This document shows, piece after piece, positions 1 to 29,799 of a stretch of DNA of 29,799 nt. Below the pieces are notes generated by a model that saw nothing but the letters and a program-made list of their open reading frames with translations, ran no database searches and was not told where the DNA came from. Within the stretch, counting starts at the first letter, position 1, and each line of letters starts with the position of its first letter. Source of the stretch: a virus (lineage: Duplodnaviria > Caudoviricetes); the IMG/VR virus record IMGVR_UViG_3300013131_000177, positions 1 through 29,799 of that record, one strand, 5' to 3'. The translations under genes and the position numbers were made by a program.

Positions 1-153
1 GGTGGTGTTGCTGGTGCAACAGCCAAGCGAGTGGATGATGAGGAAGCACCTGCTCCTGTCGTTCGTTCTGCTCCAGCCAAGAAAGTCACTGCTGAAGATG
101 TCACTGTCGAAGATGATGACATGAGTTTTTTTGAAAAACTCGCAGCCGAGTAA
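1..153 (+). CDS. gp32: 3' end of single-stranded DNA-binding protein (T4 gp32-like), partial
   Basis: Frame 1 is open from the window edge and reads ...APAKKVTAEDVTVEDDDMSFFEKLAAE*. This acidic tail (DDxxSxFxKLA) is typical of gp32 in aquatic T4-like phages. Not in the ORF track. Confidence 0.8.
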   Translation, partial: GGVAGATAKRVDDEEAPAPVVRSAPAKKVTAEDVTVEDDDMSFFEKLAAE

Positions 154-181
154 TTTCTTTTAGAAAACCGTAGATGTTTTC

Positions 182-207
182 AGGGGGACTTCGGTCCCCC
201 TTTTTTT
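182..207 (+). terminator. Rho-independent terminator with C(UUCG)G tetraloop
   Basis: AGGGGGAC-TTCG-GTCCCCCT is a perfect 8-bp stem, with a T run at 201-207, just downstream of the gp32 stop. UUCG loops are characteristic of T4-type terminators. Confidence 0.92.
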
Positions 208-2875
208 AGGCGAATCCGACTGAGGTGAACGCAGTTGGGTGAGCAAAGTCTTTTGATATTGCACGATTGAATGTATCATCAGCAAAACGAACATCTGCTT
301 TGACAGAGTTGTCTGATTTTTGCGGTGCTTGTGTATTTCCACCGCCACCACCTCCACCGACTGGCACTGGAACAACAGTTGGAGTTGATGCTGCTGTTTC
401 TCTAGCAGTCGTAACCTCTGCTGTTTGTTGCGCAACCATTTGACCACTAGTTGCTTGAGGCTGCACTGGAGTAGCAGTTGGCGCAGAAGGTTCTGCAGTT
501 GGAGCTGCTTGAACAGGTTGTGATGCTTGAGGTGCTGCAGCAACTGCCCCACCACCCGCTCCACCACCAGATTCTGCGGCTTGAGCCGTTTGTGCTTCCT
601 GTGGTTTTTGACCACCGCCACCAGATGGAACTGATGTATCAGCAATTGCTGCTGGCGGTGGTGCTTCATTCATACTTGCCGCAGGAATATTAGCGGCAGG
701 TGCTGGACCAGTTGCTTGTAATGCTTTTGGATCTTTCTTGTATTCTTCGAATTTAGCAATGCGATCGGGCAAACCAATCGACCCACCATTGATTGCTTTA
801 GTGACTTTTGCAGTATCATTCCCATCAATACCACGATCAATGACTTGTTTCTTATAGAATGCTGCCGCAATATTAGCAGCTGTTGCTAAATCACCAGCCG
901 CTTCTGGATTGCCAACCAAATCAGTTCCAACAATTTTACCAAATTTAGAATAGTTGTCTTTACCAGTTAATTGAATCAATCCACGACCACGATATTTGTA
1001 GCCATCTCCTTCTTGCGTATTACCCATTCTTCCACCATATACACGATTGGCAATAGCAATAGGTGAATATTCTTCAGCAGCTGCAACAGCTGGATCTTTA
1101 TAATATTTTGGAAATATCTGCATTAATCGTTTTGCAGAATATCGAAGATTTTCTTCAACTCGAGTGAAATGCCCAGATTCATGGTCTAATTGTGCCATAA
1201 ATTGAGCCAAATGCGGACCTGTTATTCCAAATTTTTGAGCAGATGCTAATGCTGCATTTTTGGCAGCAGATGGATCCACTTTACCACGACGCGCAGCTGC
1301 AGGTCCAAGTCTTCTTGATGGACCACCAGAAGTTCCACCAGCCATACTTGATCCTTGTCTTGATGCACCAATACCTCCACCTGATGGAGCAGCAACTGAT
1401 GCACCACCATTCGCAGCCGCAGCCATTCCTGCAGCAACACCTCCAACTGGAGCAGCAACTGATGCACCACCACTCGCAGCCGCAGCAGCTGGAGCTGCTG
1501 CTGAAGCAGTACCTGGAGCAGCAGCTGCTGGTGTTGTTGCTGCTGGCGCAGCTGCAGGAGCAGGTTTAACTTCTGCTTTCTTTTCTTTTTCTGATTTATC
1601 GGTTGGTGTAACCTTATCAGGTGATTCAATTGGTTTTTTCAAAAATTTGAATGGCTCGAAAGTGAATCCACCGATTGGACCAAGCGTGAATGGATCGAAT
1701 CCAGGTAAGTCAACTTCCACAGGTCCCATGATTTCTGGGATGTCAAGTTTGATTCCAGTGAGAAAGTCTCGAATCTTATTCCAAATGCTAGTCGCAAGAT
1801 CAGTGACCCACTCAACACCCTTCTTTCCAATATCCCAAACAAATGCAATGGCTTCTTTGATGAATGGAATAGCAAATCCGATTGCACCGCCAATTAACTT
1901 ATAGAATGATTTTAATGAGAATATGTCTAAAATATCATTGATGTCGTCGCTTACACCCGTCACATCTTTCGAAAGTTTATCGAGCTTTTCACCAGTATCA
2001 TCTTTCTTTTCTTGCGGTGCTTCAGTCTCTTTAAGTGTCTGACTCTTTAAATCAGCATCAATTCCTCCTGCTGGAGTTGCTGTTGGTGCCATCGCAGCAC
2101 CTGCTGCTCCTGCTGCTGGCATTGCAGCCTTTGCTTGGACATTGCTTGGAGAAGCAGTTGGCGAAATATTCATTCGCTGTCTTGCAGATTCTTTGCTGAC
2201 AAACTTGCCAGTTTTCTCATCACGATAACGACTGGCTTCTTTTGAATACTTGAGACCTGCTTTCTTCTCAAGTTTACGCATATCCCTTTTAGACTTTGGT
2301 GCTTCTTTGGCTGGGCTGGCGCGAAGTTTATTCGCAATACCATCAACAGAAGATTTGATACCACCTACGATCTCATTAATTTTTTCAGACAATTCATAGA
2401 TCTTTGTAATCTGATCATCGCGAAGTTTTGATTTATCAGATTGCTTCTTTAATCCCTTTGTTGCCTTTGATTTTCCTTCATCCTGCTTATCATCTTTGAT
2501 CTTAAACTTTTCTCGCGCCTTATCAACTTCTTCTTTTGGAACTTTTTTGCCGAAGAGTTTATCAATCATTGCAGCCTGTCGTTCGTCTGCAAGACCGAAT
2601 GCCTTTGCAAACTTACCATAGCGCGATTGAACACCAGACTTTGCGACCTTATATTCTTCTTGAAGATTGTAGGCTTCTTGTAATCCTTTAATACCACCCA
2701 CACTCTGCTTTATAAGCCCACCACCAGCCTCACCCATTTTTTGCTGGATGGCTTCACGTTGCATCTCGAGCAAATTCTGTACTTCTTCCTCTGATCCTTT
2801 TACACGTGTGCGTCGACGCTCGCGGTTCTTTTTCTTTAAACCAGATAAACTTTTTGCGTCTGTTTTTATCTTCAT
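206..2875 (-). CDS. Putative tape-measure/baseplate hub protein (gp29-like position) with a GH19 lysozyme/chitinase-like domain
   Basis: 889 aa. Charged helical N-terminus, an RYRDEKTGKF motif, an amphipathic/hydrophobic stretch (~1762-1935) and Ala/Gly/Pro linkers. GH19 motifs (AQFMAQLDHESG, EENLRYS, GDGYKYRGRGLIQLTGKDNY, VTKAINGG) lie at ~735-1240. Directly follows gp26-gp51. The GH19 call is firm; the tape-measure call rests on synteny and composition. Confidence 0.7.
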   Translation of the reverse strand: MKIKTDAKSLSGLKKKNRERRRTRVKGSEEEVQNLLEMQREAIQQKMGEAGGGLIKQSVGGIKGLQEAYNLQEEYKVAKSGVQSRYGKFAKAFGLADERQAAMIDKLFGKKVPKEEVDKAREKFKIKDDKQDEGKSKATKGLKKQSDKSKLRDDQITKIYELSEKINEIVGGIKSSVDGIANKLRASPAKEAPKSKRDMRKLEKKAGLKYSKEASRYRDEKTGKFVSKESARQRMNISPTASPSNVQAKAAMPAAGAAGAAMAPTATPAGGIDADLKSQTLKETEAPQEKKDDTGEKLDKLSKDVTGVSDDINDILDIFSLKSFYKLIGGAIGFAIPFIKEAIAFVWDIGKKGVEWVTDLATSIWNKIRDFLTGIKLDIPEIMGPVEVDLPGFDPFTLGPIGGFTFEPFKFLKKPIESPDKVTPTDKSEKEKKAEVKPAPAAAPAATTPAAAAPGTASAAAPAAAAASGGASVAAPVGGVAAGMAAAANGGASVAAPSGGGIGASRQGSSMAGGTSGGPSRRLGPAAARRGKVDPSAAKNAALASAQKFGITGPHLAQFMAQLDHESGHFTRVEENLRYSAKRLMQIFPKYYKDPAVAAAEEYSPIAIANRVYGGRMGNTQEGDGYKYRGRGLIQLTGKDNYSKFGKIVGTDLVGNPEAAGDLATAANIAAAFYKKQVIDRGIDGNDTAKVTKAINGGSIGLPDRIAKFEEYKKDPKALQATGPAPAANIPAASMNEAPPPAAIADTSVPSGGGGQKPQEAQTAQAAESGGGAGGGAVAAAPQASQPVQAAPTAEPSAPTATPVQPQATSGQMVAQQTAEVTTARETAASTPTVVPVPVGGGGGGGNTQAPQKSDNSVKADVRFADDTFNRAISKDFAHPTAFTSVGFA
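1385..1486. repeat. 39-bp direct repeat, 2 copies, 63-bp period, in-frame (AAAAxGGASVAAP)
   Basis: TGGAGCAGCAACTGATGCACCACCA[T/C]TCGCAGCCGCAGC at 1385-1423 and 1448-1486, one mismatch. Confidence 0.85.
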
Positions 2876-3099
2876 CGTTTTCTTCTAGTTCGTGTGACTT
2901 TTGCAATATTAGATTTTTGTTGCTGTTGTTGCAACTTAATCCGTTCCTTTTCTTCCTTCAACCAATTCATGAGCATGTTCACGTAGGTCTGACGTTCCCA
3001 CGGCAACATGTTCTCAATGTCGCTCAATGCATACTTATGGTGCTGAATCAAACCAAAGTTACAATTAAAATAATTCGCTAAATTGTCATAACCAAACAT
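2872..3099 (-). CDS. gp51: Baseplate hub assembly catalyst
   Basis: 75 aa with LxNYFxxNFxLxQHHKYxLSDIENMLPWERxxYVxxL, the short gp51 signature. Start overlaps the gp26 stop. Confidence 0.9.
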   Translation of the reverse strand: MFGYDNLANYFNCNFGLIQHHKYALSDIENMLPWERQTYVNMLMNWLKEEKERIKLQQQQQKSNIAKVTRTRRKR

Positions 3100-3824
3100 T
3101 AACCGAAAAAATCGTCGATTCCTTTTACAACGATTGTATGGTTAAAGGAGCACTTGTTACATGTAACTTGCTTTGACGTTTGCACATAAGGTAAAGTCGA
3201 GAAGAATGCCTTAAATCCTTCAAGTTGATCAAGACTTAAAGAACCCAAAAAATCATAAAACTCTTCTTTTGTAAACGATCCAGCCTCATATTTTGAACTA
3301 TCATCAAACACATAATCAAGATGTTCATAAATTAGATCTAAGATATTTTCTAATGTATCAACCTTTGACGCAATAGAAGCAGATATACCAATTGAAGGAT
3401 ACTTGAGTATCATTCCAATCTCTTCAGAGACCATAACTTTATTTGTATGTTCTTCTGGTACTACAACTTCTACTTTATTTAAATCAACTTCAAATACCAT
3501 ACTATTTCCGCATCGTTCTGTTTCAACAATATTCTCACATTTGTATGTGAGTTCTAATGTTTCTCCAACCGAACGAAGTCGAAGATGAATAAAGATCATC
3601 TCCAAATCAAACAGCGGCAAATTCTCAATATCAACTGTCTCATCAAGACAGCAATTATTAATAATTTGTTTTACGGTATCAAGCAACGAAGCCAGATCTT
3701 CTGCCTCCTTTGCCATTAAAAGTAACTTTTCTTCTTTCACTAGAAACGGTCGAAACCTTACCTTTTTGTTCAACGATGTCAAATGCACATCAAATGTAGG
3801 ATAACTAATCTTCGGTAATGCCAT
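3099..3824 (-). CDS. gp26: Baseplate hub subunit/assembly chaperone
   Basis: MALPKI...FRPFLVKEEKLLLMA, FDLEMIFIHLRLRSVGE, Cys pairs and C-terminal GIDDFFG. GGAG RBS upstream. Confidence 0.93.
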   Translation of the reverse strand: MALPKISYPTFDVHLTSLNKKVRFRPFLVKEEKLLLMAKEAEDLASLLDTVKQIINNCCLDETVDIENLPLFDLEMIFIHLRLRSVGETLELTYKCENIVETERCGNSMVFEVDLNKVEVVVPEEHTNKVMVSEEIGMILKYPSIGISASIASKVDTLENILDLIYEHLDYVFDDSSKYEAGSFTKEEFYDFLGSLSLDQLEGFKAFFSTLPYVQTSKQVTCNKCSFNHTIVVKGIDDFFG

Positions 3825-3837
3825 AATCTACTCCATA

Positions 3838-4671
3838 TTAAGCTGTAAATCCTCGATAGCGAGCAAAATTGCGCTCCATAAGTGTCATAGGTGTTTGTTG
3901 TTGAGCGCGAATAGGACCAGCTGGTGTATTTACAACCGATCCAATAGATCCAGTTTCGTTATCACCAACGTTTGGTGCTGATTGCACTGGTGAGACATCT
4001 GGAATTCTAGCATCTGTTCCAAGCGTCAACCAACGATCAAACTTAAAGGCGACAGTTAGACGATGAATTTCGTCTGTTCCCCAATTTAAATTGAGAGCAT
4101 TTACTGTAACAGGAAACGCATTAATTAATGTGCAAGCATAAGTCACATGAGGTTTGCTGTATCTTTCTGGATCCATCGGTGTCATAGTTGAAACTGTTGC
4201 AAGAGTTGGTCTTGTTTCACCAAGTTGAGTTTTGTCTGTTCTCAATGCTTCTTCGCGAGTAAGATCATATATGTCCATTGGCATAAATTCGCTATATTGG
4301 CGAATCACAATATCCGTAACATAATTCATTTTATAGTTTACAAGATACGTTTGTTTCGGAATGATGTTGTTAAGCCATGCATCGAAGAATTTTTTTTCCC
4401 ATAAATTACCAGCGCAAATAAATGTGAGAGTAACATCTCCGAATGATGGAGTTCCTGCAAGCGGAGTTGGTGCTCCAAAGATCTTATTGTCAATCGTGTT
4501 TATCGTATAGCCAGGAAGTTCTGCGGCTTCGCACTGAAGTGAGAGTTGTTCTGACGTTCCCATTCCCATTAAGAACGACGGCACGTTTAAAAGAACATCG
4601 AATTTGGAAGACTTCGAAAATCCGTCTTGAGCATCGAAGTGCGAAATAAATTTGTTTACATTAAATGCCAT
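3838..4671 (-). CDS. gp54: Tail tube-fold protein, probably baseplate-tail tube initiator (gp54-like)
   Basis: LSLQCEAAELPG, EKKFFDAW, DIVIRQY, LINAFPVTVNALNLNW and LTVAFKF fit the gp19/gp54 tube fold. Located between gp2 and gp26. Confidence 0.72.
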   Translation of the reverse strand: MAFNVNKFISHFDAQDGFSKSSKFDVLLNVPSFLMGMGTSEQLSLQCEAAELPGYTINTIDNKIFGAPTPLAGTPSFGDVTLTFICAGNLWEKKFFDAWLNNIIPKQTYLVNYKMNYVTDIVIRQYSEFMPMDIYDLTREEALRTDKTQLGETRPTLATVSTMTPMDPERYSKPHVTYACTLINAFPVTVNALNLNWGTDEIHRLTVAFKFDRWLTLGTDARIPDVSPVQSAPNVGDNETGSIGSVVNTPAGPIRAQQQTPMTLMERNFARYRGFTA

Positions 4672-5219
4672 TACTTTTTATATACCATCTTTTGTGTTGG
4701 TAAGAAGATCGCCGTTTCCCAATTATTAGGCTCAATGTAAATCATAGAAGATACAATATGATTTAGCAAATATCTCTTCAGACAATCTTGAATCAATTTG
4801 TATCTGGTCGACTTCGCAAGTAAATCATATGAAAGGCGAAACTTTGTAGTATCGTCATATTTATCGTTATTGACGAAATCGTGTAGTTTATCTAATAGAA
4901 TCAGACGAGAATATGGATCGAGATAATGCAGGTTTAAACCCAAGAATCCATCTGCATACATCTCGATTGGGATAACGAGAGGAAACTTATCCCAAACAGG
5001 AAGAATATCCTTGAGTTTTGGATCGTAATGATAGGTATACATACGACCGATAAATGCTTTCGGAGAGATTCTTTTGGCATCGTTTAATATGTTCGAACGA
5101 TCAGCTGGCATGCGAAGTTTAGCCAGTTTACCACCGAGCCATGAGCGAGCCTCTGCAGTTCTTGGTCGAATACCAGCCGCAGTCATCTCTCGATTGAGTT
5201 TATCAAATAATGATGCCAT
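4671..5219 (-). CDS. gp2: DNA end protector protein
   Basis: GRMYTYHYDPKLKDILPVWDKFPLV, GFLGLNLHYL, CLKRYL and WETAIFLPT are gp2 motifs. Confidence 0.93.
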   Translation of the reverse strand: MASLFDKLNREMTAAGIRPRTAEARSWLGGKLAKLRMPADRSNILNDAKRISPKAFIGRMYTYHYDPKLKDILPVWDKFPLVIPIEMYADGFLGLNLHYLDPYSRLILLDKLHDFVNNDKYDDTTKFRLSYDLLAKSTRYKLIQDCLKRYLLNHIVSSMIYIEPNNWETAIFLPTQKMVYKK

Positions 5220-5653
5220 TAGATTCCGAGATCGTCTTCAGTTATAACTTGAAACTTCCATTGTCGCGTTTTACAGTATTCAACTGCAGCCTTCCATTTC
5301 GCTTCGTTCACACCCCAAGTCATGACTTCATTAATATACTTTCGTGTAATTTTGCTTTTCTTTTCTGGAGGCTTTGCTTGACTTTTAGGCTTCACCTCTA
5401 GAATCAATCCTTCAGTTAAACCAAGTTTGTTCTTTACTCGAACGAAGAAGTCAGGAAAGTATCGATGCCAACGATTATCTACTGGCGATAAATATGGAAT
5501 AATGATTTCTTCGTTTGACCACTCAATCACACTTGGGTTGGAATCAAGGTGCACCATAACTCGGCGTTCCCAAAGACTTCTATACCAGACGTTTGTGGGA
5601 TCACCTAAATATTTATTGGTATTTTTCGGACTGTATCTACCTGAATAAGCCAT
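5219..5653 (-). CDS. gp4: Head completion nuclease
   Basis: YSGRYSPKNTNKYLGD, YRSLWER, WSNEE, HRYFPDF, EVKP and NEAKWKAA (TnsA-like nuclease motifs of gp4). Confidence 0.95.
   Translation of the reverse strand: MAYSGRYSPKNTNKYLGDPTNVWYRSLWERRVMVHLDSNPSVIEWSNEEIIIPYLSPVDNRWHRYFPDFFVRVKNKLGLTEGLILEVKPKSQAKPPEKKSKITRKYINEVMTWGVNEAKWKAAVEYCKTRQWKFQVITEDDLGI
5605..5611 (+). promoter_or_regulatory. Candidate gp55-dependent late promoter for the gp48 operon
   Basis: CTAAATA inside gp4 (antisense), 72 nt upstream of the gp48 ATG. A second candidate, GATAAATA, is at 5487-5494. Motif match only. Confidence 0.45.
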
Positions 5654-5658
5654 AGATT

Positions 5659-5666
5659 TATTTAGA
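5659..5666 (-). promoter_or_regulatory. Candidate late promoter for the gp4-gp2-gp54 operon
   Basis: Minus strand reads TCTAAATA-AATCT-ATG in the 30-bp divergent intergenic gap. Variant of the T4 late consensus TATAAATA. Confidence 0.65.
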
Positions 5667-5683
5667 CCTCTCGGAAGAACTTA

Positions 5684-6868
5684 ATGTCAACACCACTAAC
5701 GCTGAATAGTGTCTCAAGAACTCTAGATCCAAATGAAGCAAAGGGTCCACTAGCAGTTTTGGCTAAGAATGCATTTGCTAGTACTGATCTTCGATATCCG
5801 ATTAATCTCGGAACAAACAACTTCGAAGGATTACATTATGTGACCTTCTATGTCAATGTGCAAGAAAAATCGTCATATAATGTTCAAGAAAGAACAAATA
5901 TTGGTCCTGTGGCGAATCAAAATCGAGCGAATGATGCCGCCGCAGGTGTGGGTCAAATTTCTTCTGGAAATCAGATTATAAGTGATAGTACAACGGGTCA
6001 ACTATTTGCTGAGGGGGTTGGAGGATTTGCTTTCGGTGCTGCTATTGGTGGTGCTGCTGGATCAATCGCAGCCGAGTTGGGTGGACCTTTGGCTGGGCTT
6101 GCCGCTGCTGGTGTTGGAGGAGCTGTTGGTGGATTGATTGGTGGAACTATTGTAAGTTCTATTGACTTGTCTCGTAAAACAAAAAGACTAAAATCTACCA
6201 TTTCAATGTATATGCCAGATACGATCAATCAGCAAATTATACATGAATATGGTGAGATTTCTATGACAGAAGCACTTGGAATGGTTGGAGCAATTGGACA
6301 GGGTGCAGCAGGTGTTGCATCTTCACTTGAAGGTTTTGTGAAAACAGGCAAGGCAGATCTTAAAGGTGCTGGTGCTGGTTCAATGGCAGAACTTGCTGGA
6401 ACACTTGCTGAAAAGTCTGGAGTGTTTGGTGGTGGAATTAAAGAAGCATTATTGTTCTCAGCAGGATTGGCTCAAAATCCTCAAGTAGAAATTCTCTATC
6501 AAAAGACAGGACATAGAGAGTTCATGTTTGATTTTAAAATGTCAGCCAGAAGCGAAGCCGAAGCTGCAGCAATTCGTAAAATCATTAAAGAATTTAAATT
6601 TCATTCTGCACCTGAGTTACTCAAAGGTTCTTCTGGTCGTTTCTTTATCCCACCAGCTGAGTTTGACATTAAATTCTTTTATAATGGCAAAGAAAATACA
6701 AATATTCATAAGATATCCTCATGCGTTTTGATCGGCATCGATGTTAACTATGCAGCTGCGGGTCAATGGACTACATTCGCTGATGGTATGCCTGTTGACA
6801 TTTCCATGCAATTGCGATTTAAAGAGCTCGAACTTATGCATAAGGGTCGTATCGAGGAAGGTTATTAA
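5684..6868 (+). CDS. gp48: Baseplate tail tube cap
   Basis: LRYP, ISMYMPD, NPQVEILYQKTGHREFMFDFKM, IIKEFKFH, FFIPPAEFDI, CVLIGIDVNY, GMPV and LRFKELE match gp48. Confidence 0.9.
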   Translation: MSTPLTLNSVSRTLDPNEAKGPLAVLAKNAFASTDLRYPINLGTNNFEGLHYVTFYVNVQEKSSYNVQERTNIGPVANQNRANDAAAGVGQISSGNQIISDSTTGQLFAEGVGGFAFGAAIGGAAGSIAAELGGPLAGLAAAGVGGAVGGLIGGTIVSSIDLSRKTKRLKSTISMYMPDTINQQIIHEYGEISMTEALGMVGAIGQGAAGVASSLEGFVKTGKADLKGAGAGSMAELAGTLAEKSGVFGGGIKEALLFSAGLAQNPQVEILYQKTGHREFMFDFKMSARSEAEAAAIRKIIKEFKFHSAPELLKGSSGRFFIPPAEFDIKFFYNGKENTNIHKISSCVLIGIDVNYAAAGQWTTFADGMPVDISMQLRFKELELMHKGRIEEGY

Positions 6869-7551
6869 TGGCTAATCTCGGTTATTTCAATTATTTTCCA
6901 AAGTTGGTATATACTTTTGACAAGAATACTATCAACAATCAAGCTGTCACGAATATTTTTGCGCGATCTGCATTCTTAAAAGAAATTGCCGACAACTCAG
7001 CAATTTATTTTGAGTATGAGGTGCAGGAATCAGATACACCAGAGATTATTGCACATAAGATTTACGGCAGCGCGTTTCGCTCTTGGCTTGTTTTGTTATT
7101 CAACAAATACATAAACCCATTATATGACTTTCCAATGAAGTCTGTAGTTCTAGATGAGTATGTAAAGAACAAATATGATCAAACACTCACGCAAGCACAA
7201 ACAACGATTCATCATTATGAACAAGAAATTACAAAAACTATAACATTTAATGGTGTGGGGTTTTATGAGTCATCAACCACCTCTGTAATTTCAGATAAAG
7301 AATATAATTTTGTGACTGAGACTTTAGTTGATCGCACAGTTCCAGGAACCGCCGATACTTCCGTTACAGTAAGCACTGAGCAAAACACACTTGCAAACGG
7401 TCAAGTAGCAACCATTGTAACTCGAAATAAAGCAGTGTCAAATTATCAGTACGAAGTCAACGAGAATGAAAAGCGCAGAAAGATAAAACTACTTGATCCT
7501 GCGTATGTAACTCGAGTTGAACAAGAATTTAAACAATTAATGAGTCAGTGA
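6868..7551 (+). CDS. gp53: Baseplate wedge subunit
   Basis: YFNYFP, LysM-like DTPEIIAHKIYG...WLVLLFN, IHHYE and YEVNENEKRRKIKLL. Confidence 0.92.
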   Translation: MANLGYFNYFPKLVYTFDKNTINNQAVTNIFARSAFLKEIADNSAIYFEYEVQESDTPEIIAHKIYGSAFRSWLVLLFNKYINPLYDFPMKSVVLDEYVKNKYDQTLTQAQTTIHHYEQEITKTITFNGVGFYESSTTSVISDKEYNFVTETLVDRTVPGTADTSVTVSTEQNTLANGQVATIVTRNKAVSNYQYEVNENEKRRKIKLLDPAYVTRVEQEFKQLMSQ

Positions 7552-8864
7552 TGGCTGAAGATATTGGCGTAACAGGTTCGAAGAATTTTGATGTGAAGGT
7601 TCTGGAGATTATTAACTCTGGAGGTCAGACTGTTGACATTCGAAAGATCTATATCGAGATTCAATTGTTTCAAGATATCTTTTCCTCGGTGATGAGTGGC
7701 AGTGTTGTAATACAAGATGGTCACGATATTTTCAGCAACTTTTATTTTTGCGGTAATGAGTATCTTAAATTATCAATCGATAAACCATCGCTCGGTAAAC
7801 CAATTGAAAAGATCTTTAGAATTTATAAAAGCGCAAAACGAGCACCAGCATCAGACTCTGGACAATCTTTCTTACTTTATTTTTGCTCTGAAGAATTGAT
7901 ATTCTCTAATCAAAAGAAAGTGAGTAAAGCATATAAAGGAAAGAAAACTATAGATATCGTTCGCGATATTTTGTTGAGCGAATTAAAAGTTGATCCATCA
8001 AGAATTAAAAAGATGGATACGACAAGCGGTGTTTATGACTTAGTTGTTCCTGGAATGTCCCCCCTCGAAGTAATTCAGTGGGCTGCTTCTCGTTCATATG
8101 ATGCAAGCAAGCCACCAAAATATTGCTATTTCTTTTACGAGGACCGCGACGGATTTCAGTTCAGATCTTACAATACTTTAATCAAAGAAAAACCACTCAA
8201 AACACTAAAGTACGAAATTAAGACCGTCGATCAAGATCCAGCGAATAACAAAGACTCTATTGATGCCTTTGAGATTCGTGGAGAGTTTGATGTAATTAAA
8301 AATTTACAAAATGGTGGCTATGCCTCTAGACTTCTATCAGTGGATATCTTTAGTCAATCATTCTCTTATCATGATTATTCAATTGAAGCAGCAGAAGCGC
8401 AGAATAATCTTTTAAACAAATTCAAGCCAACTAATGCTCTTAAGAATATGGATAAGAAAGCAATCACTGCTGCTCATGATTCTTTATTTCTCACAAATGT
8501 CGCAATTAATGATACAGCCTCTGAAAAATCAAACGATAGAGACAAATGGATGATGAACCGCGCACTGCATATGACGGCAATGCATAATATTCGAATTAAA
8601 GTTGTGATTCCTGGAGATATATTTCTAAAAGCTGGTGAAGTGGTTAAGTACGAGTTTCCAAAATTTGAAGGTGCAGATGCAAAGGGTAAAACACCAGATG
8701 AATATCGCACAGGGAATTATCTTGTCTCTGCCATTTGCCATAAGTTTTCTGGAATGGATAAGGGAGATTTCGAGAGCATTGTTGAACTAGTTTCTGATTC
8801 GTTCTCAAAACAACTCCCTGCTGCAAAAGATGGACTTGAAAAAGTCACGAGTAAATTCTCATGA
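7551..8864 (+). CDS. Probable baseplate hub protein (gp27-like)
   Basis: Lies between gp53 and gp5. IQLFQDIFSSVMSGSVVIQD, YFFYEDRDGFQF, PGDIFLKAG and GNYLVSAICHKF fit gp27/GpD-like hub proteins. Start placed at the ATG (7551) overlapping the gp53 TGA rather than GTG 7548. Confidence 0.7.
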   Translation: MAEDIGVTGSKNFDVKVLEIINSGGQTVDIRKIYIEIQLFQDIFSSVMSGSVVIQDGHDIFSNFYFCGNEYLKLSIDKPSLGKPIEKIFRIYKSAKRAPASDSGQSFLLYFCSEELIFSNQKKVSKAYKGKKTIDIVRDILLSELKVDPSRIKKMDTTSGVYDLVVPGMSPLEVIQWAASRSYDASKPPKYCYFFYEDRDGFQFRSYNTLIKEKPLKTLKYEIKTVDQDPANNKDSIDAFEIRGEFDVIKNLQNGGYASRLLSVDIFSQSFSYHDYSIEAAEAQNNLLNKFKPTNALKNMDKKAITAAHDSLFLTNVAINDTASEKSNDRDKWMMNRALHMTAMHNIRIKVVIPGDIFLKAGEVVKYEFPKFEGADAKGKTPDEYRTGNYLVSAICHKFSGMDKGDFESIVELVSDSFSKQLPAAKDGLEKVTSKFS

Positions 8865-10564
8865 AGGCTCGCAAAAATTTTATTGGTCTTGAGGGATTTG
8901 TTTGGTGGATAGGTGTTGTGGAAGATCGACAGGATCCTGAGCAGCTTGGTCGTGTTCGCGTTCGTTGTTTTGGTTGGCATACTGAAGATAAGAAAAAAAT
9001 TCCAACCGATGTTCTTCCATGGGCACATCCAATCACTCCAGTAAATCATCCAGCTGTTTATACTCCAAAAGAAGGTGATATGGTGTTTGGTTTCTTTATG
9101 GATGGTGATGATGCACAAAACCCAGTTATCATGGGTGTTCTTCCAGGTAAGCCAGAAAAGAAACCAAAGTATGAAGATGGATTCGCTGATCCACGAAAGA
9201 GTTTTGGTAATGCACCAAAACGACCAGATGATAGTGATGAAGCCTATCCAAAATCCAAGTATTTAAAAGAAGCAACAACGAATCGTCTTGCTCGCGGCAA
9301 AGCAGACAGCACAATTATTGCAACAAGAAAAAAGAATCTCAAAAAAGGTGTCAAGTCTGCAGGTGGTGTGACTTGGTCAGAGCCAGCACCAGCATTCTCA
9401 CCAAAATATCCATACAATTATGCACTCGAAACAGAATCTGGTCATGCATTTGAATTAGATGATACTCCAGGAAAGGAAAGAATACACCTAGCCCATCGCA
9501 ATGGATCGTACTTTGAAGTTGACAAAGATGGTAATAAAGTTGAAAGAGTGCAAAAAGACAATTATGAAGTGATCATGGGCGATGATTTTCTTTATGTAAA
9601 AGGCAAAGCCGTTATTACAGTTGAGGGTAATTTCAATCTGAAAACAGCAACGGTGAATATTGAAGCCGCAGCAATTAATATGTCAGCTGATGGTGCAATT
9701 AAGATAAAAGGTAGTTCAGTAAACATTGAATCTACAGGTTCAATAGACTTCAAGGCTGGTGGTGGTGGCAAATTTACCGCAGGAGGTCGTTTGGATCTCA
9801 AGGGTTCTACAGCAGGTCTTGCTGGATCTGTTGTTGACATTCCTGCAAGTAAAGTCAATCTTCAGGGTGGTTCTGTTGCTTCAGCTTCTGGTGCAGGAAT
9901 TACTGGTGGCGGAACTCAAGCTGGTGCAGGTGAAGCATCTGATGCAAATGCCGCTCAAACTGCAGCAACTGCAGCAGGAAATAACGCAGTCTCAACATTG
10001 GGTGGAAACTTTGCAGCTGCAGCTTCTGCCGCAGCAGGAACAGTTGCTGGAGCTGCAGCAAATGCAGCAAGCGCAGTCACTTCTGCTGTAAGCGCAGCCA
10101 CCTCTGCTGTAAGTGGTGCAACTGCTGGTGGTGGTGCGCTCGGTGGTCTATCTGGAAGCACTCTTGGTAAGTCAGTGAATGGATTGACTTCTTCTGTTTC
10201 TGGTGTTGTTGGCGATCTAAAGGCAACTCTCGATTCTACAATAAAGGATCTTGGTTCCACATTGCCAATCGGAGAAATCACAGCCAAGGTAGCAAACGCT
10301 GAATCTGCAATTAATACTGCAAGGGGAGATATTTTATCTCTAACTGGGTCTTCGAAGAGCGATATTTTAGGAAAGATCACTCAAGTTGCAACAGGTGCAG
10401 CAGAAAAGAACATACCGTTTAGTATTGATATTGATGTTCAGAATGAGATAAACAAAGTTAAAAATCAAGGATTAAACGAGATCGTAACCATAACTGGAAA
10501 ACGACTGTATCCAAAGACTGAAACCGTAGACATTACCCCAACCTCGGCAAACACAGGAGGATAA
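8861..10564 (+). CDS. gp5: Baseplate central spike (gp5-like), no lysozyme domain, long C-terminal extension
   Basis: OB-fold N-terminus (WWIGVVEDRQDPEQLGRVRVRCFGWH, LPWA, VFGFFMDG), YPYN...ESGHAFELDDTPGKERI, beta-helix repeats to ~9870, then ~230 aa rich in Ala/Gly/Ser. Confidence 0.9.
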   Translation: MKARKNFIGLEGFVWWIGVVEDRQDPEQLGRVRVRCFGWHTEDKKKIPTDVLPWAHPITPVNHPAVYTPKEGDMVFGFFMDGDDAQNPVIMGVLPGKPEKKPKYEDGFADPRKSFGNAPKRPDDSDEAYPKSKYLKEATTNRLARGKADSTIIATRKKNLKKGVKSAGGVTWSEPAPAFSPKYPYNYALETESGHAFELDDTPGKERIHLAHRNGSYFEVDKDGNKVERVQKDNYEVIMGDDFLYVKGKAVITVEGNFNLKTATVNIEAAAINMSADGAIKIKGSSVNIESTGSIDFKAGGGGKFTAGGRLDLKGSTAGLAGSVVDIPASKVNLQGGSVASASGAGITGGGTQAGAGEASDANAAQTAATAAGNNAVSTLGGNFAAAASAAAGTVAGAAANAASAVTSAVSAATSAVSGATAGGGALGGLSGSTLGKSVNGLTSSVSGVVGDLKATLDSTIKDLGSTLPIGEITAKVANAESAINTARGDILSLTGSSKSDILGKITQVATGAAEKNIPFSIDIDVQNEINKVKNQGLNEIVTITGKRLYPKTETVDITPTSANTGG

Positions 10565-10565
10565 A

Positions 10566-11447
10566 ATGGGATTTGTAACAAAGGCAGAAGCATATATCAT
10601 CTCGGAACTCAAATCAACGATTATGGACCGCCTTCATATGGGCGGTTCTTTCTTGCAGCAGATTCCTACTGTAACGATCGGTGGGCTTCCTGTTGCAATT
10701 AAACAAGGTGGGCTTGGAGCGATCGGCGGTCAACTTGGTGGAGTCATCTCTCAAGTTCAGGCTGCTGCTGGAGCAATCACTGCAATCACTCAAAATCCGA
10801 TGTCGTTAGTAGAGGGTGCAATTAATTCTCAAATTTCAGGATTGAGCAGTCAAATTACTGCTGTTACTGGCAAACTTTCTGGTGGACAATTAAGCGCATT
10901 AACCAACGGAATCACTGGTATACAGAATGCATTAACAGATTTTCAGGCTCACACTCAATTACTTTCAGGTCAAGCAACCTCTATTTCAGATACGATTCCT
11001 GATTTTAACAAACTTAAAGACGCAGGAAGCAATCTGGGTGGATTGACAGGAGAAAGCCCAAGTAGTTTTATTCAAAATACTGCTTCTGCACTATTCTCAG
11101 ATACTAAACTAACGAACATATCCAACTCTCTACAGTATGTGGTTGGACAAAAATTAGATCAAATCTCTCGATTAGATTCAGTTACCGATGCAGCGCAAAT
11201 AACCACTCTTGTTGGCGATTGCCAACTCCTTATAAATAATCATGCAAATACTATGAACGCTGTGGTTGACTCTGATACGCATGCATTTAACGAAGCAAGC
11301 AATACTTTAACCTCTGCAACAACAGTAGTTGGTATGGCTTCTCAGTTCACAGATACAAGCAGTGTCGGATATGCATTGTTTAGTCGAATCGGAACTGCGA
11401 GCGCAAAGACGGCATTTAATACTGCAGCGTCTGCAACGGAAACCTAA
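10566..11447 (+). CDS. Hypothetical virion protein, Ala/Gly/Ser/Thr/Gln-rich, probably helical
   Basis: 293-aa ORF with a strong AGGAGG RBS, tightly packed between gp5 and gp25. No family recognised. Confidence 0.8.
   Translation: MGFVTKAEAYIISELKSTIMDRLHMGGSFLQQIPTVTIGGLPVAIKQGGLGAIGGQLGGVISQVQAAAGAITAITQNPMSLVEGAINSQISGLSSQITAVTGKLSGGQLSALTNGITGIQNALTDFQAHTQLLSGQATSISDTIPDFNKLKDAGSNLGGLTGESPSSFIQNTASALFSDTKLTNISNSLQYVVGQKLDQISRLDSVTDAAQITTLVGDCQLLINNHANTMNAVVDSDTHAFNEASNTLTSATTVVGMASQFTDTSSVGYALFSRIGTASAKTAFNTAASATET
11231..11238 (+). promoter_or_regulatory. Candidate late promoter for gp25-gp6
   Basis: Exact TATAAATA about 210 nt upstream of the gp25 start. Confidence 0.55.
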
Positions 11448-11449
11448 AG

Positions 11450-11842
11450 ATGGGATTATCAACAAGAACATTTAGTGATATTGATATGGATTTTATGCCA
11501 AATCCGATCACCGAAGATATTCTTAAAAAGACGAACGAAAATGCGATCGCTCAGTCTATTGGCAATCTCTTACAGACTGCACATTATGAGAGACTATTTA
11601 ATCCAGAAATCGGATGCAATCTGAAGAGATATTTGTTCGAACCGATCGATAATATTACAACGAATAACATCACCGAAGAAATTACAAAAACAATTATTAA
11701 TTATGAGACAAGAGTGCAGTTGTTAGATGTGGTTGTGACGCCCGATTATGAGAATAATGGGTACAGTGTTTCAATTAAATTTATTATTCGTAATGATCCG
11801 CAACCAATTACAATTACCTTTTTCCTAGAACGAGTAAGATAA
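11450..11842 (+). CDS. gp25: Baseplate wedge subunit / sheath initiator
   Basis: FSDIDMDF, AIAQSIGNLLQT, ERLFNPEIG, LFEP, YETRV and C-terminal LERVR. Confidence 0.93.
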   Translation: MGLSTRTFSDIDMDFMPNPITEDILKKTNENAIAQSIGNLLQTAHYERLFNPEIGCNLKRYLFEPIDNITTNNITEEITKTIINYETRVQLLDVVVTPDYENNGYSVSIKFIIRNDPQPITITFFLERVR

Positions 11843-11843
11843 C

Positions 11844-13907
11844 ATGGCAAATATTGATGCAAAACTTCAAGTTGCTGAATTAGATTTCGATACAATCAAG
11901 CGAAATCTAAAAGAGTTCATGCAGGCTCAATCAGAGTTTAGCGACTACAACTTCGAAGGCTCAGGTTTGTCTACGCTTCTCGATGTTCTTGCATATAATA
12001 CTCATTATATGGGTTACTATCTGAATATGGTAGCCAATGAAATGTTTATTGATACTGCACTTACTCGTGGCGCAGTTGTTTCTCATGCCAAACTTTTAGG
12101 GTATACTCCTCGTTCTCGCGTTGCATCGAAGGCTGCAGTTGATTTAACAATCACTCCAGTCGCGAACGATTCAAATAGTTCTATTGTAATTCCTCGTTTT
12201 ACGCGATTTATTTCTGAAACAAAGGATGGTGTCAACTATATCTTCGTAACACCATCGGCTCGTATTGTATCTAAAAATACAACAACTGGGCTATTCAATG
12301 TTGAGAATTTACAAATTAAAGAAGGTCAGCCAGTAACATTCTCATATACTTACAATTCTCAAACAAATCCAAATCAAGTATTCGAATTGCAAGACAGCGG
12401 CATTGATACTTCCACACTATTTGTTGCAGTTCAGAAATCAACTCAAAATGCAAATCTAGAAACATTTGTGTTAGCGCAGGATGCGACTGATGTTGATGAG
12501 AGTGCAGCAGTTTACTATCTCGAAGAAAACAAAAATGGTCGCTATCAAATTTATTTTGGCGATGATGTGATTGGTAAGAAACTTTCAGACGGAAATATTG
12601 TCATTGTTTCTTATGTTGTCACCTCTGGTTTATCTGCCAACGGACTCAAATCATTCCGTTTACTCGATAGCATTTTAACGAATGCAACGACAACAGTTAC
12701 ACTACGCAGTGAATCTTCTGCAGGTGCTTTAGCAGAAACAATTGATCAAATTAAATTTACAGCACCAAAGTCTTACATTGCACAAAATCGTGCGGTAACA
12801 AAGAATGATTATATTGCATTAATTAATCGGGATTATCCATACTTCGAAGCAGTTAATGTTTGGGGTGGAGAAGATAATGATCCTCCAGTATTTGGTAAAG
12901 TATTCTTCACAGCAAAACCACTCGGTGGATATGAGATCACCACAACAGAAATTGAATTTGTAAAGAACAACGTAATTAAACCATTCTCTGTTTTAACAGT
13001 AACGCCAGAGTATGTTGCTGCTGACTATAATTATCTGAATCTCTCTGTTGATGTAAATTTCGATCCGACAAAAACAAATAAAACTGCAGAAGAAGTAAAA
13101 ACAACAGTTGTTAATGCAGTTCGTAATTTTGCAAATACCAGTTTAGATACTTTTAATAACTCATTTAAGGTTTCTCAGTTATCTCGTGTAATCGATGATT
13201 CTGAAAATTCAATCACCAGCAATGATGTTAAGGTTTTAATTGAGAAAAGATTTGCGCCAGACACAACTCGTTCACAAAGTTATTCAATTAATTTTGGTAC
13301 AGAACTGCAGCAAGGCACAACTCTTCAACGACTTACATCAACACCATCGTTCACCTATGTTGATAGTTCAAATGTTGAAAGAGAATGTTTTATTGAAGAA
13401 GTTCTTCAGTCATATACTGGTGTTGAAGAAATCGAAGTTACTGCTCCAGGTAGTGGCTTTATTACAACACCATCCGTTATCATTGAGGGTGATGGTTCAG
13501 GTGCAGCTGCACAAGCACTCGTTGTAAATGGATCAATACGAAAGATTCAAATCGTAAATGCTGGCACAGGTTATACCTCTGCAACAGCAAGAATTGAAGG
13601 CGGTGGTGGAACTGGTGCAGTATTGCGACCAATATTACAGGGAAGATACGGTCAACTAAAAATCTTTACTATTGTGAATAGTATTAAGAAAACAGTTGTT
13701 GAAAATATTGGCACAATTAATTATAAAACTGGTTTGGTAACTCTAAATAATTTCTTCCCAACTGCAGTTTCTGATCCATTTGGCACTCTTGTAATTAAAG
13801 CCACACCAACAAAAAAGATATTCTCATCAGAAAGAAATAGAATTATAACTCTTGATCTATCTGACCCTACTGCATTGGCAGTCACTGTAAACGCAATTAT
13901 TGAGTAA
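11844..13907 (+). CDS. gp6: Baseplate wedge subunit
   Basis: ELDFDTIK, FSDYNFEGSGLSTLLDVLAYNTHY, AKLLGYTPRS, YFGDDVIGK, QNRAVTKNDY, VWGGEDN and GTINYKTG. Confidence 0.96.
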   Translation: MANIDAKLQVAELDFDTIKRNLKEFMQAQSEFSDYNFEGSGLSTLLDVLAYNTHYMGYYLNMVANEMFIDTALTRGAVVSHAKLLGYTPRSRVASKAAVDLTITPVANDSNSSIVIPRFTRFISETKDGVNYIFVTPSARIVSKNTTTGLFNVENLQIKEGQPVTFSYTYNSQTNPNQVFELQDSGIDTSTLFVAVQKSTQNANLETFVLAQDATDVDESAAVYYLEENKNGRYQIYFGDDVIGKKLSDGNIVIVSYVVTSGLSANGLKSFRLLDSILTNATTTVTLRSESSAGALAETIDQIKFTAPKSYIAQNRAVTKNDYIALINRDYPYFEAVNVWGGEDNDPPVFGKVFFTAKPLGGYEITTTEIEFVKNNVIKPFSVLTVTPEYVAADYNYLNLSVDVNFDPTKTNKTAEEVKTTVVNAVRNFANTSLDTFNNSFKVSQLSRVIDDSENSITSNDVKVLIEKRFAPDTTRSQSYSINFGTELQQGTTLQRLTSTPSFTYVDSSNVERECFIEEVLQSYTGVEEIEVTAPGSGFITTPSVIIEGDGSGAAAQALVVNGSIRKIQIVNAGTGYTSATARIEGGGGTGAVLRPILQGRYGQLKIFTIVNSIKKTVVENIGTINYKTGLVTLNNFFPTAVSDPFGTLVIKATPTKKIFSSERNRIITLDLSDPTALAVTVNAIIE

Positions 13908-13911
13908 TAAT

Positions 13912-16900
13912 ATGGCGGCAGCTGAAAAAACTATATCAGCACTCGTTCAGACACAACTTCCCGATTTTATTAACGGGAGTCATCCTCAATTCAAGCGTTT
14001 CATTGAATTGTACTATGAGTGGTTAGAACAAAATGCTCCTGCTGGAATGTCAAACACAGCAGGAAATACAATCTATCATGCCATGCAAATTGGTGATTAT
14101 AGAGATATCGATGAAACTCCTGATGAGTTTATTCGATATTTTAAAGATGAATTATTACCACATTTCCCAGAAAATCCTTCGCTCGACATTAAAAAGATTC
14201 TCAAGAGCGCAAGAGAGTATTACAATAAAAAGGGTAGCGAAGAATCACTCAAGTGGTTATTCAAAGCATTATATGATACTGATCTAGAAGTTAATTATCC
14301 AAAAGAACAGATTTTGATTGCATCAGATGGTAAATGGAAAAAGCCAAGAGCATTTCGAATTACTGTCGGCGAGTCGAATAAAAATGTTGATGTTAATCTT
14401 CTAGAGAGAAAACTTGTAATCGGTACTATTTCTGGTGCGACTTGTATTATTGAGTCTGCAAATCGTACGATTGATGAAACAAATGGTAGAGAAATTATTG
14501 AGATCTATATCTCAAACATCACCAAATACTTCAATAATGGTGAAGATATTGTTGTAGATTATGTCGACGCAAATGGTGTCGATAAAGTATTCCGCGAAAG
14601 AATTATTGGTACTCTATCAAACATTCGCGTCGATTCAAACATTCGTACTGATCCAACACAGCGCCGCCGTGGATTGCTCTACAATGTTGGTGATCCAGTT
14701 GTAATTACTGGAGGTCTCGGCACCTCTGCAGAAGCAAACGATGCTGCTGCGCTCGTTGGTAATGTGACTCGTGGCTCTATTGAAGCAGTCACACCAACAT
14801 TTTTAGGGTATGGATATCGCGAGTATTATAACACACAAGTTTTTGTGATAAGAACTCTTGGTGTTGATGACGATGAAGCAAACTCGTCGACAGATCTTCG
14901 AGTTATTGCTCTGAATACATCTGCTTGCACATCAAATAGCCAAAAGAATTATTTGGAATCTATCAATTATGATAGAACCTCTATTGAATTTTTAGAAGAT
15001 ACTGTAATCAGTTCAGCTAATTTTGCTCCAATGACACCGAATAATATTAATATTATTCTAAATGCAACTGAAGACGATTATACTGATTATTTCGAAAATT
15101 TTGAGAAAGTTTGGGCAAATGGTACTAATCAAACTGATGCATTATTTGTTGGTTATATTGCAACTCCGAATGGCAACACCAAACTTACTGGTACAGTAAA
15201 TGTTTATAGTACCAATGGAACGGTTTGGGGATCAAACACAATATTCTCATATGAATTAAAAACAGGACAAACATTAAGAGTCGAAGGCGAAGATCAAGTT
15301 ATCTCCGCTATCACAAACAATGAACACCTCACTGTTACTTCTGCATATTCTGCAACTGTAACAAATAAAAATGCTTATAGAATTGGTGTATTTGCCGATT
15401 ATGTTGGTCCAGATGCAACATCAGCGCTGTTAATATATGATGCACAATACAGTGGATCATTGGCTCAAATCTTGTCAGGTCCAGGTGCAACATTAGCAGC
15501 TGTGAACAGTGGCAAAGTGTGGACTATTGCAGCAGTATCCGCTCCATATGGCGTTCCAATTCCTGCAAATGCAGATTCAATGTTAGTACAAGCACTAGAT
15601 TTCGAAACTGTCAATACTGGCGGCATTTCTGCGATCTCAGTTCTTGAAGGTGGTTTTGGATTCCGTGCAGAACCATCTCTTCAAATTCGTTCTCATTATG
15701 ATACTAACTGGTCTGAAGATTATGATTACAATAACCCACTAGAACAGGATGATAAACTTGCAATATGGCAAGATTTTTCTGACCTTGGAATATTGGCTCA
15801 TATTCGCATTAATAGTGGTGGTACAGAATATACTGCTGGTGATGGGTTAATCTTTGTTGGTCGTGGTTATGGTGCAAATGGATATGTTCAATCTGTTGCT
15901 TCAAACGGAGCAATTACCTCTATTATTCTTGATAATCGAGGAGAGGGGTATCTAGAGCGACCAGAAGTTATTGTAAATCGTTCTGCAGTAAGTTATGACA
16001 CGCTGACTGGAACTACAACTGTAAACAATAGAAGTAGAGTTGTTACTGGATCTTCAACAACCTTCTTATCAGATCTTTCAAATAAGAGCGTAATTCGGAT
16101 TAATAGTGAAGTGCGTAGAGTTGTGGCGATCACAAACAATACAATATTGACAGTCAATTCTGAGTTTACTTCAAATGCAACGGGTCAGACAATTCAGAGA
16201 AGAGACGGTGACGAGGCTACTCTTACAGGGTATCTATTCGGTGATGGTTTCGAAGAAACAATTGACACTTCAGCAATCGGTCGCGTTCAAGATATTCGCT
16301 TGCTGTATCGTGGATATGATTATGTTTCTACTCCAACAGTTTCGCTGAAAGTTGTTGATACTGTCGTAGATGCTCTTGATGAAGCAGATACTGTTTACGA
16401 ACAAGAATATATCTACCAAGGGACAACACTACAGAACTCAACATTCCGTGCAAATGTGAAATCGTATAATCGCACAACGAATGTTCTTCGCCTTTACAAT
16501 TATTCTGGAACAATTAATGTTGATCAATCGCTAGTTACTGCAAATAATCTTTATATTGATGTAGATACTACTGAGAGAGTTCCAGTTCCCGTTCGTGGTG
16601 TGCTTGTTGGTACTGGACCATCAACATTCTATCCAGAATCTATTGCTGACCTCCCAAATCCGATGTATTATGGTAATGGTCGCGCTCGTGCCAATGCACA
16701 ATTTGCTAACGGTCTTATCGAGTTTAATGGATTCTTCTTGAACACAGACGGGTTTCCAAGCGCAGATAAAGTGTTACAAGATAATACAATCTATCACAAT
16801 TTCTCATATATCATTCAAGCAGAAAAAGATCTTATAGAATATGAAAATATGATAAAGAACATTTCACATCCTGCAGGAATGTCACTCACAGCAAAACGAA

Positions 16901-18762
16901 TTGCACAAAGCGAGGACAATGCTGCAGTCATCATATCATCAAATGCTGATGTGTTTTTACCAAAGTATGATTCTTCTCGCGTCAGTGTGGCAAATTCTCG
17001 TTCAAATACTATCACTGGATACGGATCAGATTTCACTAATAGTATTGGTGGAGGCGCAGCAAATACGAAAGTTAATGTTGGTGATTTGTTCATTCTAAGT
17101 TACAGTGGTGCATTCACCTCTGGGTCAATTGCAAATGACACTTCTCTCAGAACACAAACGAAGATAGTTACTGAGGTTCTCTCTAATACATCTTTAAATG
17201 TTGAGGGCAATTTTATAATCACTGGACAGGGTAAAGCAAATAGCAATACAGTATACAATGCATTAACTGGTACAGTGACAATTAATCCTGCTGTGACAGG
17301 TACAGCTGTTCTAAATCCAGCAATTACTGGTACTGTAAATGTTAATGAAAGAATTACAGGTACTGTAAATGTTCTTACAACTAATGTGGTTGTTGGCAAT
17401 TCAACATCGTTTACAACTCAATTGTTAGTAAATGATATTCTAACAATTAATAATCAACTTAAGAAAGTTGTATCAATTACTAATAATCAACATTTATATG
17501 TCAATTCTGTATTCAGTTATACGGGGACAGATAATGTTGCATATCTTTCTAATACAGCTGTGCTTGGTATTGGAACCTCATTCGTCGGTAACGTTTCTAT
17601 TGGTGACATCTTTACTGTGAATAATGAAACTCGCGAAGTTACATTTGTTACTTCAGCAACCCAACTTGAAGTTAATACAGCATTTACATACCCAGCAAAT
17701 ACTCAGTTCCTATATCTTCGTTCGAATGTAGTGACTGGCGCTGGCACAAATTTTGATCCTCAAATTAATGTTGGCGATATTATTACGATTAACAATGAGC
17801 CGCGAGAAGTAACTGTAGTCACAAATGATACAAGATTAGAAGTAAATGCCAAATATACTAATTTTGCAACAGGTGCCTCTATCTTTAAACAGAATAGTAT
17901 TATTTTGGGATCAGGCACAACTTTCGCATCACAACTCAATGCAAATGATATTGTAAAAGTCAATAATCAAATCAGAGAGGTCATTACAGTTACTGATGGA
18001 ACTCGAGTAACTGTTAATTCTCCATTTGAATATTATGGAACTGGAAACACAATACAGAAACTACAAAATACAGTTATACAAATTTCTGGAAATACGAATG
18101 CAATCTCTGATATGATTGTTGCTGGTGACAATCTATCGTTCAATATTGCTGTTGCAAATGTCTATAAGGCTCAAACAGGAACTGTGCAGGTCTTCACGCA
18201 AAACGGTAAAGTTGTTGGAACTGCAACTGCATTTAGTACTGATTTGGTCGTCGGAGACCTTGTAACTGTAAACAACGAGATTAAACAGGTTGTAAATATT
18301 GCAAGCGGAACTGTGATGAATGTCAATTCCGCATTCGAGGATGCTGCGACTGGCGAGCTCTTGTATAGAAGAGCAACTGTGCAAAACGGAAATGTAGTTT
18401 CGATATCCTCTAATAACCTTACATTGAACATTGCTGTGCCAGCAAATGTTTCTGGGCTAGTCTACCAAGTTGTTCCAAACTATTTCATCGGTAAAACTCT
18501 GGCTGGTACAGTAAATATTGATGCAGGTAGTGTTGTTCTTACTGGTAATCTAACCGCACCAAATGTCACCTACTTTGCAGGCAATGTCGCAGTTGGTATG
18601 AGTATTACGGTCAATGGCGAAACTCGTATTATTTCGTCAATTAGCAATAACTCTAGTCTAACTGTCACCGCTGCATTTACGAACGCAGCGTACGATAAAT
18701 ATTTGACTACGAATCAGTCATATGATTATAGAATTATAACCTTAACTAAAGATCTTGGATAA
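13912..18762 (+). CDS. gp7: Baseplate wedge initiator (gp7-like) with multiple inserted ~67-aa beta domains
   Basis: QLPDFI, FIELYYEWLE, YYNKKGSEESLKWLFKALY and ASDGKW at the N-terminus; DGFPSADKVLQD...NFSY...HPAG at ~16730-16880. Lies between gp6 and gp8. ATG 13912 preferred over TTG 13900. Confidence 0.8.
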   Translation: MAAAEKTISALVQTQLPDFINGSHPQFKRFIELYYEWLEQNAPAGMSNTAGNTIYHAMQIGDYRDIDETPDEFIRYFKDELLPHFPENPSLDIKKILKSAREYYNKKGSEESLKWLFKALYDTDLEVNYPKEQILIASDGKWKKPRAFRITVGESNKNVDVNLLERKLVIGTISGATCIIESANRTIDETNGREIIEIYISNITKYFNNGEDIVVDYVDANGVDKVFRERIIGTLSNIRVDSNIRTDPTQRRRGLLYNVGDPVVITGGLGTSAEANDAAALVGNVTRGSIEAVTPTFLGYGYREYYNTQVFVIRTLGVDDDEANSSTDLRVIALNTSACTSNSQKNYLESINYDRTSIEFLEDTVISSANFAPMTPNNINIILNATEDDYTDYFENFEKVWANGTNQTDALFVGYIATPNGNTKLTGTVNVYSTNGTVWGSNTIFSYELKTGQTLRVEGEDQVISAITNNEHLTVTSAYSATVTNKNAYRIGVFADYVGPDATSALLIYDAQYSGSLAQILSGPGATLAAVNSGKVWTIAAVSAPYGVPIPANADSMLVQALDFETVNTGGISAISVLEGGFGFRAEPSLQIRSHYDTNWSEDYDYNNPLEQDDKLAIWQDFSDLGILAHIRINSGGTEYTAGDGLIFVGRGYGANGYVQSVASNGAITSIILDNRGEGYLERPEVIVNRSAVSYDTLTGTTTVNNRSRVVTGSSTTFLSDLSNKSVIRINSEVRRVVAITNNTILTVNSEFTSNATGQTIQRRDGDEATLTGYLFGDGFEETIDTSAIGRVQDIRLLYRGYDYVSTPTVSLKVVDTVVDALDEADTVYEQEYIYQGTTLQNSTFRANVKSYNRTTNVLRLYNYSGTINVDQSLVTANNLYIDVDTTERVPVPVRGVLVGTGPSTFYPESIADLPNPMYYGNGRARANAQFANGLIEFNGFFLNTDGFPSADKVLQDNTIYHNFSYIIQAEKDLIEYENMIKNISHPAGMSLTAKRIAQSEDNAAVIISSNADVFLPKYDSSRVSVANSRSNTITGYGSDFTNSIGGGAANTKVNVGDLFILSYSGAFTSGSIANDTSLRTQTKIVTEVLSNTSLNVEGNFIITGQGKANSNTVYNALTGTVTINPAVTGTAVLNPAITGTVNVNERITGTVNVLTTNVVVGNSTSFTTQLLVNDILTINNQLKKVVSITNNQHLYVNSVFSYTGTDNVAYLSNTAVLGIGTSFVGNVSIGDIFTVNNETREVTFVTSATQLEVNTAFTYPANTQFLYLRSNVVTGAGTNFDPQINVGDIITINNEPREVTVVTNDTRLEVNAKYTNFATGASIFKQNSIILGSGTTFASQLNANDIVKVNNQIREVITVTDGTRVTVNSPFEYYGTGNTIQKLQNTVIQISGNTNAISDMIVAGDNLSFNIAVANVYKAQTGTVQVFTQNGKVVGTATAFSTDLVVGDLVTVNNEIKQVVNIASGTVMNVNSAFEDAATGELLYRRATVQNGNVVSISSNNLTLNIAVPANVSGLVYQVVPNYFIGKTLAGTVNIDAGSVVLTGNLTAPNVTYFAGNVAVGMSITVNGETRIISSISNNSSLTVTAAFTNAAYDKYLTTNQSYDYRIITLTKDLG
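17260..17379 (+). repeat. Four degenerate 30-bp tandem repeats (10 aa each)
   Basis: ALTGTVTINP / AVTGTAVLNP / AITGTVNVNE / RITGTVNVLT. The DNA core ACWGGTACWG recurs every 30 nt. Confidence 0.9.
17380..18060 (+). repeat. Four 171-bp (57-aa) degenerate repeats
   Basis: The conserved Gly of GxxTxF falls at 17395, 17566, 17737 and 17908 (171-nt spacing). Each unit then has (G/N)DIxx(I/V)NN(E/Q)x(R/K)xV...VN. Confidence 0.9.
18694..18701 (+). promoter_or_regulatory. Candidate late promoter for gp8
   Basis: GATAAATA 64 nt upstream of the gp8 ATG. Confidence 0.5.
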
Positions 18763-18765
18763 ACA

Positions 18766-20772
18766 ATGAAAGCATTAATCTCGCCATTTTTCGGTAAATT
18801 TGTTGCGGAAGATGTGAAAGAACATTTCTCAAATGACGCTAATGTTTATATTGGTGTCGGAAGATCTGTAGACTTCGGTTCTTCTGTTATAGATGTTGAC
18901 CCTGTTGTTTATTCGACGATTGACATTAATTCAATCTATAGAAATCTTATCGGTTTAAAAAAGATTCAATCAAGCGATATGCAGTTGGTTGTTTCTCGAC
19001 GAGATTGGGTTTCTGGTTTAGTTTATGATCAATATGAAGACCATGTGAATATCTTTGGTTATATCGATATTAATAATATTGGAACAGCAAACGCCAATGC
19101 AAATACTACTCTTGCAGGCACAGTAAATGTCGCAGCATCAAATGTTGTTGTTGGTACTGGCACTTCTTTCACTAATTATATTTTTGCAGGCGATCAGATC
19201 GCAGTTAATCTCGCAGTGAAGACTGTCGTTTCAGTTACGAATAATGATCATTTGGTTGTAAGTAGTAACTTTGCAAATACAAATACTGGCGGCTCGATTG
19301 TTCTTGTAAAAAATACCAAAACTGTGATTGCAAATTCTGCAGACTTTAGTGCTCGTACTGCTGGTGATATAATTCGAATTAACAGCGATGATAGAGAAAT
19401 TGTTGCTATTCGAAGCAGTAAAGTTGTTGCATTAAACTCTGCTTTGACATATTCAAATTCAAACATTGCAGTTTACACGGTATCAAATACTTACCCACTC
19501 ACTGCAAATAATTTTTATGTGCGCAATAGCCGTGATCAAGTGTTCAAGTGTTTGTTTGACAATAACGATGCATCATCAACGGTTGAACCAACGATTGATA
19601 TTGATGGTCAATTACCAGAGAGTCCATTCATCCTAACTGGAGATGGATATAAATGGAAATATCTATATACGATTCCAGCTGGTCTAAAACAAAAATTCTT
19701 CAACTCAAAATGGATGCCAGTTCTAACAGATCAAGCAGTTGTTGCAGGATCTGTTGATGGGGCGATCGATGTAATTGAGGTCTTGTGGGGTGGTTCTGGT
19801 CATGTAAGCGGCGGAAATTCTAATACTGCTCGTATTATATCTGTTACAGGTACAGACGGAGCAAACGCTAATCTGATGGCAAGAGTATCAAACGGTGTTA
19901 TCGCCAGCGTCACTATTTTGGCTGGTGGTAATAACTATACTCTTGGAACTGTAGAAGTCGATGATCAAGATAAACTAGGTACTGTAACTCTACCAGGAAC
20001 AGTAAATGTCTCTGGTGCATTAGTTACAGCCAATCTTTCAAATAATCCATACTTCTTAGCAAATGTGTTCACAAACGATATCATAACAGTCAACTCAGAA
20101 TCGCGAAATGTTGTTACAGTGTCAGCGACTCAACTTTCTCTAAATGCAGCCGTAAATAACTCTGCTTGCACACAAACTGCAGTTATTACTCGCTCAAATG
20201 CAGAGTTTAATATTCAATTTTCTCCTAATGGTGGACATGGATCTAATCCTTTCGAAGAATTGGGCTGTCACACTCTTATGATCTCGACAGAATTGATCGG
20301 AAATGAGAACTCTACGATTCCTGTAAGTCAAGTTGCTCAGCTCTTTGACTTTAACCAAGTTTCGATCATTCAAGATCCAATATATCGATTTGCAAACAAT
20401 ACGACTCGATATGCAAATACAAGTAATTTAAGAGCGACGACTCGTCTATTTGTTGCCGATCCAGGCGTATCAAACTTCGTTCAAGATGAAACAGTTTATG
20501 TCGGATCTACTGTTGCTACTGCTACTGCTGTTGCAAATGTCGCTCACTGGGATCCAGGCGATAACTATTTGTATATAAATAATATAACTGGTAATTTTGT
20601 TGTACAGGACGCAATTAAGGGAGAGTCCTCTGGAATCTCTATCCCAATCATAGAAATTGCTAACTCAGAGATTAAGGCATTTAGCGGAACTCTATTGTAT
20701 ACCGAAAATCGCAAAAATGTTGTTCGACTAGACAATCAGATCGACCAGATTAAAATTATCCTATCATTCTAG
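18766..20772 (+). CDS. gp8: Baseplate wedge subunit (gp8-like) with inserted beta domains
   Basis: YIGVGR, RRDWVSGLVYDQY, FYVRNSRDQVFKCLFDN, STVEP, DGYKWKYLY, KWMPV, GGHGSNPFEELG and SGTLLYTENR...QIKIILSF. Confidence 0.92.
   Translation: MKALISPFFGKFVAEDVKEHFSNDANVYIGVGRSVDFGSSVIDVDPVVYSTIDINSIYRNLIGLKKIQSSDMQLVVSRRDWVSGLVYDQYEDHVNIFGYIDINNIGTANANANTTLAGTVNVAASNVVVGTGTSFTNYIFAGDQIAVNLAVKTVVSVTNNDHLVVSSNFANTNTGGSIVLVKNTKTVIANSADFSARTAGDIIRINSDDREIVAIRSSKVVALNSALTYSNSNIAVYTVSNTYPLTANNFYVRNSRDQVFKCLFDNNDASSTVEPTIDIDGQLPESPFILTGDGYKWKYLYTIPAGLKQKFFNSKWMPVLTDQAVVAGSVDGAIDVIEVLWGGSGHVSGGNSNTARIISVTGTDGANANLMARVSNGVIASVTILAGGNNYTLGTVEVDDQDKLGTVTLPGTVNVSGALVTANLSNNPYFLANVFTNDIITVNSESRNVVTVSATQLSLNAAVNNSACTQTAVITRSNAEFNIQFSPNGGHGSNPFEELGCHTLMISTELIGNENSTIPVSQVAQLFDFNQVSIIQDPIYRFANNTTRYANTSNLRATTRLFVADPGVSNFVQDETVYVGSTVATATAVANVAHWDPGDNYLYINNITGNFVVQDAIKGESSGISIPIIEIANSEIKAFSGTLLYTENRKNVVRLDNQIDQIKIILSF
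20574..20581 (+). promoter_or_regulatory. Candidate late promoter for the DUF4815/VrlC-like gene
   Basis: Exact TATAAATA about 200 nt upstream of 20783. Confidence 0.55.
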
Positions 20773-20782
20773 GTAAAAAGAC

Positions 20783-23700
20783 ATGGAATTTAATATTGAA
20801 CCGTATTATGATGATTTCGACGATAATGCGCGCGATAATAACTATATGCGCATTCTCTTCAAGCCAGGAAAAGCAGTCCAGGCTCGTGAACTTACGCAGA
20901 TGCAGTCCATTCTGCAGAATCAAATCAAGCAGTTCGGTGACCATGTTTTCCAAGACGGTTCTCCAGTTATCGGTGGTAATCTAACTCTAGACAATAAAGT
21001 TCGCCATATTAAACTTCTAGAAACTTTTAATAATGTGGATATTGAGATTGAGGACTTCGACCGTAAGGTAATTCGAAATACTGCTGGATCAGTTCAAGCA
21101 AAGGTTCTGGCGACATATTTCCCAACAGATGGTATTCCAACTCTTATTGTAAAGTATCTCACTGGTCTTGAGTTTCAAGACGGTGATATAATTAAGATTG
21201 CGGGGACAAGCACACAGGCTCAGTTGATTGCTTCGAATGCAAGCGGACAAGCCACCGTTGTTTCGATCAACGAAGGCGTTTTCTATGTCGATGGATTCTT
21301 TATTCAAGTTTCTGATCAAACAGTTGTTGCTGCAGCATACGATGTAACTGCAAATGTTAAGGTTGGTCTCGAAATTAATGATACGATTGTCGACAGCGAA
21401 ATTGACACAACTCTATTAGATCCTGCTCAAGGATCATTTAACTATCAGGCTCCAGGTGGCGATCGCTATCAGTTCAATCTAACTCTCTCAACTCGTCCAC
21501 TCGATTCTATTATCGACGAAGCACAATTCTTCGAATTGATGCGCCTTGAAAATGGTATCATTACTAAACAAGTCAAGTATCCAATTTATGCCGAATTAGA
21601 GAAAACTCTTGCTCGCCGCACCTTTGATGAATCTGGTGATTATACAGTTCGCCCATTCCGCGCATCTGTAATGGATGGCACTGACGCAAACAACTATACA
21701 ATCACTATCGAACCAGGAAAGGCTTATGTCAAAGGTTTCGAATTCGAAACTCTTGGACAAATTAAGATTGATGTAGAAAAGCCAAGAAGCGCAGCAGATG
21801 TGAAATCAATCGTCGATGTTGATGTTGACACTTCATCTGGAAATTACCTCTATGTGACTTCAATCGTCTCTCCAGGGCAAGGTAATGCGTTTATTAACAT
21901 CGCTGCGATGGAAAAAGTAGATATTCACTGCGGCACTGCAACACAAATCAATGTCGGTTTGGGTAGTTCTGCGGCAAACGGATTTATCTATCAAAATACG
22001 AAGATCGGTACAGCACGAGTTCGCGATTTTGTTCGCGACGATAATAGCACTGAATCAATTGTTGACAGCAATGGTGTTTATCGACTTTACTTGACTGATG
22101 TAAACATTGTTCCAAAAGTTCTCCGCGCTGCTGGCACACACACCTCAAATACAATCAACGTTGCCTCTGGTCAATTCATGCCACGCACGAATGGATTGTA
22201 TACAAACGTCTCGCTCACGATCCTTCCAGTTAAACTAGATGCAGTAGATAATGTATATGCTGCATTTGCAAATTCGTTCAATGTAAACGCGAATTCCAGT
22301 GGCACATTTACAAGTAAGATTGCAGTTGGTGACATTATTCGTGTCGGTGAGTTTGCAAAAGAAGTTCTTCGAGTCGACTCTGGAAATCTAGTTGTCAATT
22401 CTATGTTTACTTATGGATTGGCAAACTCTGCATCAAATCCAGTGCTTGTCTATAAGCAAACTGAGCACACTCAAAACGTCACTGGTCAAACACGAACTGT
22501 TTCTAATTCATGGTGGCAATCAAATTACGAAACACTACAACTAGATCGCCCATTTGATAATCTCGGTGTGCCAGATGCAAATACTGTATTCCAATTAAAC
22601 TTTGGCATCGATGACGCAGAGTGTATTGTGAGTGGTGTTGCAGTTGCAAATTCGTTGCTTGCGAATGTGAATGTCGCGATGAATGTTGCGATCGATTCTA
22701 AACTTATCACTGGTGATGTGGTGCTATCTGAATCGCAAGATAAAGTATTCATTTATCCATTACCTGGAACTTTTGTAAAGAGAACATCAATCAATAATGT
22801 TGATTATGAATATGATAAGTCAATTTTAAATAAAGCAGTTTCTGCAACTCCTGGTGTATTCATTATTGGTTCTGGTGATCTTTCAACAGCAACAATTCCA
22901 TGGTCTGGAACGACAAGTTCTATTCGTGATAATCTTGTTGTGATAGTTAGAGATAAGGGTGGATCGACGATACCAAATGGTGCAGTCCTCAATTTAACAT
23001 CAGCAAATGTTACAGTAACATCAACTCAAATTGATATTAATACTGGCGATACTGCACTACAGGCTGTAGATGTAATTCTTCGTGTTAAGGTTAATGATGC
23101 TGAAGATCTAATTCGTACAAAAACTTATTATGCAGATTCTTCATTCAGTGTTGATCCATTCACATACCCATCTTCAAATGCTACTCAGAATACTGAGGTG
23201 TCGATAACAAACCTTGGACATGTTGCTTCACTCAATCTAGCAAATGGATTAATTTGGCTTTCAAATCCAACTTATAATGCTGTCCGTCCAGGCGATTCAA
23301 TTTCATTATTTCTTCCAGATGTTGTGAAGGTTAATAAAGTATTGATGGGTAACACAACAAATTACCCAGATTCAGATAATGTCGAAGATATTACTGAGCG
23401 TTTTGTATTCGATTATGGACAGCGAGATGACAAGTATGATCACGCAAAATTAATTTTGAAGCAAGGTTATAGTTCACCTTCTGGTAAACTTCTTGTGCAT
23501 GTTAATTTCTATCACCATATTTTTTCCTCTACAAATAAACTATCATACTTTGGTCCAGCATCTTATGGTGCAGATCAATACGATGATAATCTAATTCCAG
23601 TGTATAATGACACAAACGGAAGAATTCTCTATTTGAGAGATTGTTTAGATTTTAGACCATCAAGACCAGTTGGTGATACTGCGGATACATTCAATGTTCC

Positions 23701-25321
23701 AGCATTCCCACAACCAGACTCAACAACTGAGTTATCATTTGATTATTACTTACCTCGCATCGACAAACTTGTATTGTCGAAGGATAAAGAGTTCCGAGTA
23801 ATTAAAGGCAAATCAGCAGTTATTCCATCTATTCCAAAAGATGACGATGACGCAATGACATTGTATACATTGCGTCTACCTCCATATGTAAATGATGTTC
23901 AGGATATTCGAACAGAATATAATGAGAATCGTCGCTTTACGATGAAGGATATTTCAAGTATTGATAAAAGAGTGCAAAAACTAGAGTTTTTTGTTTCGCT
24001 AAACAATGTTGAAAATCTAGCCATGGCAGATAAGACATTGTACGAAGATAATACAGAGAAAGAAAAGTATGGCATAGTTGGAGAAAACTTCCGCAACTTC
24101 TCAATCGCTGACTTTAAAGATCGAGGATTTAATTGTGCGCTTGATCAAGGTTTCTTGACACCAAGAACTACTACAGTTCCTCTAGCGTTTAAGAATAAAA
24201 CACTAGCAGATATGAAGTTGAATAAAAAAACAATCTCATTAAACTTCACTGAAACTCCAGCAATATCTCAAAACCTTGTTTCAGATAAAGCTGTTTCTGT
24301 TCAACCATTCTTGTTTGGACAATTTAATGGTATTGTTGAGATGAGTCCAGAAACAGACTTCTGGACTGACAATAAACTCAAACCAGAGATTATCACTGTC
24401 CCAGAAAGAGTTCGTATTGAACATACGACAGTAATTAAAGAAACAATCATTGAGAAACAGCCACAAATTACCATTGAACAGATATTCCCAACAAGAAATG
24501 TTGAGACTATTATTATTCGTGAGCCTGCAGTTAATCCAACTCCAGCACCACCAGATATAATTGTTGTGAAGCACCCAGATCCACCTGTAGTAGTTGAGCC
24601 AGAGAAGCCAGTAGAGCCACCTCCACCTGCGCCTCCACCAGAGCCAGCACCACTACCATGGGAACCACCTCCACCTCCTCCCCCACCACCAGAGATTATC
24701 GATATTGGAACTCCACCAGAAGTACCAATTTGGATTCCAATTGAACCACCACCTCCAGAACCAACACCAGTGGTTATAGTAACAACACCACCAGTTGAAG
24801 CGCACCGTGGTGGTGGCGGTGGTGGCGTCACGCGTGGTGGCGGTGGTGGCTGTGTTGTTCTAGAAAGTTTTGTTCCTTTGATTGAACAAAAACTCTATAA
24901 CGGCAAGCCTGTCACACAAGCGTATATGTTAATGGACGACATGGACATTCTTCTTGCAAATGAGCAATCACTCGAAACAGTAATGGGTAAAGTTTTGCGT
25001 AGTGGAATTGAATTACAACCATGCGTAAGAATCACAACTGAATGTGGAACTTCGCTCGTTTGTTCAACAACTGCTCCGATACCAACATTAAATAATGGTG
25101 TGTTGAAAGCACCAAACGTGCTTGATCAAATGGTTGGTGTTTACAAAAATAATGAGTCTGCTTGGAGTAAGGTTGTCAACGTTGAAGATGTTGGTGCGAA
25201 ATTCGTTCGCGGCATTGATACAGGCAATAACAGCTTCTGGGCTGGTGAAACAGAGGGTGCATATATCCTCCATCACAATATGCGAATGGAATATGACTCA
25301 TTGAACTTTGAGAAGCATTGA
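20783..25321 (+). CDS. DUF4815/VrlC-like large structural protein, N-terminal part, ending in a Pro-rich rod and a Hint domain
   Basis: FNIEPYYDDFD...RILFKPGKAVQARELTQMQSILQNQI, APGGDR, LARRTFDESGDYTV, PGKAYVKGFE, DFRP, YYLPRIDKL and RRFTMKDI match the large protein that follows gp8 in cyanophage-type T4-like phages. Confidence 0.88.
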   Translation: MEFNIEPYYDDFDDNARDNNYMRILFKPGKAVQARELTQMQSILQNQIKQFGDHVFQDGSPVIGGNLTLDNKVRHIKLLETFNNVDIEIEDFDRKVIRNTAGSVQAKVLATYFPTDGIPTLIVKYLTGLEFQDGDIIKIAGTSTQAQLIASNASGQATVVSINEGVFYVDGFFIQVSDQTVVAAAYDVTANVKVGLEINDTIVDSEIDTTLLDPAQGSFNYQAPGGDRYQFNLTLSTRPLDSIIDEAQFFELMRLENGIITKQVKYPIYAELEKTLARRTFDESGDYTVRPFRASVMDGTDANNYTITIEPGKAYVKGFEFETLGQIKIDVEKPRSAADVKSIVDVDVDTSSGNYLYVTSIVSPGQGNAFINIAAMEKVDIHCGTATQINVGLGSSAANGFIYQNTKIGTARVRDFVRDDNSTESIVDSNGVYRLYLTDVNIVPKVLRAAGTHTSNTINVASGQFMPRTNGLYTNVSLTILPVKLDAVDNVYAAFANSFNVNANSSGTFTSKIAVGDIIRVGEFAKEVLRVDSGNLVVNSMFTYGLANSASNPVLVYKQTEHTQNVTGQTRTVSNSWWQSNYETLQLDRPFDNLGVPDANTVFQLNFGIDDAECIVSGVAVANSLLANVNVAMNVAIDSKLITGDVVLSESQDKVFIYPLPGTFVKRTSINNVDYEYDKSILNKAVSATPGVFIIGSGDLSTATIPWSGTTSSIRDNLVVIVRDKGGSTIPNGAVLNLTSANVTVTSTQIDINTGDTALQAVDVILRVKVNDAEDLIRTKTYYADSSFSVDPFTYPSSNATQNTEVSITNLGHVASLNLANGLIWLSNPTYNAVRPGDSISLFLPDVVKVNKVLMGNTTNYPDSDNVEDITERFVFDYGQRDDKYDHAKLILKQGYSSPSGKLLVHVNFYHHIFSSTNKLSYFGPASYGADQYDDNLIPVYNDTNGRILYLRDCLDFRPSRPVGDTADTFNVPAFPQPDSTTELSFDYYLPRIDKLVLSKDKEFRVIKGKSAVIPSIPKDDDDAMTLYTLRLPPYVNDVQDIRTEYNENRRFTMKDISSIDKRVQKLEFFVSLNNVENLAMADKTLYEDNTEKEKYGIVGENFRNFSIADFKDRGFNCALDQGFLTPRTTTVPLAFKNKTLADMKLNKKTISLNFTETPAISQNLVSDKAVSVQPFLFGQFNGIVEMSPETDFWTDNKLKPEIITVPERVRIEHTTVIKETIIEKQPQITIEQIFPTRNVETIIIREPAVNPTPAPPDIIVVKHPDPPVVVEPEKPVEPPPPAPPPEPAPLPWEPPPPPPPPPEIIDIGTPPEVPIWIPIEPPPPEPTPVVIVTTPPVEAHRGGGGGGVTRGGGGGCVVLESFVPLIEQKLYNGKPVTQAYMLMDDMDILLANEQSLETVMGKVLRSGIELQPCVRITTECGTSLVCSTTAPIPTLNNGVLKAPNVLDQMVGVYKNNESAWSKVVNVEDVGAKFVRGIDTGNNSFWAGETEGAYILHHNMRMEYDSLNFEKH
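24521..24850 (+). repeat. Polyproline segment followed by a duplicated Arg-polyGly linker
   Basis: EPAVNPTPAPP...EPPPPAPPPEPAPLPWEPPPPPPPPPE...TPPVEAH-RGGGGGG-VT-RGGGGG, encoded by CCA/CCT- and GGT/GGC-rich DNA. Confidence 0.9.
24851..25279 (+). other. Hint (Hedgehog/intein-like) domain, 143 aa, no endonuclease
   Basis: Starts with Cys after GGGGG (CVVLESFVPL). Block B-like VRITTECGTSLVCSTTAPI, then KVVNVEDVG, block F-like VRGIDTGNNSFWAG, ending ILHHN. Mini-Hint length. Confidence 0.82.
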
Positions 25322-25340
25322 TTTCTAGGAAAATAAGAAC

Positions 25341-28300
25341 ATGATTAAAACAGAGTTTGGAACAGTAGTTGTCGACACAAATCTTGTGCCGTATATGCGC
25401 GCAAGAGACATCGAGTTCACAGGTAGAAATCTAAAGCCAGGAAAGATCGCTTCGGTCTTTTTTGACGATATCGCCGTAAACCGTTTCTGTCAGGTTGCAA
25501 ATAAAGTAGAAATTGACGCAAAGAAAGTTATTGCTTTTACTTCTAACTCTTCTACTGCACCAACTGCTGGAGAATTAATTTATCAAGGCAGTTCTAGTGC
25601 ATCAAACACATTCGCTGCAATCGTTGATACTTACTTTTCTGGTAACACCTCTTTCGTTATTCGTTCTCTTTCTGGAAATTTTGATCCTTCTGCATCAATC
25701 TTTGTCGAAAATGGATCATCAGTCACATACGCAAACTTAACAATTATTAGTTCTGTTGAGTATGACAACTCTGATTCATTTTATCCAGGAGAGGGGGTCA
25801 TTGCCACAGGTGCATTAGGAACTAAAGTGTTTGGTAAAGTTATTGCAACTAGTGGTGATGATGTTGTTTATCTAAATCAAAATTTTCATAATTTGAATGT
25901 TGTAGCAACATCTGGTTCAACATTATCAGACTACTCATCTAAATTTAGAGTCGGCGATCTTGTCTATCAAACAGCTGATGGTGCTGCAAGATACGATCTC
26001 GCAACATTCCGTGCTCATGTTGAGTATATTAATCTTACAGATGGTAAGTTGGCTTTAAAGCCAATCGATGGTTACATACTTGCTAATGAAACAAGCACAA
26101 GCACAAATGCGAATGTTAAATTGTGGTGTATCACTGATACCTCTTCACCAAAACCATTACATATTCAAACATTTAATCAAGGTGGATTTCCAGTTAATTC
26201 TTATCTTAAGAGTGCATCAAATACTGCAAATATTAAAATTACATCATACACGCACACATCAGGTGTTCTTGCCAATACATTAAACTCTGGATTGACACAG
26301 GTATTGTTACCAACGAACGCAAATACTGCAGATGCTGCAGGTAATTTGATGTACTTTACCTCTGGAACATCTGCTGGTACTATGAAATTAATCACTGCAG
26401 TGAGCGGAAGAACTGTAACGTTAGATTCTTCGCTTGATCTTGATTATGCATCAAATACACATTATTCATTCGGAAACTTTATTGTTGACGATACAGGTAC
26501 ACTAGCTGGCGTATTCCAAGTTCCAGCATTCCCTGGATTTAAATTTAAGACAGGCAACCGTGTTCTAACAATTACAGACACATCAACTGTTGATGATCCA
26601 GATTATGCAATGCGTGCTGCTGGTTCGTTTGTTTCTAGCGGTATTCTAAAAACAACACAAAGAATTCAAACAACACCAACTCTACCTCCAATGCCTGAGG
26701 TAGATGCTGATGCACTTGTTCGTCCATCTTCACCAGCAGAAAGATCATACAATTCAGATGCTGTTAAAAATCCGACAACTGCATCTACTGGATCAACAAC
26801 ACCTCGTATTAATCTAGGTGATGGATTGTCTCAGACATTCTTTACACCAAAACCAAAAATCAATGCGAACAAACAAGATTATGGCATGTTCGTGACTTCT
26901 GTTGACTTGTTCTTTAAGAGCAAACCATTAACATCACTCGGTTCAATGCAGCTTCCAATTACATTAAAGATTGCTGAAGTTCAAAATGGTTATCCAACAA
27001 AGAACTATCTTGCAGCAAAGACGATTCAGTGTAAGGATGTGAAAATTTCCAATGTGCCAAGCACAGGAAATACCGCAACAATTACTAAATTTACATTTGA
27101 CGATCCAGTGTTTCTAGAACCAGCTAGAGAGTATGCACTCGTTCTTGGATCTGATTCACCAGATTATGAAGTCTTTATTGCTGAGATTGGAGCCGATGTT
27201 CTTGGCGTTACACCAACTCGCCGTATCTCTGAGCAACCATATGCTGGATCATTCTTCCGCTCGCAGAACTCATCAACTTGGACACCTTATCAAAATCAAG
27301 ATCTGATGTTTGTAATTAATAAAGCAGTATTTCATAACTCTGGTGATGGTACTGCTCAGTTTGCTCTCGATTCTGCTCCAGAAGCAAACAATTATGTCGA
27401 TAAGGTGATTCTACTTGCTTCTGATCTAGATTTCCCAGTTACCGATCTTTCTTATAGTCTTCGTGGCATATATGCAAATGGCAGCGGAACTACTCAAGAA
27501 GGTGCTAGTGGTGTTCAGCTTACCAAATTTGCTCCGATTGAATATGGTGCATTGCTTGATAAATCAAATAAGACTTCAATCAATCGCCGTAAATTGCTCA
27601 AAGGTGATGCAAATAGTTTCATCATGACTCTGACGATGTCTACCTCAGATTCAGATATCTCTCCGATTGTGAACATTGAACGACTTGGATTAACTGCATC
27701 AAGATATCTTGTTGATAACGCAGGAATTCCAAATACAACTATTTCTCTATTGGGTTATGGTACTGGATACAATGCAGTTATCGGTACTGCAAATGTAACC
27801 AATGGACAAGAAAAAGTTATTGGCACGAATGATGCTGGAATTACTGCAAATGCTGCAGCCTATCGTCAGTATATTTTTGCAAACAGCCATAATATCGGAT
27901 TTTATGCAATTAATATTTCTGGTGGTGGTGGAACTGGCGCAAAGGGTTTTGCTGTTGCAAATACTGATGGGACGGAAGTTGTAAGTTATGTTGTCATTAC
28001 AGATCCTGGTAGTGGGTATCTAACCACTCCAGCAATTCAAATTGTTTCTGGTAATGCAACACCAAACGCCAATGCAACAGCAGTTATTGCTGGCGAGACA
28101 GGTAAGTCTGGCGGTAATATTCAAGCCAAGTATATTAGTCGTGAGATCGTCCTTGAGGACGGATTCGAATCAGGCGATATGAGAGTGTTTATGGACGCGA
28201 TTCGTCCAACTGGAACAGATATTAATGTTTATTACAAGGTCAAATCTGTAGAGGATAACGATCGTTTTGCAGATAAGAGCTGGCAGTTGATGGAAAAGGT

Positions 28301-28517
28301 GAAGAATACTTATTCTAAGAGCGCAAGATCTTTGATTGGATTAGAGTTTAGACCAGATCTGCTAGAGAACAGACTTTCTTATGTCGAAAATGGTGTAACA
28401 TATCCAATCGGTGGTAAGTTTAAGTCGTTTGCAGTTAAGGTTGTTTTAATGACAACTGACGCTTCGTTAGTACCAAAGGTTAGGAATCTTCGTGTGATTG
28501 CAACTCCAGAGGGTTAA
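25341..28517 (+). CDS. DUF4815/VrlC-like large structural protein, C-terminal part
   Basis: Own AGGA RBS. Begins GTVVVDTNLVPYMRARDIEFTGRNLKP...FFDD, then FKTGNR, DGLSQTF, TSVDLFFKSK, FTFDDPVFL, QPYAGSFFRSQNSSTWTPYQNQDLMF, AKYISR and FKSFAVKVVL...PKVRNLRVIA. Confidence 0.88.
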   Translation: MIKTEFGTVVVDTNLVPYMRARDIEFTGRNLKPGKIASVFFDDIAVNRFCQVANKVEIDAKKVIAFTSNSSTAPTAGELIYQGSSSASNTFAAIVDTYFSGNTSFVIRSLSGNFDPSASIFVENGSSVTYANLTIISSVEYDNSDSFYPGEGVIATGALGTKVFGKVIATSGDDVVYLNQNFHNLNVVATSGSTLSDYSSKFRVGDLVYQTADGAARYDLATFRAHVEYINLTDGKLALKPIDGYILANETSTSTNANVKLWCITDTSSPKPLHIQTFNQGGFPVNSYLKSASNTANIKITSYTHTSGVLANTLNSGLTQVLLPTNANTADAAGNLMYFTSGTSAGTMKLITAVSGRTVTLDSSLDLDYASNTHYSFGNFIVDDTGTLAGVFQVPAFPGFKFKTGNRVLTITDTSTVDDPDYAMRAAGSFVSSGILKTTQRIQTTPTLPPMPEVDADALVRPSSPAERSYNSDAVKNPTTASTGSTTPRINLGDGLSQTFFTPKPKINANKQDYGMFVTSVDLFFKSKPLTSLGSMQLPITLKIAEVQNGYPTKNYLAAKTIQCKDVKISNVPSTGNTATITKFTFDDPVFLEPAREYALVLGSDSPDYEVFIAEIGADVLGVTPTRRISEQPYAGSFFRSQNSSTWTPYQNQDLMFVINKAVFHNSGDGTAQFALDSAPEANNYVDKVILLASDLDFPVTDLSYSLRGIYANGSGTTQEGASGVQLTKFAPIEYGALLDKSNKTSINRRKLLKGDANSFIMTLTMSTSDSDISPIVNIERLGLTASRYLVDNAGIPNTTISLLGYGTGYNAVIGTANVTNGQEKVIGTNDAGITANAAAYRQYIFANSHNIGFYAINISGGGGTGAKGFAVANTDGTEVVSYVVITDPGSGYLTTPAIQIVSGNATPNANATAVIAGETGKSGGNIQAKYISREIVLEDGFESGDMRVFMDAIRPTGTDINVYYKVKSVEDNDRFADKSWQLMEKVKNTYSKSARSLIGLEFRPDLLENRLSYVENGVTYPIGGKFKSFAVKVVLMTTDASLVPKVRNLRVIATPEG

Positions 28518-28520
28518 TTT

Positions 28521-28748
28521 ATGGAAAGCAGAGCGCGGATTAAAGAAAATCCCGATTTTGTCAAAGATGAGCGAGGAATTGCAATTTTAAATACGAATAA
28601 ATCAGCTATCTCAAAACATGAGATTAAGATGGCTGAATTGCGTCGTCAAAAGCAAATAGACGACGACCTAAATAACCTGAAGTCTGAGGTTTCAGATATT
28701 AAGAGTATGCTTTCTCAAATTTTAAAAGCCGTTAGTGGCGAGAAATAG
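28521..28748 (+). CDS. Small coiled-coil protein of the type that follows VrlC-like genes
   Basis: 75 aa, FVKDERGIAILNTN plus heptad-like LNNLKSEVSDIKSMLSQIL. GAGGG RBS. Confidence 0.8.
   Translation: MESRARIKENPDFVKDERGIAILNTNKSAISKHEIKMAELRRQKQIDDDLNNLKSEVSDIKSMLSQILKAVSGEK
28667..28674 (+). promoter_or_regulatory. Candidate late promoter for the fibre gene
   Basis: CCTAAATA 76 nt upstream of ATG 28751. Confidence 0.5.
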
Positions 28749-28750
28749 AC

Positions 28751-29799
28751 ATGGCAAATACAGTTAATGTAGGAATTACAACTAGTGCATGCACCTTTAA
28801 CCAATGGCGCATCACCGACAATCTCATGGCAAATGATGTCAATGAGATTGCTCGTGGCGATTTCATGAAATATAATGGAAATATTGAACTTACAAATGGT
28901 AAAATCACACTATCGAATTCGTCTGGTGGTGTAATTCTTGATGTTCACGATGATACAAATATCGATGGAACTCTGACTGTAAAGGATATCGAAGTCGATA
29001 ACTCAACAGGTCATGTGTATGTCGATGCTGGTGATATTTGGTTTCGCAGAATGGGTTCTGCGGATCGTTTTTGGAATAATGTTAATACATCCTTCTTCGC
29101 CTCAAATGTTTCTATTACAAATGCTGCGTATGGAACATTAAATGTTAATAATCAATTAACAACCATCAACACAACCGTTTATAATATTGCGAATACAAGT
29201 TTGCAAGCAACGATGAATGTTCATCCTGCGAACACTTGGTTCTTCGGCGCAAATGTAAATGTTCAGAATACTGCTGCTGGATCTTTAAATGTATACAACC
29301 GACTAACTCATGTTAACTCTGGTAATGTATACATTGGAAACAACGATCCAGTTTCGAAGTTTATCGTTGAGTCACAAAATGTGATCTTTTTCGGAACAAA
29401 TGTTATTATTTCCAATACAACGACTGGCACATTTAATGTTGATAATCGAATTGTATTGGTTTCTGCTCCGAATGTAATTTACTCAAATACTCATTCTAGT
29501 GCAAGATTTAATGTATTCCCAAATACATTTTTCCACGGCGGTGAAGTAAACATTGCAAATACTGCAATGACGACGACATTCAATGTTCATGCACAGAATG
29601 CAAACTTCTTTGGAACAAATGTTGATATTTCTAACACGACTGTTGGTGGAACATTTAGTGTTAATTCAAATACCTTCTTAACTGCTGCGAATGTTACATT
29701 TGCAAATATCGGTTCAGGTGGTACAGTAAACGTCTCAACGAATACAAACTTCTTTGCTGCCAATGTTCTTGTATCAAATACAACAGTTGGTACATTGAA
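28751..29799 (+). CDS. Putative tail fibre/structural protein with 24-25-aa Asn-rich repeats, partial (runs off the window)
   Basis: Not in the ORF track. I translated it open to the edge: MANTVNVGITTSACTFNQWRITDN... The TFxxWR N-terminal motif recurs in fibre-like proteins of T4-like phages. Confidence 0.8.
   Translation, partial: MANTVNVGITTSACTFNQWRITDNLMANDVNEIARGDFMKYNGNIELTNGKITLSNSSGGVILDVHDDTNIDGTLTVKDIEVDNSTGHVYVDAGDIWFRRMGSADRFWNNVNTSFFASNVSITNAAYGTLNVNNQLTTINTTVYNIANTSLQATMNVHPANTWFFGANVNVQNTAAGSLNVYNRLTHVNSGNVYIGNNDPVSKFIVESQNVIFFGTNVIISNTTTGTFNVDNRIVLVSAPNVIYSNTHSSARFNVFPNTFFHGGEVNIANTAMTTTFNVHAQNANFFGTNVDISNTTVGGTFSVNSNTFLTAANVTFANIGSGGTVNVSTNTNFFAANVLVSNTTVGTL

Follow-up and report, generated by a model that had tools for sequence, protein, structure and literature searches.

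The VrlC/DUF4815 proteins (PF16075, phrog_358) include the 1152-aa DUF4815 chain of PDB 9EUF, which we take to be the tripod protein of phage 812, because entries 9EUJ and 9EUK are given for the tripod in PMC13433997; in the same source, the tripod is described as a trimer on the baseplate. For domains of the Hint fold, three described cases are the closest. Type A BILs, defined by a C-terminal His-Asn without a nucleophile at +1 (PMC4031507), give mostly cleavage products (PMC4031507, PMC7664689). The BIL2 of Tetrahymena BUBL1 (6TMM/6Y75) forms an isopeptide with a lysine (PMC8616854), the only precedent for lysine-isopeptide splicing that we found. In the Ssp DnaB intein, replacement of the block-B histidine (His73Ala) in combination with glycine at −1 abolishes the N-S shift (PMC6333167).

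Our literature search, which covered few subscription journals, turned up no description of a split VrlC gene or of a virion Hint with a lysine tail. Nothing on virion Hints is found in the available parts of PMC7824862, PMC5259590, PMC3556154, PMC12220804 and PMC5852040, and neither a split VrlC nor a lysine-tailed Hint appears in those of the VrlC background papers PMC4621102 and PMC7029224 or of PMC13433997. Here we describe a BIL-like Hint domain on a split member of this known baseplate family, encoded in a virus record of 29,799 nt (the window, meaning the whole stretch of DNA analysed); it is neither a class 1 intein nor a split intein.

A split tripod gene in a T4-like baseplate cluster

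By Pfam and PHROG matches, the 29.8-kb record holds a T4-like tail and baseplate cluster in the order tail-tube cap, gp53, gp5, gp25, gp6, two more wedge genes, and then ORF1 and ORF2, so that the split gene has the same place after the wedge genes as VrlC. The features around the break are listed below; stalk, linker, tail and spacer are read from the sequence, the Hint domain from its predicted fold.

20783..25321, + strand: ORF1, N-terminal half of the VrlC/DUF4815 tripod protein, 1512 aa (Pfam, phrog_358 and PDB 9EUF matches)
24293..24364, + strand: last family-conserved motif before the break (VSVQPF...DFW), at about residue 609 of the phage 812 chain
24365..24808, + strand: stalk, β-rich and then proline-rich, in place of the 66–144-aa segment of fused relatives
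24809..24850, + strand: poly-glycine linker (GGGGG) containing an exact duplication of 17 nt; the −1 position is Gly1356
24851..25279, + strand: Hint domain, 143 aa, from Cys1357 to His-His-Asn1499; block B is CSTTAP (Ala1431)
25280..25318, + strand: 13-residue tail after the Hint, with Met at +1 and the penultimate Lys1511 (codon 25313–25315)
25322..25340, + strand: 19-nt spacer with a Shine-Dalgarno-like AGGA at 25327–25330
25341..28517, + strand: ORF2, C-terminal half of the tripod protein, 1058 aa; the conserved motif resumes at 25359, at about residue 680 of the phage 812 chain (phrog_358 and fused-relative profile)

Residues 2–1204 of ORF1 match positions 6–1115 of the phrog_358 profile (E 1e-206), and ORF1 also matches Pfam DUF4815 (E 2e-62, 211.9 bits against a cut-off of 30) and residues 5–608 of the 9EUF chain. 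The best stretch of ORF2 matches profile positions 1320–1585 (E 4e-105), collinear with the ORF1 match, and ORF2 is likewise collinear with the later part of the 9EUF chain. By a profile of 24 fused relatives, the break falls between about residues 609 and 680 of that chain. Compared with the phage 812 tripod, the window has two genes, this break, a long proline stalk and a Hint cap.

An earlier note on this DNA had reported two genes in different frames, 19 nt apart, the second with its own ribosome-binding site, and this is confirmed, the AGGA lying in the spacer; with a stop, a spacer and a change of frame, the window has no single polypeptide across the variable segment. The note had also let ORF2 begin at a conserved motif (GTVVVDT); the start lies six residues before it. 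Alignment to fused relatives bears out two further proposals, that the motifs on either side flank one variable segment in single-chain homologues (66–144 aa in 144 fused rows) and that the split lies inside it. The junction itself, which the note wished to see checked, was looked for in four metagenomic runs holding at least 60% of the window's words, all from lake water and one possibly the source. Contigs of three of them (X1, the possible source, X2 and X3) bridge the stop and spacer without an indel, while X4 gives no cover there. An assembly artefact was rejected, since these contigs cross the junction and relatives are split too; among the rows at least 52% identical with ORF2 in view, 23 of 23 distinct ones are split, the window included.

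Within ORF2, a stretch of about 320 aa (window 25520–26470, + strand) separates two motifs that lie close together in fused relatives. A structure model of the fused segment reached a pLDDT of 44 and was set aside.

A BIL-like Hint domain without the block-B histidine

The 156-aa end of ORF1 gave no match in Pfam (E ≤ 0.1), PHROG, NCBIfam (E ≤ 1) or PDB sequences. The AlphaFold model of the domain, built with 61 aligned sequences, is all-β with a pLDDT of 89.6, and a Foldseek search with it returned 54 matches at E ≤ 0.001; among the matches listed, all are inteins, BILs or hedgehog, the top one being the Ssp DnaB intein 1MI8 (E 7.7e-8). By predicted fold, the C-terminal domain of ORF1 is therefore a Hint domain, as the earlier note had supposed; Atlas feature scores of 0.86–0.89 for it were taken as leads only. 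Model confidence is poor in the tail (pLDDT blocks of 68 and 45). Hint profiles run over the six frames of the window found nothing beyond the ORF1 domain, and no Hint fragment on ORF2; a broader Hint profile gave, among the matches listed, close relatives only.

Among the homologues listed, Cys1 and the final His-His-Asn are each present in 120 of 120, and glycine occupies −1 in 119 of 120. The +1 residue is never cysteine (Val 79, Ala 15, Met 12, Thr 6, Ile 5, Ser 2, Lys 1; n = 120). The position of the block-B histidine, set by motif comparison with a second, sister Hint family (CSTTH or similar there, CSTTA here), is alanine in 121 of 121 (CSTTAP). Predicted fold and the Cys1357 nucleophile place the domain in the HINT superfamily. 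It is not a class 1 intein, having Met rather than Cys, Ser or Thr at +1 and no block-B histidine, nor a split intein, the whole Hint lying in ORF1 with no C-terminal intein fragment on ORF2. It agrees with the type A definition, and with the type A BIL of C. thermocellum (2LWY) it shares the Hint fold (E 8e-7), Cys1, the C-terminal His-Asn and the absence of a +1 nucleophile and of an endonuclease. It differs from it in having no PT-HINT match, in the block-B alanine, in a short tail with a near-invariant penultimate lysine, and in its location on phage structural proteins.

The ratio dN/dS, about 0.05–0.12 over six pairs, indicates purifying selection, and on this ground a decaying relic was rejected. 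Two more cysteines, Cys1414 and Cys1427 (window 25022–25063), are invariant in 121 of 121 sequences and lie on neighbouring predicted strands; their counterparts are jointly replaced in XacN1. A disulfide or a metal site is possible.

Splits with and without a Hint domain

VrlC rows were gathered in three locus scans and one further search, two of the scans keeping the best 80 of at least 600 rows each. The pre-break region is present in 212 rows, of which 144 are fused, 53 split and 15 not scorable; after removal of identical segments the numbers are 134, 34 and 13. No Hint is present in any of the 144 fused rows. Among the 34 distinct split rows, 23 have no Hint, six carry the Hint family of the window and five the second family, so that a Hint requirement for the split was rejected. 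Co-occurrence of split and Hint, a check proposed in the earlier note, thus holds in one direction: splits without a Hint are common, and the Hint is found only on split N-terminal halves. All 11 distant splits checked have their own start codon; four of them (L084, L131, L204 and L222) were considered as frameshifts, which was rejected on this ground, and were kept.

A quick tree with 76 rows places the majority of split rows on one side, where the outer ones are mostly without a Hint, and L084, L131 and L204/L222 among fused rows. This suggests, on a tree with long branches whose relevant forks are not starred, that the VrlC split preceded the Hint and arose more than once; within the core clade, the tree fits gain of the Hint as well as its loss.

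The window's Hint family is present on at least 155 longer proteins, 120 of which were used for clustering: 91 belong to an unnamed family, 22 are VrlC halves, four are gp5-like and three are singletons. Three of the four gp5-like carriers (P0037, P0067, P0107 and P0114, all ending in the cassette) match a hub PHROG. The unnamed phage family, of about 1000 aa and with no Pfam or PHROG match, has many members ending in CNCDCW (L009–L016, L223–L300). Some lineages have it fused, others split, and many of the N-terminal halves carry the same Pro-Gly-Hint-Lys cap. Its 53 distinct loci comprise 27 fused (none with a Hint), 17 split (10 with and seven without) and nine not scorable. A full-library profile built on full-length rows retrieved mostly this family, and was used for its fused and split counts only: 134 new representatives matched, 90 of them fused and without a Hint in any, and the remaining 44 represented by the N-terminal half only (seven with a Hint; some possibly fragments). 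First insertion of the Hint into a fused gene was rejected, as no fused row has one (0/144, 0/27 and 0/90).

These counts bear on a proposal of the earlier note, that the Hint joins ORF1 and ORF2 in trans. In three kinds of split (the window type, the unnamed family and phage DLP_6, described below), a Hint does sit at the break, and splicing by type A BILs has been proposed to use a free α-amine (PMC4031507). We nevertheless consider re-ligation very improbable, because homologues are routinely split here without a Hint (23/34 distinct VrlC rows, and also 7/17 split loci of the unnamed family). Moreover, ORF2 has neither a Hint fragment nor a conserved N-terminal cysteine, the conserved motif lies about 150 stalk residues away from the reactive glycine, and the same Hint is carried by gp5-like hubs.

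Other arrangements were seen at VrlC breaks. In a distant split allele (L066:4110–4419), the halves lie about 300 nt apart, enough to accommodate a small inserted gene. Splits at a second site bear another cap (L150, L152:6843–7319 and L186:6600–7250), consisting of a glycine-rich linker and a module of about 150 aa starting with an IIC motif, for which there is no Pfam match and which falls in unnamed viral Atlas clusters; it is possibly another self-processing cap.

A near-invariant lysine in the tail

The tail after the Hint (9–31 aa) has a penultimate lysine in 100 of 101 unique sequences, counted over related sequences rather than independent events, against 69 of 761 other ORF ends (a background of 9%); the lone exception has a lysine at +1. 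Proteins of the unnamed host family found later have it in 23 of 23. Arginine never replaces it, an exclusion confined to Hint-bearing tails, since the 24 Hint-less VrlC tails have lysine in five and arginine in six. The endings of these Hint-less tails are glycine-rich and acidic, and could either be left over from Hint loss or represent a host motif. Where a following ATG was found, the lysine codon lies 5–26 nt before it; this varying distance implies no ribosome-site constraint, and the lysine as a by-product of the ribosome-binding site was rejected. In the second Hint family, a lysine is found at +1 (six) or +2 (nine) in 15 of 15 sequences, including internal insertions with 99–280 residues downstream. 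As this family keeps the block-B histidine, its lysine is not a stand-in for it. The near-invariant lysine, the absent block-B histidine and the exchangeable cassette in unrelated genes had all escaped the earlier note.

We propose, with a probability of roughly 0.4, that the Hint, on the C-terminus freed by the split, is an optional, exchangeable cassette that excises itself and rejoins its tail through a lysine isopeptide, the two tripod halves being likely held together non-covalently. Cys1357 would form a thioester at Gly1356; the tail would then loop back, so that the ε-amine of Lys1511 could attack the thioester; and cyclisation of Asn1499 would set the 143-aa domain free, so that the stalk would carry the 13-mer as a cap, bound via a Gly-Lys isopeptide. 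Non-covalent assembly of the halves is suggested because Hint-less splits exist. For the lysine as a putative acceptor, the precedent is BIL2 (Foldseek rank 7–9), which shares the Hint fold (E 6e-7, 10–13% identity). The tail lysine is conserved in the window's Hint family, and its modelled position is unreliable owing to the low tail pLDDT. BIL2 differs in having ubiquitin-like flanks and a catalytic histidine. The flanks in the window are a Pro/Gly stalk and a 13-mer, no ubiquitin-like domain flanks the Hint in a Pfam search, and the isopeptide is a putative one. The first step would need a substitute for the block-B histidine, because in Ssp DnaB the exchange of histidine for alanine together with Gly-1 blocks the N-S shift.

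That missing histidine, together with the lack of a +1 nucleophile, leads to another scheme in which the Hint only trims itself off, the stalk ends in poly-glycine, and the tail lysine is a catalytic helper replacing the histidine. Such an outcome would agree with the cleavage products that prevail among BILs (PMC4031507, PMC7664689), and a few inteins lacking the histidine do compensate with another residue (PMC6333167). The second Hint family speaks against it, since there the histidine is kept and a lysine is still found at +1 or +2 in all 15 sequences, internal insertions included, which an acceptor role fits better. We regard cleavage alone as the main rival, if less likely than the isopeptide scheme; the cassette would then be a harmless passenger of modest interest.

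The same Ssp DnaB result, in which alanine at block B with Gly-1 is a dead combination (PMC6333167), may also be taken at face value: no N-terminal chemistry would occur, and the folded domain would stay on the virion as a cap, releasing at most the 13-mer by asparagine cyclisation. The two further invariant cysteines could be structural, and purifying selection fits any kept function. A purely structural cap, however, leaves unexplained why Cys1 and Gly-1 are near-invariant over three host families, and relatives lose or swap the domain, so that we hold a retained cap to be unlikely.

If the lysine is the acceptor, as in the isopeptide scheme that we favour, protein splicing through an isopeptide would take place in phages, without the most conserved histidine of inteins, and would do so in a family, unnamed in Pfam, PHROGs and NCBIfam, with at least 155 members. 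The known range of intein chemistry would be widened, and a small, self-contained ligation tool might be possible.

Exchange of the cassette

The Hint tree holds 54 sequences, taken from 118 matches with the second family thinned; its VrlC-hosted copies fall into three groups, one of which joins the gp5-hosted copies at a starred fork. An AU test rejected the ten Hints of the window's host clade as one clade (p-AU 0.019), a group that was picked after the tree; all 24 VrlC-hosted Hints as one clade were not rejected (p 0.067). Between L022 and L025, 49–60 of every 60 bases are identical in flanking windows, against 31–45 of 60 across Hint, tail and spacer; by this comparison, which is more direct than the tree, the Hint cassette was swapped between these near-identical phages. 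In the proposed scheme, spread would likely proceed by recombination, with Pro/Gly-coding DNA on one side and the start of the next gene on the other, and without a homing endonuclease. This suggests a way for intein-like elements to persist without homing, by occupying free C-termini of low complexity that gene fission has created.

The recurrence of the cassette on tail and baseplate proteins raises the question of whether the bond might be made between molecules: covalent cross-links would arise if a lysine on an adjacent subunit, on a different virion protein or on the host surface attacked the glycine thioester. BIL2 conjugates to other proteins (PMC8616854), the tripod is a trimer (PMC13433997), so that three stalks would lie close, and the long proline stalk gives reach. 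On the other hand, most split relatives do without the cassette, and it has its own lysine in cis, which makes intermolecular conjugation quite improbable. A wider version, also unlikely in our judgement, would see a widespread, exchangeable, enzyme-free module of poly-glycine, Hint and lysine tail on C-termini freed by splits, forming Gly-Lys isopeptides that link virion subunits to one another or to the host surface, akin to a ubiquitin-like covalent tagging on baseplates.

Two Hint families also occur in tandem on one protein, with a short lysine-plus-glycine linker between them (L227:6501–7328); further tandem Hint proteins are P0007, P0008, P0017, P0032, P0065, P0070, P0080 and P0121.

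The cassette in cultured phages

A search of cultured phages matched the Hint domain in 8 of 50,697 phage records. In Stenotrophomonas phage DLP_6 (KU682439.2), VrlC is annotated as two CDS, AAY80_267 and AAY80_268, the first of which ends in a proline stalk, a PKD domain, poly-glycine, a Hint without the block-B histidine (28% identical to that of the window) and an 8-residue tail with a penultimate lysine. The cassette is of the same type as the window's, whereas the split site differs, gene 268 starting at residue 491 of the window's ORF2. Since a cassette of this type is present on the VrlC of a cultured phage, the question is directly testable. The words 'intein' and 'Hint' do not appear in the available part of the DLP_6 paper (PMC5349666). 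Among five distinct copies in three cultured phages, the penultimate lysine is present in three, and a lysine at +3 or +4 in two. The repeated splits show that the tripod tolerates a two-chain state at two sites.

At loci L301 and L306 (PV764601.1), the Hints agree in their ends and tail, and an additional, shorter match follows just downstream.

Other features of the window

A scan of the window for promoters and terminators was close to chance (8 against 4.6 ± 2.2 expected, and 1 against 1.4 ± 1.2, respectively). Adjoining the hub and tail-tube genes, positions 206–2875 (− strand) encode a protein of 889 aa that matches glycoside hydrolase 19 and is likely a wall hydrolase associated with the virion. 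The window's gp5 has a long Ala/Gly-rich stretch at its own end, and between gp5 and gp25 lies a 293-aa ORF rich in Ala, Gly and Gln (10566–11447, + strand), with no Pfam or PHROG match.
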